This document shows positions 1 to 37,116 of a stretch of 37,116 nucleotides of DNA, piece by piece. Within the stretch, counting starts at the first letter, position 1. Each line of letters starts with the position of its first letter. This DNA comes from a virus, in the UHGV virus genome UHGV-0272165; one strand, written 5' to 3'. The notes below the pieces were generated by a model. The model saw nothing but the letters and a program-made list of their open reading frames with translations, searched no databases and had not been told where the DNA came from. The translations under genes were made by a program, and so were the position numbers.

Positions 1-12
1 ATCTCATTTAGC

Positions 13-40
13 ATAAGGCCAAAAGTTTTTTGGCCTTATA
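13..40 (-). terminator. Palindrome plus T-tract downstream of tailspike gene (possible intrinsic terminator)
   Basis: AAGGCCAAAA-G-TTTTTTGGCCTT near-perfect inverted repeat directly after the tailspike stop. Confidence 0.4.
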
Positions 41-85
41 AACAATAATAAAAAACTTACAAAATAAATCTACTTTTTAGTATTA

Positions 86-1747
86 TTACCATCCTATAAT
101 GACATCAACACTGCCAACATCAACAGGTGATGGGCTAGTGTTTTGGAATGTAACACGAATCATGTCGTCTGATATTGCCAATACATCAGTTATAACCCCT
201 ATTGGCAGATCTCCTAACACCGTCATATTGATTGGAAGTTCATTTTCTATTTTATATCCAGTAGCTACCCTCTGAATTGAAAATCTAGAGTTTGGATTAA
301 TTGAACCAACATTAATTGTTGATTTAATTTTTTTCCCAGAAAACACGATATCATTGAAATCAACATGAGAGTTATTTATTAGCGAATCGGCAATAGAACC
401 TGAAAAATTGCTATTTATACCTACCTGTCTTAAAACTGAGTGTTTTTCAACCCTTACCCCATAATCCACTTTAGCTAAAGAGGCGTCGATATTATTTATT
501 GCGACAACAGCACCATCGACGCAGTTTATCGCATATTTTGCGCTCCCTAGCATAACAATATTTCTTAATGATAAATATGAGGAAAATTGGCTGGTAGCAA
601 ATGCTGAACCTTCACTTCCAACCATATAACAATCAGATATCTCTACAGATGATGAATAACGAGCCGCTACGCAAGACTGAGTTTTCGGTTTTATAATTGA
701 CAATTCTTTTATATAGCAAGATGAAGCATGCTCAACCTTAATTGAGTCTTCATTTGAATTGTATGATGAAAATGAAAAACCTTTCACGCTAGCTGCGTAA
801 ATACATTCCAGCGAAATATTTGCGTTAGTAATATGAACTTCATTGATACAAAACTGAGATCCAGAGCCAGAAACAAGAACCCCACAGACAGAGCCTCCAT
901 TTACAATTAAATTGTTTGCATCCCAAACTACGCAACTACCACATTGTGAATCAGGGTAGTATCCACCTCCGATAATGAGTCCGTAATCACCATCTGTTTC
1001 AATAGCAACATTTTTTATGCTGTATATATTTGATCTAAATTGTATTCCTTTTGTTGTTTTTATTATGGAATTTATTGGTTTTGCCACAACCCCGTTAACC
1101 GGGCCTGAAATTATACCATTGTGACTCATATCCAATGTTAAAACATTTCCATCCTTGGAAATTATCATCGCTCCACATGAAATGTCTCTCCTGCCAGAAA
1201 GTATACAATATTTACCAACATGAAAATTATCTGCATTCTGAACAGAAACTTTAAAAATACCAGTCAACACATCATAAGAAACATCATATACATTAACAGG
1301 ACTATAATCCACACCCAATATATTCAGAGGAATATTATCAAACTCATCATAATGTGAATAACCATCAGGAATGTGAATATACTGCCCGTATTCTATCTGT
1401 GATCTAAGCTGATCGGGATCGTACTTCAGCACATTAGGAAAATAGAACTGCAGAGCGCCGTACGCATCATAAACAGCCATAGAATGGCCTTGCACAGTTA
1501 CAAATTTGGCAATCTGTCCGTTATATACAGGGTAACCAGCAGCGTTAATGATGATTGGTTGCGAAACAGGAACGTGAGAACAGTCTTCGTTTTCCACATA
1601 AACCTGAATCTGGTTTTCAGGATTTACAGGGTCAGTGTCAATTTTACCGATATAAATTTTTCCATTGGCTACGGCTTTAAAAGAACGAGCCATAGTGAAG
1701 AGTTGCGAAGGCATGCTTACCACAACATTGGCTGTAATGTCTGTCAT
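86..1747 (-). CDS. Tailspike protein: P22 gp9-like N-terminal head-binding domain fused to a different beta-helix-type receptor-binding body
   Basis: N-terminal ~120 aa ([11 protein letters not shown]...[19 protein letters not shown]...[12 protein letters not shown]...NVLKYDPDQ) closely resembles the P22 tailspike N-terminus as I recall it; the remainder does not. Confidence 0.85.
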
Positions 1748-1911
1748 TTAATTTGCTCCAGACGTAGCAATGCCGAACAAGATGCAACTTGCCCTGCATT
1801 GCACTAATGTCAGTTATGATTTGTTAATTATGAGATGAGTCTATGCAAAGAGATCTGTTGAATATTGCGCTCTATATATTTGTTTTTTGCACGTTCCTGG
1901 TGTTTGCGAAG

Positions 1912-3909
1912 CTATTCTGACAACGCATCAGACTTAACACCCTGCGTCATAGCGTTAATAGCCTTTTGTGCCTGCTGCATGGCTTTCTCAAACGCTGTTG
2001 ATCCGTGTGTGGTATTTGCCATTCGTAGCATTGCATTTCTGAATGGCTCACTCTCATAGGCGCGAGCAAGAAGGCCGTAGCTTACTGCTGCGCCAGTTGT
2101 CGCCGGGTTCATTGCCGTACCATATCCGATAATGAACGGGATAGTTTGCTGCCCTGTTGGTGTTGTTACTGCCGCTTTTGCAGCCTGCTGCGTGGATTGC
2201 AGGTAGTTTTTCAATCCCCTCAGGTAAGCAGCATCCTGCCCCTTAAATGTGATACCCGTTTGGTTTTGCAGGATGTTAAGCTGTCGAAGGAACTGGTCAG
2301 GGGATCCACCTGATTTCTCTATCGCCTTTCCAATGATGCCATTGCGCATTTGCGCTCTTCCAACGCGACCAACTGAGTTATACAGCGTCTTAATTTCCGA
2401 TTTGTTCTTGCTGAATAGCATGTTATTCACAACTTCCGGCGTCAGGTCGCCTTTCATGAGAACATTCTTCAGCCTGGTATTCTTTAGTTTCGCCGCTTCG
2501 TCAGCGTAGACGGCATTGGCCTGCTGATATTTACGAAGAGTATCATTGCCAAGATTCTGACCAATGGCACCATTGATATCGTCGGTCATCGCCTTATAAA
2601 CGCGCTGAATGGCAGCATCGGAACGGTTTGGTAACACTGGTCGCTCACCCTTCACGTCCATTCTGAACTGACTGCGCAGGTCGCTTAATTGCTTCAAATC
2701 CAGATTTACCGGACCATCAGGGCCAGCATTGCGAACAAGCTCATCACGATATGACTGAAGTTTTGAAATTGTCTCGTTATCAGCCACCTTACCAAGCTTC
2801 TGCAGATTAGATATCTCAGTATCAATCTGCTGAATTGCTCGCGCAGGCTGAATGTTGACTCCCGCCATTGCATTCTGAACCTGCTCAAGACGGTTCCCAG
2901 CAGCACGACGAATTCCTGATGTTTTCGCTTTAAGGCTGTCAATAACAACCGCTGGATCATACTCACCGAATTTATCAGCAAATCTCTGCACCAACTGGCT
3001 TCTCGCTTCCTGTTGCGTTGCTCTCATTCCGCTTGTGCCAGCCAGAGGGATATTTTCTGCTGTAGTCTGCGCCATTTTTCCGACGCGGGAAGTGGGTTGT
3101 AACAGGTCTGTGGTGTGCAGAGGCACTCCTTCACGCTCTGCAAACCTGATAGCCTGTTGCGCTTCTGGCGCAATAGCACCACGAACACCACGATAAGCAG
3201 CACCTAATCCACGTCCGGCAGCGTTAATAGCTCCGCCAGCAAGAACGCCAACGCCTAAGTCGGTGGCTAGTGCTTCCGCATCATCTTTCACACTGTTTGC
3301 AGCAAGTGATCCAACTGCGTTTTCAGCGAGAAGGCGAGTTGCACCCTGAGCAATTCGACCAGCAAGTGTTGGTGCCTGTGCTGCCGCTCTCTCAACGCCA
3401 GCAGGGGTGAGGTAAGGCAATGCTTCAGCAAATATCCTTCCCTCTGTCGTTTGTGGAGTCAGCGCGCCTTGCTGAAGGCCAAAGTCCTGCTCTAATCCCT
3501 GAGTTGTTACTCGTGGAGCTGGTTGATATGTACCATCGCCAATGCCGAGTTTACCGCCAGCCCATGCCGCTGCGCTTGTTACAGCATCGGCAACTGATGC
3601 AGGTATGTTTGCCACGTTTACGCCAGCCTGCACCAGTCCGCGACCAGTCTCTTTCACTGCTTCACCAAGGTCAGACATAAATCCACTTTGCTGTGGTTGT
3701 TGCTGTGCTACTGGTTGCTGTGTCTCCACTGTCTGCACAGATGGCAATGGATAGGCAGCATAGAAAGCTTGCTTAGCCTGCTCTGCATTTTCTCCGGCTT
3801 GTGGTGCCACGACTTCATTGAAGTATTGCTCCTGAGCCTGCGCTTTTTGTTCTGGTGCTAACGCCTGATACTGTGGAGAGGCGATAACATCTTTCCATGC
3901 TTTAGCCAT
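1912..3909 (-). CDS. DNA ejection / internal virion protein (P22 gp16-like by position)
   Basis: 665-aa Ala/Gln-rich ORF immediately upstream of the tailspike, last of three consecutive ejection-protein-sized ORFs as in P22-like phages. Confidence 0.65.
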   Translation of the reverse strand: MAKAWKDVIASPQYQALAPEQKAQAQEQYFNEVVAPQAGENAEQAKQAFYAAYPLPSVQTVETQQPVAQQQPQQSGFMSDLGEAVKETGRGLVQAGVNVANIPASVADAVTSAAAWAGGKLGIGDGTYQPAPRVTTQGLEQDFGLQQGALTPQTTEGRIFAEALPYLTPAGVERAAAQAPTLAGRIAQGATRLLAENAVGSLAANSVKDDAEALATDLGVGVLAGGAINAAGRGLGAAYRGVRGAIAPEAQQAIRFAEREGVPLHTTDLLQPTSRVGKMAQTTAENIPLAGTSGMRATQQEARSQLVQRFADKFGEYDPAVVIDSLKAKTSGIRRAAGNRLEQVQNAMAGVNIQPARAIQQIDTEISNLQKLGKVADNETISKLQSYRDELVRNAGPDGPVNLDLKQLSDLRSQFRMDVKGERPVLPNRSDAAIQRVYKAMTDDINGAIGQNLGNDTLRKYQQANAVYADEAAKLKNTRLKNVLMKGDLTPEVVNNMLFSKNKSEIKTLYNSVGRVGRAQMRNGIIGKAIEKSGGSPDQFLRQLNILQNQTGITFKGQDAAYLRGLKNYLQSTQQAAKAAVTTPTGQQTIPFIIGYGTAMNPATTGAAVSYGLLARAYESEPFRNAMLRMANTTHGSTAFEKAMQQAQKAINAMTQGVKSDALSE

Positions 3910-5204
3910 TAATCACCCCATAGTGAAGAAAAATTACTGCCAGCAGGAGATTGTTGTCCTGGCGTATTCTGCACCGGCTCCTGGTAATCAAACTGTTTTT
4001 TAACAGTGCTCAACTTGCTTTCAAGCTGATTTCGAATCTTTCCGATAGAGTCACGAAAAGCCTTTTCACTCATTTTGGGGCTTAGAGCACCAACCGCATC
4101 GGATAATTTTTTACCCTCAGCATCTGAAAGAGCCCCCATCCCCTTCAGGGACTGCACCATAGGGAGGAAAGTTTGAGCTTTAAAGGTGTCGAGTCTTGCT
4201 TCAAAGTTAGCCGCATCAGATCCAGGAACTGTCGGAAACGCTGAGCGAATACCAACTGCTTTTGAAAGTCCAGGGCTTTGCTCTATCTCGTTGAGAGAAT
4301 CAAGCGCAGTGCTGAACGTATCAACAGCGCCCTGAGCGGCGGCCTGTCTGTCAGCACGAGCTATTTCAGCCTTTTGCCGAACATCTGCCTGTTTCTGCTT
4401 TAGCTCTTCAAGCTTTAACTGATTGCTTTCTCTGGCTATCTGTCTGTCCAGAGCCTTTTCTTGTAATTCTGCTCTTTGTATTTTGCGGGAAAGAGCAGCA
4501 TTCTGTACGCTGATGTTCTGGCCACGTATCTGGATGTCCTGACCTCGTGCTGTTAGTGCCTCGCCAGCCTGATTGCTGCGGATTGTCTCTGCCAGCCTAC
4601 CTCGGTCAATCTCACGACCAGCCATCTTGTCCTGAACATTGAAGTAATCAATCGGACCAAGAGCAGCCATCCCAAGGTGATCAACAAACTCACCAAATCC
4701 TGAAGGATTCTGCTGATACATCTGAGCAACGTTGTTAGGATCAACGCCGACGCGCGCCAGTTCCTTGGCGTTGTTTTGCAGCCAAGATTGCATTGCTTCT
4801 GGAGATGATGATGCAAGGCGAGCGCCAGCCGCTAAGGTGCCGATAGAATTGCGCTGGTCTTCATCAATGAATCCCATTCCTTTACGAACAGATTCAATCT
4901 GGTCTGGATATTGAGTAGCCAACTGACGCAAAGCACCACGATCACCAGACGCATAAGCATTAGCGTATGCCTGCTGAAATTCTTTCTGCCGCTGAGCCTG
5001 CTTTTCCTGCTGAAAAACACCCGCAATACCTGAAAGACCTTGCAATGCAGTCAGCCCAACATTGTTAGCGCCTGAACGCTCAATATCATTGTTCTGCCTG
5101 ATAAGCTGAAGCGTATTGCCGATGTCATTTACGCTAGGAGCGTTTGAGTTGACGCCACCGATACCAGCCAACAATCCGCCATTTGCTCCTTGCCAAGTAG
5201 CCAT
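3909..5204 (-). CDS. DNA ejection protein (P22 gp20-like by position)
   Basis: 431-aa ORF, start/stop-coupled to neighbours, coiled-coil-rich; synteny with P22-like ejection genes. Confidence 0.6.
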   Translation of the reverse strand: MATWQGANGGLLAGIGGVNSNAPSVNDIGNTLQLIRQNNDIERSGANNVGLTALQGLSGIAGVFQQEKQAQRQKEFQQAYANAYASGDRGALRQLATQYPDQIESVRKGMGFIDEDQRNSIGTLAAGARLASSSPEAMQSWLQNNAKELARVGVDPNNVAQMYQQNPSGFGEFVDHLGMAALGPIDYFNVQDKMAGREIDRGRLAETIRSNQAGEALTARGQDIQIRGQNISVQNAALSRKIQRAELQEKALDRQIARESNQLKLEELKQKQADVRQKAEIARADRQAAAQGAVDTFSTALDSLNEIEQSPGLSKAVGIRSAFPTVPGSDAANFEARLDTFKAQTFLPMVQSLKGMGALSDAEGKKLSDAVGALSPKMSEKAFRDSIGKIRNQLESKLSTVKKQFDYQEPVQNTPGQQSPAGSNFSSLWGD

Positions 5205-5213
5205 GATTACCCC

Positions 5214-5909
5214 TTAAAACAACGAACCAAGCAGGCCAAGCCCGCCACCAATTGCAGCGCCTAATCCAGTACCAAGTCCGGGGACAATAGAGCCAAGAGC
5301 GGCCCCAGTCATAGCTCCTGAAGCTCCTCCGCTAATTGCTGTCTGAAGACCGGATGGCTTATTGGCATTAGCAGCGGCAAGAGCTGCGCTTTGCTGTGCA
5401 ATGCTGCTCATGTTGTTGGCGTACGTCTGCCCGGCGTTTGCCTGACCTTGCAGCGCACCAAGCCCAACGTTTGCCAGATTGTTGTAATTGCTCATCTGAT
5501 TTGATAACCAAGACTGACCGAGTGTCGGCGCGATCGTAGCCAGTTGATTGCTTGTGGCTGTCGAACCAAGTCCACCCGTCGCCTCCGCAGCAGCAAGACT
5601 CTGGTAACGCGCCTGCCCTGCAAGGTCTTTATACTGCTGAGAGTTGTAATACTGATTAAGTGCCTGCCCCTGACCTTCTAAACTGGAAAGGTTCTGAATC
5701 TGGTTAACATACTGCTCCGCAAGAGGCGTGAACGGAGCAAGGTTTTTCATGATCGTCTGCCACTGCTGATTTTGCAGGTCTGCGGCATACTTCTGAGCTT
5801 CTGCTGCATACTTTGCGCTTTTATCAGAGCTACCACCTTTCCCGCCTTTTTCAGGGCAATAAGGTTCCTCGCCGCGCAGTTTTCTGCCCAGCTTAAATGC
5901 ATATAACAT
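5214..5909 (-). CDS. DNA ejection protein (P22 gp7-like by position), Gly/Ala-rich C-terminus
   Basis: 231-aa ORF with a glycine-rich hydrophobic C-terminus; position as gp7. Confidence 0.6.
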   Translation of the reverse strand: MLYAFKLGRKLRGEEPYCPEKGGKGGSSDKSAKYAAEAQKYAADLQNQQWQTIMKNLAPFTPLAEQYVNQIQNLSSLEGQGQALNQYYNSQQYKDLAGQARYQSLAAAEATGGLGSTATSNQLATIAPTLGQSWLSNQMSNYNNLANVGLGALQGQANAGQTYANNMSSIAQQSAALAAANANKPSGLQTAISGGASGAMTGAALGSIVPGLGTGLGAAIGGGLGLLGSLF

Positions 5910-5911
5910 GG

Positions 5912-6367
5912 CTATCTCCCGTGATTCAGGAAGTCGATTAGTTCTTCGCGTGTGGCGCTGTAAAACGTCACGTCATCCACGCCTTTGAAGTATTTCTTGA
6001 TGGTTCCTACACGCTTAAGACCAATCATTGCGCAGTACATCTGCCCGTGGCGGAATTTGCGTGCGGCGAACGATGTGACGCACTGAACGGTGGTGTTAGT
6101 CAGAATGTATCGCCAGAACGCCAGCCCGATTTCCTTGCTGAATCCACGAACCTCTGGCAGGTACATGGCGTGGCAATCGAATGTCAGCGGCTGAATCTCC
6201 TGATAGTAAACAATGCCGCCGAACTGCCCGTGCACGTTCACCTCAAAGTAACGGCATTCAGGTTTGTAGTCGTATCCATCACCGTTATTGCTCCCGGCGA
6301 TAATGTCAGGGTGATTTCCGACTGCTTCTATCAGGTCGATGTTTCGCGTTGGTTTGAATGTAATCAT
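5912..6367 (-). CDS. Virion-associated protein between needle and ejection genes (gp14 position)
   Basis: 151-aa ORF; position only, sequence not recognised. Confidence 0.45.
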   Translation of the reverse strand: MITFKPTRNIDLIEAVGNHPDIIAGSNNGDGYDYKPECRYFEVNVHGQFGGIVYYQEIQPLTFDCHAMYLPEVRGFSKEIGLAFWRYILTNTTVQCVTSFAARKFRHGQMYCAMIGLKRVGTIKKYFKGVDDVTFYSATREELIDFLNHGR

Positions 6368-7068
6368 CAGTCAATCAGCCCATGTAATCTAAGTGCTGTT
6401 TCAAGCGCCAGAATACGCTGCCGCGCCTGCTGCAAACCTGTTGCGAGAGCTGCGACTTCGGATTGCGTGTACGTAGTGCCGACAGTGTATGACTGGTTTG
6501 CGTTGAATGAGCCAAGAAGTGGCGTACCTGTGGCTGCAGTCCATCCAGTCTGTCTTGCTCCAACTACCTGAATTCCATCAACTGAATATGATGTTTTTAC
6601 ATCCAGCGGTGACGCAAGAGACTGCGATTCTGTTACGGTTTTCGATACGTAATCACTCTTAATGCCAGAGACATCGTTTTCTACGTCATCCAGTCTTTGG
6701 TCAACAGTGACCAGATGCGCCTGAATATCGATAACCTCATCCAGCAAGTAATCAACATCGCTACGCAGTACGACTATCTTCCCTTCGGCGGTTGTTAACC
6801 TGACCTCAAGGAGATTTATCGCTTTTGTGTTTGCGGTGATTCTTGCATCGTGATCTGCCAGTTCGACGTCCTGTTCATCGTTTTTCACCTGAGCATCGTA
6901 AGCGCCCTGACCAGCCTGATTTGCCTTCCCGGCAATTGCGCCGACATCAGCACCTTGATTTATGACATACAGCAGGTAAGACTGGCTGAATATATTGCGT
7001 GGCAAAATTGAAGCATCAAGGCGCGTAGCCTGAACCACGACAGGATCATTCAGTGATGAATCAACCAT
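6367..7068 (-). CDS. Tail needle protein (P22 gp26-like)
   Basis: N-terminus ([30 protein letters not shown]...[20 protein letters not shown]...ITANTKAI) matches remembered P22 gp26; coiled-coil heptads. Confidence 0.85.
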
Positions 7069-8486
7069 TACTCAATCCTTATCTTGCAGCTTGACAGAGT
7101 TACAGGTGACTTCGTGACAACGCGCAACTTGAATCCAATGTTTTTCCTGATGCGTCCGACCCGCTTCCACAAAACGCGTTTGTCGTAAACGAACGGTTCA
7201 TTCTGCTCAATCATCTGCTCACGCCCGTAATTGATGCCGTCAGTGGTTGCAGAGAGAAAAAGGCGGTCAGCATACTGCGCAACTCCAGTTGACGATTCAA
7301 CTTCAAGGTCGAAAACTCTGGCGTTATCCGCTTTGAACAACGGAGTAAACAACAGGTGTTCCTGCTGCTTGTCGTACTGGCTGCTGATATCGAACTGCAA
7401 TTTCCCGGTCACGGATTCCAGCTTATCGCCGCACGTTATCTGATTGCCTTCGTAAATGAAGTCGATAGCGCGGTACACATCGTCATACAAGCCAGTTTTC
7501 AACACACACCATTGCGGACCATTGGCGCTTGAAGATGCGTCGTACACGAGAACATGGCGCGGAAGGTGGATAATCAGCAACTCATGAGCATCAAATCGCA
7601 GCGATTCCATCACACCATCAGCCAGTTCATCAGCAGTGTAGGAGCGGAGGATTTTCTCAATGCTCGCGCTGGCGATTGGTGATACCTGACCGGAGCCGAT
7701 GATATATACAGACGGCGCACCTGTTGCCGGATTGCTGATGAACGCATAAGAATCAGCGAATGGCGTTTTGCAGTAAGTCCCGGCAATGCCTTTCTGCACC
7801 ATCAGCGATGGCTGTGCGACATACAGAGCAGCCCCAACAGTGGTTGCACCAGTCAGGGAGAAATATTCAATCGTCGACGAACCAAAGCAGACTATGAAGT
7901 CTCGCCATGTACCTATGCCGATGATGCCGTCCGGCTGCGATTCTGCGCGATATTGTGCGCTGTAGCGGTCAGGATGCGATTCGTCTTCAAGATCAGTGAT
8001 AAACCATGAATCAGTGCCGTCTTTTGACCACGCATAACGCCCACGTAATCGCGTAATGTCACGGACCGAACCTAATTCATACTGCGTGAATCCGCTGTCT
8101 GTAGGCCAGTTTGAGACGGTTTTAACCGTGCCATCATAACGATACTCGACCAGTTGACCATTAACGCCTACTGCCTGTGATGTCCTACCATGCGCCATTG
8201 ATACGCGACCACTTCCGGAAACATCACCGACCTCACTTTCGCCCTTATACAGTTTGCCACCACAAACGCGATAAACAGCATTCTGCGCCATGTTGTACTC
8301 AACTCCGCGCGATACGCCGTTCACATCAGAACGTTTGGCAATGCCCGGGAATGAGCGAAGATATCCGCTGCTGTTGAGTATTTCTTTGGGTGTAGCCAAC
8401 ATATTCGCTGGCAGATAGTCGATATAGTCGGCGTTTCTGAAATCTTTGCCGACACCTTTCATAAGCGGAAGTTGCTGAATTGGCAT
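7068..8486 (-). CDS. Tail hub protein (P22 gp10-like)
   Basis: 472-aa ORF between gp4-like and needle genes; size and position as P22 gp10. Confidence 0.75.
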
Positions 8487-8987
8487 TTATTCGCTCCCGT
8501 TATCGCAAGGTTCCTTCTGGTGGAAGTAATTCCAACCGTTCCACTTCGCCAACTGGTTACCGCTACCAACAGGCATACGGTTTGGATGACCGGACTTACA
8601 TTTAGCGGCTTTTGCTCTGTCCATTGCAGACAGTTTGACGAGTCTCTCTTTCCCGTATCTGGCAGTGGTTATAAGTTTTGCAGAGGCTTCCAGCGCATAA
8701 TCCGGAGCAATTCGGCAGGCAAGGTTGAAAATGACAGAATTGATAGCGTTATTTGATAAACCGTGCTCATCGCCCGGATCTGGAGCGACATCTGCATCAG
8801 CAAAAATGTAGCCAACGTTGATACCAGGTGACACATCACCGCCAAGCCATTCAGCCATCATCATTTCAAGGTCATTGACGCCGTCTTCCATGGACTGCGG
8901 TTCGACATCGGTTAACGTGGCATTTGATGCCACACCGAGCTTACGTAATGCCGCAAGGACTAAATCACCCTTCGTTGTCAGGTTCAT
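8487..8987 (-). CDS. Tail adaptor / head-completion protein (P22 gp4-like)
   Basis: From internal Met ([32 protein letters not shown]...), 166 aa, resembles remembered P22 gp4; the longer ORF-track start would overlap the upstream small gene. Confidence 0.75.
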
Positions 8988-9195
8988 CTGCTGCCGCCTT
9001 AGGTTTTCGACCAGGCTTTTTACGCTGTTTTTCTTCTGGCTCTGGCTCTGCAACATCCTTCAGAAGATCATCAGGATGTGCAAACCAGCCAGCATCCAGA
9101 TATTCCTGAAGCTCTTCGGCTTTCACGATTTCAAAGTCGTATCCAACGCCTTTCCATTTCTTCATGTCGCCATGACGAAAGATCATGTGTGTCAT
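8965..9195 (-). CDS. Small hypothetical protein between coat and gp4-like genes
   Basis: Start chosen at the internal Met preceded by GGAGA (CTGGAGACAAGC-ATG), just downstream of the coat-gene terminator hairpin. Confidence 0.4.
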
Positions 9196-9206
9196 GCTTG
9201 TCTCCA

Positions 9207-9231
9207 GATAAAAAAGGGAGCCGAAGCTCCC
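9207..9231 (-). terminator. Intrinsic terminator after the coat gene
   Basis: On the minus strand GGGAGC-TTCG-GCTCCC followed by TTTTTT, directly after the coat stop codon. Confidence 0.55.
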
Positions 9232-9239
9232 TCTGGTTA

Positions 9240-10535
9240 TCACGCGGTCTGGTTAGGCAGACCAACACCAATTGCCTCTGGTCGTACAGCACATGCTGAA
9301 TACCACACAGCAATACGGCACTTACCAGACAGAGTGTTGATATCACCCTGCGTTGCGAAGATGCCGTTAACACCAATACCAGGAATGCTGAAGGAAGACG
9401 TTTTCATGCCAGCAAACAGTTCATGGGTTACCGGGATCGGCTGAGACAGCAGGCGGATTGAGTCATCAGCCCAGAACACGTTAGCGGTGGTTGTTGCCAC
9501 GTTCAGAACGTTTACCGGAGTGGAATTAGCAAGAGAGGTGTTTACGTTAGCGTAAGCCTTCTCTTCTTTTGTCAGTGAAGAGTCATCAAGCGCAATCGGC
9601 TTCGGCGTGATTTCGATGTGAGTACCATCGATCACACGGGTGATTGAGAAAGTAGCATCATCAGTCAGCACGTTCTTCGCCATCTGAGACAGGAATTTCA
9701 CACCAGTGAAGCTGATTTTGTCGCCGCGCTTAAACCCGGTGGTGGAGGATACGGTCACCGTTGCAACACGGTTGTCGACGTTCTCTTTGTTACCATCGGT
9801 ATCAAGAGTGTATGCCTGCGGCTTAAACTTCTGCGCACCAGAAACAGTTACACCAGTAGCGGTTGACTTGGTAACTGCCGGAAGTTTCGGTGAGCGAAGA
9901 ATTTCATCAAAGCCAGCAATCTGACGCTGAATAGTACCGTTGCGATACGCTTCTTCAGGAACGCGACCGAAGATGTCACCATCTACCAGGTTGCGGCCTG
10001 CTTTGCGGTAATCGTCAGGGTTCAGGAAGTAACTGATGCCCATATCGCGGTTTAGCTCACGGGAGAACATCAGGCGCTCTGCATCAGACACAAAATCCCA
10101 GCCAGACAGGCCAGTAGATGGACCAATTGCGCGGGTATCGTGAACAACAAGCGAGCCCATTTCAGTTGCCTGTTTGGCAATTGCTGACTCAATGTTATTC
10201 GCCAGTTTTTTGGCGGATGCCTGGATGCGGCGACGGTAAGAACGCTCATCACGCAGGTCATCTGCACGAAGCTCGAAGAAATCGTTATCCGGATCGCCCA
10301 TGTTGCATTTCACGGAGAGTTCCAGAATCCCGGTTGCGTTGCCAGTTAAATCCCAGCCAGTCTGGGTTGGCGCTTCCTGCTCAACAGGCATCCACACGGT
10401 GTTGCTTGAACGCTGCATGGATTCTGCCGGAGGGGTGTATTTTGTCACTTTGGACGCCATTGGCGTCAGGTTCTGGACGGTTTCGATGATTTCATCCAGA
10501 GCATACGTGACCAGTTGACCTTCATTTAATGCCAT
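9240..10535 (-). CDS. Major capsid (coat) protein, P22 gp5 family
   Basis: 431 aa; [20 protein letters not shown]...[14 protein letters not shown]... and C-terminal ...[11 protein letters not shown]...[10 protein letters not shown] closely match remembered P22 coat protein. Confidence 0.95.
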
Positions 10536-11446
10536 TATCGAATTCCTTTATTCAGTTGCGCCTTGAGCTTGCGGTACGTCTCTACATCCCCTTTGTTTGC
10601 TGCCGCCTCCATCTGCTTTTCAATCGCAGAGATATTTGCAGCAACAGCATGTCCCTGAATGGGTTCATCAGGTAACGGGGCTTCTGAAACAGGCTTGGCT
10701 CGAGGCTTGAGAGTTAAACGTTCTGACAGTCGAGTGAGTTCAATCAGCGCGGATTGCCCGTCCATCGCCAGCAACTGGCGTGTTTTCTCAGGATTAGCAC
10801 CAAGGTGATACATGAGAGCAGCGGATTTCTCCGGGAAGAGGCGCATGATGTCGGCACCGACTGCTGGCGGCACCAGTTGCATGAATGCATCCTCTTTCTC
10901 CTGATAGTCAGGGATATTGAGCTTTTCCGCTGCGTCGTAGTGCTTACGGGCTGCCTCGACGTATTGCGCTGATTGCTGGGTGAACTCCTGAGTTTTGCGA
11001 CCCTGCTCGGCGACAGCCTGGCTTCGTGCGTCCATAGCCTTGATCTGCCATTCACTATTTGCCTGCTGGAAGGCAGCCAGTGCGCGGCTCTGGTCATAGT
11101 CGTACTTAGCCAGTGCATCTTCGGAAAGATAATCGTTAGGGTCTGGTTGTTTCGGTAACTCAGGGTTCACCCGCAGGTGCTCCGGCAATTCTCCACGCTT
11201 AACCGCTTCCATCTGCTGCTCAAGCTCACGCTGGCGTTTGCGTTCGATGCGGCGACGGGCAAATTCAGCATTAGTTGCCGGGTCTTGTTTTGGTTTCTCA
11301 TCGTCTTTCAGGACAATCTCGAAGCCTTCTTCCTGACCTGCGTTGTCGTTGGCATTATCGACAACTAAGCCATCAGCAGATGCCGCTGCATGATTGCCGG
11401 GCAGGGTTAATTCTTCAGAAGCCTGAATGTCGGTGGTTGGGTCCAT
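10535..11446 (-). CDS. Scaffolding protein (P22 gp8-like)
   Basis: 303-aa acidic, helical ORF between portal and coat genes; stop overlaps the coat start. Confidence 0.8.
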
Positions 11447-11459
11447 GATTAACTCTCTC

Positions 11460-13625
11460 TTATTGAGGTGTCTCGGCTACTCCGCCGGAGGGGATTTGAA
11501 CTTGACGCATAAGATTCGCGAAATCCATGCGTTGTGAATGAGTCTGGTCTGCATCTTTAAGAAGCAGCTCAGCGTTAGCACGAGCATCTTTGCTGCGCTG
11601 TTGCTGGAATTGACCTACGAGCTTGAGGTACTCACGCAGTTCTGCCTGCTTGTCGAGGTCCATATTGTTGAAGATTTCTGCAATCTTCGCGGCGTTGAGT
11701 TGGTTTTGGGCTTCAACCTTGGCAGCTTCAACCTGAATCTGCGCCTGTTGGTTCTCTGCCTTGAGCAATTCAGCCTGACCTTGCAGAAGGATACCCTGCG
11801 CCTGAATTTGCTCTGCTGATGGCTGCTGCGGCTGCTGTTGAGCCTGCTGTACCATCTCCATCTCTTCAGGTGTTTCTGGTTTCTTCAGCCCCATCATCAC
11901 CAGTTGCTTGTTCGCGTACTCCCGCATCATCTCTACGCCTTTACCGTCAAGCAGCGTGAAGTATTGCAGCATCAGCATCTGGAACTCTGGAGTACCTTGC
12001 GGAACCTTGGTGAGTAACTCCTGAATCTCTGCGCGGTTCTGTTCCTTCATGCTCTGGAAGGATGGCCCAACGTCCGTATAGCACTCATAGCGACCGCGAA
12101 TGTCGTTGAGTGTGACCACATTGCCGGACTGGTAATCTACAACTTGCGCGTAGAGTTGAACGTCTTTCTCGCTTCCGTCTTCAAGAGTCAGCGTTACATG
12201 GCGAGGAACGTCATAAATATCGTTGACCATTGAGGCATAAATCTCGCCATCACGTCGCATTGCGGTAGCCAGGTTATCCTGAAACACGTATGTCTCAAGG
12301 TCTGCCCGCATGTTCAGTTGATTGACGGTATCGAAAGCGACCTGACCATTTGCCGCCTGCGCATCAACGCCAAGACTAGCCACCTCTTTCACTGCGTTGG
12401 TGGCTGCCTCAAGCATGTAAGCGTTGGCTTGCGGCACTTCAGGGTTTTCCATGTAGGAGATTGGACCAATCGGCAGGTCGTTACCGTTTTCATCGGTCCT
12501 GTTCTGCAGATAGTACGGATAGTCATCATTTCCACCGTACATGTATTCGTAGCCTTCGATCTGCTCAGGGAAGAAGGTCGGTTTCTTCTTCGGTGAACGA
12601 GCAACAATATCGGCGTTGAACGACATGATCATGTTACGAAGGCGTTGACCGTCTTTCGTCAGCCTTACCACTCCTTCGTAGCACTCCTTGTCACCAGCGA
12701 ATGACCATTCGCCGTACACAGGAACGATTGGGATATGCTCTCCAGCTATCTTCTCGCGGTCTTTCAGTATCTGCGTGCAGGTGATGATCGACTTATACAC
12801 ACGCCGACGCTTCACCTTGCGCTCTGCTACCTTAATGAATCCACGATTAGCCAGGTCGTCGATGACGTCTTTGATATCCTGCTGGTAATAGCTGACCGGC
12901 TCACCTGTCAGCGGGTCGCGGTAGATGAAGACTTTCTCTTTCTTCTCTTCTACCTCGTAATACTCAGCGACGTAGACGACATCATTCGATACCCACGGAA
13001 ACAGCCATGTGTCGTTCGGATTCTGGAAAGATGGCAGGGTGTCAGGATCAATACCGTAATCCTCTGCGAACTCTTTCCAGCCATTGCGTGACAAAGCGTT
13101 AATCACCGTGCAGTGCTTAGCGTCGCTCTTATCCATCTGCTTGCTGTTGGCGTCCCATATGACGTGTGAGCAGGCTTCATGGATTGGCAGGCGTCTGATT
13201 ACCTGATTGTTGCTTGTTGGGTCGTTGTCTTCGTACTGTGTGACCAGACGCCATGCACCAACGCCTGACTCTATCTGCTCACGAACGCCAACGTTAACGG
13301 CAATTTTTGCCGTGTTATGGCGCATATCAGTACGATACATCCCCATCAACACATCGGCTGCATCAGGATTAGCGCCGTCTTTTGGTCTGAATAGAACGTC
13401 GATAGGGTTCCGTCGCATCTCTGCGACCAGTTTCCTGACAACCGGGCGGACAACATCGAATTGTCCGCGATATTGCAGGGTGGTGTAGTTTGATAGCCAG
13501 TCATCCCATTGCGACACTCGGCTAAAATACAGGTCATTTGTCGCCTCGGTTCTGGCTTCATCGCTCGCCATCCAGTCTGCGTCAAACTTACACAGAATGG
13601 AATTGAGTCTGTTTTCGTCGGCCAT
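11460..13625 (-). CDS. Portal protein (P22 gp1-like)
   Basis: 721-aa ORF with Gln-rich coiled-coil C-terminal barrel region; between large terminase and scaffold. Confidence 0.9.
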
Positions 13626-15125
13626 TTAAGTTCTCCGTGCGATGGGCCTGATTGGGGCTGGTATCTTTTTCTCTTTTGGTTTTTTGATGTCGCGCATCAT
13701 TTTGGCGAAGCGGCGCATCATGTATGCATAGCGAACGGCGGAGAGCACGTCGTCGTTAAGCTTGACGATTTTCCCGTTTTCATCACGGTGATAGAGGCGA
13801 AACTCCTCAAAGAATGGCTCACAGGTGTTGAATACTTTGAAGCGACCATCAAGCATCATGTCGCGCAATTCAGTGATGCCAGGCTCAACAGCATTACCGC
13901 CATCAGGCCATGTCGCATGCTCCTGCAACATCATAAAACCAGCTTCCGCGTACTGCCCTTTAAGCTGCTCACCGCCACCCTTCTCGTGCTGGTTTCCGTC
14001 ATGAGGCCATGCGGTTGGCACTTTATGCGCCCATGATTTAACTGCTCCCCACGCCTGAACGGCTGTCTTTTCTTTCGCCTTCCACACGCGTGAAACGTAG
14101 ATTGTGTCTGCGTCCTTATCCCACCAAAGCTGAACCTGCGCCTGCGGGTGATCCCATCCGAAATCCATACCGCCAATTACGTAGAAGTGATCAGGACACT
14201 CGAACGGCTGACACTTAATCGTCTCTTCCGGTATCTGGAAGATTCGACCACTACCCATCGTAGGAATACCGCGAGCTCGAGCCTCTCTCTCATGCTCTGG
14301 ATAGGATGCGATGATTTGCTCTTTCTGCTCGTCGGTATAGTGCTCAGCGTCATAGATGGTCATGTTGACCACTTTCTGCGACTTGCTGGGATTCTTCAGG
14401 AACTTGGTAACAACGTCAGACATCCCCATCAGCGGGGTAAACGTCAGGATTGAGAATTGCCCGTATTTGTTGGTACGGGTAAGCCCTTCGCCATAAATGC
14501 TGTATGGTGGTTCTTCGTCAAACCACACTCCGTGGATTGTGTCACCCTGCCAGCGAGCACGACCTTGCGAGTATGGCTTGAAGTAGCAGATTGAAATGCC
14601 ATCTTCAACGCCATCAGCCGTGTGATGCTTAACCAGAAGGTGATCAACAAGGTTCGGAAAGAAAGGAGACTTCTTCCAGCTAATGATGTCCTCTTTCGGT
14701 ATTGAACCGTAGCCCGGTTCATCATTCTCTTCAATACGACCGCACAGGATGCGTTGAGTCGTTTTGGTTACAGTCTCGTTTGTCTCTCCACCAATCCAGA
14801 AGACAACAGGCTCATAGAAACGCTTACCTTTCCACTCCCCGCCATATTTACCATCAGCCGGATATCCTTTTGTTCCCGGATAACGTCCGGTAAGGTGAAA
14901 CGCGACTTCAGCAGCACCAGTAAATGACTTACCAAGCTGGTTACCAGCCATAAAACATCGCTCTGGATAGTCATGCCCGGCGTCTATGAACTCACGCTGT
15001 TTGCTGTATGGCGTAAATTCATATAGCAGGTGTGTGTTCCGGTAGTTCTCTTCTTCTTCGAGTAGCTCGAGCAATTCTATTTGCTCTTCGTCGCTCAGGT
15101 TATCAAGAATCGCGTCCAGTTCCAC
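13626..15125 (-). CDS. Terminase large subunit (P22 gp2-like)
   Basis: 499-aa ORF immediately downstream of the small terminase and upstream of portal. Confidence 0.85.
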
Positions 15126-15597
15126 GGTTGAATAGCTCCTTGATACGAGAGCGCCGCTTATCGCGATCTCCCTTATCAGGTGTCACGTCTTCAACTTGCG
15201 ACTGCTCTTTGAGGCCCAAATCACGGGCAATGATGTTAGCGTTGAGAAGGTCAGCGGCTGCGCCAGAGAATTTCTGGTCGTAGATGATGTCTTCCGCTCG
15301 TGATGTGACGTCAGAAAAACCTTCCATTGACCGGAAGGTTCCCCATGTTTGCCTGGTGATATCAAGGAAGGTACACAATCCTGAAATAGTCATGGCTCGC
15401 ATCTTAGGGACATTAGCCTTAATTATTTCTCCCTGATATGAAAATACCTTACCCTCCCATAGTGGGTTATCATCAGCCCACTCGAAGTATTCACAACAAG
15501 CAGCCCACAGCGCCTCAGGCGATTCGAATTTAGGGTTTCGCCCATGACTACTGCGGGCCTCCCAAAATCGGTTGCCCTTTGGTGCTGCCATATTCAT
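15103..15597 (-). CDS. Terminase small subunit (P22 gp3-like)
   Basis: N-terminus [38 protein letters not shown] matches remembered P22 gp3; true start may be the third codon (15591). Confidence 0.8.
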
Positions 15598-15614
15598 CTC
15601 ACTTAATCGTTATT

Positions 15615-15794
15615 TCAGGTTGATGACTCTTTCGCGCCTTCAATCAGTGACTGCTTCAGCAATTCGAGTGTGCCAATCGCCTCGCATAAACTGATTTCAC
15701 CATCATAATCATGAATAACGCTTTCAAGCCGCTCGTATAGCTCTTGAGTAATTGGGAATTTCTTCTCCTTACCCAAATTGATTACGCGGCTCAC
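15615..15794 (-). CDS. Possible small ORF (59 aa, GTG start) not in the supplied track
   Basis: Open frame from GTG at 15794 to TGA at 15615, found by hand translation; weak SD. Could be a frameshifted continuation of the upstream 80-aa ORF. Confidence 0.25.
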   Translation of the reverse strand: MSRVINLGKEKKFPITQELYERLESVIHDYDGEISLCEAIGTLELLKQSLIEGAKESST

Positions 15795-15795
15795 A

Positions 15796-16038
15796 TCATG
15801 CTCCGGTGGTGAACAGGTCTAACGCTTCCTTCGATTTACGCACCGCTTCGATAGTGCGGGTCGTGATATCCGAATTAGCGCCGCCTGACTGGAAGTGAAT
15901 TTTGAATAGCTCAAGCTTCAGCTCGTCAGTGCCAATGAATTGAAATGCTTCTTCTGCGGCTGCGTTCTGGTTCATGACCAGCTTGTAAATCTCTAACTGG
16001 AATTTCTGTTCTTCAGTCATGGGAATAATCTCTGCCAT
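15796..16038 (-). CDS. Hypothetical small protein (80 aa)
   Basis: ORF with SD-like ACGGAG 7 nt upstream of ATG; precedes the packaging genes. Confidence 0.5.
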   Translation of the reverse strand: MAEIIPMTEEQKFQLEIYKLVMNQNAAAEEAFQFIGTDELKLELFKIHFQSGGANSDITTRTIEAVRKSKEALDLFTTGA

Positions 16039-16205
16039 TGTTGGCTCCGTTTATCCGTTAAAAGGGATATCAGTTAAGTTATCCCGTGTAGGGTATAAGC
16101 CATTATCAAAGCCACTCAGTAAGGAATGGCTTTTGTAATGGCAATAAAAAGCCACGCATATGCGGGCTTGTTGGGTTAATACATCATTGAAAATTTATCT
16201 TTTGA

Positions 16206-16937
16206 TTAATCATTTCGTGTCAAAATCGCATCAATCACTGGCTGAATAGGAAACCCGATGCCAATGCCTGGATTTGCATTAGACTCTAATAATTTTACTA
16301 TAGTGGCTAGTGACTCAGCATAGAGTGAATTAATCCTAGCAAAGTCAACACCACCAAACCTCACATTCACTTGCATATTAGCCAACTCCCTCAAGAGATC
16401 TTTGGCCTGATCAGCAATGGCGTCGGCTTCATCTTTGCCAGGGTATCTTCTCTGCGTGACGATACCCACCACATTCCCAGTTTCAAGATTAACGATAGGG
16501 CCGCCAGAATTACCACCATTTACCATCCCATCGATAGAAAATTTTCCATCTTCAAGCGGCGAAGAGACTATTGCTTCGCCTATTAATAATTGAGGAAAAC
16601 CGTGAGGATACCCAGCAAAAATCAATCGTAATCCCCTGGAAGGGGTGAAATTGGTACAAGGTTGCAATACTACTCTGTCGGGAGGTAATGATTCTGAAAT
16701 GCGCATGACAGCAAAATCATATTGAATATCAACATGAATAATCTGGGCCAAAATATTCTGTCCAGATTCAGTTATTAGAGTGGCCGGGCCAAGTATCCGG
16801 CTATTTTGCAGATCAACCAAGGGTTTTACAACGTGAAAGTTTGTGATCACCAAATCCTCTCGTAAAAAACTAAAACCACTTCCGCAAGATGTACCTGCAA
16901 TGACCTGAAATGTTGCATTGGCTAAGTGTTGATGCAT
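16206..16937 (-). CDS. Trypsin-like (S1 family) serine protease, cytoplasmic, no signal peptide
   Basis: His (ITNFHVV), Asp (DFAVMRI) and Ser (GGNSGGPIV) motifs in S1 order; strong SD (GGAGG 7 nt upstream); lower GC than flanking phage genes. Confidence 0.8.
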   Translation of the reverse strand: MHQHLANATFQVIAGTSCGSGFSFLREDLVITNFHVVKPLVDLQNSRILGPATLITESGQNILAQIIHVDIQYDFAVMRISESLPPDRVVLQPCTNFTPSRGLRLIFAGYPHGFPQLLIGEAIVSSPLEDGKFSIDGMVNGGNSGGPIVNLETGNVVGIVTQRRYPGKDEADAIADQAKDLLRELANMQVNVRFGGVDFARINSLYAESLATIVKLLESNANPGIGIGFPIQPVIDAILTRND

Positions 16938-16994
16938 CGTAATCCTCCGATTCTGGTAAGTGGAATTTCATAATGAACTCATATCCCAGAATAA

Positions 16995-17011
16995 TTGATA
17001 TGTCACATCAA
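16995..17011. promoter_or_regulatory. Operator-like palindrome in the protease upstream region
   Basis: TTGAT-N7-ATCAA inverted repeat (TTGATATGTCACATCAA) in the 98-bp spacer between the 64-aa ORF and the protease gene. Confidence 0.35.
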
Positions 17012-17035
17012 TTCACGCTCGAAATATTCAATACA

Positions 17036-17488
<453 letters not shown>

Positions 17489-17789
17489 TAAGGCAGGAGG
17501 TTCATCTTTCAGTGGCTGCCAGTGTTATTTCCCCACTTACTGGCTTGGGTTGTTTCGCTGTACTGCCGTTAATTGGTGACCAGAAATTAACTCCGGTTTC
17601 ATTATCAAGCCCACCCGTAGATGGGCTTTGTAATGAACTGGCTCTTATCTCAACGCAGCCCCTTACCGCGCGACAGATGCTCAACTTCAAGCATCAGCAA
17701 TGAGACGTTTAATCTGGATTCACTCCAGAAGTGATCACCACCCTGTCTACAGAGCCAGATGTGAAGGATGATGAGTAAAATTATCGCTA

Positions 17790-18257
17790 TCATCGAAGGC
17801 ATTGCGTCCTGATGTATTCCTGAAGCGTTCTCAGTGCTGTTTGGTCGCGGATAATTCCGTCCCGGATATCGAGAACGTTTCGTCCAGCAACTGGAGAGAG
17901 TTCGACGGTGGCATCATTGCCCATGCCGGAGGCGCTGGAGGTTTTGGCTGAGGATGGCACAGGGCATTTTCCTTTGACGAGCACCCTGCCACCATTATCA
18001 AGCTTGCGCCGAAGAGCATCATTTTCAGCTTTCGCATCAGCTAACTCCTTCGTGTATTTAGCATCGAGTGCATCAGCATCACGCTGGCGCTGTTGCATGT
18101 CAGTAATGGTGGCGTTCGCCTTCTCCAGTTCACTGGCCTTGTTATCGCGCTGTTCTTTGTAGGCGATTGCATTATCACGGTAATGATTAACAGCCCATGA
18201 CAGGCAGACGATGATGCAGATAACCAGAGCGGAGATAATCGCGGTTACTCTGCTCAT
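17790..18257 (-). CDS. Rz: i-spanin Rz
   Basis: N-terminal half near-identical to remembered lambda Rz; overlaps the R stop. Confidence 0.9.
17831..18037 (-). CDS. Rz1: o-spanin Rz1 lipoprotein embedded in Rz (+1 frame)
   Basis: Entirely within Rz; lipobox (VAGC) and Pro-rich segment ([11 protein letters not shown]) like lambda Rz1. Confidence 0.75.
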
Positions 18258-18730
18258 ACCTCAATCTCTCTGACCGTTCCGCCAGCCTCTTTGAATTTTG
18301 CAATCAGACTGTCAGCCTTATGCTCGAACTGACCATAACCAGCGCCCGGCAGTGAAGCCCATATATTGCTGCAACGGTCGATAGCCTGACGGATATCACC
18401 GCGATCAATCATCGGCAAAGCGCCACGCTCCTTAATCTGCTGCAATGCAACAGCATCCTGACTTTTCGGAGAGAAGTCTTTCAGGCCAAGCTGCTTACGG
18501 TAGGCGTCCCACCAACGGGAAAGAAGCTGGTAACGTCCGGCTGCTGTTGATTTGAGTTTTGGGTTTAGCGTGACAAGTTTGCGAGGGTGATCGGAGTAAT
18601 CAGTAAATAGCTCTCCGCCTACAATGACGTCATAACCATGATTTCTGGTTTTCTGCCGTCCGTTATCCGTTCCTTCTGACCACGCCAGCATATCGAGGAA
18701 CGCCTTACGTTGATTATTGATTTCCACCAT
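18254..18730 (-). CDS. R: Endolysin (lambda R-type lytic transglycosylase)
   Basis: 158 aa, [49 protein letters not shown]... essentially lambda R. Confidence 0.95.
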
Positions 18731-19037
18731 CTTCTACTCCGGCTTTTTTAGCAGCGAAGCGTTTGATAAGCGAACCAATCGAGTCAGTACCGATGTAGCC
18801 GATGAACACGCTCGTAATATAAGCGAGATTGCTACTTAGTCCGGCGAAGTCGAGAAGGTCACGAATGAACCAGGCGATAATGGCGCACATCGTTGCGTCG
18901 ATTACTGTTTTTGTAAACGCACCGCCATTATATCTGCCGCGAAGGTACGCCATTGCAAACGCAAGGATTGCCCCGATGCCTTGCTCCTTTGCCGCGAGAA
19001 TGGCGGCTAACAGGTCATGTTTTTCTGGCATCTTCAT
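18714..19037 (-). CDS. S: Holin (lambda S-type)
   Basis: 107 aa, [41 protein letters not shown]... essentially lambda S, with dual-start Met-Lys-Met. Confidence 0.95.
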
Positions 19038-19279
19038 GTCTTACCCCCAATAAGGGGATTTGCTCTATTTAATTAGGAATAAGGTCGATTACTGATAGAA
19101 CAAATCCAGGCTACTGTGTTTAGTAATCAGATTTGTTCGTGACCGATATGCACGGGCAAAACGGCAGGAGGTTGTTAGCGCAGCCTCTTGCCACCCGCTT
19201 TCACGAAGGTCATGTGTAGAAGGCCGCAGCGTAACTATCACTGATGAGTTCAGGATAGCCAGTGGCTACGGCTCAGTTA

Positions 19280-19355
19280 TGGTGCTGGTTAACGGACTTG
19301 AACCGCTACCCATTCGCTTACAAGGCGACTGCTCTACCATTGGAGCTAAACCAGC
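19280..19355 (-). tRNA. tRNA-Thr (anticodon UGU)
   Basis: Hand-folded 76-nt cloverleaf: 7-bp acceptor stem GCTGGTT/AACCAGC, D-arm GCTC/GAGC, anticodon loop CUUGUAA, T-arm AGCGG-TTCAAGT-CCGTT, encoded CCA. Confidence 0.7.
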
Positions 19356-19360
19356 ATATT

Positions 19361-19435
19361 TGGCGGGACAGCGTGGACTCGAACCACGATAAGAAGGTTA
19401 ACAGCCTTCCGTAATGACCTTTATACGACTGACCC
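19361..19435 (-). tRNA. tRNA-Asn (anticodon GUU), possibly slightly degenerate
   Basis: Hand-folded 75 nt: anticodon stem GAAGG/CCTTC, loop CUGUUAA, T-arm CGTGG-TTCGAGT-CCACG, encoded CCA; acceptor stem has one U-U mismatch and the D-stem is only 3 bp. Confidence 0.55.
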
Positions 19436-19500
19436 AAATAAAAAATCCCGAAACCGTTGTGCAGGCTCTAACTATTACCTGCGAACTGTTTCGGGATTGC
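19436..19500 (-). terminator. tR'-like intrinsic terminator of the late leader
   Basis: AATCCCGAAAC ... GTTTCGGGATT stem followed by TTTTTTATTT on the minus strand; matches remembered lambda tR'. Confidence 0.6.
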
Positions 19501-19638
19501 ATTTTGCAGACCTCTCAGCCTGCGATGGTTGGAGTTCCAGACGATACGTCGAAGTGACCAACTAGGCGGAATCGGTAGTAAGCGCCGCCTCTTTTCATCT
19601 CAATACCACAACGAGCGAATTAACCCATCGTTGGGTCA

Positions 19639-19667
19639 AATTTACCCAACTTTATTCAAAAAGTCAA
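19639..19667 (-). promoter_or_regulatory. pR'-like late promoter (start of the Q-antiterminated transcript)
   Basis: Minus-strand TTGACT-17 nt-TAAATT just downstream of Q; context matches remembered lambda pR'. Confidence 0.5.
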
Positions 19668-19709
19668 TATTATGCCGTTAATATGTTGCCATCCGTGGCA
19701 ATCATGCTG

Positions 19710-20333
19710 TTAACGTGTGACCGCATTCAAAATGTTGTCTGCGATTGACTCTTCTTTGTGGCATTGCACCACCAGAGCGTCATACAGCGGCTTAACAGTG
19801 CGTGACCAGGTGGGTTGGGTAAGATTTGGGATTAGCATCGTCACAGCGCGATATGCGGCGCTTGCTGGCATCCTTGAATAGCCGACACCTTTGCATCTTC
19901 CGCATTCTTTCTCAACAACTCTCCCCCACTGCTCTGTTTTTGCTATATCAACCGCACGGCCTGTACCGTGACAATCTCTGCATCTTGCGCCCGGCGTCGC
20001 GGCACTACGGCAATAATCCGCATAAGCGAATGTTGCGAGCACTTGCAGTACCTTTGCCTTAGTATTTCCTTCGAGCTTTGCCACACCACGGTATTTCCCC
20101 GATACCTTGTGTGCAAATTGCATCAGATAGTTGATAGCCTTTTGTTTGTCGTTCTGGCTGAGTTCATGCTTACCGCAGAATGCAGCCATACCGAATCCGG
20201 CTTGTGATTGCGCCATCCCCATAGCAGCCATCACATCAGTACCGGAAAGAGAGTCAGAAGCCGTGGCCCGTGGTGAGTCACTCATCATCGGGCTTTTTGG
20301 CGAATGAAATTTAGCTACGCTTTCGAGTCTCAT
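19710..20333 (-). CDS. Q: Late antiterminator Q (lambda-type)
   Basis: 207 aa; [89 protein letters not shown]... matches remembered lambda Q. Confidence 0.95.
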
Positions 20334-20995
20334 GCGCCTTCTCCCTGTACCTGAATCAATGTGAGGTTTCCGCAGAACACTGCGCCGGTATCGATATACA
20401 TCTGGTTGGCAAATTTGAGCGGTTTCACAGCTGGCGTATGACCAAAGATGAACGTGTCAGCTCCTTTGATTTCTTTCACGATCCCGTCTTGTGAGTTGCT
20501 GATTCGTTCGCGGTTCCAGATTACCTGCTGATGATCAACTGGCTTTCCAAACTCGTATTCGTCACAAGGATAATCGGCGTGGCAGATGACATATTTTTTA
20601 CCTTTGCTCACCAGTTCAATGATTAACGGAAGTTCATCTGCTTTATGGGCAAGAGCTTTAGCCAGAATTTCTTTGTCGTAATCGAGATTAAAGAACCAGC
20701 CACCGCCATTAAACAGCCAGTGATTGACGTTTCCACGCTCTGATAAGCCATCAATCATCATTTGCTCATGGTTTCCACGTACAGCTCGGAACCAGGGGAA
20801 TGTGATTAATTCCAGACATTCGACGTTCTCTGTACCGCGATCGACCAAATCGCCAACCGAGATAAGAAGGTCTTTTTTGGTGTCGAATCCTATCGTCTCC
20901 AGTTTTTTCATCAGGTTCGTGTAGCATCCGTGCAGATCGCCAACTACCCAAATATTTCGGTATTTGCTGCCATCAATTCTTTCGTAATAGCGCAT
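20330..20995 (-). CDS. Ser/Thr protein phosphatase (lambda NinI / ORF221-like metallophosphatase)
   Basis: GDLHGCY, GDLVDRG and GNHE metallophosphatase motifs; start taken at MRYYERIDG (221 aa) after the NinH stop. Confidence 0.85.
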
Positions 20996-21179
20996 CTCTT
21001 TCACTCCATCCGCGATGAACCATGAGAACGTCGTTGACGATGGCGTGCATTTTCCCGTCTTTATCATCAACGTATTTTCTGACCGTACCGCGACTACATT
21101 TCAGTCTGCGTGCTACTTCTGTCTGGTTTCCGTATGCTTCAACGAGCATGTCTGGAATGGTTTTTACTGAGAACGTCAT
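20973..21179 (-). CDS. NinH-like protein
   Basis: 68 aa, [37 protein letters not shown]..., as remembered lambda NinH. Confidence 0.75.
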
Positions 21180-21787
21180 GCGGCCTCACTTCTGCTATTT
21201 CGCAGGTCTTTGAGTTTCTGTTGGTACTCTGCCTTGATCGCCTTGCACTCTTCGATAGTCCAGCGATGGCGGTTATGGTTTGATTCGATTTCGTCTACTG
21301 CTTCCTGCCCGATGCGATTAATCAGTTCGACGCGATACGGAACGAGATTTCCGCTTTTGTGCTGGTTGCACACCACGCATTGCTTGTGAATATTGCGTTC
21401 ATCAAATCGGAGTTGAGGTGCCGCAGCAGTTGTCCGGTAATGTCCGGCATCCCACTGAGCAGACGTGAGCGTTCCGCACGAGATACATGGTAAGTCGCGG
21501 TCTCTTTCTCTGATGAAGGCGTTTACAGATTGTTGGGCTTGTTTAATCCAGTAACTGCGGGGCTTTAAGGCGAGTTTTCGAATCTTAAGTTTATCTTTCT
21601 GTTTCTGATCCTCTCGTCGTCGTTTCTTCTCTGCTGCTTTTTCCGCTTTTTCGCGTTCTTTGCTTCGTCGTTCGAGTGCTATCTTGGTTCCACACTCTGG
21701 AGAGCACCACCACTGATTAGCGAATGCAGGGTGAAACCATTCCCGGCATTCATCGTTTTTACATCGTCTTCGCGCTGGTTTAGCCAT
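21176..21787 (-). CDS. NinG (Rap-like recombination-associated protein)
   Basis: 203 aa, Cys-rich (CKNDEC...[17 protein letters not shown]); NinG position. Confidence 0.8.
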
Positions 21788-22056
21788 TATGGTTCGCTCC
21801 AGTAATTCTCAATTGCAGCAGCCATTCTCTGCATCCACTCTGCCAGCTTTAACGCGGCTTCTCTTTCAGAACCACATTTAGGGAAATCCTTCATTTCCAT
21901 GCTGGCCTTATATGTTCTGAATGCCAGGTCTCCGGTAATAACCAGCTCCTGATCAAGCACAGAGCGTTTATTCCGGTGTTGAACGTAATAGACAGATTCA
22001 GTCCGCATTTCTTCTCTGTCTTTTTTGAAGGAAATAAGCTCAGAGAAATCACTCAT
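21787..22056 (-). CDS. Hypothetical nin-region protein (89 aa)
   Basis: ORF with start overlapping the NinF stop; no recognised motif. Confidence 0.45.
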
Positions 22057-22225
22057 CGTCTTCTTCCTCGTACATTGAGCTATTCGGATCGCTCATCAGT
22101 TCTGCACAGCAGTGCTCACACACGTGAACTTCCAGCACATGCAGCTTCTGACCGCAGTTAGCACACGTTAAAGCTCGCTCGACGCTTTCTTTCTGGTATT
22201 GAAGGGATTGGGATGGGCTAAGCAT
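22049..22225 (-). CDS. NinF-like small Cys-rich protein (58 aa)
   Basis: Hand-translated: [58 protein letters not shown], as remembered lambda NinF; not in the supplied track (<60 aa). Confidence 0.65.
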   Translation of the reverse strand: MLSPSQSLQYQKESVERALTCANCGQKLHVLEVHVCEHCCAELMSDPNSSMYEEEDDE

Positions 22226-22583
22226 TATTGGCGTCCTGCATCATGAGAAAGACAATCATGGCAGCGCGGAGTGGGTTTTCATCTTGAGTCATATGATATG
22301 GGGTACTATCACTGCCAACTTTTCTATGCGCTGCCTTCCATAATCCATTTTCTGGCGCTGGAATAATGCCAATTCTGTTCTCTACGATAATCGGCTCTGC
22401 GTCTGATGGGCTTTTACAGTAATCAACCGTTTTTATTGCATAACCAGTTTCGTCATCCCACTCAACACCAACGATTGATGTTCCCAACTTTGCGATTTCG
22501 CAATCTTCGGGAGCAAATCCACAGCAAATTGCCACTCGCTTGTTAATTTCAAAATCACTTAACTGTGAATAATCCATTGTCAT
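22218..22583 (-). CDS. Hypothetical nin-region protein
   Basis: Start set to the internal Met (MTMDYSQL...) that abuts the NinE stop. Confidence 0.45.
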
Positions 22584-22756
22584 TTCCTCGCACGATGTCT
22601 TAGCCACCGGATATCCCACAGGTGAGCCGTGTAGTTGAAGGTTTTTACGTCAGATTCTTTTGGGATTGGCTTGCGTTTATTTCTGGAGCGTTTCGTTGGA
22701 AGGTATTTGCAGTTTTCGCAGATGATGTCGGTGATACTTCGTCGCTGTCGTCTCAT
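22580..22756 (-). CDS. NinE-like protein
   Basis: From internal Met: [51 protein letters not shown]..., as remembered lambda NinE; ATGA overlap with NinB stop. Confidence 0.65.
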
Positions 22757-23163
22757 TCGTACCTCCTGTCGGTAAATCTGACACCCTGACCAATAGCCCA
22801 TGCTGTCGTGTACTCAATCAGACTTGCCATACGCTTTACACTCATCTGCGCGCTACTTTCGCGAATGTTGACGTATTCGCCTTCAAGCCCGGGCAAAACA
22901 TCAGTTTCCTGTTTTGTTGCCACTGCATGACCGCTTATCAACAAAACCTTCCATTGTTCTGGTTTTAACCATTTGCCGCACCATTGAACCTGACGTGCGA
23001 TATCCGCCAGCATCGCGTGAAATTTTGCGTTCTGGTCAAGATTGCGCTTGTAGTCAGTAATGCGGATGGTGACTGGCTTGTCTTTATCGAGTGGTGTTGC
23101 GAGGATGGCGTTGATTGCGGCTTGCTGTTGTTGCTTACTTCGGAGGAAGATTGTTTGCTTCAT
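22753..23163 (-). CDS. NinB (Orf-family recombination mediator)
   Basis: From internal Met [20 protein letters not shown]...; general similarity to lambda NinB (SLDQN/RNLDQN, WHGRW/WCGKW motifs). Confidence 0.8.
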
Positions 23164-23165
23164 CG

Positions 23166-23483
23166 TTACTCCTTCACTTTGACTCCAGCAGCGCGAATCC
23201 GTCCTTCGCATTCACTAATTGCGTCGTTATAACCAAATATGACCCCATCCTCGAAATCGGTAGAAAATGCCTCACGCTCTCTTTTTCCAGGACACTCAAT
23301 CTCGATAGCTGCTCGCGATGCCTGCCACGTTTGCCAGTGGCCTTGAACATCGTCCATCACGTATTGACCACCAATATTACCACTGCCAATTTCATGGTGA
23401 TTTTCAGGGTAACGGATAAGGTCTGAGGATTCGCCTCCACGTCGCAACCAACTTTCTTCAAACTGCTTTCTTGATTCGTCCAT
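23166..23483 (-). CDS. Hypothetical protein (105 aa)
   Basis: Start at internal Met preceded by GAGGA and overlapping the upstream stop; the longer ORF would overlap the 66-aa gene. Confidence 0.45.
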   Translation of the reverse strand: MDESRKQFEESWLRRGGESSDLIRYPENHHEIGSGNIGGQYVMDDVQGHWQTWQASRAAIEIECPGKREREAFSTDFEDGVIFGYNDAISECEGRIRAAGVKVKE

Positions 23484-23494
23484 ATCAATCCTCG

Positions 23495-23695
23495 TTATGA
23501 CAGGTTGATTTTCACCCAACCCTTCCCACGCACATTTGCAACAAGCCCTTTCTTTCTCAGGTATTGCATACGGCGATCGATGGTTTCGATATACATTCCA
23601 TTGCTCCGCCATTTAAGCCAGATATCAAAAACAGGTGTTGGTCTTTCACTCAGCATTGAAAGAATGTTTTGATCTAATTTTTCGTACTTGCTCAC
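23495..23695 (-). CDS. Hypothetical small basic protein (66 aa)
   Basis: ORF only. Confidence 0.4.
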   Translation of the reverse strand: MSKYEKLDQNILSMLSERPTPVFDIWLKWRSNGMYIETIDRRMQYLRKKGLVANVRGKGWVKINLS

Positions 23696-24033
23696 AAATA
23701 CCCTCTCTCACTTAATCGCGCCCACGCTTCGTTAAACTCTTCTCGGGTTGCGCCGGATTTTCTTTCTTCAAACATCATGCATTCGCTGATGTCTCCCCAT
23801 GACTTTGGTCGCTTTTCAGCGAACAGATCATCCCATTCGAATACCCAGCGGCCTGATTTTCGGTAGTGGTAAATGGTCAGCCATGTTGTGCAGTTCGCTG
23901 GATACCCATAGAGAACTTCGACTTTTTGATCACGGTCTTTATGCTTTTTCAGCAGGATAAAGCCAGCAACCAGCGAAGCTCCGGCAAGAATGATGATTGG
24001 AATTTGCCAGTCAGCCACACTTCCCTCTCCCAC
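23692..24033 (-). CDS. Hypothetical membrane-anchored protein (113 aa)
   Basis: N-terminal hydrophobic helix (IPIIILAGASLVAGFILL) then a soluble domain. Confidence 0.45.
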   Translation of the reverse strand: MGEGSVADWQIPIIILAGASLVAGFILLKKHKDRDQKVEVLYGYPANCTTWLTIYHYRKSGRWVFEWDDLFAEKRPKSWGDISECMMFEERKSGATREEFNEAWARLSERGYL

Positions 24034-24090
24034 AAATAAAAAGGCCTGCGATTACCAGCAGGCCTGTTACAAGCTCAGTGATGTAGATGG

Positions 24091-24381
24091 TCATTGCCTT
24101 ACCTCCATAAGCGCCCTATTAATAAACGCCGTCATTGGATTTGCACATCCCCACCCCGTACCATCTGGATTTCTTTTAATTGGCTCCTTCTTCACTTTGC
24201 GCTTTGCATAAATAACCGTCTTCCACTTACGCTCAACAACACTCAAATGCCCTTGTTTCACCATATGCCTTGCTGCTTGAGCGATTCTGTTATTTGGTAT
24301 TCCGGTGATCAGAGCTAATTCATGTGGGGAGAATTGTTCATGAGTTTTCAGATATTCCAGGATGATTTCTTTTCCAGTCAC
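24091..24381 (-). CDS. Ren-like protein
   Basis: 96 aa; MTGKEIILEYLKTHEQFSPHELALITG... resembles remembered lambda Ren N-terminus; sits directly after the replication genes as in lambda. Confidence 0.65.
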   Translation of the reverse strand: MTGKEIILEYLKTHEQFSPHELALITGIPNNRIAQAARHMVKQGHLSVVERKWKTVIYAKRKVKKEPIKRNPDGTGWGCANPMTAFINRALMEVRQ

Positions 24382-25289
24382 GATCTGCTCCTGTAACTAT
24401 CCCATGTAAACGCAAGAGTGCACCCGCCGCCATCATTCATCCTGTCAATAACACGCTCACCAATGAATGCCGAAAGTTCATCTTTGCTCTGATTACTAAT
24501 CAGGATTGTTGGCTTCATGTATTCATATCTGGTGTTGATAATTTCGAACATGATTAGCTTTTCAGCATCACTGCCGAACTGCACGCCAACCTCATCGATT
24601 ATTAACAAGTCAGGATGCGTAAATTGCCTAATGACTTCTTCTTCAGTTCTGGTTGCGGCCTTAGACCATGTTGATTTGTACTCTCTGGCAATTTTCAACG
24701 CAGTGGTAAATATCACAGAGCTTTGATGCTCGATAATGGCGTGCCTAGCGATAGCCAGTGCAAGGTGGTTCTTTCCAGTTCCAGGCTTACCACACATGAC
24801 CAGTCCGCCACCTTTTTGAAGGCGTTCAGGCCACTTACTGGCATATGCCTGGCAAACCTTAAGAACTCGCTTTGCATCATCGTTAACAGGCTCATAATTC
24901 TGAAGAGTGCAATTTTTGAACCTCTCTGGAATATTGAGAGAATTCAACAAATATTCAATTTTTGATTGTCTTGCTCTTTGTTCTGCCTGCTCACGTTCAA
25001 TCTCTTTCTTACGAATTTTCTCCTCAAGGCACTGTGGGCACTCAGATTTACTTGAAGTAATTCTTTTTCCTGAGATGGTCAGATATTTCTCATAGGAAGT
25101 ATATTTACCGTGTTTCTCGCACTCTTCCACTGTGCTGGTTACTGACATTCCATCTGATGCTGATCCAATTTTGCTAAACTCAAGTTTCTGTTTCAGATCA
25201 GAAATGTCATTGATTTTTGAGTCTACAAGTTGCCTTTGCAGTGCCAGATTGTAACCATTTGTCGTATTCATATTCACTCCTGCGCCCAT
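24378..25289 (-). CDS. DnaC/IstB-like AAA+ helicase loader (replication protein)
   Basis: Walker A GKPGTGKNHLA and Walker B LLIIDEVG; Cys-rich N-terminal segment; downstream of the O-like gene. Confidence 0.85.
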   Translation of the reverse strand: MGAGVNMNTTNGYNLALQRQLVDSKINDISDLKQKLEFSKIGSASDGMSVTSTVEECEKHGKYTSYEKYLTISGKRITSSKSECPQCLEEKIRKKEIEREQAEQRARQSKIEYLLNSLNIPERFKNCTLQNYEPVNDDAKRVLKVCQAYASKWPERLQKGGGLVMCGKPGTGKNHLALAIARHAIIEHQSSVIFTTALKIAREYKSTWSKAATRTEEEVIRQFTHPDLLIIDEVGVQFGSDAEKLIMFEIINTRYEYMKPTILISNQSKDELSAFIGERVIDRMNDGGGCTLAFTWDSYRSRS

Positions 25290-26071
25290 GAAGGCATTTC
25301 AGTTTGCCCGTAATCTTTGGCGGCAAAGTTTTCCTGCATAGCTCGCTGCTGCGGCCTCGGTTGAGATTTCCCCTTTGGAGTCTTGGGTTCAAAAATCCCC
25401 TGCCAACCACTGGCGATGCTCTGGTTTATAATTTCTTCAGGTGTATATCCCTTCTCCAGACTTCTGCTTAGAACGTTGATAGCCTGAGTGACACTTTGCT
25501 TAGACTTGATCGACTTACCTATCTCCTTGCGATAGGTAACCCACGACAACCATGTTTCTGCCGATAACCAATCAGGCAACTCTGTTTCTAGCGGGTCGAA
25601 CTTCTGAGAATTTTTTTTGGGGGATATAGGGGGTTTATTAATATTTTCTTTTGTCTTTAAAGAATGTCTTTTGTGTGTCTCTAACTTCGAGACAAAGTTG
25701 CTAACTTGGAGACACTTGCTGAATTGCCACGCAGATACCTCCCTGTTTACACCGATTTGATTTCCATCCATAAACAGGCAATTCATTGAAATCAGTTCTT
25801 TTTTAGCCTTGTTAACATTCTGCCTTGATAGTCCTGTTAACTGAGCAATTTGCTCATCGGCTATTCGATCTGTTTTCTTATTGAATCCATATGTTTTCCG
25901 GACGTAGGCCAGCATAATTTTCAACTGGCGAGCGGTTAAATCGGCACTTGCGATAGCTTCCAGCAGCTCGTTAGCGAATCTGGTGTAACCATCATCGATA
26001 TCAGCCACTCTTAGCTCCTGTTCGGCAAAGTTACCTCTGCCGAAGTTGAGTATTTTTGCTGTATTTGTCAT
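25274..26071 (-). CDS. Replication initiator (lambda O-like organiser)
   Basis: 265 aa after cII; N-terminal helix-turn-helix-like region; contains an internal AT-rich tract and inverted repeats like an origin. Confidence 0.75.
   Translation of the reverse strand: MTNTAKILNFGRGNFAEQELRVADIDDGYTRFANELLEAIASADLTARQLKIMLAYVRKTYGFNKKTDRIADEQIAQLTGLSRQNVNKAKKELISMNCLFMDGNQIGVNREVSAWQFSKCLQVSNFVSKLETHKRHSLKTKENINKPPISPKKNSQKFDPLETELPDWLSAETWLSWVTYRKEIGKSIKSKQSVTQAINVLSRSLEKGYTPEEIINQSIASGWQGIFEPKTPKGKSQPRPQQRAMQENFAAKDYGQTEMPSWAQE
25610..25714. repeat. Putative replication origin inside the O-like gene: AT-rich tract plus iteron-like repeats
   Basis: AATTTTTTTTGGGGGATATAGGGGGTTTATTAATATTTTC followed by palindrome TGTCTCTAACTTCGAGACA (25676-25694) and related CTAACTTGGAGACA (25701-25714). 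Confidence 0.4.
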
Positions 26072-26105
26072 AATGACTCCTGTGGATTGATCCAGTCTTT
26101 CTACA

Positions 26106-26384
26106 TCAGGCCTCGAAGAATTCGCCGTTCTTCGGGGCTTTTTCTTTTGTCAGCATTCTGGCTACTTGCTTAGCCAGTTCCGCCAACTCCTCGTCTTCAA
26201 CACCCCATTCAAGAACAGCAAGAAGCATTCCCATTTTTGGGATGAAGCTGTCTTTCCATCGCGAAATTTGCGATTCATTAATCCCTAACGCGTCGGCAAC
26301 CTTTCGCTGACCACGTACAGCAATTCGATTCAGGATGTTGCTTGTAATTGCATTCGCTTTCTTGCGAGTACTTGTAAGTTGCAT
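26106..26384 (-). CDS. cII: CII-like transcriptional activator
   Basis: 92 aa; ...SQISRWK..FIPKMGMLLAVLEWGV.. matches the core of remembered lambda CII. Confidence 0.85.
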   Translation of the reverse strand: MQLTSTRKKANAITSNILNRIAVRGQRKVADALGINESQISRWKDSFIPKMGMLLAVLEWGVEDEELAELAKQVARMLTKEKAPKNGEFFEA

Positions 26385-26441
26385 ATGTAAGTATTTCCTT
26401 AACTAATAAGAAGTTATGCGCATCAACTTATGCGCGTTGTA

Positions 26442-26487
26442 TTCCCGCATTTCGGCGGGAATGAGGACCATGACTGTTAAAGAGCGG
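26442..26487 (-). promoter_or_regulatory. nutR-like site (boxA CGCTCTTTAACA, boxB hairpin UCCCGC-CGAAAU-GCGGGA)
   Basis: Directly downstream of cro on the minus strand; the same boxA/boxB pair recurs in reverse orientation at 28117-28158. Confidence 0.6.
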
Positions 26488-26492
26488 TGTTA

Positions 26493-26687
26493 CTATTTGT
26501 TTTTCTTGTTGCTTGGGAAAGGACGAACTTCCTCTCCAATCACACTGCCATCAGGCTTTACCGTAACCATGATGTTACGGCCTGCCAGAATGGCCTTGCT
26601 GATAGCGCACTGGATTACACCAAAGTCACTGGCTGCTTTAGCCTGTCCATGGATTTTGGCGTAATCGGCAAGTGTCATTCGAATCAT
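26493..26687 (-). CDS. cro: Cro repressor
   Basis: ...[57 protein letters not shown] resembles lambda Cro; start set to the ATG 6 nt after GGAGA. Confidence 0.85.
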
Positions 26688-26718
26688 ATGCACTCTCCGT
26701 TATTAACCATGAACAAAG

Positions 26719-26758
26719 AATACTACAGGTATTCAAAGCAATCAATACTCAGGGTATT
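26719..26758. promoter_or_regulatory. OR-like operators (two AATAC-N5-GTATT palindromes) with divergent promoters
   Basis: AATACTACAGGTATT (26719-26733) and AATACTCAGGGTATT (26744-26758) between cro and cI; TAGAAT -10-like hexamer ~7 nt before the cI ATG suggests a near-leaderless cI transcript. Confidence 0.5.
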
Positions 26759-26793
26759 TTTAGTTTAAGTACCTTAGCTATTAGAATTAAGCT

Positions 26794-27510
26794 ATGGAAA
26801 ATAAAAAATCACTGACGACAGAACAGCTGGAAGACGCTAAGCGGCTTAAGGCTTTGTATGAGTCAAAAAAGAAAGAATTGGGAATAACCCAATACTCAAT
26901 CGCTGATGAACTGGGTATCACCCAAGGAGCGGTAGGGCATTATCTTAATGGCAGAAATGCGCTAAACGTTGAGGTTGCATCTGGTTTTGCACGATTGTTG
27001 CAAGTCTCAATTGCTGATTTTAGCCAGTCAATTGCTGCCAAGGTTGCAGAACAGGCAGAAAGCCTTAAGAGCGATGCCAACGTAAGGTATGCAGGGGAAT
27101 ACAGAGCAGGAAAGAGGTATCCGGTGTTAAGCAGTATCCAGGCTGGCTCGTGGTGTGAAGCATGCGAACCATACACCATTAAAGACATAGATGTTTGGCT
27201 TGAGTCTGACGCGCATATTCAAGGTAATGCGTTCTGGCTTAAAGTGGAAGGTGATTCAATGACGGCACCGGTTGGATTAAGCATTCCAGAGGGAACATTC
27301 GTTCTTTTCGATACCGGAAGGGAGGCGATCAACGGCAGCTTGGTCATAGCAAAACTTTCTGACTCTAACGAAGCAACATTCAAGAAGCTGATAATCGACG
27401 GCGGAAATAAATACCTCAAGGGACTTAATCCTGCATGGCCTCTCGTGCCAATCAATGGAAACTGCAAGATTATAGGCGTTGCAATTGAGACAAAACTCAG
27501 ACTGGTTTGA
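26794..27510 (+). CDS. cI: CI-type repressor (HTH plus LexA-like S24 peptidase domain)
   Basis: HTH (QYSIADELGITQGAVGHYLNG) and S24 motifs (VEGDSMTAP, FKKL); divergent from cro across the operators. Confidence 0.9.
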   Translation: MENKKSLTTEQLEDAKRLKALYESKKKELGITQYSIADELGITQGAVGHYLNGRNALNVEVASGFARLLQVSIADFSQSIAAKVAEQAESLKSDANVRYAGEYRAGKRYPVLSSIQAGSWCEACEPYTIKDIDVWLESDAHIQGNAFWLKVEGDSMTAPVGLSIPEGTFVLFDTGREAINGSLVIAKLSDSNEATFKKLIIDGGNKYLKGLNPAWPLVPINGNCKIIGVAIETKLRLV

Positions 27511-27527
27511 TCACGCAAGGGGCGAAT

Positions 27528-27896
27528 ATGGTTGGAACCGCTATAGCAAGCTTTTTAGGGATGTTGGCAATATCGACAATTTACTGCTTAGCGCATGCTT
27601 TTATTGCGAAATCTCTATCAGAAAAAATAAGCCAGGCTTGGGCGCATAGATCAGCTCGTTTCATGATTCTGGTGATCATGGCAATACAAGGGATATCTAC
27701 ATTTTTCCTCTATGGATCAAGCTTATACCTATTGTATCAAGGCGCGACATTTACGCCTTACACCAGTGATTACGGAACTCTATACGATGGTAGTGAAGAC
27801 ATCTCTATGGCTTGGATTGTCTTTGGTTTATCTATGGCCGTGTCTGTTGTAGCAGACATCATTAAGGTAATTCTCGTCTTAACCTTCGCTGACTAA
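27528..27896 (+). CDS. Small integral membrane protein (about 3 TM helices) downstream of cI
   Basis: ATG at 27528 with AAGGGG SD, 18 bp after the cI stop, same strand; three hydrophobic segments; clearly lower GC than cI. Confidence 0.6.
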   Translation: MVGTAIASFLGMLAISTIYCLAHAFIAKSLSEKISQAWAHRSARFMILVIMAIQGISTFFLYGSSLYLLYQGATFTPYTSDYGTLYDGSEDISMAWIVFGLSMAVSVVADIIKVILVLTFAD

Positions 27897-27983
27897 CCCA
27901 TAATCCCGGCAGCAATAGCTATCGGGATCCACTTCACATATCCCGCATAAAAAGCACTGAACAAGCAGACACCGAAAAAAATA

Positions 27984-28069
27984 AATATCCTTTGTATTCA
28001 TTTGCTTATCATTATTTCACCAAAAATAAATACCTTGGGTATTTACACAATAAAATACCTACAGTATTC
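27984..28069. promoter_or_regulatory. OL-like operators (AATAC-N5-GTATT palindromes), probable pL region
   Basis: AATACCTTGGGTATT (28030-28044) and AATACCTACAGTATT (28055-28069) share the OR half-sites; weaker third copy AATATCCTTTGTATT (27984-27998). Confidence 0.5.
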
Positions 28070-28116
28070 TTTAGCCATCAGCAGGACGCTGGTAGCCAAA
28101 CGGAACAGATTGGCAG

Positions 28117-28158
28117 GCTCTTTAACATTGATGGGATTGTCCCGCCGAAATGCGGGAA
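28117..28158 (+). promoter_or_regulatory. nutL-like site (boxA GGCTCTTTAACA plus boxB hairpin identical to nutR)
   Basis: Same boxA/boxB as at 26442-26487, reverse complemented, upstream of N. Confidence 0.6.
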
Positions 28159-28515
28159 CTGAGTTTAACCAAACAGGAGGTGCCGTAATGGTGCACTAAC
28201 GCGGTTAGACCGCAGCCGAAAGGCAATGCAGCAGTAATGATGCTGCCCCGAGTCGCGTAATGGCGAGCAGGTTTAGCAGACCGATGTGAGGGTAAATAAG
28301 GGAACATGCTCCGGAAAGGCAGCGCGAATGCCAGACGCGCACCGGTTATCAGCGGCTAATAAGCGACAGAGACTCAAGGGCATGAGCGCGCTCACTGCGA
28401 GAGTGTGAGTCAAAGAGTAGTTGGCTTTGGGGTGACGTGAAGTGCAGCTGCACGACGGCAACCGAAAGATAAGCACCCGGCGCGTCACCGCCAAAGTCAA
28501 TCATCGGAGGTCAAC

Positions 28516-28788
28516 ATGACAGTAGTCATTACATATCTGGCTGACGATAACGCCAGAAATCGCCGCAGAGCACGCAGACAGGCTCAACGTGAACAGGCAA
28601 TGCAAGAACAGCGACTGGCGCGAAAAATTTCGCTAAAGCTCTCTGGTTGCGTCAGAGCAGACAAAGCAGCATCACTCGGAAGCCTTCGCTGCAAGAAGGC
28701 AGATGAATGCAGTGGAAGTATTTGCCTGCCAAACGTAGCTATTTACGCGGCAGGCTACCGGAAATCAAAACAACTGACGGCGAGGTAA
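28516..28788 (+). CDS. N-type antiterminator (P22 gene 24-like)
   Basis: Arg-rich N-terminus (NARNRRRARRQAQREQ) and C-terminal LPNVAIYAAGYRKSKQLTAR matching remembered P22 gp24; follows nutL. Confidence 0.85.
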   Translation: MTVVITYLADDNARNRRRARRQAQREQAMQEQRLARKISLKLSGCVRADKAASLGSLRCKKADECSGSICLPNVAIYAAGYRKSKQLTAR

Positions 28789-28790
28789 TT

Positions 28791-29153
28791 ATGGGTCAGG
28801 AAGAAAAATATGAGCTTAAAAAGCTCATTGAAGAAGACGCCATAGAAGAAATTGCAGCATTAACAACAGCTATAAAGAATATTAGGTATGCGCTAAATAC
28901 GCTTATCTCCTCATGCGACAAAAATAGCAGGGAATTTTTGATACTTGGCGCAGCTCTAGGAATAGTTGATGCGGCAACGCTTCACCTAATTACTCATGAC
29001 GATATTCTTATTGAGCCGTATGAAACATTACTGCTTGTCAGGCAAAAAATGGCTGATGCCGCAGCAAATGGAGACCTTCAACTTTACATCGACTTAAGGA
29101 AAGTATTAAGGCGAATGGTCAGAACTGAAGGAGATATCCCCCTGACAAAATAA
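28791..29153 (+). CDS. Hypothetical soluble protein (120 aa) immediately after N
   Basis: Start at internal Met with GAGG SD 3 nt after the N stop; low GC; helical and acidic; no recognised motif. Confidence 0.5.
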   Translation: MGQEEKYELKKLIEEDAIEEIAALTTAIKNIRYALNTLISSCDKNSREFLILGAALGIVDAATLHLITHDDILIEPYETLLLVRQKMADAAANGDLQLYIDLRKVLRRMVRTEGDIPLTK

Positions 29154-29333
29154 GGGGGCGAGAGGATTTTACTATTTTTCTCGCTGTAGGGGTACACGAG
29201 AACCACCGAGCCTGATGTGGTTAAAAGATAGGCACAATCTTTACTACCGCAAGCCACGCAGTGAAATGGGTGTGGCTTGTGTTGGTCGCCAGAAAATGAA
29301 ATTAGGCAGCAAACCACTTATTTGAGGTGAGAT

Positions 29334-29420
29334 ATGGAAGAAGAATTTGAAGAGTTCGAAGAGCATCCGCAGGATGTGATGGAGCAATACCAGGACTATC
29401 CTTATGACTACGACTATTGA
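29334..29420 (+). CDS. Possible 28-aa highly acidic micro-protein
   Basis: GAGGTGA SD then ATG; MEEEFEEFEEHPQDVMEQYQDYPYDYDY; overlaps the start of the next ORF. Confidence 0.3.
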   Translation: MEEEFEEFEEHPQDVMEQYQDYPYDYDY

Positions 29421-29604
29421 TAAAAATCAATGGTGTGGACAATTCAAGCGATGCAATGGATGCAAACTGCAATCGGAATGCATGGTTAAGCCTGAAGAAA
29501 TGCTTCCTGTAATGGAGGATGGGAAGTATGTCGATAAATGGGCAATACGAACTACGGCAATGATTGCCAGAGAACTTGGTAAACAGAATAACAAGGCTGC
29601 CTGA
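29404..29604 (+). CDS. Small four-Cys zinc-ribbon-like protein (66 aa)
   Basis: Cys pattern C-x5-C-x2-C-x5-C near the N-terminus. Confidence 0.45.
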   Translation: MTTTIDKNQWCGQFKRCNGCKLQSECMVKPEEMLPVMEDGKYVDKWAIRTTAMIARELGKQNNKAA

Positions 29605-29740
29605 TGGTGGCCTTTATTTTTGGCATAAATAACAGAATAAACACTGCACTGTGTATTCATTCCAACGAGTGAATACACGGAGCAATGTCGCTCGTAACTA
29701 AACAGGAGCCGACTTGTTCTGATTATTGGAAATCTTCTTT

Positions 29741-29768
29741 GCCCTCCAGTGTGAGGGCCTTTTTATAT
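29741..29768 (+). terminator. Intrinsic terminator-like hairpin in the early-left operon
   Basis: GCCCTC-CAGTGTG-AGGGC followed by CTTTTTAT. Confidence 0.45.
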
Positions 29769-29830
29769 GCATACCAATAACGCTTCACTCGAGGCGTTTT
29801 CGTTATGCAATCAAATATAAGGAGTTACCC

Positions 29831-29965
29831 ATGATGCACTTTCAGCTCGCGGGTAGCGGCGTCATGTCCGCTTTCTACCCGCACGAATCTGAATTATCAC
29901 GCCGAGTTAAACAATTAATCAGAGCAGCAAAGAAACAACTGGAGGCGTTATGCGCAATGAAATAG
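29831..29965 (+). CDS. Hypothetical small protein (44 aa)
   Basis: ATG with AAGGAG SD; the longer ORF-track start lies inside the terminator hairpin. Confidence 0.35.
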   Translation: MMHFQLAGSGVMSAFYPHESELSRRVKQLIRAAKKQLEALCAMK

Positions 29966-30102
29966 CCATTAATCACCAGATGCTTCGTGCTGCACAAAAC
30001 AAAGCAGTAATAGCCCGATTTATTGGTGATTCCAAAATGTGGCTTGAAGCAAATAAAGCGATGAAATCAGCTATCAACCTTCCGTGGTATCGCAGGAAAT
30101 GA
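29950..30102 (+). CDS. Hypothetical small protein (50 aa)
   Basis: GGAGG SD then ATG; hand-translated; below the 60-aa track cutoff. Confidence 0.3.
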   Translation: MRNEIAINHQMLRAAQNKAVIARFIGDSKMWLEANKAMKSAINLPWYRRK

Positions 30103-30177
30103 GTTTTACAGATAACTGGTCAGACGAAGAATTCATTCGTCAGATGAAAGAATTAATCGGTAACGAAGGAGATATTC

Positions 30178-30348
30178 ATGTCACTTGCAACCACAGTGAA
30201 GGAGAGCAAGTTACAGAGACGCATGTACACGCAGCAGGCGTTAATGTATCGCCAGAAGGGAGATCGTGAAGGTGTTCGCGTATTTTTAAATGCGGCAAAG
30301 ACTGAAGTATTAAATCAGCGTTATTTCCTTGGGCCATGTCCATTCTGA
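30178..30348 (+). CDS. Hypothetical small protein (56 aa)
   Basis: Strong SD (AAGGAG, 7-nt spacer); alternative to the out-of-frame ORF 30084..30269. Confidence 0.4.
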   Translation: MSLATTVKESKLQRRMYTQQALMYRQKGDREGVRVFLNAAKTEVLNQRYFLGPCPF

Positions 30349-30356
30349 GGTGAATT

Positions 30357-31064
30357 ATGGATTTGAATAAATTCGATGAGCCATTCAGCCCTGAAGATAT
30401 CGAATGGCGAATACAGCAAAGCGGTAAAACACGCGATGGAAAGGTGTGGGCTATGGTGCTGGCTTATGTCACGAACAGGGCAATCATGAAACGCCTGGAC
30501 GATGTTTGCGGCAAAGCAGGATGGCGCAATGAATACCGCGATATTCCCAACAACGGAGGCGTTGAATGCGGCATATCAATCAGGATTGATTCCGAATGGG
30601 TAACCAAATGGGATGCTGCTGAAAACACGCAGGTAGAAGCCGTCAAAGGTGGTCGTTCAGGTGCAATGAAGCGTGCTGCCGTTCAGTGGGGAATCGGTCG
30701 GTATCTGTATAACCTTGAGGAAGGTTTCGCACAAACATCTCTCGATAAAAAGCAGGGGTGGCACAGGGCAAAACTGAAGGATGGAACAGGATTTTACTGG
30801 CTCCCTCCATCGCTGCCGGGATGGGCAATCCCAGCATCAGATAACAAACCATCACCAGAAAATACCAACCAGAAATCTCCATCGGTTGACTGCGAACAAA
30901 TCCTGAAAGACTTCAGCGATTATGCGTCAACAGAAACTGACAAGAAAAAACTCATCGAGCGTTATCAGCGTGACTGGCAATTAATGGCTGGCAACGAGGA
31001 GGCGCAGGCTAAATGCGTTCAGGTAATGAACATCAGAGTTAACGAACTAAAACAGGCGGCATAA
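30357..31064 (+). CDS. Single-strand annealing recombinase (Rad52/Erf-like)
   Basis: Core ...AMKRAAVQWGIGRYLYNL... and C-terminal ...ETDKKKLIERYQRDW...CVQVMNIRVNELKQ reminiscent of P22 Erf; immediately upstream of SSB. Confidence 0.75.
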   Translation: MDLNKFDEPFSPEDIEWRIQQSGKTRDGKVWAMVLAYVTNRAIMKRLDDVCGKAGWRNEYRDIPNNGGVECGISIRIDSEWVTKWDAAENTQVEAVKGGRSGAMKRAAVQWGIGRYLYNLEEGFAQTSLDKKQGWHRAKLKDGTGFYWLPPSLPGWAIPASDNKPSPENTNQKSPSVDCEQILKDFSDYASTETDKKKLIERYQRDWQLMAGNEEAQAKCVQVMNIRVNELKQAA

Positions 31065-31580
31065 ATGGCAAGCAGAGGCGTAAATAAGGTGATCATTATT
31101 GGTCGCCTTGGGCATGATCCAGAAATCAGATATTCACCATCAGGAACGGCATTTGCAAACCTTACAGTTGCTACGTCAGAACAATGGCGTGATAAGCAAA
31201 CTGGAGAGCAAAAGGAGCAGACGGAGTGGCACCGTGTGGTAATGAGCGGGAAACTAGCAGAAATTGCCAGCGAGTATCTGCGAAAAGGCTCTGAGGTTTA
31301 TCTTGAAGGCAAATTGCGGACAAGAAAATGGCAGGATCAAAGCGGACAGGATCGGTTCACTACCGAAGTTATCGTAGGCGTTGGTGGAACCATGCAAATG
31401 CTTGGTGGCAAGCAAGGAGGCAATGAACAGTCTTCACCTCAGCGAAATAACGGTCAGCAACAAAGACAGCAACCTCAGCAGCAGGGAAATCACAGCGAAC
31501 CACCTATGGAGTTTGACGACGATATACCATTTGCGCCAGTAACTCTCCCCTTCCCTCGTCACGCTATTCACGCAATTTAA
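31065..31580 (+). CDS. ssb: Single-stranded DNA-binding protein
   Basis: [23 protein letters not shown]...[52 protein letters not shown]... close to E. coli SSB; acidic C-terminal tail DDDIPF. Confidence 0.9.
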
Positions 31581-31593
31581 TCAGGAGAAAATC

Positions 31594-31890
31594 ATGCCAG
31601 CGCCTCTGTATGGTGCGGACGACGCGCGCCGCTGTTCCGGCAATTCCGTATCGGAGGTGCTGGATAAATTCAGAAAAAACTACGACCTGATAATGTCGCT
31701 ACCGCAGGAAACGAAAGAGGAAAAGGAATTTCGCCATTGTATATGGCTTGCAGAGAAAGAAGAACGCGAGCGAATTTACCAGACATCAATCCGACCATTC
31801 CGCAAAGCCACATATACCCACTTCCCTGAATATATCGATCCGCGCCTGCGTAATTACCGCTCACGCTATGGCGCTATCAGTAATGACTGA
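31594..31890 (+). CDS. Hypothetical protein (98 aa)
   Basis: ORF with SD (AGGAGAAAA) directly after ssb. Confidence 0.5.
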
Positions 31891-31900
31891 GGAATTTACC

Positions 31901-32068
31901 ATGAGAGGACTTGCATACAATCCCGGAATTCTTCCGGCAGAAATGATTATTCGCCAACGCGTAAAACCAATGCCATCGAGAGAGGAATTGCTTAAAAGAA
32001 AGAGTTTCGGTTCTGTTAATGACAACAAATATCTGAATACGATGTGGCGCAAAGGAGGCAACCAGTGA
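31901..32068 (+). CDS. Hypothetical small protein (55 aa)
   Basis: ATG with GAGGAA SD; internal start within ORF 31748..32068. Confidence 0.3.
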
Positions 32069-32331
32069 GTGAGTCAAAATGCCAAATTAATGACAATAAG
32101 ATAGAACCGTGCTCGGCGTTGACGCAATCCCTGGAGCATGACGCTGAATACACGACGCGAAAAGGTCTGCTGAAATACAAAATCTATAACCATGCATTAA
32201 TTCATTCACAAGACCTGATCATGCTGCGGTCTGGTGAATTTTCTAAATCGCCGATTCGAGTTTCATTTTGCCCGTTCTGTGGTGAAAGTCTGAAAACGTG
32301 GGAAGCGGAGGCAACCAGTGAGCAAAATTGA
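32065..32331 (+). CDS. Hypothetical Cys-containing small protein
   Basis: GTG start after AAGGAGG; C-terminal CPFCGES motif. Confidence 0.4.
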
Positions 32332-33034
32332 CTATCAGGCACTGCGTGACAAGGCAGAGAAAGCAACGAGTGGTGTGTGGTCGCTAGAATATGGAGAGGA
32401 GAGATTTGATGCTGGTGATGCGCTAATTCATCGTGAAGTTGTTGGATATCTTCCCATTTGCAGAATTGAAGGAGCGCATCCTGAAAGCGGTTTCGATGAA
32501 GATTTCCAAATGGAACAGCAGGCCAATGCTGAATTCATCGCCGCAGCCAATCCGGCTACCGTCTTGGCGCTGCTGGATGAACGGGAAAGGAACCAGCAAT
32601 ACATCAAATCCCGCGATCAGGAGAACGAGGATATTGCGCTAACGGTAGGGAAGCTGCGCGTTGAGCTGGAAGGCAAAGACAGCAAAATAGCCAATCTTAC
32701 CGCCGAACGCGATGCTCTTCGTGAAGGTGAGATGGGCGACGCTAGGCATAGCAACACACGGGCCGCAGCTGATATCTACTTCCAACTGGTCGAGGAGTGC
32801 GAAATTCCTGCTGGCGGTTCTCTGGTCGAGTACGTTGACGATATGCGCGAGAAGCTGGAAGCCGCAGAGAAGCGGATTGCTGAACTGGAAGCGCGGGAAA
32901 TATCGCTCCCAGAACGTAGCAGCATGCTTCATCGAACAGATTTTCACGAGGATTACCAAACGGTAATGGCATACAAAGTTTCTGAAGTCATCGATGCAAT
33001 CCGCGCTACTGGCATTCGCATCAAAGGAGAGTGA
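32318..33034 (+). CDS. Coiled-coil early protein (Ead/Ea22-like, tentative)
   Basis: GTG start after GGAGG; long central coiled coil; family call from memory only. Confidence 0.45.
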   Translation: MSKIDYQALRDKAEKATSGVWSLEYGEERFDAGDALIHREVVGYLPICRIEGAHPESGFDEDFQMEQQANAEFIAAANPATVLALLDERERNQQYIKSRDQENEDIALTVGKLRVELEGKDSKIANLTAERDALREGEMGDARHSNTRAAADIYFQLVEECEIPAGGSLVEYVDDMREKLEAAEKRIAELEAREISLPERSSMLHRTDFHEDYQTVMAYKVSEVIDAIRATGIRIKGE

Positions 33035-33035
33035 T

Positions 33036-33827
33036 ATGAGCACTATCACTAAAGAACGTATCGAATTGTTCATTAAATCCCCGCTTGAAAACGGGCTTAC
33101 CCGTGGTGAACAAATGGAACTGGCACGGATTGCGCTGGCATCGCTGGAAGCAGAGCCTGTGGCGTATATCATTCAGGACTCTGACGCTCGTAGTCGTGGA
33201 GAGAAAGGCATCCTTCGCTATTTCGCAAATATCAGCGACGAGGATATAAACGAGTACGAAATTACCGTAACTCCGCTTTACGCCGCCCCTCCAGAGACGG
33301 TATCTGTGCCTGATGCGATGGAAATGGATGATGACTTTGACAGCGCGTTTGAACACGGAAAAGCTGTCGGCTGGAACGCCTATCGCGCAGCCATGCTTCA
33401 GGCCGAACCTGTAAGTAATAGTGATGAGTTACCGCTGGACTATCTGCAAGGACACAAAGACGGCCTGGAGTGGGCTGCACAATTGGCAGAAGCCAATCAT
33501 CCGCAAACAGGTGACTGGTTGTACGACGACCCAATCGATCTTGCCAGGGCGATTCGCAAAGGTCCTGGTATGCCTACTGTTCAGGCTGGCAACTCTCCGG
33601 GAACTCCGGATAGCTGGATAAGCTGTAGTGTGCGAATGCCTGAAAAGGGCCAGAACGTGCTTATTTCGGTGAATTTCGATAGCTCTCTGGTTGAACCGCT
33701 AATATGCTCCGCACGCTATACCGGAAGCACCTTTCGGCGCGGAGATGCAACGATTAAGCCGGGTAATGGTATTGAGCAAGCAACCCACTGGATGCCACTA
33801 CCGGAACCGCCGCAGGAGGTTAAGTGA
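33036..33827 (+). CDS. Hypothetical early protein with DUF551-like C-terminal region (tentative)
   Basis: ATG with AAGGAGAG SD; C-terminal segment resembles the DUF551 module common in lambdoid early-left operons (from memory). Confidence 0.45.
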   Translation: MSTITKERIELFIKSPLENGLTRGEQMELARIALASLEAEPVAYIIQDSDARSRGEKGILRYFANISDEDINEYEITVTPLYAAPPETVSVPDAMEMDDDFDSAFEHGKAVGWNAYRAAMLQAEPVSNSDELPLDYLQGHKDGLEWAAQLAEANHPQTGDWLYDDPIDLARAIRKGPGMPTVQAGNSPGTPDSWISCSVRMPEKGQNVLISVNFDSSLVEPLICSARYTGSTFRRGDATIKPGNGIEQATHWMPLPEPPQEVK

Positions 33828-34015
33828 GTATGAGTGCATCACTAATAACCGCCTTCAATCAAAGTGCAAATCCAAGCAATGAGCAGGTTGTTGTGTTCGG
33901 CTGGATTGCTGAGTATTTCGAAAGCATTTTCGACGATGAATCCGCTAGGTATTGCAGGAATATTTCTGAATCACTCAAAAATCAGGTTTCTGCTCAACAG
34001 GAGGTGAAGTCGTGA
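33824..34015 (+). CDS. Hypothetical small protein (63 aa)
   Basis: Start overlaps upstream stop; followed by overlapping next start. Confidence 0.4.
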   Translation: MSMSASLITAFNQSANPSNEQVVVFGWIAEYFESIFDDESARYCRNISESLKNQVSAQQEVKS

Positions 34016-34230
34016 GCAAGCACATCATCAAATATGACTATCGAGAGGGAGTTAAACTTGCAAAGCATGAAATAGAAACGTGGTGCGGACATGCGCCACA
34101 ATTTTCAGACTGGTTGTTTCAGGATGCTCAGCACGCGCTGTTGAGCATTGAGCAGGGAACGCTGCTTGTTCCTTGCAAGAATTGTCTGGCAGCAATCATC
34201 AAAACGGCGCAGGAGGTTAACCGTGGCTAA
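34012..34230 (+). CDS. Hypothetical small Cys-containing protein (72 aa)
   Basis: ATGA-type overlap with upstream ORF; CGH...PCKNC motif. Confidence 0.4.
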   Translation: MSKHIIKYDYREGVKLAKHEIETWCGHAPQFSDWLFQDAQHALLSIEQGTLLVPCKNCLAAIIKTAQEVNRG

Positions 34231-34507
34231 CCTGCAACTTTCCGTCAAAGGTGAATACTTCGATGCCATGATTCGTGGAGAGAAAACGGAAGAGTATCGC
34301 CTGTGTAATGACTACTGGAATAAGCGAATTATGTTCCGGGAGTATGACCGCCTGATTATCACAAAGGGATATCCGAAGCGCGACGATTCCAGCCGTAGAA
34401 TTGATGTTCCGTATGACGGATATGAAATCAAGACAATCACACATCCGCACTTCGGTGATAAACCGGTAAAGGTGTTCGCGATAAAGGTGAATATCGGCAA
34501 TGAATAA
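34223..34507 (+). CDS. ASCH-domain-like protein (tentative)
   Basis: GTG start after AGGAGG; GEKTEEYR fits the ASCH G-x-K-x-x-E-x-R signature. Confidence 0.45.
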   Translation: MANLQLSVKGEYFDAMIRGEKTEEYRLCNDYWNKRIMFREYDRLIITKGYPKRDDSSRRIDVPYDGYEIKTITHPHFGDKPVKVFAIKVNIGNE

Positions 34508-34578
34508 CAATCCTCGCAATAGCGGGGATTTCTTTTATCTGAACTCGCTACGGCGGGTTTTGTTTTATGGAGATGATT

Positions 34579-34878
34579 ATGGCCTGTTCAACATTCAACC
34601 CTCTAACGTTACAGAAATACCAGCCAGCCCCTGAAGATTTATGCTCACTGTGTGGCGGAAATCATGGAAAAGCCGCCATGATCGAATGTAAGGACAAAAT
34701 CCACATTTGCCTTAATTGCGTTGATGTCCTCGTTGATATCAAAAATGAGAGAGAAGATAAAAAGCGTAGCGAGGCTATTCGCGCATTAGATTCATGGATG
34801 CGAGATGGGTATAGTGCTGCGCAAATTTATGACCTCGCAATATCAAAAGGCGAAATACCAGGTGTGCGAATCGAATAA
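34579..34878 (+). CDS. Hypothetical zinc-finger-like protein
   Basis: Start at ATG after GGAGA; CSLCGG...HICLNC Cys/His cluster. Confidence 0.4.
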   Translation: MACSTFNPLTLQKYQPAPEDLCSLCGGNHGKAAMIECKDKIHICLNCVDVLVDIKNEREDKKRSEAIRALDSWMRDGYSAAQIYDLAISKGEIPGVRIE

Positions 34879-34898
34879 GAAGCGCACTCAAGCATCTT

Positions 34899-35081
34899 TT
34901 GGAAAAATCACAAATGCACTTCCGAGTCACAGGTGAATGGAATGGAGAGCCATTCAACAGAGTTATCGAAGCAGAGGACATCAACGACTGCTATGACCAC
35001 TGGATGCTGTGGGCGCAGATAGCACATGCAGACGTAACCAATATTCGAATTGAAGAACTGAAAGAACACCAAGCCGCCTGA
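34899..35081 (+). CDS. Hypothetical small protein (60 aa)
   Basis: ORF only; followed by a terminator-like hairpin. Confidence 0.3.
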   Translation: MEKSQMHFRVTGEWNGEPFNRVIEAEDINDCYDHWMLWAQIAHADVTNIRIEELKEHQAA

Positions 35082-35092
35082 TGGCGGTTTTT
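35068..35092 (+). terminator. Intrinsic terminator-like hairpin
   Basis: GCCGCC-TGAT-GGCGG followed by TTTTTTAT. Confidence 0.45.
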
Positions 35093-35103
35093 TATTACCT
35101 GAT

Positions 35104-35119
35104 TTGCAGGTTCGATTCC
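35104..35119 (+). other. tRNA T-arm-like fragment (TTGCAGGTTCGATTCC), possible att-site remnant
   Basis: 16-mer matching the T-arm of tRNA-Arg (argW) as I recall it; no complementary stem follows. Confidence 0.35.
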
Positions 35120-35138
35120 CTATTCGGAGATAGCACTC

Positions 35139-35339
35139 ATGCAACACGAACTACAGCCTGATTCACTGGTTGATTTGAAATTCATCATGGCTGATACTGG
35201 CTTCGGTAAAACCTTCATCTATGACCGGATTAAGTCCGGCGACCTGCCAAAAGCCAAAGTTATCCACGGGCGAGCAAGATGGTTATATCGTGACCATTGT
35301 GAATTCAAAAATAAGCTCTTAAGCCGCGCCAATGGGTAA
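35139..35339 (+). CDS. AlpA/Xis-family small DNA-binding protein (putative excisionase)
   Basis: 66 aa with AlpA-like pattern (TGFGKTFIYDRIKSGDLPKAKVIHGRARWLYRD); last phage-like gene before the att-like sequence. Confidence 0.55.
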   Translation: MQHELQPDSLVDLKFIMADTGFGKTFIYDRIKSGDLPKAKVIHGRARWLYRDHCEFKNKLLSRANG

Positions 35340-35412
35340 AATAGCGGGTAAAATATTTCTCACATCTAAAAAATACCATTCCAATCAATCCCCTGCCGCT
35401 TCAAGTAGATGT

Positions 35413-35427
35413 CTGCAGGGGACACCA
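35413..35427 (+). other. tRNA 3'-end-like core (CTGCAGGGGACACCA); probable prophage-host junction
   Basis: 15-mer matching the 3' end of tRNA-Arg (argW) from memory, with no upstream tRNA body; phage-like sequence to the left, host-like to the right. Confidence 0.45.
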
Positions 35428-35868
35428 GATACCCTTCTAACAATATCTACCTTCGCCCCGTAAAAGATGGGTTTGGCAGCACACTTGCCCTATATCTACT
35501 CATTTTTACTGCAACAGGTTGAAATCTCAGCACTGTCAGAAAGCGCTGATGACTAAACAGCCCTGGGCCGGGCGATGTAACCATCACACAGAATCCTGAT
35601 AGCGAAATATGGCGTGACTCGATACTTCACTCTGCAATGCATTCCTTGATGAATTCGCAGGCCCGTGATACACGGGACAGGTCGCTGAATGACGACAATG
35701 TCCTGGAAATCAGCGAACCGCGTATCCGGAGTACATTTGAGCGACTGTACCAGAACATGAATGAGGCGTTTGGATTAGGTGATTATTAGTTGGGCTAAGC
35801 ATTTTAGTATTATTATTTTCCGGTTGAGGGATATGGAGATATCGACAACAACCGGAAAAAGTTTACGT

Positions 35869-37116
35869 CTATATTGCTGAAGGTACAGGCGTTTCCATCA
35901 CTATTTGCTCGCGTTTTTTACTCAGGAAGAAAATGCCAAATAGCAACATCAGGCAGACAATACCCGAAATTGCGAAGAAAACTGTCTGGTAGCCTGCGTG
36001 GTCAAAGAGTATCCCAGTCGGCGTTGAAAGCAGCACAATCCCAAGCGAACTGGCAATTTGAAAACCAATCAGAAAGATCGTCGACGACAGGCGCTTATCA
36101 AAGTTTGCCACGCTGTATTTGAAGACGGATATGACACAAAGTGGAACCTCAATGGCATGTAACAGCTTCACTAATGAAATAATCCAGGGGTTAACGAACA
36201 GCGCGCAGGAAAGGATACGCAACGCCATAATCACAACACCGATAAGTAATGCATTTTTTGGCCCTACCCGATTCACAAAGAAAGGAATAATCGCCATGCA
36301 CAGCGCTTCGAGTACCACCTGGAATGAGTTGAGATAACCATACAGGCGCGTTCCTACATCGTGTGATTCGAATAAACCTGCATAAAAGACAGGAAAGAAT
36401 TGTTGATCAAAAATGTTATAGAAAGACCACGTCCCCACAATAAATATGACGAAAACCCAGAAGTTTCGATCCTTGAAAACTGCGATAAAATCCTCTTTTT
36501 TTACCCCTCCCGCATCCGCCGCTATGCACTGGTGATCCTTATCTTTAAAACGCATGTTGATCATCATAAATACAGCGCCAAATAGCGAGACCAACCAGAA
36601 GTTGATATGGGGACTGATACTAAAAAATATACCGGCAAAGAACGCGCCAATAGCATAGCCAAAAGATCCCCAGGCGCGCGCTGTTCCATATTCGAAATGA
36701 AAATTTCGCGCCATTTTTTCAGTGAAGCTGTCAAGCAAACCGCAGCCCGCCAGATAACCCAGACCAAAAAAGAGCGCACCCAGAATTAGACCTACAGAAA
36801 AATTGCTTTGCAGTAACGGTTCATAAACGTAAATCATAAACGGTCCAGTCAAGACCAGAATGAAACTCATACACCAGATGAGCGGTTTCTTCAGACCGAG
36901 TTTATCCTGAACGATGCCGTAGAACATCATAAATAGAATGCTGGTAAACTGGTTGACCGAGTAAAGTGTACCTAATTCCGTCCCTGTTAATCCTAGATGT
37001 CCTTTCAGCCAAATAGCGTATAATGACCACCACAGCGACCAGGAAATAAAAAAGAGAAATGAGTAACTGGATGCCAAACGATAGTACGCATTTCTGAATG
37101 GAATATTCAGTGCCAT
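35869..37116 (-). CDS. cscB: LacY-family (oligosaccharide:H+ symporter) MFS sugar permease, probably sucrose permease CscB
   Basis: 415 aa, 12 hydrophobic segments; strong resemblance to LacY (GTRLYGYLNSFQ, NRVGPKNALL); N-terminus MALNIPFRNAYYR matches my recollection of CscB. Confidence 0.7.
   Translation of the reverse strand: MALNIPFRNAYYRLASSYSFLFFISWSLWWSLYAIWLKGHLGLTGTELGTLYSVNQFTSILFMMFYGIVQDKLGLKKPLIWCMSFILVLTGPFMIYVYEPLLQSNFSVGLILGALFFGLGYLAGCGLLDSFTEKMARNFHFEYGTARAWGSFGYAIGAFFAGIFFSISPHINFWLVSLFGAVFMMINMRFKDKDHQCIAADAGGVKKEDFIAVFKDRNFWVFVIFIVGTWSFYNIFDQQFFPVFYAGLFESHDVGTRLYGYLNSFQVVLEALCMAIIPFFVNRVGPKNALLIGVVIMALRILSCALFVNPWIISLVKLLHAIEVPLCVISVFKYSVANFDKRLSSTIFLIGFQIASSLGIVLLSTPTGILFDHAGYQTVFFAISGIVCLMLLFGIFFLSKKREQIVMETPVPSAI

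Follow-up and report, generated by a model that had tools for sequence, protein, structure and literature searches.

An ordinary modular tailspike in a P22-like Escherichia prophage: a conserved head-binding domain joined to a rare, uncharacterised beta-helix body predicted to cut sugar

Introduction

In the tailspikes of P22-like phages, it is textbook behaviour for the receptor domain to be exchanged where the head-binding domain ends. The tailspike of P22, the GH90 endorhamnosidase gp9, joins a head-binding domain to a beta-helix body and is encoded after gene 16; sieA-mnt-arc-ant (the immI genes) separate genes 16 and 9, and gtrABC comes after the latter. Sf6 gp14 (7sg7, 2vbk) is also an endorhamnosidase with a beta-helix body, but its gene stands in a locus without immI, in which the tailspike gene, an acetyltransferase gene (oac, coding for the membrane protein Oac) and int follow one another in a convergent layout. 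CUS-3, a P22-like argW prophage of E. coli K1, carries an endosialidase as its spike body, retains an immI-like mnt/ant block and encodes the hexapeptide O-acetyltransferase NeuO between the tailspike gene and int; neuO is co-directional with the spike gene and phase-variable via heptanucleotide repeats. Modular O-antigen spikes are also represented by CBA120 TSP1-4, the G7C type and HK620 (PMC10408124).

Here we describe the tailspike encoded at one end of the viral genome UHGV-0272165, the whole 37,116-nucleotide stretch of which is referred to below as the window. A first-pass annotation had proposed that this tailspike is a chimera of a P22-type head-binding domain and an unrelated receptor-binding body. 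We find an ordinary modular tailspike in which a conserved tail-docking head precedes a beta-helix body predicted to cut sugar; the body is a new, rare and uncharacterised module subtype inside a well-known tailspike system.

Results

Genomic setting of the tailspike gene

The features discussed below are collected in Table 1. The tailspike is read from a single, intact ORF with an ATG start codon and a GGAG motif 8 nt upstream, and at least 24 public contigs encode exactly the same protein, in each case behind genes for gp7-, gp20- and gp16-like proteins. Two plus-strand ORFs overlapping the tailspike region (99..275 and 1484..1807) were unsupported and were treated as noise. A precomputed annotation assigns PF26808 (Phage_P22_gp16) to the identical gp16-like product of contig L004, and the genes beyond it match Pfam Inj_translocase (P22 gp20) and P22_gp7. 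The tailspike gene occupies the P22-type position downstream of gp7, gp20 and gp16, collinear with Sf6 genes 11–14, and the gene set of the window is full (terminase, portal, scaffold, coat, gp4, gp10, gp26, gp14, gp7, gp20, gp16 and lysis).

Table 1. Positions, in window coordinates, of the tailspike gene, its domains and joints, and the neighbouring elements.
Feature	Coordinates	Strand	Remarks
Hairpin, 13 bp, perfect (AUAAGGCCAAAAA/UUUUUGGCCUUAU)	12..40	.	Between tailspike and convergent acetyltransferase
Tailspike CDS	86..1747	-	553 aa; stop codon 86-88; from ORF list
Receptor-binding/depolymerase module (predicted), residues 116-553	89..1402	-	
C-terminal beta-sandwich, ~residues 473-552	92..331	-	Strands at model residues 358-437
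Right-handed beta-helix, ~residues 221-465	353..1087	-	Regular short-strand rungs, model residues ~106-350
Second mosaic joint within the module, near residue 299/300	848..852	-	Identity shift, window versus P0002
Small N-proximal beta domain, ~residues 140-205	1133..1330	-	Strands at model residues 25-90, pLDDT mostly >84
Recombination joint, codon 115/116 (...YDPDQLR/SQ...)	1400..1404	-	Identity and GC break
Head-binding (tail-docking) domain, residues 1-115	1403..1747	-	Pfam PF09008
Sf6-type spacer, gp16-like gene to tailspike	1748..1911	-	164 bp, no immI
gp16-like DNA-ejection protein	1912..3909	-	665 aa; 93.5% DNA identity to Sf6 gene 13

Two other genes of the window deserve mention. The gene in the tail-needle position (6367-7068, minus strand) codes for a 233-aa protein that lacks the knob domain; in other contigs that encode the same spike, the protein is 317 aa long and includes Phage_tail_NK. 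Because the tail-needle gene differs in this way, the contigs that share this spike have virion modules that are themselves mosaic. A low-GC island (0.41) that separates the lysis genes from the small terminase gene carries a gene for a 243-aa trypsin-like serine peptidase (16206-16937, minus strand; Pfam Trypsin_2), which matches the PADLOC 'RT-Protease_XI' models in the protease part only (E = 1e-12) and may be a moron or defence-related.

The right end of the window (35869-37116, minus strand) holds a complete gene for a LacY-family oligosaccharide MFS transporter and is 97% identical to E. coli chromosomes, in which the excisionase-like torI is annotated. This segment and positions 34500-35800 are host or attR-side DNA. 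Because the right end is host DNA with the transporter gene, shared with chromosomes in which torI is annotated, the prophage can be placed at the argW/KplE1 site. We conclude that the tailspike belongs to an Sf6-type, P22-like (Lederbergvirus) prophage at argW in Escherichia.

According to the first-pass annotation, a gap of 165 bp between the gp16-like gene and the tailspike gene leaves no room for a sieA-mnt-arc-ant block. The gap is indeed short, but its length is 164 bp; the immI genes are absent, and none would fit. In Sf6, the spacer between gene 13 and gene 14 is likewise 164 bp long, and 25–29 of every 30 nt are identical between the two spacers throughout (about 90%). Because the gap reproduces the Sf6 arrangement exactly, no special loss of immI has to be assumed; the absence is the ancestral Sf6-type layout and not a feature tied to the chimera, so that the observation stands without being noteworthy. 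The presence of immI varies among relatives independently of the chimera: a spike 78% identical to that of the window (P0002; loci L003 and L014) follows an immI block that comprises SieA, Arc/Mnt and Ant, and the CUS-3 spike likewise follows its own.

The head-binding domain ends at a recombination joint

Residues 1–113 match Pfam PF09008 (Head_binding) over the full profile (E = 4.1e-65, 217.5 bits, cut-off 24). The best PDB chain for the whole tailspike is Sf6 gp14 (7sg7, E = 6.6e-63), with which 103 of the 115 head-binding residues are identical (90%); P22 gp9 head-binding constructs and full-length gp9 (2xc1, 8tvr) rank after it with E-values from 1e-47 to 1e-49, about 1e-48. The corresponding domain of CUS-3 is 96.5% identical. 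For the Sf6 gp14 and P22 gp9 chains, the alignments are confined to tailspike residues 1 to ~117. These data confirm that about 120 N-terminal residues form a P22-like head-binding domain; residues 1–115 are the part that docks the spike onto the tail hub.

A megablast alignment with Sf6 runs unbroken over window positions 1409-4000 at 93.5% identity, across genes 12 and 13 and the start of gene 14, and stops at position 1409. When the window was compared base by base with Sf6 gene 14, 22–30 matches per 30 nt were counted above position 1402 and 10–18 per 30 nt below it, which is the random level; DNA identity to Sf6 drops from ~90% to random at codon 115/116, directly behind the YDPDQ motif. 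The GC content changes along the same stretch: it is 0.505 for the gp16-like gene, 0.42 for the part that encodes the head-binding domain and 0.35 for the body. The receptor module was acquired through recombination where the head-binding domain ends.

The receptor module is a rare subtype

Searched against PDB sequences, both as a single sequence and as an 8-sequence profile, residues 116–553 returned noise only. They matched no Pfam family, the best PHROG match was non-significant (E = 0.05) and NCBIfam gave spurious hits only. No sequence homology was found to gp9 residues about 120-666, the alignments with 2xc1 and 8tvr stopping at residue 117, nor to the receptor domain of Sf6 gp14 (BLASTP, E = 0.85). 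An alignment of the C-terminal region with P22 gp9, which would have contradicted a chimera, was looked for and ends at the same residue; the description of the tailspike as a chimera with an unrelated body is upheld. Identity to every characterised module, those of the CBA120, G7C-type and HK620 spikes included, is at most 13%, and none of these characterised proteins belongs to the subtype.

When 1.84 billion representatives were searched exhaustively with HMMER, only seven relatives were recovered (77, 59, 39, 35, 31, 30 and 33% identical), and a second, word-indexed homology search with a profile added P0006 alone. The module forms 8 sequence clusters among about 15 billion proteins and three in a set of 5.8 billion, and five IMG/VR contigs carry it. 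No match was obtained by tblastn against 50,697 phage records, nor in 185,579 genomes of GTDB species representatives, searched with the single protein and with a 3-sequence alignment. The family alignment used below, A2, comprises 8 sequences, namely that of the window and 7 library representatives. Within the family, the module is attached to various N-termini: P0002 has it behind the head-binding domain, P0003 (60% identical in the module, 59% in the HMMER list) behind a PF18668 Tail_spike_N anchor of the CBA120 TSP1/G7C gp66 type, and P0004-P0008 have it fused to still other N-termini.

A beta-helix fold is predicted for the module

A full-length model built from a 4-sequence alignment was discarded (pLDDT 52). 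Modelling of the module alone with 8 sequences gave a mean pLDDT of 86.3 and a pTM of 0.76; the model is that of a monomer, and the spike would presumably be assembled from three such chains. It shows a small beta domain near the N-terminus, a right-handed beta-helix and a C-terminal beta-sandwich. The small domain is kept in all eight family members regardless of their N-terminal anchor, the motifs SGKK, DLPxG and RVxFxN are conserved in the sandwich, and Pfam Beta_helix matches the equivalent region in two of the eight members. In the model, the module falls within the pectate-lyase-like right-handed beta-helix superfamily and has the C-terminal right-handed parallel beta-helix body of a P22-like tailspike.

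Comparison of the model with known structures by Foldseek placed the Klebsiella K1 lyase, LKA1 gp49 and the spikes of Sf6 (gp14, E = 4e-6) and HK620 in the top ranks; among viral models, the tail fibre of phage IMM-002 came first (TMq 0.61, 15% identity). A parallel beta-helix-like body distinct from that of P22 had been suggested from the sequence, and the structure prediction agrees, with matches both to Sf6 and HK620 spikes and to depolymerases. Judging by the model, the module has the usual tailspike depolymerase fold, which does not tell its chemistry: with 13% identity or less to the structural matches apart from the IMM-002 model, a hydrolase, a lyase, an epimerase-like and a binding-only protein would all be compatible with it.

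Twelve helix residues are invariant across the 8 sequences of A2 (D334, K337, E339, Y345, R363, Y364, E369, Q387, Y391, S393, R395 and D411). Among them are carboxylates ~30-35 residues, or one rung, apart, which resemble the acid pairs of P22, Sf6 and HK620.

The module itself is mosaic

Between the window and P0002, residues 116–299 of the module are 99.5% identical and residues 300–553 are 62% identical. In the latter segment, P0002 and P0003 share 76% of their residues, P0002 being nearer to P0003 than to the window. Because identity with P0002 drops at residue 300 and P0002 turns P0003-like from there on, we place a second mosaic joint inside the helix; the distal helix and the C-terminal domain have thus been exchanged separately.

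An acetyltransferase gene follows the tailspike in near-identical contigs

The first-pass annotation had stated that no O-antigen modification genes follow the tailspike within the window. This is literally true but uninformative, only 85 bp being left beyond the stop codon. Contigs L004 and L008, which match the window at 99.98–99.99% identity along 11,747 bp that reach its base 1, continue beyond that base with a convergent gene of 197 codons, then intS, then yfdC/argW-side host genes. Since these near-identical contigs run on into an acetyltransferase gene, the modification slot would be occupied, the window simply stopping short of it. The gene codes for a 197-aa hexapeptide acetyltransferase and lies 85 bp past the tailspike stop codon (L004:11748-12341, minus strand; L001:8407-9000). 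It is present in all six of the listed contigs with the exact spike and in E. coli strain 1190, and every exact-spike contig that extends far enough has such a gene, of putatively glycan-modifying type, behind the tailspike gene. The loci of the 78% variant P0002 lack it.

WbbJ is the best NCBIfam match of the acetyltransferase (E = 1e-15), ahead of maltose O-acetyltransferase and WcaF, all under the cut-offs. Among solved structures, the capsule sialate O-acetyltransferases OatWY (2wlc, E = 7e-31) and NeuO (3jqy, E = 2e-20) are nearest to it; with CUS-3 NeuO, encoded in the same slot, it shares 33% identity. Unlike neuO, the gene is convergent with the spike gene, and a search for phase-variable tandem repeats of the neuO type found none. 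The layout of tailspike, acetyltransferase and int is that of Sf6, in which the modifier is the membrane-bound Oac instead of a soluble hexapeptide enzyme; the gtrABC genes of the P22 locus are absent here. Between the two convergent genes lies a perfect hairpin (Table 1) with a predicted folding energy of -19.5 kcal/mol (z = -3.07); it has no clean U tract and was not called in a consensus terminator scan, and it may be a bidirectional terminator.

In L004, homology to Sf6 and CUS-3 DNA resumes at the 3' end of int. We therefore regard the receptor module (GC 0.35), the acetyltransferase gene (0.34) and the AT-rich spacers (0.19-0.22) as the exchanged unit, a cassette of ~2.3 kb. The module and the acetyltransferase each occur in one of 5,426 complete E. 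coli genomes, and it is the same genome. This cassette would place a hexapeptide O-acetyltransferase, presumably acting in modification of the host glycan, in the seroconversion slot alongside the module.

One further exact-spike contig, L007, differs downstream: at 11748-21662 the acetyltransferase gene is followed by apparent torT-torRCAD-cbpMA genes and not by intS/argW. The Pfam domains of this stretch are a periplasmic binding protein, a response regulator, a multihaem cytochrome c and a molybdopterin oxidoreductase, together with chaperone, MerR-like and DnaJ-like domains. The arrangement could stem from a rearrangement or from chimeric assembly, or it could represent a second context of integration.

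Host strain and candidate receptor

The sole complete genome with the cassette is that of E. coli strain 1190 (canine, Edinburgh), in which the O-antigen cluster holds O166-family wzx/wzy, four glycosyltransferase genes and galE; the O166 link comes from this one genome, with the PGAP annotation 'O166 family'. In surveys, the spikes of Lederbergvirus prophages track the O-serogroup of the lysogen (PMC10408124). Because of these two observations taken together, an O166-type O-antigen is the best guess for the receptor, and a tentative one: specificity of the module for it seems possible, if rather doubtful. No O166-specific spike is reported in the tailspike literature searched.

Discussion

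We hold it highly probable that the protein is a functional beta-helix tailspike. That its receptor differs from those of P22 and Sf6, as had been proposed, is a reasonable inference from a chimera with an unrelated beta-helix body. By analogy with the spikes of P22, Sf6 and HK620, the module would attach to a polysaccharide on the host surface and very probably cut it, so that the virion could descend to the outer membrane. Of the possible chemistries, endoglycosidase hydrolysis would be the likeliest; D334/E339 and E369, about one rung apart, are candidate catalytic carboxylates for it, with D411 as a further candidate. The lysogen's own O-antigen would be the likeliest substrate, the only typed lysogen having the O166-family cluster. 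Taken as a whole, the statement that the tailspike is a polysaccharide-binding and probably hydrolytic spike is one that we favour with moderate confidence.

Alternatively, the module might target a capsule (K-antigen) or another exopolysaccharide, as in CUS-3, with the acetyltransferase modifying that capsule. The relationship of the acetyltransferase to OatWY and NeuO, the slot that its gene shares with neuO of CUS-3, also a P22-like argW prophage, and the many capsule depolymerases among the top fold matches are consistent with such a target. However, the module has no similarity to endosialidases, its beta-helix matches the O-antigen spikes of CBA120, Sf6 and HK620 equally well, and hexapeptide acetyltransferases of this size include O-antigen enzymes, WbbJ being the best NCBIfam match. 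We consider a capsular target unlikely.

The fold would also accommodate a module that binds polysaccharide without cleaving it, or one that acts as a lyase or an esterase. Lyases need uronic acids, and the O166-family cluster (wzx, wzy, four glycosyltransferase genes and galE) has no uronic-acid pathway gene inside it; the invariant carboxylates, spaced by one rung, also resemble the acid pairs of P22, Sf6 and HK620. We consider this group of activities improbable for the module.

Prophages at argW are often degraded, CPS-53/KplE1 being examples, and in L007 the cassette is bordered by tor genes where int would otherwise stand, as might be expected if the tailspike gene were a decaying, functionless remnant in a defective prophage. 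Against this, the 553-codon ORF is intact and preceded by a Shine-Dalgarno sequence, the contigs with the identical protein stem from different samples, the window has a full set of virion and lysis genes, and the conservation within the family is consistent with selection, so that decay is very improbable. Finally, a specificity identical to that of P22 gp9 or Sf6 gp14 and merely diverged in sequence has only the common N-terminal domain and the generic beta-helix fold in its favour and is ruled out at the sequence level: the alignments with the P22 and Sf6 chains end at residue 117, BLASTP of the receptor modules finds nothing meaningful, DNA identity is at the random level past codon 115, and the module is shorter, with 438 aa compared with about 510-550, and has an extra N-proximal beta domain.

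The probably hydrolytic, polysaccharide-binding spike that we favour has an architecture that is unsurprising for a P22-like phage. The finding adds one rare, unassigned receptor-module subtype to the catalogue for host-range prediction and for the engineering of O-antigen-specific depolymerases, and it provides a clean case in which a spike body and a putative glycan-modifying gene are swapped together, in a single cassette bounded by the head-binding domain and int. Should the O166 link be true, the module would be usable as a serogroup-specific reagent. A more far-reaching view, which is speculative and in our estimate somewhat unlikely, is that the module may found an uncharacterised depolymerase family that travels with a NeuO/OatWY-like acetyltransferase as one O166/O66-type-specific 2.3-kb cassette. 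Were this so, the acetyltransferase would modify the very glycan that the spike cleaves, the joint at residue 300 would mark a switch from substrates with acetylation to those lacking it, or between substrates that vary in some other way, and P22-like phages would possess a cytoplasmic-acetyltransferase route to seroconversion beside those of the membrane-bound Oac and GtrABC.

Follow-up and report, generated by a model that had tools for sequence, protein, structure and literature searches.

A moron carries its own promoter and terminator and forms an autonomous unit that is expressed from a repressed prophage (PMC3594210). Lambdoid morons such as lambda bor and lom and HK97 gene 15 are promoter–gene–terminator units of this kind, placed in late operons. 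Operator dyads, in LexA boxes, tetO and the lambdoid OR/OL, lie between the -35 and -10 elements or overlap them. At the level of RNA, Davis, Simons and Kleckner reportedly described in 1985 a 'fold-back inhibition' of IS10 transposase mRNA started outside the element, and long-range translational coupling is known from rpmI–rplT and from the coat and replicase genes of MS2.

Here we examine a two-gene cassette in a 37,116-nt stretch of viral DNA (UHGV virus genome UHGV-0272165), called the window below. Like the lambdoid morons, the cassette is optional cargo: it lies between conserved late genes of phages whose backbones are unrelated, and it has its own intrinsic terminator and an AT-rich leader. 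Unlike them, it consists of two genes, and its candidate promoter lies between these genes and matches the consensus weakly. The spacer between the genes resembles the promoter-core operators in having a 21-bp dyad with conserved half-sites and a free centre, and a second dyad at about +1. It also resembles IS10 fold-back and long-range coupling, in that a segment found only on longer transcripts is complementary to the downstream Shine–Dalgarno (SD) sequence and AUG and short transcripts are unstructured; as in the long-range coupling systems, the anti-AUG strand is reachable by ribosomes terminating on the upstream ORF. In contrast to IS10 and the ribosomal-protein operons, this element is a prophage moron, and the RNA case is purely computational, with few compensatory changes.

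We tentatively favour the view that the spacer is a two-level cis-regulatory leader, acting as both RNA and DNA, of a mobile two-gene moron. We regard this as possible rather than probable, and favour it because the DNA and RNA readings each explain features that the other does not.

A two-gene cassette between lysis and terminase genes

The window holds a P22-like prophage in which all genes of this region read on the minus strand. In that direction the Q antiterminator gene (19710–20333) is followed by two tRNAs, holin, lysozyme and Rz (17790–18257), then by the 64-aa ORF and the S1 protease, and finally by DUF2560 orf80, orf59, the small and large terminase subunits and the portal. The features of the cassette and its upstream flank are as follows.

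17350–17444, minus strand: 95-nt remnant of the right end of an IS100-like element (IS21 family), 90–92% identical to IS100 ends next to istB
17036–17230, minus strand: small ORF (ORF listing), which opens the cassette; 64 aa, against 59 aa in most relatives
16938–17035, minus strand: intercistronic spacer of 98 nt between the 64-aa ORF and the protease
16206–16937, minus strand: cytoplasmic S1 serine protease (HtrA-like, no PDZ), 243 aa (Pfam Trypsin_2, 5e-18)
16143–16168, minus strand: intrinsic terminator AAGCCCGCATATGCGTGGC plus TTTTTATT, which closes the cassette (-11 kcal/mol, z -3.0)

Both flanks of the cassette are common to P22-like phages in the phage collection, and none of these phages has the 64-aa ORF or the protease. 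The existence of flank-sharing phages without the pair identifies it as optional cargo at the junction of lysis and terminase genes. Across many enterobacterial prophages, lambdoid as well as P22-like, the cassette has the same make-up: a small ORF that is usually 59 aa long, some 112 nt of spacer, a cytoplasmic S1 protease of about 245 aa and an intrinsic terminator. Its site is constant, 3' of the lysis genes and 5' of terminase genes of several unrelated types, and its hosts include E. coli, Citrobacter, Klebsiella, Enterobacter, Leclercia and Buttiauxella. Among the E. coli carriers, 19KM1778 and PK6 are 99.8–99.9% identical to the window. We found no paper on the cassette or its protein accessions, and scans of genome contigs and metagenomes gained almost no further spacers.

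The protease, of the trypsin fold, has distant HtrA matches in the PDB and an invariant GNSGGP motif and His35, and it carries an extra C-terminal region of about 80 aa. A tblastn search of 50,697 phage records returned no match to it. Among the PADLOC system models it was matched at domain level only, by the protease part of the retron type XI RT-protease (1e-12) and by a candidate family; the small protein matched none.

The genes of more distant proteases (45–60% identity) have one of three upstream contexts: a diverged homologue of the small ORF (L106, L133), another gene, or a spanin gene directly 5' (L019, L020, L109, L130, L150). Conversely, locus L199 has a diverged small-protein homologue alone (1501–1683), with a hairpin and the gene for the terminase small subunit directly 3' of it, and is without the spacer, protease and terminator of the cassette.

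Variable presence at a fixed site between conserved genes is a moron trait, and so is the cassette's own terminator (16168–16143). A hairpin with a U-run stands 3' of the protease in nearly all related loci, with differing stem sequences. Given this conserved terminator, a moron hallmark, some promoter that is not Q-modified is expected upstream. For the remaining trait, a promoter active in the lysogen, we found only weak candidate sites.

Several minor features surround the cassette. A second hairpin (16108–16133, minus strand), followed by GATAATGG, is also present in L199 and is apparently part of the phage backbone that precedes the packaging genes. Two minus-strand stretches between Q and holin, 19280–19435 and 19639–19667, take in the two tRNAs, tRNA-Thr and tRNA-Asn, and, just downstream of Q, TTGACT-17-TAAATT, at 13.3 bits the top promoter-like site of the entire window and presumably the late promoter pR'. 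The stretch 17262–17349 (minus strand) is what remains, without coding capacity, of an o-spanin gene's 3' end after truncation by the IS remnant. It accompanies the cassette, and in other prophages this sequence closes an intact spanin gene of 65 aa that lies 44 nt 5' of the small ORF. The 220-nt left flank is 99–100% identical among seven aligned loci (L001–L007) whose small ORFs differ by up to 25%, a disparity that suggests recent recombination.

The IS100-like remnant ends in TTGACA facing the small ORF, and IS100 copies matching it are present in thousands of E. coli records. As a promoter upstream of the small ORF we could consider only the hybrid formed at this end, TTGACA-17-TCGCAT (8.8 bits). 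It was rejected: it is without the key A of the -10 and is missing in loci that have no IS remnant.

Conservation and DNA-level features of the spacer

According to the first-pass annotation, the 98 bp between the 64-aa ORF and the protease contain TTGAT-N7-ATCAA, a repeated motif and a near-consensus SD, and the protease would have its own regulated promoter there, possibly controlled by the small upstream protein. The description of the sequence is accurate. The spacer length is exact. TTGAT-N7-ATCAA, at 16995–17011, is the sole match in the window (0.12 expected per window; at least one match in 12 of 100 shuffles). The motif AATTGATGT has two exact copies, one at 17041–17033 that overlaps the stop codon (TGA) of the 64-aa ORF, the other at 17013–17005. 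GGAGG stands at 16948–16944, 6 nt before the ATG at 16937. The elements considered at the DNA level, together with the SD, are the following; counts refer to an alignment of 26 sequences.

17011–17016, minus strand: putative -35-like hexamer GTGAAT of candidate promoter P1 (PWM, 8.4 bits; columns G20 T26 G22 A24 A26 T26 of 26)
16993–17013, minus strand: 21-bp dyad AATTGATGTG-A-CATATCAATT containing TTGAT-N7-ATCAA, with arms matching at 9 of 10 positions
16988–16993, minus strand: putative -10-like hexamer TATTCT of P1 (columns T26 A23 (T16/A6/C4) (T13/G12) C25 T26 of 26)
16968–16982, minus strand: ATGAGTTCATTATGA, the most conserved block of the spacer (alignment columns 78–92, 23–26 of 26)
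16944–16948, minus strand: Shine–Dalgarno sequence GGAGG, its GGAG core present in 25–26 of 26 sequences

Could the palindrome be a chance feature of AT-rich DNA, its conservation reflecting recent common descent and horizontal spread of the cassette? The 37-kb window contains about 13 independent palindromes of the dyad's quality, which gives a chance of about 3% for a given 98-nt stretch, and AATTGATGT with at most one mismatch is not enriched across the window (16 found, 15.2 expected). Many of the related loci are, moreover, close relatives, with a mean column identity of 87% in the alignment. Against this, the mean pairwise identity of the spacer is 0.74 among 26 distinct loci, compared to 0.70–0.78 at codon positions 1–2 of the flanking genes and 0.41–0.57 at their third positions. 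A spacer that stays at this level while third codon positions of the same loci fall so low must be under purifying selection. The dyad itself combines invariant arms with a freely varying centre: the columns of the left arm, AATTGAT, read A24 A26 T26 T26 G26 A26 T26 of 26, and those of the right arm 21–26 of 26; the 7-nt centre exists in eight or more versions, and its length is constant in all 26 sequences. Absence of any specific function is consequently very improbable. The palindrome alone is mildly unusual, and conservation lifts it above chance. Judged by its substitution pattern, the spacer is clearly a selected regulatory region.

The distribution of indels is uneven. There are none from the end of the small ORF to 16968 in the 26-sequence alignment, and four between 16967 and 16951. 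In the most conserved block, the form found in relatives, ATGAATTCATTATGA, is a perfect gap-less palindrome, ATGAATTCAT, overlapping TTCAT-T-ATGAA. A gap-less palindrome of 10 bp makes a useful RNA hairpin impossible, so that a DNA-level site is more likely. The block also contains an alternative -10-like sequence, CATTAT (16975–16970); CATTAT or CATTAA recurs 33–38 nt 5' of the ATG in the diverged leaders L106, L133 and L130, and a positional test of this was non-significant per locus. A conserved -10 ending at about -30 (25–35 nt before the ATG) in leaders that cannot be aligned was likewise set aside as suggestive and non-significant locus by locus.

Over the 900 nt upstream of the protease, a PWM scan with a cut-off of at least 7.5 bits found only two promoter-like sites, both weak: the IS100-end hybrid and the candidate in the spacer, P1 (GTGAAT-17-TATTCT). 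P1, the better of the two, matches the consensus at three of six and four of six positions, and its 17-bp spacing is invariant in the 26 sequences. Its score is at chance level, with 8.4 bits or more reached at 1.8e-4 of background positions, or about 0.1 expected per spacer. A scan for 9 of 12 consensus matches found no coding-strand promoter in the spacer, and missed P1. The -10-like columns (T26 A23 n n C25 T26) are, as far as an alignment can tell, the conservation profile expected of a -10 element. The dyad fills the 17-bp gap of P1; it starts within the -35-like hexamer and extends to the -10-like hexamer, whose first base it includes, and ATGAATTCAT lies at about +1. The dyad would cover a promoter core, as a repressor operator does, only if P1 is a real promoter.

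These observations split the earlier proposal of a regulated protease promoter. The selected regulatory spacer, the conserved terminator and the P1 -10 columns (26, 23 and 26 of 26 at positions 1, 2 and 6) speak for it; the chance-level score of P1 and the negative consensus scan of the spacer speak against it. That the protease has its own promoter in the spacer is plausible.

This proposal can be taken further, to a regulated spacer promoter with the dyads (17013–16993, and ATGAGTTCAT at 16982–16973) as its operators and any RNA complementarity as a by-product. Such an arrangement fits the exact span of the dyad between the two hexamers, the conserved half-sites at fixed spacing around a variable centre, and the gap-less palindrome as the top-conserved block, and moron logic demands a promoter. 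It suffers from the chance-level promoter score. It also gives no role to the two TTGATG copies that stand alone, one at 17039 and one at the start codon, 110 bp apart and nested around the dyad, and it does not account for the occlusion of the ribosome-binding site (RBS) that is seen even in non-homologous leaders (below). We consider it unlikely that DNA-level control is the whole explanation.

To our knowledge, the dyad half-sites have no convincing match to ArgR, Fur, IHF, LexA or lambdoid repressor operators. The closest resemblance is to the FNR box (TTGAT-N4-ATCAA): the pentamers TTGAT and ATCAA are identical, and the dyad centre is at about -40 relative to the alternative -10 CATTAT. 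We rejected a site for FNR or CRP, as the spacing is N7 rather than N4 in all 26 sequences and incompatible with CRP/FNR dimers; nor does the dyad have the spacing of a CRP-type site (TGTGA-N6-TCACA).

Other searches of the region were negative. There is no intrinsic terminator inside the spacer and no U-run after the dyad, and Rfam covariance models gave no match at E ≤ 1 between 16100 and 17900. A hidden mini-ORF starting from the ATG in TTCATTATGA was rejected; its frame is broken by indels and substitutions in relatives.

Predicted pairing over the protease start

The TTGATG/CATCAA sequence occurs in four nested copies, two direct and then two inverted. The RNA fold that these repeats allow, which would sequester the SD and AUG, is not part of the first-pass annotation. 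The MFE fold of the window leader has four helices (-31 kcal/mol, z -2.3), and a relative diverged by about 20% has the same four-helix architecture (z -2.7). The inner hairpin, H3, is the dyad itself (17013–16993). The other paired segments are listed here.

17028–17039, minus strand: 5' strand of the outer helix (anti-AUG), TTGATGTATTGA, with the first TTGATG copy and the TGA stop of the 64-aa ORF; pairs with 16940–16929
17020–17024, minus strand: anti-SD strand TTTCG of helix H2 (5 bp); pairs with CGGAG at 16949–16945
16952–16990, minus strand: helix H4, in which 16990–16980 pairs with 16962–16952
16929–16940, minus strand: 3' strand of the outer helix, ACGATGCATCAA, start-codon region; pairs with 17039–17028

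Across the 26 sequences, 92% of alignment cells are paired in the whole fold. Shuffles reached this percentage in 1 of 500 cases and the covariation score in 4 of 500, and control positions of the fold, slid along the alignment, had 29–51% of cells paired. The outer helix of 12 bp, which appears in the window's MFE fold and again in those of diverged relatives, has 92.9% of cells paired and one compensatory change from G-C to A-U. The corresponding values are 93.8% for H2, where a U opposite G is C in seven sequences, and 95.7% for H3. H4 is the weakest helix, with 86% of cells paired and four pairs changed on both sides. Only six pairs in all are double-changed, true compensatory changes are few, and RNAalifold gives the 26 sequences a weak consensus (-5 kcal/mol). 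With 15 distinct G-U variants and 14 A-C variants there is no excess of the former, so no strand-specific RNA signature is seen, a result to be expected if only DNA mattered. Inverted repeats in DNA automatically give complementarity in RNA, and the two levels are therefore hard to separate by computation.

Accessibility of the protease start provides an independent line of evidence. We computed the energy needed to open positions -15 to +5 and compared it with controls in which the upstream sequence was shuffled. For the window protease it is 12.0 kcal/mol, versus 7.8–8.5 kcal/mol in shuffles (p 0.02–0.07). It exceeds the shuffled controls in 8 of 15 loci, including L106, L130, L019, L020 and L150, whose leaders cannot be aligned. 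The same test on 12 other genes of the window found significant occlusion in none, with no p below 0.15. Short transcripts from the candidate starts are nearly unstructured (-6.2 and -3.5 kcal/mol, z +0.8). In the coding sequence, codons 2–3 of the protease are CAT CAA in 25–26 of 26 main-group sequences, while synonymous CAC/CAG are used in other groups.

One interpretation of these patterns dispenses with a spacer promoter. The protease would be made from the late transcript alone, in an amount set by the structured spacer: the long-range helix would close the RBS, ribosomes finishing the small ORF would open it in a coupling at a distance, and the palindrome would be simply a hairpin. The nested complementary segments do cover both SD and AUG, occlusion is found in unrelated leaders and not in control genes, and the promoter-like sites are at chance level. 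The position of the anti-AUG strand also fits: it starts 10 nt beyond the stop codon in the 59-aa form of the ORF and includes that codon in the 64-aa form. In the diverged leaders L106 and L133, a UGCAU about 10 nt past the stop is kept. Yet the conserved cassette terminator would be pointless if only antiterminated polymerase read the gene. Nor does this interpretation explain the near-invariant ATGAATTCAT in a loop, the total lack of indels in the loops upstream of 16968 or the missing excess of G-U over A-C variants, and long leaders persist in relatives that have no small ORF at all. In the RNA model, the block with the highest conservation in the spacer falls in a loop. Control by RNA alone thus seems rather improbable to us.

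The two-level leader that we prefer draws on both sets of observations. A function at the DNA level explains why there is a terminator, why spacings are fixed and why the TAnnCT pattern and the gap-less palindrome exist. One at the RNA level explains why the repeats are nested, why the leader is complementary to both SD and AUG, why the synonymous sites of codons 2–3 are invariant and why RBS occlusion recurs in unrelated leaders. Under this model the leader would set protease expression independently of the surrounding phage late operon, with both levels using the same TTGATG/CATCAA repeats. On late, Q-antiterminated read-through mRNA, the computed fold would pair 17039–17028 with 16940–16929 and TTTCG (17024–17020) with the SD, and the dyad would form the inner hairpin that closes a multiloop, leaving the protease RBS occluded. 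On DNA, a weak sigma-70 promoter is predicted in the spacer (GTGAAT-17-TATTCT, 17016–16988), with the dyad and ATGAATTCAT as putative operators; the dimeric factor binding them would probably be other than the 64-aa protein. Transcripts from P1 would be without the anti-AUG and anti-SD strands and almost unstructured, and may be the only ones translated efficiently.

The small protein and possible roles of the cassette

The small ORF is a coding gene by its substitution pattern, with an identity of 0.76 at codon positions 1/2 versus 0.57 at position 3. It has 76 homologues, all in enterobacterial prophage contexts. The protein has no match in Pfam, PADLOC, PHROG or NCBIfam, is acidic (net charge about -2) and contains no HTH, RHH, AbrB or Phd-like domain. 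A first AF2 model built from six sequences was too poor to use (pLDDT 62.6). The model from 43 sequences (pLDDT 85) is a short helix with a long beta-hairpin, and it matches no solved fold, DNA-binding or other.

These properties tell against the suggestion of the first-pass annotation that the 64-aa protein controls a protease promoter. As a specific form of DNA-level control, repression by this protein is extremely unlikely in our estimation. Beyond the charge, the missing domains and the lack of a fold match, it has against it that the palindrome lies downstream rather than upstream of the protein's own gene, and that each of the two cassette proteins also occurs without the other. The cassette contains no other candidate for a cognate sequence-specific DNA-binding protein; a host factor or another phage factor is possible. 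The same points bear on the resemblance to type II toxin–antitoxin loci. Like these, the cassette pairs a small gene with a larger one behind it that encodes an enzyme, and its locus contains a palindrome. Unlike them, it has the palindrome between the genes, its small protein is without an antitoxin-type DNA-binding domain, and either gene is found alone.

The end of the small ORF differs between the window and most relatives. A run of six A residues (17053–17058, minus strand) replaces the A5 of most relatives and extends the ORF from 59 to 64 aa. Through the extra A the stop, which in the shorter ORF immediately precedes the first TTGATG copy, comes to lie inside that copy and so within the anti-AUG strand. 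This could alter translational coupling between the small ORF and the protease. In terms of the two-level leader, with the A6 run (17058–17053) placing the stop inside the anti-AUG strand, terminating ribosomes could open the fold and couple the two genes.

What the cassette does for its carrier is a separate question. It may be a defence or immunity module. A more detailed version, which we consider distinctly unlikely, is a prophage defence or self-immunity module in which translation depends on the transcript, shielding the lytic cycle from the phage's own protease. In a lysogen the weak spacer promoter would give a short, open mRNA and only the cytoplasmic protease would be made. After induction the late read-through mRNA would yield the small acidic beta-hairpin protein while the protease RBS is shut. 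The small protein would then be a candidate inhibitor or partner of the protease.

The palindrome region is an ordinary kind of cis-regulatory element, and the moron that it controls is uncharacterised. The palindrome matters as a marker of the control region of this widespread moron. The first step towards the function of the protease is to find out whether cells produce it as lysogens or late in infection, and whether the small partner accompanies it. In addition, the spacer is a compact system in which to test whether a moron can guard against read-through translation as some insertion sequences do.

Two minor observations concern the small ORF. A palindrome, TTTTTTCAT-C-ATGAAAAAA, at 17221–17241 is centred on its start codon and is not conserved in relatives. 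In E. coli PSS-11 (NZ_AP027694.1, locus L007, 1657–5567) the small ORF is flanked by two IS3-family copies, one of which splits the protease gene and leaves a truncated 'serine protease'; in this strain the cassette is inactivated.

Follow-up and report, generated by a model that had tools for sequence, protein, structure and literature searches.

The DNA analysed here, a window of 37,116 nucleotides from the virus genome UHGV-0272165, carries a pair of tRNA genes in its lambda-type late leader, one for tRNA-Asn(GUU) and one for tRNA-Thr(UGU). This cassette is already known, with annotations that go back to phage 21 and Sf6; it is the familiar pair that lies just after the late-gene terminator in many lambda- and P22-like phages. 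It is probably a mobile cassette of the phage 21/Sf6 type whose functional tRNAs serve as nuclease-resistant replacements for host tRNAs destroyed by the Toprim anticodon-stem nucleases of prophages and satellites, with the supply of a decoder for ACA as a secondary benefit.

In the direction of transcription the region reads Q, pR′, tR′, tRNA-Asn, a 5-nt spacer, tRNA-Thr, a leader of 242 nt and then S, which is the first late gene downstream of the cassette (Table 1). A lambda-like layout, with pR′ hexamers and a tR′ hairpin between Q and S, had been described in an initial annotation of this DNA, and a promoter scan, an RNA fold and the alignment with lambda all agree with that description. 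The site aligned with pR′ is labelled "similar to lambda PR'" in the HK446 record. The tR′ hairpin has a predicted folding energy of −29.6 kcal/mol (z = −4.9), and none of 200 shuffled sequences folds as well; the leader that ends in it is of the 6S type. It had also been remarked that the tRNAs abut the T-tract of tR′, and tRNA-Asn does begin 4–6 nt after the T run.

Table 1. Features of the late leader, its neighbouring genes and the Gp33 homologue, with positions in the window
Feature	Position	Strand	Description and evidence
Late antiterminator Q, lambda type, 207 aa	19710..20333	-	ORF; Pfam Antiterm 1.3e-57; DNA ~97% identical to lambda Q
pR′ late promoter, TTGACT-17-TAAATT	19639..19667	-	Promoter scan; matched in alignment by pR′ of lambda and of HK446
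tR′ terminator, long hairpin AAUCCCGAAAC...GGUUUCGGGAUU then UUUUUUAUUU	19436..19498	-	RNA fold; nearly identical to lambda tR′
tRNA-Asn(GUU)	19361..19435	-	75 nt, CCA encoded, G73 discriminator; ARAGORN and Rfam
5-nt spacer between tRNA-Asn and tRNA-Thr	19356..19360	-	AAUAU (AACAU in phage 21); alignment
tRNA-Thr(UGU)	19280..19355	-	76 nt, CCA encoded, G1-C72, C2-G71, A73; ARAGORN and Rfam
Lambda-like untranslated leader, cassette to S	19038..19279	-	Alignments; first ~62 nt accompany the cassette in phage 21
Holin S, 107 aa	18714..19037	-	ORF; aligned position is holin/anti-holin in lambda, HK446 and Kapi1
R	18254..18730	-	ORF
Rz	17790..18257	-	ORF
Gp33 homologue	30099..30266	+	tblastn, 96% identity over 56 aa to HK446/HK75 Gp33

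Two other parts of the window deserve mention. A gene for a 243-aa trypsin-like serine peptidase (Pfam Trypsin_2, 5e-18) occupies a moron-like position (16206..16937, minus strand), flanked by the lysis genes on one side and the small-terminase region on the other. PADLOC matches it weakly (1e-12) to the RT-Protease_XI protease domain, and it could be a cargo or defence gene. At the right end, an ORF for a TorI-type excisionase (35139..35339) adjoins a host gene for a LacY-family oligosaccharide MFS transporter (35869..37116), and no integrase lies between the two within 35139..37116. About 179 E. coli genomes have the same TorI/MFS junction, so what is seen here is the end of a KplE1/Sf6-type prophage; loss of an integrase by deletion was rejected on that ground. 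In prophages of the KplE1 type the integrase is presumably at the opposite end.

ARAGORN finds just two tRNAs in the 37-kb window, both encoded on the minus strand, a point on which the initial annotation had been silent. Its assignment of a Thr-UGU and an Asn-GUU gene is borne out: the program that it had proposed as a check accepts both structures, and so does Rfam RF00005 (gathering score 29), with 61.5 bits (E = 4e-11) for tRNA-Thr and 55.3 bits (E = 2e-9) for tRNA-Asn. The anticodon arm of tRNA-Asn is GAAGG-CUGUUAA-CCUUC, with a full stem of 5 bp, and that of tRNA-Thr is GUCGC-CUUGUAA-GCGAA, in which the uppermost position of the stem is a mismatch, G27·A43, and 4 bp remain. This mismatch, seen in the cmscan alignment, was absent from the initial annotation. 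The acceptor-stem mismatch and short D-stem which the latter had noted in tRNA-Asn appear in the same alignment as U4·U69 and as U13·U22 closing the D stem.

The functional elements of both tRNAs are intact. Each anticodon loop, CUGUUAA in tRNA-Asn and CUUGUAA in tRNA-Thr, has 7 nt, with U33 and a purine at position 37; each D loop contains GG (G18G19), and the T loops, UUCGAGU and UUCAAGU, conform to UUCRANU. The 3′ CCA can be read from the sequence of both genes. Asparaginyl-tRNA synthetase (AsnRS) recognizes G34, U35 and U36 together with G73, and threonyl-tRNA synthetase (ThrRS) recognizes G1-C72, C2-G71, G35 and U36. All of these identity elements are present in the respective tRNAs. The ORFs that overlap the tRNAs are short, at 47–50 aa, and lend no support to a protein-coding use.

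The cassette occurs in at least 56 phage records. As a unit of 176 bp it is 98–100% identical in at least 40 phage records, in many of which a tRNA-Asn and a tRNA-Thr are annotated; carriers include HK446, Kapi1, mEp506, phage 21, Sf6, SfI, BTP1, SPN9CC and Oslo. Of 5426 complete E. coli genomes, 369 contain it, with both tRNAs annotated by PGAP. The mature tRNAs of the window are 100% identical to those of phage 21, Sf6, HK446 and Kapi1, its tRNA-Asn is also 100% identical to that of phage L, and the identity to the HK446 cassette is 100% over all 176 nt. The same tRNA genes have been noted in Sf6, ST64T, PS3 and p21 in work on SfI (PMC3636060), and tRNAs at the late-leader position have been reported in some P22-like phages, though not in P22 itself, in work on phage L (PMC8022706).

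In phage 21, Sf6, SfI, HK446, Kapi1 and BTP1, as in the window, the order is Asn, a 5-nt spacer and Thr; the cassette, which lies between Q and the holin gene, begins directly behind the tR′ T-tract, and the same tail of about 62 nt follows tRNA-Thr. The sequence that the window has in common with phage 21 and Sf6 begins in the terminator T-tract and ends about 62 nt past tRNA-Thr, and within the cassette these two phages differ from the window by one spacer base. The surroundings are of two kinds: the window, HK446 and Kapi1 have Q, pR′ and tR′ of the lambda type, whereas phage 21, Sf6 and L are of the Q21 type.

The tRNAs had initially been described as inserted into the leader. They do lie directly downstream of tR′, but they replace other sequence there and leave the leader uninterrupted. 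On either side of the cassette the flanking sequence shares about 97% identity with the 6S RNA/tR′ leader region of lambda, and this agreement takes in pR′, the qut region, tR′ and the leader as far as S. The 158-bp cassette, by contrast, stands in place of 162 bp of unrelated lambda sequence, from 'GGGATTTTTTAT' to 'AACTGAGCCGTAGCC'. Phage IME10, to which the late genes of the prophage are most closely related (identity of 96% across 71% of the first 25 kb), has a third and longer filler at the same place, of about 300 bp, the first 90 bp or so of which match lambda while the rest is unrelated. Since lambda, IME10 and the window carry different content there, the stretch from the tR′ T-tract to 'AACTGAGCCGTAGCC' is a variable slot. 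An insertion that interrupts the leader was discarded as an explanation, the alignment with lambda and IME10 showing a like-for-like replacement after tR′. The idea of a hidden RNA in the two other fillers was likewise dropped: ARAGORN finds no tRNA in either, and a search of Rfam at E ≤ 1 gave no family match, only a chance snoRNA hit.

The Stx-converting lambdoid phages such as 933W carry the tRNA genes ileZ-argN-argO downstream of Q and pR′, and these are usually explained by the supply of rare codons. They resemble the cassette in their late-leader position, between Q and the first late genes; unlike the cassette they have anticodons for rare Ile and Arg codons, and the sequences are unrelated. 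Homologues of the cassette genes are part of longer Q-to-holin arrays, Asn-Phe-Thr in Tbat2_3 and Asn-Phe-Thr-Arg(UCU) in lambdoid phages of Klebsiella. In phage JLK-2012 (positions 991..1144 of the locus that we numbered L007) the slot holds Asn, a chimeric Thr(UGU) and Gly(UCC). The chimera joins the 5′ half of the cassette tRNA to an anticodon arm like that of host thrU with G42U and U43C, has an anticodon stem of 3 bp, has lost CNG from its 3′ strand, and scores 49 bits in Rfam with no call by ARAGORN. Gly(UCC) is another preferred target of the P2 OLD nuclease (bioRxiv 10.64898/2026.07.10.737580). In phage L (991..1062 of locus L006), and also in ST64T, PS3 and ST160, the second tRNA lacks 4 nt and its anticodon loop is truncated. 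This tRNA scores 42 bits in Rfam and is not called by ARAGORN; it is annotated as 'Leu(TAA)' in the phage L record and is probably decaying.

Eight distinct variants of tRNA-Thr and seven of tRNA-Asn, from phages and prophages of Escherichia, Salmonella and Klebsiella, were compared, and in this small and closely related sample every substitution in a stem keeps the pairing. Compensatory pairs occur at 3-70, 5-68 and 6-67 in tRNA-Thr, with 95% of cells paired, and at 6-67, 7-66 and 28-42 in tRNA-Asn, with 91% paired (standard tRNA numbering; in the 75-nt tRNA-Asn the computed columns of the 3′ acceptor strand are one lower). In control structures, with the 3′ partners slid by 1–3 columns, 21–54% of cells were paired. 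None of the eight variants changes the anticodon arm of tRNA-Thr, G27·A43 included; in tRNA-Asn, U13·U22 is conserved and U4·U69 is kept in six of seven, with U·G in Oslo. Both tRNAs thus look functional, as far as comparison of sequences can tell, the compensatory changes being supporting evidence rather than proof. The scores from Rfam and ARAGORN, together with the compensatory changes and the integrity of the functional elements, led us to reject a pseudogene or a chance cloverleaf.

The suggestion in the initial annotation that tRNA-Asn may be non-functional finds no support. The gene is 100% identical across phages with lambda-type and with Q21-type Q and tR′, the Klebsiella variants show compensatory changes in its stems, and it has the GUU anticodon and G73. 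It is still 100% identical in phage L and ST64T, where the neighbouring tRNA has decayed, which argues that tRNA-Asn is selected in its own right.

As possible purposes of the tRNAs, codon bias and tRNA-targeting nucleases had both been named at the outset, and these are the two that are discussed in the literature. The evidence for nuclease evasion comes from P2 OLD, a nuclease whose lethal action is the cleavage of host tRNA-ThrU at paired CNG motifs, nt 28–30 and 40–42 (PMC12445682). Phage tRNA-Thr(UGU) genes rescue cells from OLD; the tRNA-Thr of phage 21 protects and resists cleavage, which was put down to its shorter anticodon stem and changed base pairs, and C28U/G42A in thrU was tested as a base-pair substitution that alters CNG (PMC12445682). 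The tRNA-Thr(UGU) of HK446 also gives strong counter-defence against OLD when supplied in trans (bioRxiv 10.64898/2026.07.10.737580). The window tRNA-Thr has the same sequence as these tested tRNAs of phage 21 and HK446, and its anticodon is that of the primary OLD target, tRNA-Thr(UGU). The rescues in trans imply that a tRNA-Thr of this sequence works in decoding.

The two tRNAs differ considerably from their host counterparts in E. coli, with 62% identity between tRNA-Asn and asnT and 71% between tRNA-Thr and thrU. Both features associated with resistance to OLD, an altered paired CNG and a shortened anticodon stem, are found in tRNA-Thr, which has the mismatch at 27·43, U28-A42, and UCG/CGA where the host has CUG/CAG. 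In tRNA-Asn only the CNG is altered, to AAG/CUU from CGG/CCG in the host, while the stem keeps its 5 bp; in the Klebsiella variants of tRNA-Asn, C28-G42 restores a paired CAG/CUG motif. The absence of so short a motif as CNG is weak evidence when taken alone, and tRNA-Asn is not among the preferred targets of OLD (bioRxiv 10.64898/2026.07.10.737580).

A different reading is that the RNAs matter for their tRNA-like shape, as processing or stability elements at which RNase P would part the 6S-like leader from the lysis and structural mRNA, or that they are decaying passengers. Either possibility would suit a cassette at the very beginning of the late mRNA, in a slot that accepts unrelated fillers, and the decay of the second tRNA in phage L and ST64T. 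We nevertheless regard this reading as very unlikely, given that nothing is missing from the anticodon loops, the identity elements or the CCA, that all four stems are preserved by compensatory substitutions, and that lambda and IME10 manage without a structured RNA at the slot. Moreover, the identical tRNA-Thr of phage 21 and HK446 rescued OLD-restricted cells or phages (PMC12445682; bioRxiv 10.64898/2026.07.10.737580), and the rescue by a different phage tRNA-Thr was lost once its UGU anticodon was changed (PMC12445682).

Replacement of cleaved host tRNAs, the reading preferred here, has precedents in virulent phages. The resistant tRNAs of T5, T4 and Bas32/33 neutralize PARIS AriB, P2 OLD and the retron Eco7 PtuAB; like those of the window, they combine the anticodon of the host target with an altered anticodon stem, and T5 carries variants of both Thr(UGU) and Asn(GUU) that are changed at positions 39–42. 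The differences are also clear. Those phages are virulent, have arrays of about 25 genes and use their own early or middle promoters, whereas the window belongs to a temperate phage with a two-gene cassette that depends on late antitermination and is not accompanied by tRNA-Lys(UUU).

PARIS AriB cuts between nt 40 and 41 in the context U36-A-A-U39-C40, and escape of T5 from PARIS needs its variants of all three AriB-target tRNAs, the Lys variant being required (PMC12409363). At positions 39 and 41 the window tRNA-Thr has G39 and G41 where the host has U39 and A41, and tRNA-Asn has C39 and U41 where the host has U39 and C41. Around the 40|41 site this gives UAAGCG in tRNA-Thr and UAACCU in tRNA-Asn, compared with UAAUCA and UAAUCC in the host. 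The cassette could contribute to escape from PARIS. It could not suffice alone, because the Lys variant is required (PMC12409363) and ARAGORN finds no tRNA-Lys in the 37-kb window, which holds only the Thr and Asn members of a T5-type anti-PARIS set.

The other purpose under discussion involves no nuclease: additional decoders, above all for ACA, whose decoder is scarce and encoded by a single-copy gene, would speed the synthesis of late proteins. ACA makes up 27% of the Thr codons (14.2 per thousand) in the late genes of the window and 32% (15.7 per thousand) in its early genes. In E. coli overall it accounts for roughly 13% of Thr codons, or about 7 per thousand, and the use of ACA in the window is about twice that average. 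SfI has the same bias, 17.3 versus 7.1 in the units of the paper (PMC3636060). For Asn, AAC accounts for 24 of the 25 codons in the coat gene of phage L (PMC8022706), and the coat ORF of the window (9240..10535) has 22 AAC and 3 AAU. Transcription together with the late genes would also suit the supply of codons.

Codon supplementation is inessential, however, since IME10, with late genes that are 96% identical, and lambda both do without the cassette. In coat, the gene with the highest expression, ACA is nearly absent, at 3 of 41 Thr codons, and E. coli has several tRNA-Asn genes of its own. A bias in Asn codons was not found by the authors of the SfI study (PMC3636060). Nor does codon supply account for the identity of only 62–71% to the host tRNAs, or for a mismatched Thr anticodon arm that does not vary among the eight variants. 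The excess of ACA itself fits codon supplementation and vulnerability to the loss of ThrU equally well. As the whole explanation, codon supply seems to us rather unlikely; as a secondary benefit, compatible with nuclease-resistant replacement tRNAs, an improved decoding of ACA would fit a phage rich in this codon.

It has further been suggested, for HK446, that such tRNAs compensate for a host tRNA gene disrupted by integration of the prophage (bioRxiv 10.64898/2026.07.10.737580). Relatives do integrate into tRNA genes, thrW in the case of HK446 and of SfI (PMC3636060 for SfI). But thrW encodes Thr(CGU), and the cassette Thr(UGU) and Asn(GUU); the target tRNA is normally made whole again by attP, of which phage L and P22 provide examples (PMC8022706); and the cassette is found with different integration modules. 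It should also be nearly silent in a lysogen, because it lies behind tR′ and Q is needed for its transcription. Compensation of this kind is highly improbable.

How the cassette would be expressed is suggested by its position. Because it lies directly behind tR′, it would be transcribed only when RNA polymerase modified by Q reads through the terminator, and it would then be the first part of the abundant late transcript past tR′. RNase P, together with trimming of the 3′ ends to the encoded CCA, would release the tRNAs, which would stand in for host tRNAs cut during infection. Control by Q is favoured by the lack of room for a separate promoter in the 4–6 nt between the T-tract and tRNA-Asn. 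The scan found no promoter other than pR′ in 18950–19800, and an independent tRNA promoter was accordingly rejected.

The cassette may be of benefit in this native position, although the published rescues from OLD used tRNA supplied in trans from plasmids (PMC12445682; bioRxiv 10.64898/2026.07.10.737580). One consideration against such a benefit is that early proteins which use ACA must be made before the late tRNA appears; Q, which is made before the cassette transcript, has 4 ACA codons. HK446 escapes OLD but also has Oad2, an inhibitor of OLD, and the authors are not convinced that it relies chiefly on the tRNA against this nuclease (bioRxiv 10.64898/2026.07.10.737580).

The prophage of the window has a homologue of Gp33, which in HK75 and HK446 is a small early protein reported to trigger P2 OLD (bioRxiv 10.64898/2026.07.10.737580). 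No homologue of Oad2 (HK446 gp27) was detected, tblastn giving no match in the window better than E = 0.38. The early-left operon with Gp33 and the stretch 31594..31890 (plus strand) also has a P22-type Abc2 anti-RecBCD protein, Erf and SSB, and the prophage has Kil and CIII as well.

The tRNA-Asn may have a role equivalent to that of tRNA-Thr, against OLD or PARIS AriB, but the case for it is weaker than the case for tRNA-Thr. A broader proposal, which we put forward tentatively and hold to be possible though on balance doubtful, is that Asn-Thr is a co-selected kit directed against both OLD and PARIS AriB of P2-type prophages and satellites, that tRNA-Asn too is resistant to cleavage, and that in prophages with Gp33 and without Oad2 the kit is the sole anti-OLD device and works from its native late position.

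The cassette is already known, and its tRNA-Thr has been put to the test against OLD before; in itself the finding contributes little. The prophage is nevertheless a natural test case, with a lambda-type leader, Gp33, no Oad2 and a resistant tRNA-Thr. It could reveal whether a late tRNA that depends on Q is sufficient against a tRNase that causes abortive infection, and what purpose is served by the conserved partner, tRNA-Asn.

Follow-up and report, generated by a model that had tools for sequence, protein, structure and literature searches.

An early regulatory region, very probably of the HK620 immunity type, with a structured RNA inserted between nutL and N

In phage lambda, tripartite arrays of 17 bp operators overlap the divergent promoters pR and pRM and the promoter pL; the CI that they serve has an HTH and an S24 domain, and Cro belongs to the lambda-fold family. 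The nut sites of lambda, P22 and phage 21 share one layout, in which a boxA is followed by a spacer and a hairpin, once after pL and once after cro; their N proteins share an arginine-rich N terminus, which supplies the motif that binds the hairpin (boxB). The early region of coliphage HK620 (GenBank AF335538; Clark, Inwood, Cloutier & Dhillon, J Mol Biol 2001, cited in PMC2629481) has already been annotated in its GenBank record with OR1–3, OL1–3, pR, pL, nutL and nutR, this regulatory annotation being a sequence-based prediction. Our literature search on the operators and boxB of HK620 returned the HK620 citation but no experiments on binding or antitermination with an immunity or N of this type. 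Finally, in the lambda bar minigenes and the CreT-type small RNA toxins, a strong Shine–Dalgarno site precedes a minimal ORF (one to a few codons) within a phage leader that is highly transcribed, followed in CreT by a structured RNA.

We analysed a stretch of 37,116 nucleotides of the virus genome UHGV-0272165 (hereafter the window). Its early region is 98.5% identical to HK620 at the nucleotide level, without a single difference in the operators and nut sites; OR1–3, OL1–2, pR, pL, nutL and nutR of the HK620 annotation fall in exactly the same places (Table 1). The two phages share one gene set (cII, cro, cI, hkaS and N), with the same cI and cro. They differ in an insertion of 251 bp, absent from HK620, that lies between nutL and the hairpin of the N leader, and in the genes to the right, where the window has a DnaC/IstB-like loader and HK620 an annotated helicase-type P. 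We are thus confident, from sequence comparison, that this is a lambdoid prophage of the HK620 immunity type and that the window holds its early regulatory region, with a lambda-like layout, CI/Cro operators and an N/boxB nut system. This immunity type is also found in mEpX2, HK630, HK140, HF4s and some Stx2c phages. A first-pass annotation had read the palindromes and hairpins of this region as repressor operators and nut sites, which fits the gene layout and the annotated features of HK620, and had called for a comparison with typed lambdoid immunity groups: operators and boxB are those of HK620, base for base. They are therefore not new, having been known since the 2001 annotation, and as a finding the switch is ordinary because its sites were already annotated.

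Table 1. Features of the early region (positions in the window; PWM, operator motif matrix)
Feature	Position	Strand	Evidence and remarks
cII	26106–26384	-	Pfam Phage_CII, E = 1.7e-42; HK620 cII
nutR boxB hairpin, UCCCGC-CGAAAU-GCGGGA	26443–26460	-	Inside HK620 nutR feature, mapped to 26441–26486
nutR boxA core, GCUCUUUAACA	26475–26485	-	14 nt upstream of boxB
cro	26493–26687	-	Pfam Cro PF09048, E = 3.6e-26
pR: -35 TTGATT (26740–26745), 17-nt spacer, -10 TATTCT (26717–26722)	26717–26745	-	Read from sequence; inside HK620 pR feature, mapped to 26710–26745
OR1, GAATACTACAGGTATTC	26718–26734		Perfect palindrome (26719–26733); PWM score 19.9; OR1 in HK620
OR2, CAATACTCAGGGTATTT	26743–26759		Perfect palindrome (26744–26758); PWM; OR2 in HK620; centre 25 bp from OR1
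OR3, AAGTACCTTAGCTATTA, degenerate	26767–26783		PWM score 9.7; OR3 in HK620; centre 24 bp from OR2; core AGTACCTTAGCTATT (26768–26782), two mismatches to palindrome
Putative pRM -10 TAGAAT (26782–26787) and cI ATG (26794)	26782–26796	+	Read from sequence
cI repressor gene	26794–27510	+	Pfam HTH_3 and Peptidase_S24
hkaS-like gene, 3' of cI	27528–27896	+	HK620 hkaS
Candidate third left operator, AAATATCCTTTGTATTC	27983–27999		PWM score 12.5, sixth best in window; core AATATCCTTTGTATT (27984–27998), one mismatch
HK620-annotated OL3 position, TTATCATTATTTCACCA	28006–28022		Mapped through HK620 alignment; PWM score -26.3
OL2, AAATACCTTGGGTATTT	28028–28044		Perfect palindrome (28029–28043); PWM; OL2 in HK620
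pL: TTTACA, 17-nt spacer, TATTCT	28042–28070	+	Promoter scan; inside HK620 pL feature
OL1, AAATACCTACAGTATTC	28053–28069		Perfect palindrome (28054–28068); PWM; OL1 in HK620; centre 25 bp from OL2
nutL boxA core, GCUCUUUAACA	28117–28127	+	12 nt upstream of boxB; inside HK620 nutL feature
nutL boxB hairpin, identical to nutR boxB	28140–28157	+	Sequence match and fold
Insertion relative to HK620 (251 bp), between nutL and N	28160–28410	+	Boundaries from HK620 alignment; Shine–Dalgarno AGGAGG 28175–28180; mini-ORF ATG GTG CAC TAA 28188–28199; RNA of about 210 nt, about 28201–28410
Long N leader hairpin, directly 5' of N Shine–Dalgarno site	28420–28501	+	Folding
N antiterminator gene	28516–28788	+	Pfam N_peptide, E = 1.8e-15; HK620 N

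The genes are those of a lambdoid switch: cro and a cI with an HTH and a self-cleaving S24 domain are divergent, and their products share 63% and 43% identity with lambda Cro and CI, respectively, the Cro being of the lambda-fold family here too. For cro, the start codon of the HK620 record is used; there is a GTG in the same frame at 26693. Downstream of cI the window has hkaS where lambda has rexAB, and a Pfam search with the hkaS-like product gave no match. The N terminus of the N product (NARNRRRARRQAQREQ, with a NARNRRRARRQAQ stretch) is rich in arginine, and the C-terminal part falls in Pfam N_peptide. The long hairpin in the N leader (-42.6 kcal/mol, z = -3.4) folds more stably than any of 200 shuffles and is also present in HK620.

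The perfect palindrome AATACNNNNNGTATT (AATAC-N5-GTATT) occurs exactly four times in the 37 kb window, confined to the cro–cI gap and the region upstream of N, compared with a mean of 0.02 in shuffled windows, none of which (0/100) reaches four. The two sites between cro and cI and the two upstream of N claimed by the first-pass annotation are thus confirmed, and its weaker third site upstream of N was found as well; its inventory missed the degenerate OR3 between cro and cI. As in lambda, three tandem 17 bp operators in the cI–cro gap overlap pR and the putative pRM, and a second array (OL1 and OL2) overlaps pL. The centres are spaced by 25, 24 and 25 bp, compared with 24, 23 and 24 bp in lambda. 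On the other hand, the half-site is AATAC, not the ATCAC type of lambda, and the four perfect palindromes contrast with the only partly symmetric lambda operators. OL3 is also unclear here, unlike in lambda: the site annotated as OL3 in HK620 bears no resemblance to the other operators, and the candidate third left operator, whose centre lies 45 bp from OL2 and which overlaps the annotated tIMM terminator of HK620, fits the motif far better. This candidate is the weaker third site of the first-pass annotation, which here disagrees with the HK620 record.

The promoter scan found pL as its sole promoter-like site; pR scores 8/12, under the generic threshold of the scan. The cI start has no Shine–Dalgarno site and lies 10 nt from OR3, both as in lambda, so that the geometry of the cI start would match that of the leaderless lambda cI.

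The boxB sequence TCCCGCCGAAATGCGGGA is present in two copies, where 0.02 would be expected even with three mismatches allowed, and is predicted to fold into a 6 bp stem with a 6 nt loop (-9.7 kcal/mol, z = -2.9); the claim of one identical hexaloop hairpin at both nut sites therefore holds. Both hairpins are preceded by boxA GCTCTTTAACA, with spacers of 14 nt (nutR) and 12 nt (nutL), compared with 8–9 nt in lambda. The boxA elements, described by the first-pass annotation as the same, do share their 11 nt core, but the base immediately 5' of it differs (C versus G). The nutR boxA is annotated as a putative boxA in the mEpX2 and HK630 records. The core matches the rrn-type boxA, GCUCUUUAACA, and not the lambda boxA, CGCUCUUA.

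One such boxA–spacer–boxB unit follows pL and one follows cro, and the predicted cognate N, with its arginine-rich RNA-binding motif, is encoded 3' of nutL. The lambda boxB sequences, read from NC_001416 (GCCCUGAAGAAGGGC in nutL and GCCCUGAAAAAGGGC in nutR), have a 5 bp stem and the pentaloops GAAGA and GAAAA (GCCCU-GAARA-AGGGC, with a GNRA-like pentaloop), so that the difference from lambda stated by the first-pass annotation is real: the window has a 6 bp stem and the hexaloop CGAAAU, which may fold as a GAAA tetraloop closed by C and U. Despite membership of Pfam N_peptide, N shares with lambda N the arginine-rich stretch as its sole common part. Together, these differences support an N specificity that is probably not that of lambda, as had been proposed.

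Two divergent copies of the boxA–boxB unit are found in each of 91 viral loci, and in all 91 the pair is oriented outward from the repressor cassette, as expected of nutR and nutL. In 53 of these loci the pair encloses other repressor cassettes that lack the AATAC-N5-GTATT palindromes; the count of four palindromes tracks an inter-nut segment of 1630 bp, the HK620 length, and falls to zero in the 53 loci with another segment length. The same boxA/boxB pair thus brackets at least several other repressor cassettes. The first-pass annotation had taken operators and nut sites together as defining the immunity type; because of these 53 loci, this is true of the operators only.

What we observe directly are the sequences and their statistics, the identification of the genes and the identity with HK620; binding and antitermination would follow by analogy with lambda. 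The 17 bp AATAC-N5-GTATT sites would be operators for dimers of the lambda-like CI and of Cro, with OR1, OR2 and OR3 overlapping the divergent pR/pRM between cro and cI, and OL1, OL2 and an uncertain third site overlapping pL. In a lysogen, CI on OR1/OR2 and OL1/OL2 would switch off pR and pL; in the lytic pathway, Cro would occupy the same operators. The pL and pR transcripts would each bear a nut site, with an rrn-like boxA followed by boxB; the arginine-rich N terminus of N would bind boxB and, together with host Nus factors, render RNA polymerase resistant to terminators.

We may wonder whether the palindromes are bound by Cro only or by a protein other than CI, or are chance products. The Cro recognition helix is indeed close to that of lambda, yet the half-site differs, which would suit a Cro-only or other-protein reading. 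However, the shuffles rule out a chance origin of both palindromes and hairpins, the palindromes are restricted to the two early promoters with lambda-like spacing, Pfam finds no further DNA-binding gene in the cassette, and the association of the four sites with the HK620-length segment points the same way; we consider this alternative extremely improbable. It is also most unlikely that the two hairpins act as terminators, as RNase III sites or as targets of another factor, with N acting elsewhere. The nutR hairpin does adjoin the annotated tR1 terminator of HK620, but neither hairpin is followed by a T-run or called by the terminator scan; each lies downstream of its boxA, one per early transcript at the canonical position, and the pair stays with this N gene even where the immunity cassette differs. 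Operators for CI and Cro and boxB sites for N thus remain the preferred reading.

A similar question arises for the insertion, which could be a degenerate protein-coding fragment or recombination junk with no functional RNA. HK620 lives without it, it is present in only two of 112 additional loci that have this nut type, and folded as a single sequence it does not exceed shuffled controls in stability (z = -1.3), so that its structure only emerged from comparative data. An nhmmer search places the element at 28179–28407 in the window. In the alignment of 71 sequences, 97% of cells are paired, and compensatory double changes are seen at 20 of the 35 base pairs, over 120 cells; none of 500 shuffles reaches this level, and slid controls give at most 31 cells. 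G–U pairs are tolerated on this strand only. The alignment describes a multi-helix fold with many conserved unpaired bases, kept across genera at unrelated genomic sites in Enterobacterales phages; in every annotated phage record examined, it is oriented like the genes that flank it. In addition, the insertion contains no long ORF. Junk or a coding fragment is therefore very unlikely, and comparative evidence gives good support to a structured RNA with a conserved ribosome-loading mini-ORF.

The mini-ORF codons vary freely (e.g. ATG TAA, ATG AAG CAA TAA and ATG GTG CAC TAA), and 11 of 100 copies are a bare start–stop, while the distance from ATG to structure is conserved at about 19 nt. The specific rare or toxic codons of the CreT/bar type are thus not found: codon identity is not conserved, the distance is, and neither bar nor CreT has an attached multi-helix fold of about 210 nt. 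Rfam 15 gave no credible family in any scan: no match at the gathering score over the whole window, only a chance snoR35 match over 28060–28560 with E up to 10 (E = 4.7, 12.6 bits against a gathering score of 40), and no match on the element at 12 other loci. Literature searches on the conserved words of the RNA and on mini-ORF phage RNAs returned no description of it. The RNA recurs directly after Q genes and beside anti-defence genes in other phages, and its diverse neighbours reject a riboswitch-type cis-regulator with a fixed downstream gene. Obligatory links to tRNA genes (a tRNA within 600 nt in eight of 136 copies) or flanking terminators (terminator-like hairpins adjoin about 15–18% of copies) were likewise rejected, and no transposon-like ends or target duplications are evident at the junction between HK620 and the window. 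Sequestration of the Shine–Dalgarno site by a conserved GCUCCGG was also discarded, as no covariation is seen by eye in the variant groups.

We are evenly divided on whether the insertion belongs to an undescribed, movable phage RNA family whose ribosome-loaded mini-ORF may select the fold, acting in trans or in cis. Such RNAs would measure about 210 nt and contain at least eight helices, the Shine–Dalgarno site and start codon always lying at a fixed distance upstream, and would form a movable module of early (pL) and late (post-Q) operon leaders in Enterobacterales phages. A ribosome initiating on the mini-ORF would cover a 5' CGG able to pair with a conserved CCGC, and could therefore choose between a local hairpin and a long-range helix with a distal GCGG. 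The local GCGG/CCGC hairpin, as first helix, is 88% paired with no covariation, the alternative being the long-range pairing; in the divergent copy of phiKO2, the local pairing is preserved, the distal one not clearly so. In trans, the RNA might be, for example, a decoy against host defence or a ribosome-directed factor; in cis, it would act on its own transcript, here on N expression.

For typing, the prophage has the HK620 immunity, which should protect it from HK620, mEpX2, HK630 and related phages; its N/nut specificity is that of HK620, which has it in common with other phages. The analysis makes two small additions to the record, namely the misfit of the HK620 OL3 to the operator motif and a nut/N module common to several immunity cassettes. 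The insertion matters more than the switch: a structured RNA between nutL and N could affect N synthesis.

By megablast against phage records, the region 26380-28520 is 98.5% identical to coliphage HK620, the genome of which was described by Clark, Inwood, Cloutier & Dhillon (J Mol Biol 311:657, 2001; as cited in PMC2629481). Annotated in the GenBank record of HK620 are pRE, tR1, nutR, pR, OR1, OR2, OR3, tIMM, OL3, OL2, pL, OL1 and nutL, and in a pairwise alignment the boxA core and boxB hairpin of each nut site, as well as OR1-3 and OL1-2, are base-for-base identical in the window and HK620. The same immunity type is 98-99% identical in mEpX2, HK630, HK140, HF4s and phi296/phi367 (both boxA sites are also marked in the mEpX2 and HK630 records) and 97% identical in two Stx2c-converting phages; 146 complete E. 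coli genomes contain a copy with query coverage of 80% or more. Set against typed immunity groups, the operator half-sites and boxB are identical to those of HK620 and unlike those of lambda. Since the operators and nut sites match the HK620 annotation, the palindromes and hairpins singled out by the first-pass annotation re-derive a published one: judged from sequence, the observation is right but unremarkable, this HK620-type arrangement of immunity and nut sites being already annotated. Our literature search returned no paper with experiments on binding or antitermination in this immunity/nut type.

The gene order was established from the ORF listing and Pfam. After O, the window encodes a DnaC/IstB-like AAA+ loader, whereas a helicase-type P is annotated at the corresponding place in HK620, so the immunity region has a mosaic joint on its right. 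The strand of the pR (rightward) operon also carries two adjacent tRNA genes.

Features of the immunity region and its surroundings (window coordinates; OR1-3, OL1-3, nutR and nutL are HK620 features mapped to the window)
Feature	Coordinates	Strand	Details
tRNA genes	19283-19355, 19364-19435	-	Rfam tRNA, 61.5 and 55.3 bits
DnaC/IstB-like loader	24378-25289	-	Pfam IstB_IS21
O	25274-26071	-	Pfam Phage_rep_O
cII	26106-26384	-	Pfam Phage_CII, 1.7e-42
nutR	26441-26486		
boxB (nutR)	26443-26460	-	TCCCGCCGAAATGCGGGA
cro	26493-26687	-	Pfam Cro PF09048, 3.6e-26
pR	26740-26745, 26717-26722	-	TTGATT, 17 nt, TATTCT
OR1	26718-26734		perfect palindrome 26719-26733
OR2	26743-26759		perfect palindrome 26744-26758
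OR3	26767-26783		AGTACCTTAGCTATT at 26768-26782, two mismatches; PWM 9.7
Putative cI -10 element	26782-26787		TAGAAT
cI	26794-27510	+	Pfam HTH_3 and Peptidase_S24
hkaS-like	27528-27896	+	no Pfam match
Candidate third left site	27983-27999		AATATCCTTTGTATT at 27984-27998, one mismatch; PWM 12.5
OL3 of HK620	28006-28022		PWM -26.3
OL2	28028-28044		perfect palindrome 28029-28043
pL	28042-28070		TTTACA-17-TATTCT
OL1	28053-28069		perfect palindrome 28054-28068
nutL	28116-28157		
boxB (nutL)	28140-28157	+	TCCCGCCGAAATGCGGGA
Insertion	28160-28410	+	251 bp, absent from HK620
Mini-ORF	28175-28180, 28188-28199	+	AGGAGG; ATG GTG CAC TAA
N-leader hairpin	28420-28501	+	-42.6 kcal/mol, z = -3.4
N	28516-28788	+	Pfam N_peptide, 1.8e-15

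A pattern search found exactly four copies of AATACNNNNNGTATT across the 37,116 bases, compared with a mean of 0.02 in dinucleotide-preserving shuffles, none of 100 of which reached four. The copies are exact and lie where the first-pass annotation had placed them, two in the gap that separates cro from the divergent cI and two upstream of N. When mismatches were permitted, the window scan gave two further sites: one is the weaker third left-hand site already proposed, and the other is OR3, a degenerate site that had been overlooked, so that the two perfect right-hand sites stand but the array is tripartite. On the left, a weight matrix (PWM) built from the four perfect palindromes ranks the proposed third site, AAATATCCTTTGTATTC, sixth best in the window. 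The OL3 annotation of HK620, which maps 23 bp to the right of it, corresponds to TTATCATTATTTCACCA and has no likeness to the other operators. The proposed site is centred 45 bp from OL2 and overlaps the tIMM terminator annotated in HK620. It is the better match by sequence and a candidate third left operator.

The comparison with lambda (features read from NC_001416) places the palindromes at the OR and OL positions and the hairpins exactly at the positions of nutR, immediately past cro, and nutL, in the interval from pL to N. The geometry is near base-for-base, with centre-to-centre spacings of 25 and 24 bp for the right operators and 25 bp for the left ones, compared with 24, 23 and 24 bp in lambda. 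The sequences differ: lambda operators are of the TATCACCGC type whereas the half-site here is AATAC, CI and Cro are 43% and 63% identical to their lambda counterparts, and N shares only the arginine-rich stretch. pL, which overlaps OL2 and OL1, is the sole sigma-70-like site reported in the region by the promoter scan. pR is recognisable on the minus strand, overlapping OR2 and OR1 within the HK620 pR feature; it matches 8/12, under the scan threshold. The TAGAAT element lies 6 nt 5' of the cI ATG, no Shine-Dalgarno site is present ahead of this ATG (26782-26796, +), and the gap from the end of OR3 to the ATG is 10 nt, as in lambda. By analogy with lambda cI, whose message is leaderless and which has this geometry, the cI message from pRM is likely to be leaderless.

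The 18-mer TCCCGCCGAAATGCGGGA occurs twice in the window (expected count 0.02 with three mismatches allowed). As RNA it is predicted to fold into a 6-bp stem with a 6-nt loop, CGAAAU (-9.7 kcal/mol, z = -2.9), which could form a GAAA tetraloop with a closing C-U mismatch. GCTCTTTAACA precedes both hairpins, by 14 nt on the nutR side and 12 nt on the nutL side, bearing out the claim of a common boxA and an identical hexaloop boxB at the two nut sites; its core, GCUCUUUAACA, is presumably a match to the rrn-type consensus. The boxB was also rightly said to be unlike that of lambda, GCCCUGAAGAAGGGC (nutL) and GCCCUGAAAAAGGGC (nutR), having a longer stem and a hexaloop, and lambda boxA (CGCUCUUA) lies 8-9 nt 5' of boxB compared with 12-14 nt here. 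With these sequence features observed, and taking the binding steps from lambda, we infer that CI dimers at OR1/OR2 and OL1/OL2 would repress pR and pL, that Cro would act at the CI sites, and that, by binding the boxB hairpin of each of the two early transcripts, N would suppress terminators together with Nus factors at boxA. Downstream, the N leader contains a very stable long hairpin that ends just 5' of the N Shine-Dalgarno site and is also found in HK620; we take it to be reminiscent of the hairpin in the leader of lambda N that is sensitive to RNase III.

A scan of viral contigs for exact boxA-N8-20-boxB returned at least 120 stretches. Among the matches listed, nut-site pairs occur at 91 loci, all oriented outward; 38 of these enclose four AATAC-N5-GTATT palindromes in an inter-nut segment of about 1630 bp, and the other 53 have other inter-nut lengths (about 1090 bp in 38, about 1160 to about 2920 bp in the rest) and none of these palindromes. 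The pair brackets at least five inter-nut length classes among the matches listed (viral contig loci L131-L242 and others). The proposal that all of these sites define the immunity type therefore holds for the operators but not for the nut sites, and the N/nut module is common to several immunity cassettes. As read from these loci, the module recombines independently of the repressor cassette, as expected of lambdoid mosaics.

The alignment with HK620 contains one large difference, the insertion, which begins two bases past the nutL boxB, 5' of the N leader, and holds a structured RNA about 210 nt long. Identity is 99% in mEp213 and 77-88% in phages from other genera, where the genomic positions are unrelated: in Hafnia phage yong1 it follows rexB, in Klebsiella phage RothC it lies directly past the Q gene and ahead of tRNAs, and in E. 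coli phage 733R5 it separates the lysis genes from an HNH/terminase region; it is also present in Providencia phage PSTCR7lys. In all these annotated phage records the RNA shares the orientation of its flanking genes and carries no RNA annotation. Scanning viral contigs with two conserved words gave at least 120 matches, and the RNA was found in 32 genomes, almost all Enterobacterales, when one genome per species was scanned, and in 113 of 5,426 complete E. coli genomes, annotated as RNA in none. Among 112 further loci of this nut type only two contain it, so it is an optional module. Rfam 15 gave no credible match at gathering score or E <=10, its single return being a chance snoR35.

A consensus fold was derived from 71 copies below 93% identity (alignment A3) and tested as 35 pairs in eight helices. 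Overall, 97.1% of cells are paired, and both-sided changes occur in 20 of the 35 pairs (120 cells); none of five measures was reached by any of 500 shuffles, and sliding the partners by 1-3 columns leaves only 25-39% of cells paired and at most 31 compensated. The two search words are invariant by ascertainment and uninformative on covariation; a divergent copy in phiKO2 that lacks them retains the helices through further compensatory changes. This full-length copy in the telomere phage (viral contig locus L009 2291-2539, +; record 50557-50805) has a mini-ORF, ATG AAG TAA, and ends at the putative terminator of the record, in which it is itself not annotated.

Such a mini-ORF (Shine-Dalgarno, start, 0-5 sense codons and stop) lies immediately 5' of the structure in about 80 of 100 distinct copies, with two sense codons in 50 and a bare start-stop in 11; the start is ATG in nearly all copies and TTG in a few. 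Its codons are not conserved but the ATG position is, about 19 nt 5' of the conserved AGACCGC of the first conserved helix. The CCGC of this motif has two possible partners: CGG just 3' of the mini-ORF (88% paired, covariation absent) and a distal GCGG (98% paired, partly fixed by ascertainment). As a ribosome initiating at the mini-ORF would cover the 5' partner CGG, the choice of fold may depend on translation.

The neighbours (nearest same-strand ORFs from crude ORF calling, with Pfam scans) are varied: upstream are Q antiterminators (about 16 of 91), CI-type repressors (10), Acb2/Tad1-like proteins (6) and also Rz1 and Ral, and downstream are DUF2560 (7), holins (6), N (4) and TerB (3). 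In Enterobacterales phages the RNA sits after Q, after cI/pL or near Acb2-like genes. A tRNA lies within 600 nt of only eight of 136 copies, and terminator-like hairpins adjoin 15-18%. At one viral contig locus (L020 3632-3804, +), the Rfam sRNA STnc100 (RF02076, 54.4 bits) begins right after the 3' hairpin of the element. A literature search found no description of the RNA, although its coverage was incomplete and an earlier description is possible. The RNA is a candidate trans-acting element (a decoy, anti-defence or ribosome-directed) or a candidate cis-acting leader element; adjoining nutL, it is the part of this locus worth follow-up.

Follow-up and report, generated by a model that had tools for sequence, protein, structure and literature searches.

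hkaS, a gene directly downstream of cI in HK620-type immunity modules, encodes a predicted three-helix inner-membrane protein and is a candidate prophage exclusion gene

The cI-hkaS locus

The window analysed here, i.e. the whole stretch of 37,116 nucleotides from the UHGV virus genome UHGV-0272165, amounts to the nearly complete genome of a P22-like lambdoid phage, as judged by the sizes and order of its large ORFs. Its immunity region (Table 1) contains an ATG-started ORF of 122 aa with three hydrophobic helices, located on the same strand as cI and upstream of OL and pL. This arrangement, already described in the initial annotation, was confirmed, with 17 nt between the cI stop (ending at 27510) and the ATG. 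The ORF list begins the gene at an upstream TTG (27507), which gives a protein of 129 aa. Since Salmonella homologues carry an in-frame TAA directly before the ATG, the ATG start is the conserved form.

By its sequence, this ORF can be identified as hkaS of coliphage HK620 (AAK28867.1), whose product is annotated as "unknown". The two HkaS proteins are of equal length and share 94% amino-acid identity, differing by seven conservative substitutions that are swaps of hydrophobic or small residues in or at the edge of helices. Furthermore, the gene occupies the same position in HK620, between cI and tIMM/OL. Over the 2.2 kb that extend from cro to N, the window shares 98.6% identity with HK620 and with a dozen further phages. 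hkaS is also carried by HK630, HK140, mEpX2, HZ41, 611R6, phi296, phi367 and two Stx2c phages. The HK620 record gives the order cI, hkaS, terminator tIMM, OL3-OL2-pL/OL1, nutL and N; the anatomy drawn in the initial annotation reproduces this description, published in 2001.

Table 1. Features of the cI-hkaS region and other elements of the window mentioned in the text
Feature	Position	Strand	Basis and remarks
Ren-like ORF	24091-24381	-	96 aa; located after the replication genes
cro	26493-26693	-	
OR1-OR2-OR3, overlapping pR (leftward) and the upstream part of pRM	26718-26783		Transferred from the HK620 annotation (~99% identical)
Probable pRM -10 (TAGAAT)	26782-26787	+	Ends 6 nt before the cI ATG; read from sequence
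cI repressor	26794-27510	+	238 aa; HTH_3 and Peptidase_S24 domains; equals HK620 cI
Shine-Dalgarno of hkaS (AAGGGG)	27517-27522	+	5 nt 5' of the ATG; read from sequence
hkaS	27528-27896	+	Three-helix predicted inner-membrane protein; ORF, HK620 annotation, PHROGs, AlphaFold
A6 run in hkaS	27622-27627		Corresponds to the run altered in phage HF4s
40-aa Cys-rich ORF	27879-28001	-	Probably not coding
Hairpin after the hkaS stop	27903-27928	+	RNA fold; no U-tract, fails terminator criteria
"tIMM"	27979-28009	+	HK620 annotation; weak A/U-only hairpin
OL3, OL2, OL1 and pL	28006-28077	+	HK620 annotation and alignment; promoter-scan match at 28042-28070
nutL, with boxB hairpin CCCGCCGAAATGCGGG	28116-28157	+	HK620 annotation and alignment
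251-bp pL-N leader segment	28160-28410		Absent from HK620
N antiterminator	28516-28788	+	Pfam N_peptide; first gene past the immunity module, exchangeable

The 17-19 nt gap after cI, the Shine-Dalgarno sequence proper to hkaS and the lack of intervening sites argue for transcription of hkaS from the repressor promoter. In three diverged clades, scanning detected neither a promoter-like nor a terminator-like site between cI and hkaS. An AAGGA-type Shine-Dalgarno sequence is preserved in the Hafnia and Salmonella loci despite a differing spacer sequence. Since the TAGAAT hexamer lies 6 nt before the cI ATG, the cI-hkaS mRNA would be leaderless, as in lambda. In a Salmonella locus, TTTAAA-17-TAGAAT passes the scan threshold and ends 7 nt before the cI ATG. 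The HK620 authors annotated cI-hkaS-tIMM as one unit and, in phage 434, RT-PCR has shown that the pRM transcript extends through hex, the gene that follows cI (PMC3564112). Together with the short gap devoid of sites, the TAGAAT hexamer, the HK620 operon annotation and the 434 precedent suggest that hkaS is read from pRM in the lysogen. During the establishment of lysogeny, it would be read from pRE.

No canonical intrinsic terminator was found 3' of hkaS in the three clades (positions 27897-28045 of the window and the corresponding Salmonella and Hafnia sequences). As tIMM is a weak A/U-only hairpin and the stronger hairpin at 27903-27928 has no U-tract, a canonical intrinsic terminator does not account for the end of the cI-hkaS transcript. 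The pRM transcript could be kept out of pL and N by Rho-dependent termination or by a roadblock of OL-bound repressor.

No second conserved ORF accompanies hkaS before OL: 17 nt separate the gene from cI and OL follows. Some phage records annotate, on the opposite strand between hkaS and OL, a Cys-rich ORF of 40 aa. It was rejected as a gene, having no family match and containing a 1-nt indel in HK620.

Directly after the nutL boxB, the leader between pL and N includes a 251-bp segment of ~57% GC. This segment is present in 8 of the 80 hkaS loci and in 62 of 5426 E. coli genomes, where it is almost always single-copy, occupies at most two places per genome and shows diverged alleles (81-90%). 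It has no Rfam match and no folding signal (z = -0.58), and is more suggestive of an alternative segment of the N leader than of a mobile element.

Predicted structure, family and conservation of HkaS

Hydrophobic segments of HkaS, defined by a Kyte-Doolittle mean over 19 residues above 1.6, span residues 1-27, 42-65 and 91-122. AlphaFold2, run with the small family alignment, gave a model with a mean pLDDT of 89 and a pTM of 0.76, in which helices 2-29, 41-73 and 89-121 are accompanied by a short helix (31-38) and a beta-hairpin (77-86). The first loop (28-44) is basic, with 4-5 Lys/Arg in all clades, and includes a short amphipathic helix. The second loop (71-91), a conserved, acidic and Tyr/Gly-rich beta-hairpin, has 3-4 acidic residues and no Lys/Arg, except for one in the Salmonella clade. 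Because of these loop charges and of the positive-inside rule, HkaS is predicted to have its N-terminus and hairpin in the periplasm and its first loop and C-terminus in the cytoplasm. Residues invariant across all clades include K33, W38, H40, R44, Q54, Y67-F75, Y78 and Y82, as well as G83, Y86, G88, G100, A104, S106, D110 and K113.

The initial annotation had been unable to assign the protein to a known family. This holds for Pfam, NCBIfam, PADLOC and the PDB, none of which gave a match, but the protein already had a name, hkaS, and a family of unknown function in PHROGs, phrog_6534, which it matches over residues 1-122 of 122 (E = 8e-77). We ran the profile and structure searches by which that annotation could be checked, and no known functional family fits HkaS. 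In Pfam, no family matches at E <= 1, including Imm_superinfect and SieB; NCBIfam and PDB sequences gave no match either. Among the defence models of PADLOC-DB v2, the best match was a generic "2TM effector" (E = 1.3, 6.9 bits) and, besides phrog_6534, PHROGs yielded merely three chance-level matches and no Sie family. Searches with the HkaS model returned generic helical bundles, with no informative similarity. HkaS was also rejected as a RexB-like protein (hhalign probability 0.2%) and as a relative of Hex of phage 434 (BLASTP E = 4.3 over 8 residues).

Among 5.8 billion proteins, a word-indexed search retrieved 11 HkaS clusters, with identities of 87-97% in E. coli, 80% in Hafnia and 54-59% in Salmonella. 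A profile built from the alignment of these 11 clusters was scored exhaustively against 1.84 billion 50%-identity representatives and retrieved one true representative and one fragment, besides an artefact. The latter, P0013, was rejected as a relative: its nine matches, all identical and of 7 bits, are to a repeat in a giant YD-repeat protein, and this repetition inflates its E-value. By these searches, HkaS belongs to a small enterobacterial orphan family. The searchable literature yielded no functional study of hkaS, of phages with HK620-type immunity or of membrane proteins encoded downstream of cI.

All 80 viral copies retrieved from IMG/VR are intact and encode 122 aa. Full-length copies, 95-99% identical and annotated as "hypothetical protein", are present in 146 of 5426 complete E. 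coli genomes (~2.7%), including O145, O111 and Stx2c-phage-bearing strains, and none of the 146 is flagged as a pseudogene. The length is exactly 122 aa in the E. coli, Hafnia and Salmonella clades, even at 54-59% identity, and dN/dS between these clades is 0.15-0.2.

Among the 81 sequences of the E. coli clade, 26 protein variants occur for hkaS versus 6 for cI, and pN/pS reaches 0.42 versus 0.042 (Fisher p = 1.4e-5). Hence, in the same set of prophages, the amino-acid sequence changes about ten times faster in hkaS than in the adjacent cI. This weaker selection fits a dispensable accessory gene, whatever its function. The excess of change could result from relaxed constraint on lipid-facing residues or from diversifying selection. 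The three helices account for 17 of the 22 variable codons (5 of them in helix 3), and the changes there are conservative hydrophobic exchanges. Residues 31-41 are invariant and residues 71-91 show two singleton changes. Constraint is thus concentrated in the two loops and in helix 3.

In phage HF4s, hkaS is split by a 1-nt deletion within GAAAAAA. Moreover, cluster P0007 has a frameshifted stretch (residues ~11-32) that ends at the same A6 run, which could be a slippage-prone site or the place of a sequencing error. Phenotypes have been reported for Hf4s lysogens (10.1101/2021.06.09.447823); as the Hf4s copy is frameshifted, they are uninformative on hkaS and were set aside. These two frameshifts and the raised nonsynonymous polymorphism are what could be expected if the ORF between cI and OL had arisen by chance or were a remnant undergoing decay. 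This explanation is hardly credible and is effectively excluded by the conservation data, given the intact viral and full-length E. coli copies, the constant length, the low dN/dS, the conserved Shine-Dalgarno sequence and the confidently predicted fold.

hkaS in the immunity module and in the cI-OL slot

cI lies immediately 5' of hkaS in all 79 evaluable IMG/VR loci, with a gap of 17-19 nt, and directly upstream in the eight homologue loci that were fetched (Salmonella, Hafnia and metagenomes). In the latter, cro and cI are 79-82% and 85-95% identical to those of the window, versus 24-39% for N and 25-53% for cII, and the replication genes belong to different modules. The N type of the window is found in 30 of the 80 IMG/VR hkaS loci. 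Since linkage to cI is strict while N, cII and replication genes vary, hkaS belongs to a cro-cI-hkaS-OL module. This module is carried by P22-like podoviruses (HK620 and the phage of the window), lambda-like siphoviruses (mEpX2, HK630) and Stx phages (phi296, Stx2c phages). Because it spans these three types, the entry route of a possible target cannot be inferred from its carriers.

Comparison with lambda bore out the claim that hkaS lies exactly at the position of rexAB, between the cI stop and OL. The interval between cI and N is a known mosaic hotspot that holds rexAB or bstA (Owen et al., PMC8585504). The slot is empty after cI in P22, HK97, SEN22, ECP1 and Serratia phage OS31. In phage 434, it is occupied by hex, downstream of a cI with a C-terminal domain closely related to the window's (52% local identity over the whole repressor, visibly higher over the S24 half). 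In Enterobacter phage ENT1, the C-terminal domain of cI is 82% identical to that of the window and has the same ...ETKLRLV end. As related repressors precede nothing or different genes, the slot is optional and cassette-like. The statement that hkaS replaces rexAB does not hold in an evolutionary sense: closely related cI genes are followed by nothing, hex, a two-gene cassette or hkaS.

The cassette of ENT1 (L095 2057-2773) is different from hkaS and combines a soluble and a membrane protein in the rexAB position. Its first gene encodes a 127-aa Cys-rich protein (CPICG...CKNCG) and its second a protein of 109 aa whose Gly-rich start is followed by a coiled-coil-like middle part and, at the C-terminus, by a hydrophobic anchor. 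In 434, the product of hex (L013 3127-3531), with the corrected start of the 434 genome record, begins MIRIAALLSILLTTSANSE. The N-terminus of Hex resembles a cleavable signal peptide and is followed by a polar body. A periplasmic Hex would fit awkwardly with the published model, in which the cytoplasmic repressor is shielded from RecA by Hex (PMC3564112).

The characterised occupants of the slot all exclude phages: rexAB in lambda, hex in 434, stk in 933W and bstA in BTP1 (PMC3564112, PMC8585504). For instance, rexAB, the 933W kinase gene (stk) and hex are co-transcribed with the repressor and exclude heterologous phages (Shkilnyj et al., PMC3564112). The main argument for a defence role of HkaS lies in these exclusion phenotypes and is purely positional. 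Hex excludes P22 and is also reported to stabilise lysogeny, lowering spontaneous induction 30-fold (PMC3564112); therefore, the position in the slot does not prove a defence function.

Two further arguments of the initial annotation, a retained Ren-like gene (Ren counteracting Rex in lambda) and a clearly lower GC content, fared less well. The Ren-like ORF does exist. It has the same length as lambda Ren, shares 43% identity with it over the first 58 residues and lies after the replication genes, as lambda ren does. The match is confined to the N-terminal winged-helix part, the C-terminal 38 residues being unrelated, and the ORF matches a MarR-type family of PHROGs better (6e-40) than the Ren-like one (E = 3.5e-13). 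The Ren-Rex logic itself does not stand, as HK620 has hkaS without ren and 434 has ren without rexAB. Furthermore, among the fetched loci that reach the replication genes (L003-L005, L007 and L009), L003 alone has even a distant relative. HK620, 434 and these loci indicate that ren and hkaS assort independently, in different mosaic modules. As for base composition, hkaS is indeed lower in GC (41.2%) than cI (45.2%) and the window (47.1%), but "clearly" is an overstatement and the difference is not diagnostic: hkaS falls at the 8th percentile of 369-bp windows and its neighbours are equally GC-poor (42.2% for the P-like gene, 43.0% for the Ren-like ORF and 41.2% for the ORF after N).

Possible functions of HkaS and comparison with known systems

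By its position, HkaS is a reasonable candidate for exclusion. We tentatively propose, with somewhat less than even confidence, that it is an accessory inner-membrane protein made by the lysogen that blocks genome entry of superinfecting phages. Within the HK620-type immunity module, hkaS would then be an accessory gene (a "moron") that forms a two-gene operon with cI, and its position and anatomy suggest that the product would act at the cytoplasmic membrane, protecting the lysogen against other phages. The step most likely blocked would be the passage of the invading phage's genome through the inner membrane. Contact could be made through the periplasmic hairpin and the polar face of helices 2 and 3 (Q54, S106, D110, K113), the target being the ejection/tape-measure proteins of the invader or a host inner-membrane protein that they need. 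The anatomy would fit such a role, with a near-zero soluble mass, a conserved hairpin where ejection/tape-measure proteins meet the membrane and a polar face within the bilayer.

Many prophage morons affect host physiology. Given that such action is common among them, HkaS might have no defence role and instead tune prophage stability or induction, or the envelope of the lysogen (stress tolerance, transport, colonisation), which we consider rather unlikely. The strict association of hkaS with one type of cI, the invariance of the 31-41 loop in the E. coli clade and the effect reported for Hex on spontaneous induction, from the same slot and after a cI related in its C-terminal domain (PMC3564112), point in this direction. 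However, HkaS is unrelated to Hex and has scarcely any cytoplasmic mass with which to bind the repressor or RecA, and family and domain searches (Pfam, NCBIfam) give no hint of transport or signalling. Moreover, HkaS and cI do not co-vary tightly, since HkaS is merely 59-80% identical to that of the window in homologue loci where cI is 86-95% identical.

It is improbable that HkaS is an abortive-infection effector resembling RexB or SieB, i.e. an oligomer that perturbs the membrane on a phage cue so that the lysogen dies without progeny. The membrane would be opened or perturbed and its potential would collapse. The invariant residues within helices (Q54, S106, D110 and K113) and the small-xxx-small motifs (G3/A7/G11 and G100/A104) could line a pore, and the gene does occupy the rexAB slot. 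The absence of similarity to RexB argues against such an effector, as do the lack of a partner sensor gene, a cytoplasmic part reduced to a loop of ~17 residues and the absence of a convincing match among the PADLOC models of membrane effectors, the best of which is cited above.

Quite doubtful is the proposal that HkaS on its own both senses the phage, through its periplasmic Tyr/Gly/Asp hairpin, and executes exclusion, and would thereby found a new family of minimal membrane immunity proteins, present in about 3% of E. coli genomes, Stx prophages among them. If it were a self-contained defence of this kind, its fast change relative to cI would reflect an arms race.

Immunity proteins of the colicin E1 type are three-helix inner-membrane proteins of ~110-120 aa, and HkaS resembles them in size and number of helices. 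It is nonetheless very unlikely that HkaS is an orphan immunity protein protecting lysogens against a pore-forming, colicin-like bacteriocin. Its probable constitutive expression with cI would suit this function, but Pfam, which covers colicin and microcin immunity families, gives no match to them at E <= 1, nor does NCBIfam; there is no toxin gene nearby and, in the loci examined, hkaS is confined to prophage immunity regions.

The cI-OL region of lambdoid prophages is transcribed in every lysogenic cell, and hkaS has been annotated as "unknown" in this slot since 2001, in ~2.7% of complete E. coli genomes. Exclusion of phages by HkaS would add a very small and easily engineered membrane immunity protein to the catalogue, and would bear on the host range of phages used in therapy and on the superinfection of STEC lysogens. 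In that event, HkaS would be at most an added case of repressor-linked prophage exclusion genes. If it does otherwise, it would provide a counter-example to "guilt by position" in the cI-OL slot.

Among known systems, RexA and RexB of lambda are encoded in the same slot, after cI and before OL, with the same presumed transcription from pRM. However, they are the products of two genes, whereas hkaS is single and lacks a RexA-like sensor. Four helices are reported for RexB versus three predicted for HkaS, and no sequence relationship links the two proteins by hhalign or through any Pfam family at E <= 1. RexB is a small polytopic inner-membrane protein (PMC8585504), as HkaS is predicted to be. 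Hex shares with HkaS its slot behind a cI with a closely related C-terminal domain. It is a protein of 134 aa, polar except for one hydrophobic, signal-peptide-like segment at its N-terminus, whereas HkaS is a predicted integral protein with three helices. BstA of BTP1 and Stk of 933W are also expressed in the lysogen from genes directly 3' of the repressor and provide heterotypic defence (PMC8585504, PMC3564112), but they are large soluble proteins with enzymatic or DNA-associated activity to which HkaS has no similarity (PADLOC models).

In logic, the proposed block of genome entry resembles the action of single small inner-membrane proteins that block DNA entry, such as SieA (PMC10461980) and Imm (PMC11436027). 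P22 SieA, T4 Imm and HK97 gp15 are, as predicted for HkaS, small phage proteins of the inner membrane with little soluble mass, and they block genome entry (PMC10461980, PMC11436027). The likeness is one of logic, and the Pfam, PHROGs and exhaustive profile searches detected no homology. SieA and gp15 are made by the lysogen, as HkaS probably is; their genes are sited elsewhere in their genomes, whereas hkaS lies directly after the repressor gene.

Follow-up and report, generated by a model that had tools for sequence, protein, structure and literature searches.

Ral, the restriction-alleviation protein that phage lambda encodes downstream of N in its pL operon, speeds up first-strand methylation carried out by type IA restriction-modification systems, acting through the N-domain of HsdM (PMC12707154), and ral is conditionally essential on EcoKI+ hosts (PMC10695390). 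The same study found the small gene orf28, which overlaps the start of ral in lambda, to be non-essential on a host without type I restriction (PMC10695390). Supplied alone on a plasmid, ral gave little or no benefit in a recombineering study (PMC9410887). We found no functional study of orf28 in the literature, and lambda orf28 (lambdap47, NP_040623) is annotated as hypothetical. Likewise, no functional work was found on hkaQ of phage HK620, which the literature mentions only as an insertion landmark. A further small protein, Lar (RalR) of the Rac prophage, reportedly alleviates type I restriction and enhances modification, like Ral; it has no known sequence relationship to Ral, and subsequent work presented it as a type I toxin paired with an antisense RNA.

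We analysed counterparts of ral, orf28 and hkaQ in the virus genome UHGV-0272165, whose full length of 37,116 nucleotides is referred to here as the window. The phage is a coliphage of the P22/HK620 kind, and the interval that carries these genes forms a mosaic part of its early-left (pL) operon, with the following features:

28516..28788, + strand: N antitermination gene of the HK620 type, 90 aa (Pfam PF25694 N_peptide, E 1.8e-15)
28791..29153, + strand: hkaQ, encoding an orphan 120-aa four-helix protein (phrog_7374 over its full length, residues 1-120 of 120, E 1.4e-79)
29155..29234: mosaic joint, with a blastn match to positions 2790-2869 of the HK620 locus; hkaP is missing
29240..29325, + strand: 3'-terminal fossil of an N gene of the phage-21/lambda type, within a 36-aa ORF at 29215-29325
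29334..29420, + strand: orf28, encoding a 28-aa acidic and aromatic micro-protein (phrog_16060 over its full length, E 7.1e-19)
29404..29604, + strand: ral, encoding the restriction-alleviation protein, 66 aa (Pfam PF11058 Ral, E 6.3e-48)
29593..29614, + strand: terminator-like hairpin with T-run at the end of ral (consensus scan), conserved with lambda
29950-30102: kil, the division inhibitor, a separate gene

The three ORFs that a first-pass annotation had described downstream of N are all present in the ORF list of the window, on the + strand and at the same coordinates, and the Pfam profile supports its assignment of the preceding gene as N, here of the HK620 type. They are not chance ORFs: each of the three has conserved homologues, and the shortest also evolves like a coding sequence. 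The label "unassigned" that they had been given does not hold, because public phage genomes already carry annotations for them, as lambda ral, lambda orf28 and HK620 hkaQ, and none of them is new. The gene order in the window, cI, N, hkaQ, orf28, ral, cIII, kil, belongs to the same order class as that of lambda, phage 21, P22 and BTP1.

The mosaic structure of the interval can be followed at the nucleotide level. Positions 28411-29165 are 98.3% identical to HK620 N and hkaQ in blastn. Window position 29165 aligns to HK620 position 2256, HK620 positions 2257-2789 are absent, and the two matching segments overlap by 11 bp at the joint. HK620 lacks ral and has the sieB-like hkaP next to hkaQ in convergent orientation, and the counterpart of 29155-29234 sits beyond hkaP; in the window, hkaP is deleted and orf28-ral is present as an indel of 400 bp relative to HK620, with its right edge at 29634. 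The fossil N end ahead of orf28 matches phrog_271 ("anti-termination protein N-like") at profile positions 142-171 of 176 (E 3.6e-10), and its stop codon falls within the Shine-Dalgarno sequence of orf28. From this N 3' end through ral, the window is 96% identical to phage 21. In lambda, the N remnant is shorter by a deletion of 51-61 bp, whereas the fossil in the window is longer. The window locus shares with lambda ral the location within the pL operon beyond N, the overlap with orf28, the four cysteines and the same terminator-like hairpin; it differs in its P22/HK620-like backbone, in the lack of sieB between N and ral, and in the lack of ea10 after ral.

A consensus scan, which is blind to Rho-dependent terminators, detected no terminator-like site between N and the end of ral; going downstream from N on the + strand, the hairpin at 29593..29614 is the first to be met. 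The tL1 site of HK620, which lies inside hkaP, is absent from the window as well. N, hkaQ, orf28 and ral may therefore all be made as immediate-early products, with some uncertainty, since the scan misses Rho-dependent terminators.

Upstream of N, between nutL and N, we also observed a structured RNA with covariation support at 28160-28410, which is absent from Rfam: no family matched it in the window or in five other copies. It has a start-stop mini-ORF on its 5' side but contains no tRNA or tmRNA, and a sequence-string search of published papers returned nothing. This unannotated RNA may be the more novel object in the neighbourhood.

The 66-aa four-cysteine protein is Ral, and the first-pass reasoning that lambda and P22 carry restriction-alleviation genes in this slot proved right. 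All 66 residues match positions 1-66 of the PF11058 profile with 160.7 bits (cut-off 25), and the protein also matches phrog_1055 (E 6.7e-49). It is identical to lambda Ral (NP_040622) at 65 of 66 positions, the exception being position 34, which is leucine here and phenylalanine in lambda. The cysteines are located at positions 11, 17, 20 and 26 in the spacing C-x5-C-x2-C-x5-C. Across 34 aligned members of the family, C11 never varies and conservation reaches at least 90% at C17, C20 and C26; W46, R49, T50, T51, M53, I54, R56 and L58 are invariant too. The window protein accordingly shows the family traits, with a size within about 59-67 aa, Cys11/17/20/26 and the C-terminal WAIRTT-MI-REL helix. 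Given the 98.5% identity to lambda Ral, we infer that it alleviates type IA restriction by enhanced de novo methylation; incoming unmodified phage DNA would then be modified instead of cut.

The four conserved cysteines make metal binding by Ral plausible, but their arrangement with a single CxxC differs from the pair of CxxC knuckles of a classical zinc ribbon. An AlphaFold2 model built from the 34-sequence alignment was poor (pLDDT 66, pTM 0.37, about 57 in the cysteine region), too poor for a judgement on the fold, and no relative was found in the PDB, either by sequence or by a fold search starting from this model. The first-pass label of a Zn-ribbon protein is thus left without support. 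Lar/RalR of the Rac prophage was absent among the Ral homologues found.

For the 28-aa ORF, the first-pass description as ultra-acidic with a good Shine-Dalgarno sequence is confirmed. Its product, MEEEFEEFEEHPQDVMEQYQDYPYDYDY, is exactly the peptide quoted there and contains 12 acidic and no basic residues; the gene is preceded by the 7-nt Shine-Dalgarno sequence GAGGTGA. Lambda orf28 is identical at all 28 amino acids and has the same Shine-Dalgarno sequence and the same 17-nt overlap with ral. The three nucleotide differences between the window and lambda copies are all synonymous, as are all four differences from P22. Among more distant copies, comparison with BTP1 gives a pN/pS of 0.12-0.15 and comparison with Kluyvera one of 0.21-0.22, and in the other two frames all changes are non-synonymous. 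In the non-overlapping part of orf28, 17 of 26 segregating sites fall on codon position 3 (binomial p 8e-4), a share that rises to 11 of 12 among non-singleton sites (p 5e-5); these polymorphism counts come mostly from close relatives, and the strongest dN/dS signals from a handful of divergent lineages. Length variants of 22, 23, 26, 28 and 30 aa all preserve the frame, with indels in multiples of three only, and keep the motif EF[DE][EQ]HPxD[DV]MxQYQDY[PR]Y. In the Kluyvera copy the start codon is GTG, preceded by an unchanged GAGGTGAG Shine-Dalgarno sequence. This coding substitution pattern, together with the frame-preserving indels and the retained start codon and Shine-Dalgarno sequence, shows that orf28 is a genuine gene. 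Standard pipelines do not call it; in E. coli ET245, for example, PGAP omitted it.

Selection on the peptide may not be the whole story of this stretch. Between lambda and P22, orf28 and the non-coding sequence beside it are also highly conserved as DNA, and CUS-3 carries the annotation "bsq5; boundary sequence" nearby, so a part of the conservation may serve recombination or the ribosome-binding site of ral. At its 3' end, the codons for YQDYPY hold the Shine-Dalgarno sequence and the ATG of ral, which places the C-terminus of orf28 under a double constraint.

An orf28-like ORF lies across the ral ATG in all of the 196 evaluable ral loci, which extend from Escherichia to Providencia, Erwinia and Pantoea and in which Ral identity falls to 61%; 195 were detected automatically, and the remaining one is a Q20L variant outside the filter. 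The divergent ral loci in this set were gathered one by one, as scans of viral and metagenome collections gave almost only near-identical copies, and a scan of a genome collection for Ral returned mostly lambda contamination in unrelated genomes, with a single divergent locus from Kluyvera. The point that we add to the existing annotation is that orf28 behaves as a real coding gene and was always accompanied by ral in these loci.

The geometry of the overlap suggests how the two genes might work together. The orf28 reading frame extends 17 nt into ral in the window, and its stop codon lies 11-17 nt inside ral across the loci. The Shine-Dalgarno sequence of ral is merely AGGA, compared with the seven nucleotides available to orf28. 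We therefore regard orf28 as probably a translationally coupled companion of Ral: ribosomes that end on orf28 would hand translation over to the weak ral start. In the ancestral order N-orf28-ral, such coupling would tie the synthesis of Ral to that of N. A search for a conserved mRNA hairpin that would mask the ral start found none: the fold around this start is only marginally stable (z -1.98) and is not conserved, which lends no support to a coupling switch based on structure. The obligate linkage to ral may also reflect an anti-restriction role of orf28 itself, whose peptide could join Ral, a basic protein, in acting on the restriction enzyme.

The start codon of hkaQ lies 2 nt past the N stop codon, and a GAGGT Shine-Dalgarno sequence is located 5 nt upstream of it. 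The first-pass characterisation of its product as a helical, acidic protein of low GC content is borne out, although the acidity is mild. An AlphaFold2 model shows four helices (mean pLDDT 77), and the gene has a GC content of 39.7% versus 47.1% in the window; in the protein, 20 aspartate and glutamate residues are set against 15 lysine and arginine residues (net charge -5, pI 5.0). A tblastn search gave 98.9% identity to HK620 hkaQ, and HK620 HkaQ (AAK28865) is 98.9-100% identical over the 91 unmasked residues, with the same 2-nt spacing after the same N gene. HkaQ also occurs in HK629, HK630 and an Stx1a phage. More distant relatives are rare: a phmmer search of 1.84 billion representatives yielded just two true relatives, at 64% and 52% identity, plus some fragments. 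Three weak phmmer matches turned out to be long repeat proteins that match the HDDxLxE stretch, and were rejected as spurious. The motifs IxNIRYxL and IVDAxTLHLIxHDDxLxEP are invariant in an alignment of four sequences. Neither Pfam, NCBIfam nor PADLOC contained a match to HkaQ or to orf28, a profile scan of both to E 10 was also empty, and fold searches with HkaQ returned generic helical matches without an informative relative.

In Citrobacter-type contigs, a gap of 2 nt separates the 64% homologue from a preceding N gene of 90 aa; for the 52% relative, the gene in the N position encodes 123 aa and lies 37 nt ahead, and in its twin contig a SieB gene (PF14163) adjoins on the opposite strand. 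The only conserved context of HkaQ is its place immediately behind N, in many cases with an exclusion gene of the SieB type in convergent orientation. HkaQ could be an accessory early ("moron") protein that acts on the host or on competing prophages, rather than a DNA mimic. The name "antitermination N domain protein", under which NCBI lists it, is not supported: no N-family profile matches even at E <=10, there is no NCBIfam match, and the N-terminus is without an arginine-rich stretch. Database versions of 148 aa merely add an out-of-frame overlap with the 3' end of the N gene.

Taken as a whole, the interval is likely to consist of three real, co-directional genes in two modules, HK620-type N-hkaQ and lambda/phage-21-type orf28-ral, with coupling or joint action of orf28 and Ral. 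A more far-reaching version, which we put forward tentatively, makes orf28 an obligate subunit or cofactor of Ral that is needed for full modification enhancement, so that the anti-restriction unit would be the two-gene orf28-ral cassette; the acidic and aromatic peptide of 22-30 aa would bind basic Ral, or the DNA-binding/HsdM surface of the type IA enzyme. We are rather doubtful that orf28 works in cis only, either as a leader ORF which loads ribosomes onto ral or as an arrest-type regulatory leader peptide, with a free peptide that has no function. Such a role would account for the constant position of the orf28 stop just past the ral ATG and for the strong Shine-Dalgarno sequence of orf28 beside the weak one of ral, and it agrees with phage 21, BTP1, Kluyvera and Erwinia, in which orf28 starts at the N stop codon and a coupled chain of ORFs results; conservation of amino acids is likewise seen in arrest peptides. 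Simple coupling, however, needs no conserved peptide, and the N-terminal EF[DE][EQ]HPxD[DV]M block, which is well removed from the ribosome-binding site of ral, is conserved as amino acids despite codon drift. The extreme and conserved acidic/aromatic composition resembles that of a binding peptide, and no known arrest motif was recognised, albeit without a formal test. That there is no selection on the protein at all, with the DNA being conserved as a recombination "boundary sequence" and as the ral ribosome-binding site around an incidental ORF, seems very unlikely to us. From the N fossil through orf28, the DNA of lambda, P22 and the window is indeed about 96-98% identical, compared with about 74% for their Ral proteins, the CUS-3 boundary sequence lies in the neighbourhood, and lambda tolerates the loss of orf28 (PMC10695390). 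In the divergent lineages with 61-79% Ral identity, however, pS reaches 0.45-0.56 versus BTP1 and 0.92-0.97 in the Kluyvera comparisons, and despite this divergence of the DNA the ORF persists together with its start codon, frame and motif (pN/pS 0.12-0.22), while both other frames change non-synonymously and indels stay in multiples of three.

The weighing is similar for HkaQ, for which we prefer the reading as an accessory early protein. A function tied to its neighbours, as an Esc-like protector against SieB-type exclusion or as a modulator of N, is improbable in our view. The gene is always the first after the one in the N position, with a gap of 2 nt in two lineages and 37 nt in a third, a SieB-like gene converges on it both in HK620 (hkaP) and in the contig that carries the 52% relative, and the NCBI family name would fit a link with N. 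HMM matches to N families that might support this name are lacking, however; hkaQ of the window and of E. coli ET245 has no sieB-like neighbour, the convergent gene in the Citrobacter-type contigs is a GhoS-like ORF, and the same type of N precedes unrelated small genes in mEp213 and in Hafnia phage yong1. We give hardly any weight to the proposal of the first-pass annotation that one or both of the 120-aa protein and the acidic peptide mimic DNA in the manner of Ocr and ArdA, and that the four-cysteine protein is a zinc-ribbon inhibitor, for example of cell division. The slot is right for anti-restriction, 12 of the 28 residues of orf28 are acidic and the gene sits on ral, and HkaQ would be expressed early, directly after N. 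Yet for HkaQ its pI and net charge speak against the proposal, as do the lack of family matches and fold searches that matched nothing beyond generic helical bundles. Known DNA mimics are dimeric and measure roughly 117-166 aa, and orf28 is far shorter than that. We know of no effect of Ral on cell division, and Kil is encoded separately. What survives of the inhibitor idea is the host target, type IA restriction-modification (PMC12707154); inhibition of division does not agree with Ral as an enhancer of methylation.

Our analysis settles the annotation of this interval, in which two ORFs of the three are known from lambda and the remaining one is an orphan that was already catalogued. It also draws attention to orf28, which despite its hypothetical status in the lambda reference annotation bears the signature of a real gene and is not separated from ral across the Enterobacterales. 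This may be relevant for the use of Ral as a tool. A cofactor role of orf28, if true, would explain the poor performance of ral cloned alone; the recombineering result (PMC9410887) is compatible with a missing partner, without proving one. If the cofactor reading is correct, the anti-restriction unit of lambdoid phages would be the orf28-ral pair.

Such a pair would stand apart from the DNA-mimic anti-restriction proteins Ocr and ArdA. These are folded dimers of much greater size, which resemble bent B-DNA in shape and block the restriction enzyme. We found no sequence or fold relation of either HkaQ or orf28 to these proteins. Ocr (T7 gp0.3) and ArdA are very acidic and counter type I restriction-modification, and orf28 shares with them this acidity and an anti-type-I neighbourhood. 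The mode of action differs, as Ocr and ArdA act by mimicry, whereas Ral, the protein that orf28 accompanies, enhances methylation.

We found the three co-directional plus-strand ORFs of the first-pass annotation in both the ORF list and the sequence, at 28791-29604 and directly behind an N gene. The order of N, the three ORFs, then cIII, kil, an Erf-type recombinase and SSB shows that their placement in the early-left operon was right.

Features of the early-left region
26794-27510, cI-like repressor, upstream of the three ORFs
Also upstream of the three ORFs, small membrane ORF
28516-28788, plus strand, N gene, 90 aa (Pfam N_peptide, E 1.8e-15)
28791-29153, plus strand, 120-aa ORF (hkaQ), starting 2 nt past the N stop, Shine-Dalgarno GAGGT
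29334-29420, plus strand, 28-aa ORF (orf28), encoding the peptide quoted in the first-pass annotation
29404-29604, plus strand, 66-aa ORF (ral), starting 17 nt ahead of the end of the 28-aa ORF
29593-29614, plus strand, terminator-like hairpin at the ral stop
29831-29965, cIII, downstream of ral
29950-30102, kil, downstream of ral
Further downstream of kil, Erf-type recombinase and SSB

Between kil and the Erf-type recombinase lie two small overlapping plus-strand ORFs in different frames (30084-30269 and 30178-30348), whose PHROG matches, phrog_2123 and phrog_1723, carry the label 'recombinase'; one ORF shows a weak resemblance to the Erf cofactor Arf.

The 66-aa protein is assigned by sequence as the restriction alleviation protein Ral. 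It matches Pfam PF11058 over its full length (160.7 bits, cut-off 25; E 6.3e-48) as well as phrog_1055, 'restriction alleviation ral', and shares 65 of 66 residues with lambda Ral. Restriction alleviation had been proposed for this slot from its position, and this logic led to the right function, while the gene itself went unrecognised; the interpretation was thus partly right, for the wrong reason. Homologues were found only in Enterobacterales (Escherichia, Salmonella, Citrobacter, Kluyvera, Cronobacter, Providencia, Proteus, Pantoea and Erwinia), and the family alignment conserves four cysteines, whose C-x5-C-x2-C-x5-C spacing is unlike that of a classical zinc ribbon. Our search for a solved structure of a Ral relative found none, and the AlphaFold2 model is too weak (pLDDT 66) to speak for or against such a fold. 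Knock-down of ral was limiting on EcoKI+ hosts but made no difference where type I restriction is absent (PMC10695390). When ral was cloned by itself in front of the Red genes, it had 'little to no effect' on recombineering, in a study in which Ocr and ArdA worked well (PMC9410887). Shortly downstream of ral, two unrelated prophages carry a putative nucleotide-modification gene of the Nmad5 family, adjoining ral in E. coli ET245 (locus L194, 2470-3093) and lying beyond the structured-RNA candidate described below in Providencia (locus L197, 3084-3704), which hints at a wider anti-restriction neighbourhood.

The 28-aa peptide was described as ultra-acidic with a good Shine-Dalgarno sequence, and it is: 12 of its 28 residues are D or E, none is basic, and a 7-nt GAGGTGA precedes it. 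All 28 residues are identical to lambda orf28 (lambdap47), which the lambda RefSeq record places between ral and sieB with the same kind of ral overlap. Among the ral loci that we gathered from phage records, genome and viral contigs, and metagenomes, all 196 evaluable ones have an orf28-like ORF crossing the ral ATG (195 detected automatically, plus one Q20L variant that the automatic filter missed). Nucleotide differences in orf28 are all synonymous against lambda (3/3) and P22 (4/4), two phages whose DNA is also very similar in the non-coding flank; pN/pS is 0.12-0.15 against BTP1 and 0.21-0.22 against Kluyvera, and in both alternative frames all changes are non-synonymous. Across 190 loci, most of them near-identical in sequence, the third codon position of the part not overlapping ral holds 17 of 26 segregating sites (p 8e-4), and 11 of 12 when singletons are set aside (p 5e-5). 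Length variants differ by whole codons only, and in divergent copies the same Shine-Dalgarno sequence is still followed by a start codon (GTG in Kluyvera) and a recognisable peptide.

Divergent orf28 peptides
Kluyvera: MEDEFDEHPDDDMSRYQDYPYDH
Providencia: M(NM)EDDIEEFDEHPDDDMSQYQDYPYEYDY
Pantoea: MDEEEFDEHPADDMSQYQDYPYEFDY
Erwinia: MEEFDQHPDDDMSQYQDYRYEY

On balance, these substitution patterns and the constant linkage indicate that orf28 codes for a protein and is linked to ral in function. We favour coupled translation of the two genes together with a role of the peptide as a partner of Ral. The main rival reading, in which orf28 serves only as a cis-acting leader ORF of ral, appears rather unlikely to us. 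The last orf28 codons do double as the ral ribosome-binding site, and knock-down scored orf28 as non-essential where the host has no type I restriction (PMC10695390); mRNA folding revealed no conserved structure that would explain coupling.

Two kinds of database entry touch on this gene pair. The proteins P0012, P0016 (89 aa) and P0022 (85 aa) are fusions of orf28 to Ral. A 1-nt frameshift joins the two in P0012, whose 76 member sequences all come from read-assembled data, and an in-frame deletion does so in P0022; such entries could be genuine fusions, vector variants or artefacts of assembly. Near-identical lambda ral/orf28 also occurs on short or low-coverage contigs of unrelated assemblies, among them Nocardioides, Paenibacillus, Bradyrhizobium and Vibrio (loci L011-L026, L029-L031 and L033), and almost certainly reflects contamination of those assemblies with lambda DNA.

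The 120-aa protein, which is HkaQ in phage HK620 and annotated there as 'unknown', is a full-length member of phrog_7374 (function unknown). Of 50,697 phage records searched by tblastn, only 7 contain it (HK620, HK629, HK630 and one Stx1a phage); identical copies are encoded on 230 public contigs. A word-indexed protein search gave 5 clusters; an exhaustive search yielded only two genuine relatives, with 64% (Citrobacter freundii) and 52% identity, and three further matches were spurious hits to repeat proteins. The alignment conserves the blocks IxNIRYxL and IVDAxTLHLIxHDDxLxEP, and the AlphaFold2 model has four helices, with the conserved HDD..EP stretch in its sole low-confidence loop. The low GC content noted earlier is real (39.7% vs 47.1% for the window), but the acidity is mild (pI 5.0, net charge -5), and charge and fold both speak against the proposed DNA mimic. 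Nor does any N-family or other HMM support the NCBI name 'antitermination N domain protein', given to this family (P0001, P0093-P0106) even in its 120-aa form; the extra part of the 148- and 158-aa forms is only an out-of-frame read through the 3' end of the N gene. In each of the three lineages the N-position gene has this gene as its first downstream neighbour, and a SieB-type gene is convergent with it in two of the three, but not in the window. Because this context is the only regularity, and HK620-type N is followed by other small genes in phage mEp213 and a Hafnia phage, we regard hkaQ as an accessory gene of the early region, exchangeable and of unknown function.

Alignment with HK620 furthermore revealed a candidate conserved structured RNA, a plus-strand insert of 251 bp (28160-28410, core about 28185-28410) that separates N from the boxB hairpin of nutL (28141-28156); HK620, phage 21 and E. 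coli ET245 all lack it. Of 5,426 E. coli genomes, 62 contain it, and further copies are present in Escherichia, Hafnia, Klebsiella and Providencia phages and in at least 120 IMG/VR contigs. Wherever context was examined, copies are unannotated or lie under small 'hypothetical' ORFs only, always in the sense of the flanking genes. The site itself varies: copies precede an HK620-type N, separate Q from tRNA genes or the lysis genes from terminase, or lie downstream of ral. Among 64 representatives below 94% identity, a hand-specified seven-helix structure is 93.3% paired, with compensatory changes in 17 of 30 pairs and a covariation score of 0.162, compared with 0.089 for shuffles (0 of 500 reach 0.162) and 0.016-0.045 with slid partners. 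Many aligned copies begin with ATG (some with TTG or none), 0-3 codons and a stop; the window has AGGAGG, the only Shine-Dalgarno sequence checked, then ATG GTG CAC TAA (28188-28199). The window copy and five others had no match in Rfam 15. The element looks like an undescribed phage RNA and merits separate study.

In some relatives, two different N-type genes share one early-left operon; the second N-type gene of mEp213 has a boxB-like hairpin of its own and the above structured-RNA candidate in front of it.

Paired N-type genes
Phage mEp213 (locus L202): 372-704 and 1857-2129
Locus L004: 1009-1281 and 2652-2948

Compared with known phages, the interval is a mosaic. By blastn, 27502-28159 and 28411-29165, covering the pL region, nutL, N and hkaQ, are 97-98% identical to HK620, where the convergent sieB-like hkaP follows hkaQ. 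In the window hkaP is cleanly absent (missing segment 2257-2789 of HK620 locus L001), its flanks joining at 29155-29165 with an 11-bp overlap of the alignments; the tL1 terminator annotated in HK620 sits inside hkaP and is thus missing too, and our scan found no terminator-like plus-strand site between N and the ral-stop hairpin. From 29240 to 29768 the window is instead 96% identical to phage 21. Because this identity starts with the last 86 nt of phage-21 N, before running through orf28 and ral, we read a 36-aa ORF (29215-29325; phrog_271 positions 142-171 of 176) as the fossil 3' end of a phage-21/lambda-type N gene, whose TGA stop falls in the orf28 Shine-Dalgarno sequence. Lambda and P22 carry the same fossil, shortened by a 51-61-bp deletion, whereas phage 21 and the BTP1, Kluyvera and Erwinia copies keep N-orf28-ral intact; the fossil therefore implies that this order is ancestral. 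Relative to HK620, fossil, orf28 and ral form a clean extra block of 400 bp (29235-29634). Among 5,426 complete E. coli genomes, only 2 contain at least 80% of the N-to-ral arrangement; common parts are thus combined here in a rare way. At the sequence level, the gene cluster had been known before; the modest addition made by our analysis is evidence that lambda orf28 is a conserved gene for a micro-protein and inseparable from ral.

Follow-up and report, generated by a model that had tools for sequence, protein, structure and literature searches.

A probable attR junction of a P22-like prophage at argW, with a conserved tRNA-like box upstream of torI

The window, that is, the whole 37,116-nucleotide stretch of virus genome UHGV-0272165, begins at the stop-codon side of a tailspike gene (86-1747, with a Head_binding domain) and carries a complete P22-like gene set including a CI-like repressor, its mid-size open reading frames (ORFs) being of P22-type structural, replication, CI-like and Rad52-like kinds. 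At its right-hand end, the last small ORF of the early-left operon is followed by an intrinsic terminator, the excisionase gene torI, a short argW-derived core and host DNA (Table 1). Kapi1-like phages and the CUS-3 record (ECRS218_0063) have homologues of the small ORF at the equivalent place, and no Pfam family was found for this ORF. In megablast searches of phages and E. coli chromosomes, the phage matches (Kapi1, HF4s, N7, Sf6 and HK620) stopped at 35427 and prophage-free argW-cscB loci matched from 35413, placing the switch from phage to host homology at the core, where the preliminary description had already seen the right end of a prophage. The host-like DNA that it had traced up to a permease was likewise recovered at a prophage-free locus; a DUF4942 gene remnant in this spacer is also found there.

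Table 1. Features at the right-hand end of the window (window coordinates).
Feature	Position	Strand	Evidence
Last small ORF of the early-left operon, 60 aa	34899..35081	+	ORF list; ahead of the terminator
Intrinsic terminator, AAGCCGCC-TGAT-GGCGGTTT plus T-run	35071..35093 (stem 35071-35090)	+	Terminator scan; RNA fold
T-arm box TTGCAGGTTCGATTCC, argW nt 46-61	35104..35119	+	Exact, unique; contains the TorI-site pentamer GTTCG (35110-35114)
Shine-Dalgarno (SD) GGAG of torI	35126..35129	+	Sequence; GGAG kept in all box-bearing leaders
torI, 66-aa winged-helix recombination directionality factor (excisionase)	35139-35339	+	Identical to K-12 TorI, HK620 HkaC and Sf6 gp18
Functional P arm of attR	35316..35427	+	From published attR-IHF2 primer site (35316-35335) to core; 98-99% identity to KplE1/HK620/Sf6
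IntS arm-type repeats GGGTAAAAT (predicted, by sequence)	35334-35342, 35346-35354	+	Homologous to the HK620 'attP' repeat_region
attR core CTGCAGGGGACACCA, argW nt 61-75, true crossover/identity segment	35413..35427	+	Phage homology ends, host homology begins
Host argW-cscB spacer	35428..35868	.	436/441 identical to prophage-free locus L005
DUF4942 gene remnant within host spacer	35637-35789	+	Pfam DUF4942, E = 8e-6
Host sucrose/oligosaccharide MFS permease gene cscB	35869..37116	-	RefSeq annotations under the matches

We regard the region, with high confidence, as an ordinary attR junction belonging to a P22-like prophage (Lederbergvirus, Sf6/HK620/Kapi1 group) that is apparently intact, lies at the 3' end of argW and carries a KplE1-type module. 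An affinity to Sf6, CUS-3 and HK620 had been suggested before and agrees with the 98-99% identity of the terminator, the upstream 16-mer, torI and the core in HK620 and Sf6. The phages nearest to the window were IME10, HZ41, HF4s, Sf6 and HK620. The window is a mosaic new to the Sf6/HK620/IME10 group, about half of it being spanned by the best phages at about 97% identity. None of the complete E. coli genomes carried this exact mosaic, the best match to the left end covering 84% of the query at 94.8% identity. A junction of this type, with xis and int split across att, is already known; what is mildly new here is a conserved tRNA-like box 5' of torI.

The torI product is identical to K-12 TorI at 66/66 residues, and residues 1-66 aligned with PDB entry 1Z4H ('Tor inhibition protein') at E = 6.6e-43. 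In Pfam, only HTH_17 was matched (16.9 bits, under the 27-bit cut-off). The gene had been assigned to an AlpA/Xis family, of which the excisionase half holds and the AlpA half does not, as there was no match to Phage_AlpA (PF05930) at E <= 0.01. Some databases label TorI homologues 'AlpA family', and 'AlpA-like' is a loose name.

The early-left operon does end, as described earlier, at a terminator on the + strand, and this hairpin is kept in other prophage contexts through a compensatory stem change (CCGCC/GGCGG versus CCGCA/TGCGG). The terminator insulates torI from the early-left operon. A scan of 34700-35900 yielded no sigma-70 promoter. The torI promoter was termed uncharacterised in the KplE1 literature as of 2010, and we found no statement on this promoter or on TorI autoregulation in the accessible KplE1 literature. 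Inhibition of Rho raises the KplE1 copy number, as confirmed in a later paper, an effect that is consistent with termination upstream of torI gating the gene.

Both tRNA-Arg-like fragments that had been noticed around torI are real and derive from argW, each matching exactly the argW sequence of the prophage-free locus. The upstream 16-mer, TTGCAGGTTCGATTCC, is unique in the window (0.01 matches expected even with two mismatches allowed) and comprises the end of the variable loop, the 5' T-stem, the T-loop and two bases of the 3' T-stem; an exact argW 16-mer would fall within +/-400 bp of the core by chance with a probability of about 2e-5. The downstream fragment, CTGCAGGGGACACCA, is also unique in the window and comprises the remaining 3' T-stem, the acceptor strand and CCA. 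The two lie 293 bp apart, on either side of the 66-aa gene, and abut in argW with a 1-nt overlap; joined, they would rebuild the 3' part of the tRNA, namely the 3' 30 nt of argW (nt 46-61 plus 61-75). No complete tRNA was detected in 34800-35900 by ARAGORN or by Rfam searched without gathering thresholds (E <= 5), nor was any other RNA family; a full-length, weak match to STnc130 on the minus strand (24 bits against the 55 needed), made up of an A-run, a hairpin and scattered identities with no U-tract following the hairpin on that strand, was rejected. The reading of the pair as a split tRNA is thus only partly borne out: the downstream fragment is the true att core, but the upstream fragment is a conserved module element from the same tRNA and not the missing half. 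It is a second T-arm copy, because attP already carries a degenerate T-loop, TTCGATGT, to the left of the core.

The 15-bp core is labelled 'attP core' in the HK620 and Sf6 records, forms the end repeats of Salmonella SPC-P1, and appears in the published work as the KplE1 16-nt core and the Kapi1 17-bp att. The 16th base, directly after these 15, is G in the window, as in prophage-free csc-type hosts, and the module core is written CTGCAGGGGACACCA(T). The core begins 73 bp after the torI stop. All of the torI homologues that we collected keep a core of the form [ACT]TGCAGGGGAC[AG]CCA 76 nt past the stop codon, and most have TTCGATGT directly to its left. A 135-bp attR recombines in vitro, and since this published substrate starts at 35316, the 16-mer is dispensable for excision in vitro.

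The 16-mer, hereafter the box, lies 19 nt ahead of the torI ATG and at the same place in HK620, Sf6, K-12 KplE1 and every E. coli torI context examined. Across prophage backbones, homology to the window stops 43-52 nt upstream of the torI ATG, inside the terminator, and therefore the box is the first element of the conserved module. The box is thus a conserved leader element of the torI module, and the crossover site is the core instead. We followed it through torI homologues of 60-100% protein identity, drawn from 25 species-level genomes, several individual contigs and about 50 viral contigs; the first scan of viral contigs returned identical-TorI loci only, and scans with diverged queries supplied the divergence. 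The box was present in E. coli, Enterobacter, Citrobacter, Serratia, Pantoea (two types), Edwardsiella and Hafnia lineages, down to 70% TorI identity. It was replaced or cleanly deleted in Klebsiella, Dryocola, Tatumella, Rouxiella, Cronobacter, Mixta, other Pantoea and Arsenophonus; in Klebsiella, torI is translationally coupled to the upstream gene.

Within the box, the T-loop part GGTTCGATT was invariant in nine diverged box-bearing lineages of Enterobacterales, for which pairwise identity was 0.49 at fourfold-degenerate torI sites (20% of them invariant), 0.40 in the adjacent spacer and 0.34 further upstream. The T-loop core of the box is conserved far more strongly than the neutral rate would allow. 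In the T-stem, the bases differ between lineages (GCAGG, CCAGG, ACAGG, ATAGG and GCCGG), each version being one or two changes from argW. To judge from the conserved TGC of the cores, which would imply a GCA...TGC stem in the host, the boxes do not seem to track the local tRNA T-stem, and their variation would fit a single ancestral argW-derived piece with constraint on its T-loop part. Tandemly duplicated boxes were found in three viral contigs (L145, L147 and L149). A conserved T-arm hairpin was not recovered by RNAalifold. Explicit counts of pairs gave 67% paired versus 60% in shuffles in the register with an 8-nt loop, and 53% in the 7-nt register. Pairing between the box and the SD was weak, with almost no covariation.

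What the box does is best approached through TorI itself. According to the KplE1 work, TorI sites are the pentamers GTTCG, GATCG and GTCCG, five of which lie in attL, and TorI represses intS. The T-loop itself contains the pentamer GTTCG, and in the window this lies on the torI strand in the orientation of the attL sites; a one-mismatch copy, ATTCG, follows at 35122-35126, ahead of the torI SD. The window leader thus has one exact pentamer and one imperfect copy, and other lineages have two exact motifs or tandem boxes. Among 29 distinct leaders, which share ancestry and are hence not independent, at least one pentamer occurred in 13 and at least two in 5, compared with 2.8 and 0.12 in shuffles, and 0/2000 shuffles reached five leaders with two pentamers. 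All of the leader pentamers fell on the torI strand, where they were about 12 times as dense as in adjacent DNA. On the other side, the flanks of the box are unlike those of the five mapped attL sites, the window has a single exact pentamer, the conserved block, GGTTCGATT[CT]C, exceeds the TorI core motif in length, and the box is missing in many lineages; in addition, we found no report of TorI binding at the box in the accessible KplE1 literature.

Taken as a whole, these observations suggest that the box is likely to be a functional cis element. The most likely reading is that it may act as a regulatory site in the torI leader, bound by TorI or of another kind, a reading that we hold at somewhat less than even confidence, and a TorI operator would be the best specific guess, equally tentative. 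We also put forward, with slightly more reserve, that it is a candidate tRNA-derived cis element, in which a copy of the T-loop of the target tRNA would serve as a site for TorI and/or IntS and provide feedback on the excisionase and on prophage stability. The KplE1 excision switch depends on torI expression, and if the box were a TorI or IntS operator, it would address how that expression is controlled, a question left by the KplE1 literature as of 2010. If true, it would also illustrate how the sequence of a target tRNA can be recruited as a regulatory site.

The main competitor to a regulatory site, which we consider rather doubtful, is a fossil without function that has travelled with torI since an old att/tRNA rearrangement. 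Excision proceeds in vitro without the 16-mer, many torI lineages do without it, point variants occur within E. coli, a few copies are decayed (L138, L151 and G3X16-2), and there is no conserved hairpin, promoter or RNA family, all of which speaks for a fossil. However, a fossil fits poorly with nine consecutive invariant positions in lineages that keep only 20% of fourfold sites invariant, with boxes that are either intact or wholly replaced and rarely decayed, and with independent tandem duplications and second GTTCG or GTCCG motifs beside the SD.

A function of a different kind is annotated in the HK620 and Sf6 records, which place over the 16-mer a cII-activated pI promoter for int during lysogenisation, with a cII site TTGCCTGATTTGC; in some lineages, the T-stem positions do look like a -35 hexamer (TTTACA, ATGACA). 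The window, however, reads TTAC-N5-TTGC, and the first TTGC is TTAC in K-12 as well. In lambda-type cII sites, the TTGC repeats are spaced by N6, not N5. The upstream half of the cII site is missing in the box-bearing Edwardsiella, Hafnia, Serratia and Pantoea versions, the promoter scan found nothing sigma-70-like, and the sole -10 candidates overlap the SD and are without the consensus T at position 6. As intS also has its own mapped promoter in attL/attP, we consider a pI promoter at the box improbable.

The integrase raised a separate question. No integrase-sized ORF had been seen in the window, and we agree that an integrase is encoded nowhere in it. The preliminary description took this as a possible int deletion on the premise that int lies between xis and att, which is mistaken for this group: in HK620, Sf6, Kapi1 and KplE1 the circular phage form has the order xis (torI)-attP-int, and the HK620 and Sf6 records are annotated as torI homologue, attP core, int. 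The KplE1 and Kapi1 papers describe attP as flanked by xis and int in the phage circle, so that the two genes come to lie at opposite ends of the prophage. The module is common to CUS-3, HK620, Sf6 and many argW prophages, and intS has its own mapped promoter overlapping attL.

Strain 1190, a syntenic relative with the same cscB flank, carries a 38.9-kb prophage with the attL core and intS at one end and torI and the attR core at the other. Its right end reads terminator, 16-mer, torI, core, DUF4942 remnant and cscB at identical spacing (293 bp), and within 2.2 kb to the left of the position equivalent to the window edge it has an acyltransferase gene, intS, a complete argW and then yfdC. An integrase outside the window with a normal att arrangement, which the preliminary description had named as the finding that would overturn its reading, is in essence what this relative shows, though not this genome itself. 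The absence of an integrase is therefore probably a consequence of where the window was cut, and intS would be expected about 1-2 kb to the left of position 1, if intS and attL here are as in the relatives. A prophage that has lost its integrase and is anchored, with xis alone remaining at the right end, would also explain a 37-kb window devoid of an integrase ORF, since the left end of the prophage lies outside it, and related prophages do have defects, such as the single nucleotide deleted from the attR core in IHE3034/CUS-3-type and G3X16-2 copies. This is very unlikely, however, given that the window starts at the tailspike, that the next 2.2 kb in the relative hold the acyltransferase gene, intS and argW, that the argW module places int at the far end by design, and that the attR core, arm repeats and torI are intact here and 98-99% identical to those of functional phages. 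The lack of an integrase beside xis is expected in argW phages of the Sf6/HK620/KplE1 type and is no sign of a crippled prophage.

Just as unlikely is the earlier proposal of a composite junction formed in the present host, in which argW received tandem integrations or an att identity segment was interrupted by a 293-bp xis cassette. The way in which the fragments abut in argW invites such an explanation, and tandem elements do occur at this site, for example in Hafnia L118, where torI, core and int are contiguous in the chromosome. A local event is contradicted by the same terminator, 16-mer, torI and core, at the same 293-bp spacing and 98-99% identity, in the free phages HK620 and Sf6 and in K-12 KplE1, as well as by the identical arrangement in strain 1190; the layout therefore predates the integration of the window's prophage. 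Moreover, the box is common to modules down to 70% TorI identity, attP already has the degenerate T-loop beside the core, and none of the schemes that we drew up on paper (tandem integration, aberrant excision, deletion) yields X-16mer-torI-core. An ancient origin of the module by att-site rearrangement is possible.

Finally, the 16-mer itself could hardly be the att core, or a second crossover site: although it is a genuine 16-bp direct repeat, at argW in attL and in the torI leader, and its two copies are named as the cores of attL and attR in the CUS-3 GenBank record, chromosomes that match the CUS-3 right end at 100% identity run on into torI, the core (with a 1-nt deletion) and host dsdC, the host/phage homology switch falls at 35413-35427 instead, 0/5426 E. 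coli genomes contain the 16-mer x 16-mer recombination product (argW 5' part-16mer-torI), the 135-bp attR recombines in vitro without the 16-mer, and the ends of Kapi1 and SPC-P1 map to the core.

With the core as the crossover site, the published KplE1-type scheme can be applied to the window. The phage circle runs from the early-left operon through the terminator, torI, the P arm, the 15/16-bp core and the P' arm to intS, and integration at the core leaves intS beside a regenerated argW at attL, and torI and the P arm beside a 15-bp argW 3' fragment at attR. By analogy, intS in the lysogen would be expressed weakly and under autoregulation from its attL promoter, and torI would be silent behind the terminator. 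Upon induction, read-through of the early-left transcript would allow TorI to be made, and TorI bound to GTTCG-type sites in attL would direct IntS and IHF to recombine attL with attR. The excised attP junction would read GATGT-CTGCAGGGGACACCA-TTTATCAG.

The closest characterized counterpart is KplE1 (CPS-53) of K-12, studied by Panis, Mejean and Ansaldi (attL-intS ... torI-attR at argW), which has the same target tRNA, the same core and a 100% identical TorI, and which matches 35089-35427 of the window, including the 16-mer, arm repeats and core, at 98.8% identity. However, KplE1 is a 10-kb defective remnant beside dsdC in which the terminator hairpin upstream of the box is degraded, whereas the window holds an apparently complete P22-like genome flanked by a csc (sucrose) island. 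In HK620 and Sf6 (hkaC or gene 18, attP core, int), the terminator, 16-mer, torI, P arm and core are 98.2-98.5% identical to the window; these phages represent the free attP form, with the P' arm and int after the core, whereas the window represents the integrated attR, with host DNA after the core. HK620 and Sf6 cover 36-37% of the window, and the remaining genome is a different mosaic. Kapi1, an argW-integrating, O-antigen-modifying, P22-like phage, is 98.4% identical over the last early-left ORF, terminator, box, torI and core, but its host flank is dsdC instead of cscB. For Kapi1, a 17-bp att at the 3' end of argW is experimentally supported, int and xis lie on opposite ends, and two phage tRNAs precede the lysis genes.

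CUS-3 (an E. coli K1 phage, CP000711) shares the early-left end, terminator and 16-mer and has an HK620-type int beside argW. Its record is bounded by the two 16-mer copies labelled as att cores and consequently lacks torI and the true core, both of which are seen in the identical chromosomes; because these chromosomes continue through torI, the core and dsdC, the att annotation of CUS-3 follows a decoy repeat. A 16-bp T-arm repeat can thus mislead the calling of prophage boundaries, as it did in this record. The window has no integrase adjoining torI or between torI and the core, and so differs from the lambda-type arrangement. With lambda and P22, the system shares a heterobivalent tyrosine integrase, arm-type and core-type sites and a small winged-helix recombination directionality factor. 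In lambda and P22, however, xis and int are neighbours transcribed together on one side of attP, whereas in KplE1-type modules they lie on either side of attP, int is driven by an autoregulated promoter of its own, and control is exerted through expression of the directionality factor.

The attR core is intact in the window, whereas in the CUS-3-type/KplE1-type copies of IHE3034 and G3X16-2 (loci L008 and L010) it is 1 nt short, reading CTGCA-GGGACACCA (alignment A1, columns 377-391), a deletion that could impair excision of those two copies. In Escherichia sp. E1V33 (L013, about 3275-3290), the core reads CTGCAGGGGACAATC and lies 3' of an identical torI with unrelated DNA beyond it; this right junction may be different or rearranged.

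In the GenBank record of CUS-3 (CP000711), the 16-mer T-arm repeats form both record ends (L001 1693-1708; L004 1-16), and both copies are annotated as the attL/attR core. Because it is bounded by these repeats, the record lacks torI and the real core. In chromosomes that match the CUS-3 right end identically, torI, the core and dsdC come next (IHE3034, L008 3494-3860).

Homologues of torI also occur in other arrangements. In a Hafnia chromosome of 4.9 Mb (L118 1501-3134), a torI homologue, the core and a P4-type integrase (domains Arm-DNA-bind_3 and Phage_integrase) are contiguous; since this attP-like junction lies inside the chromosome, it implies that the site is occupied by tandem elements. 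In Klebsiella (L116/L117 1268-1701), a TraR/DksA-type zinc-finger gene lies upstream of a homologue with 85% identity, which overlaps its stop (ATGA), and neither a terminator nor the box is present at this locus. Such translational coupling is an alternative mode of RDF expression.

Features of the window and of viral contigs
Feature	Position	Strand	Remark
tRNA-Thr(TGT) and tRNA-Asn(GTT) phage genes	window 19280-19435	-	
43-aa ORF spanning the att core	window 35332-35463	+	equivalent to HK620 hkaB / Sf6 gene 17
DUF4942 fragment (50 aa), argW-cscB spacer	window 35637-35789	+	
Tandem T-loop boxes, viral contigs L145 and L147	5' of the torI homologue, about 45 to 10 nt before it		L145/L147/L149: CAGGTTCGATTCCCGT|CAGGTTCGATTCCCAT; TGTTCGATTCCCGC|GTTCGATTACCAGC

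The two tRNAs described in the Kapi1 paper ahead of the lysis module occupy the place corresponding to the tRNA pair of the window. The 43-aa ORF is probably not a real gene; because it crosses the att core, its C-terminus is altered by integration. The DUF4942 fragment is also found in prophage-free strains and is therefore an older remnant, left by a different element at the argW-cscB locus, which is hypervariable.

The T-loop box upstream of torI is duplicated in tandem in three viral contigs (L145, L147 and L149), which share 85-89% identity with the Serratia-type query (P0014). Comparison of the terminator hairpin (window 35071-35090) with those of STEC409 (L009) and strain 1190 (L175) revealed a compensatory stem change between prophage backbones, the alternative stems being CCGCC/GGCGG and CCGCA/TGCGG. 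In K-12 KplE1, the hairpin 5' of the box is degraded.
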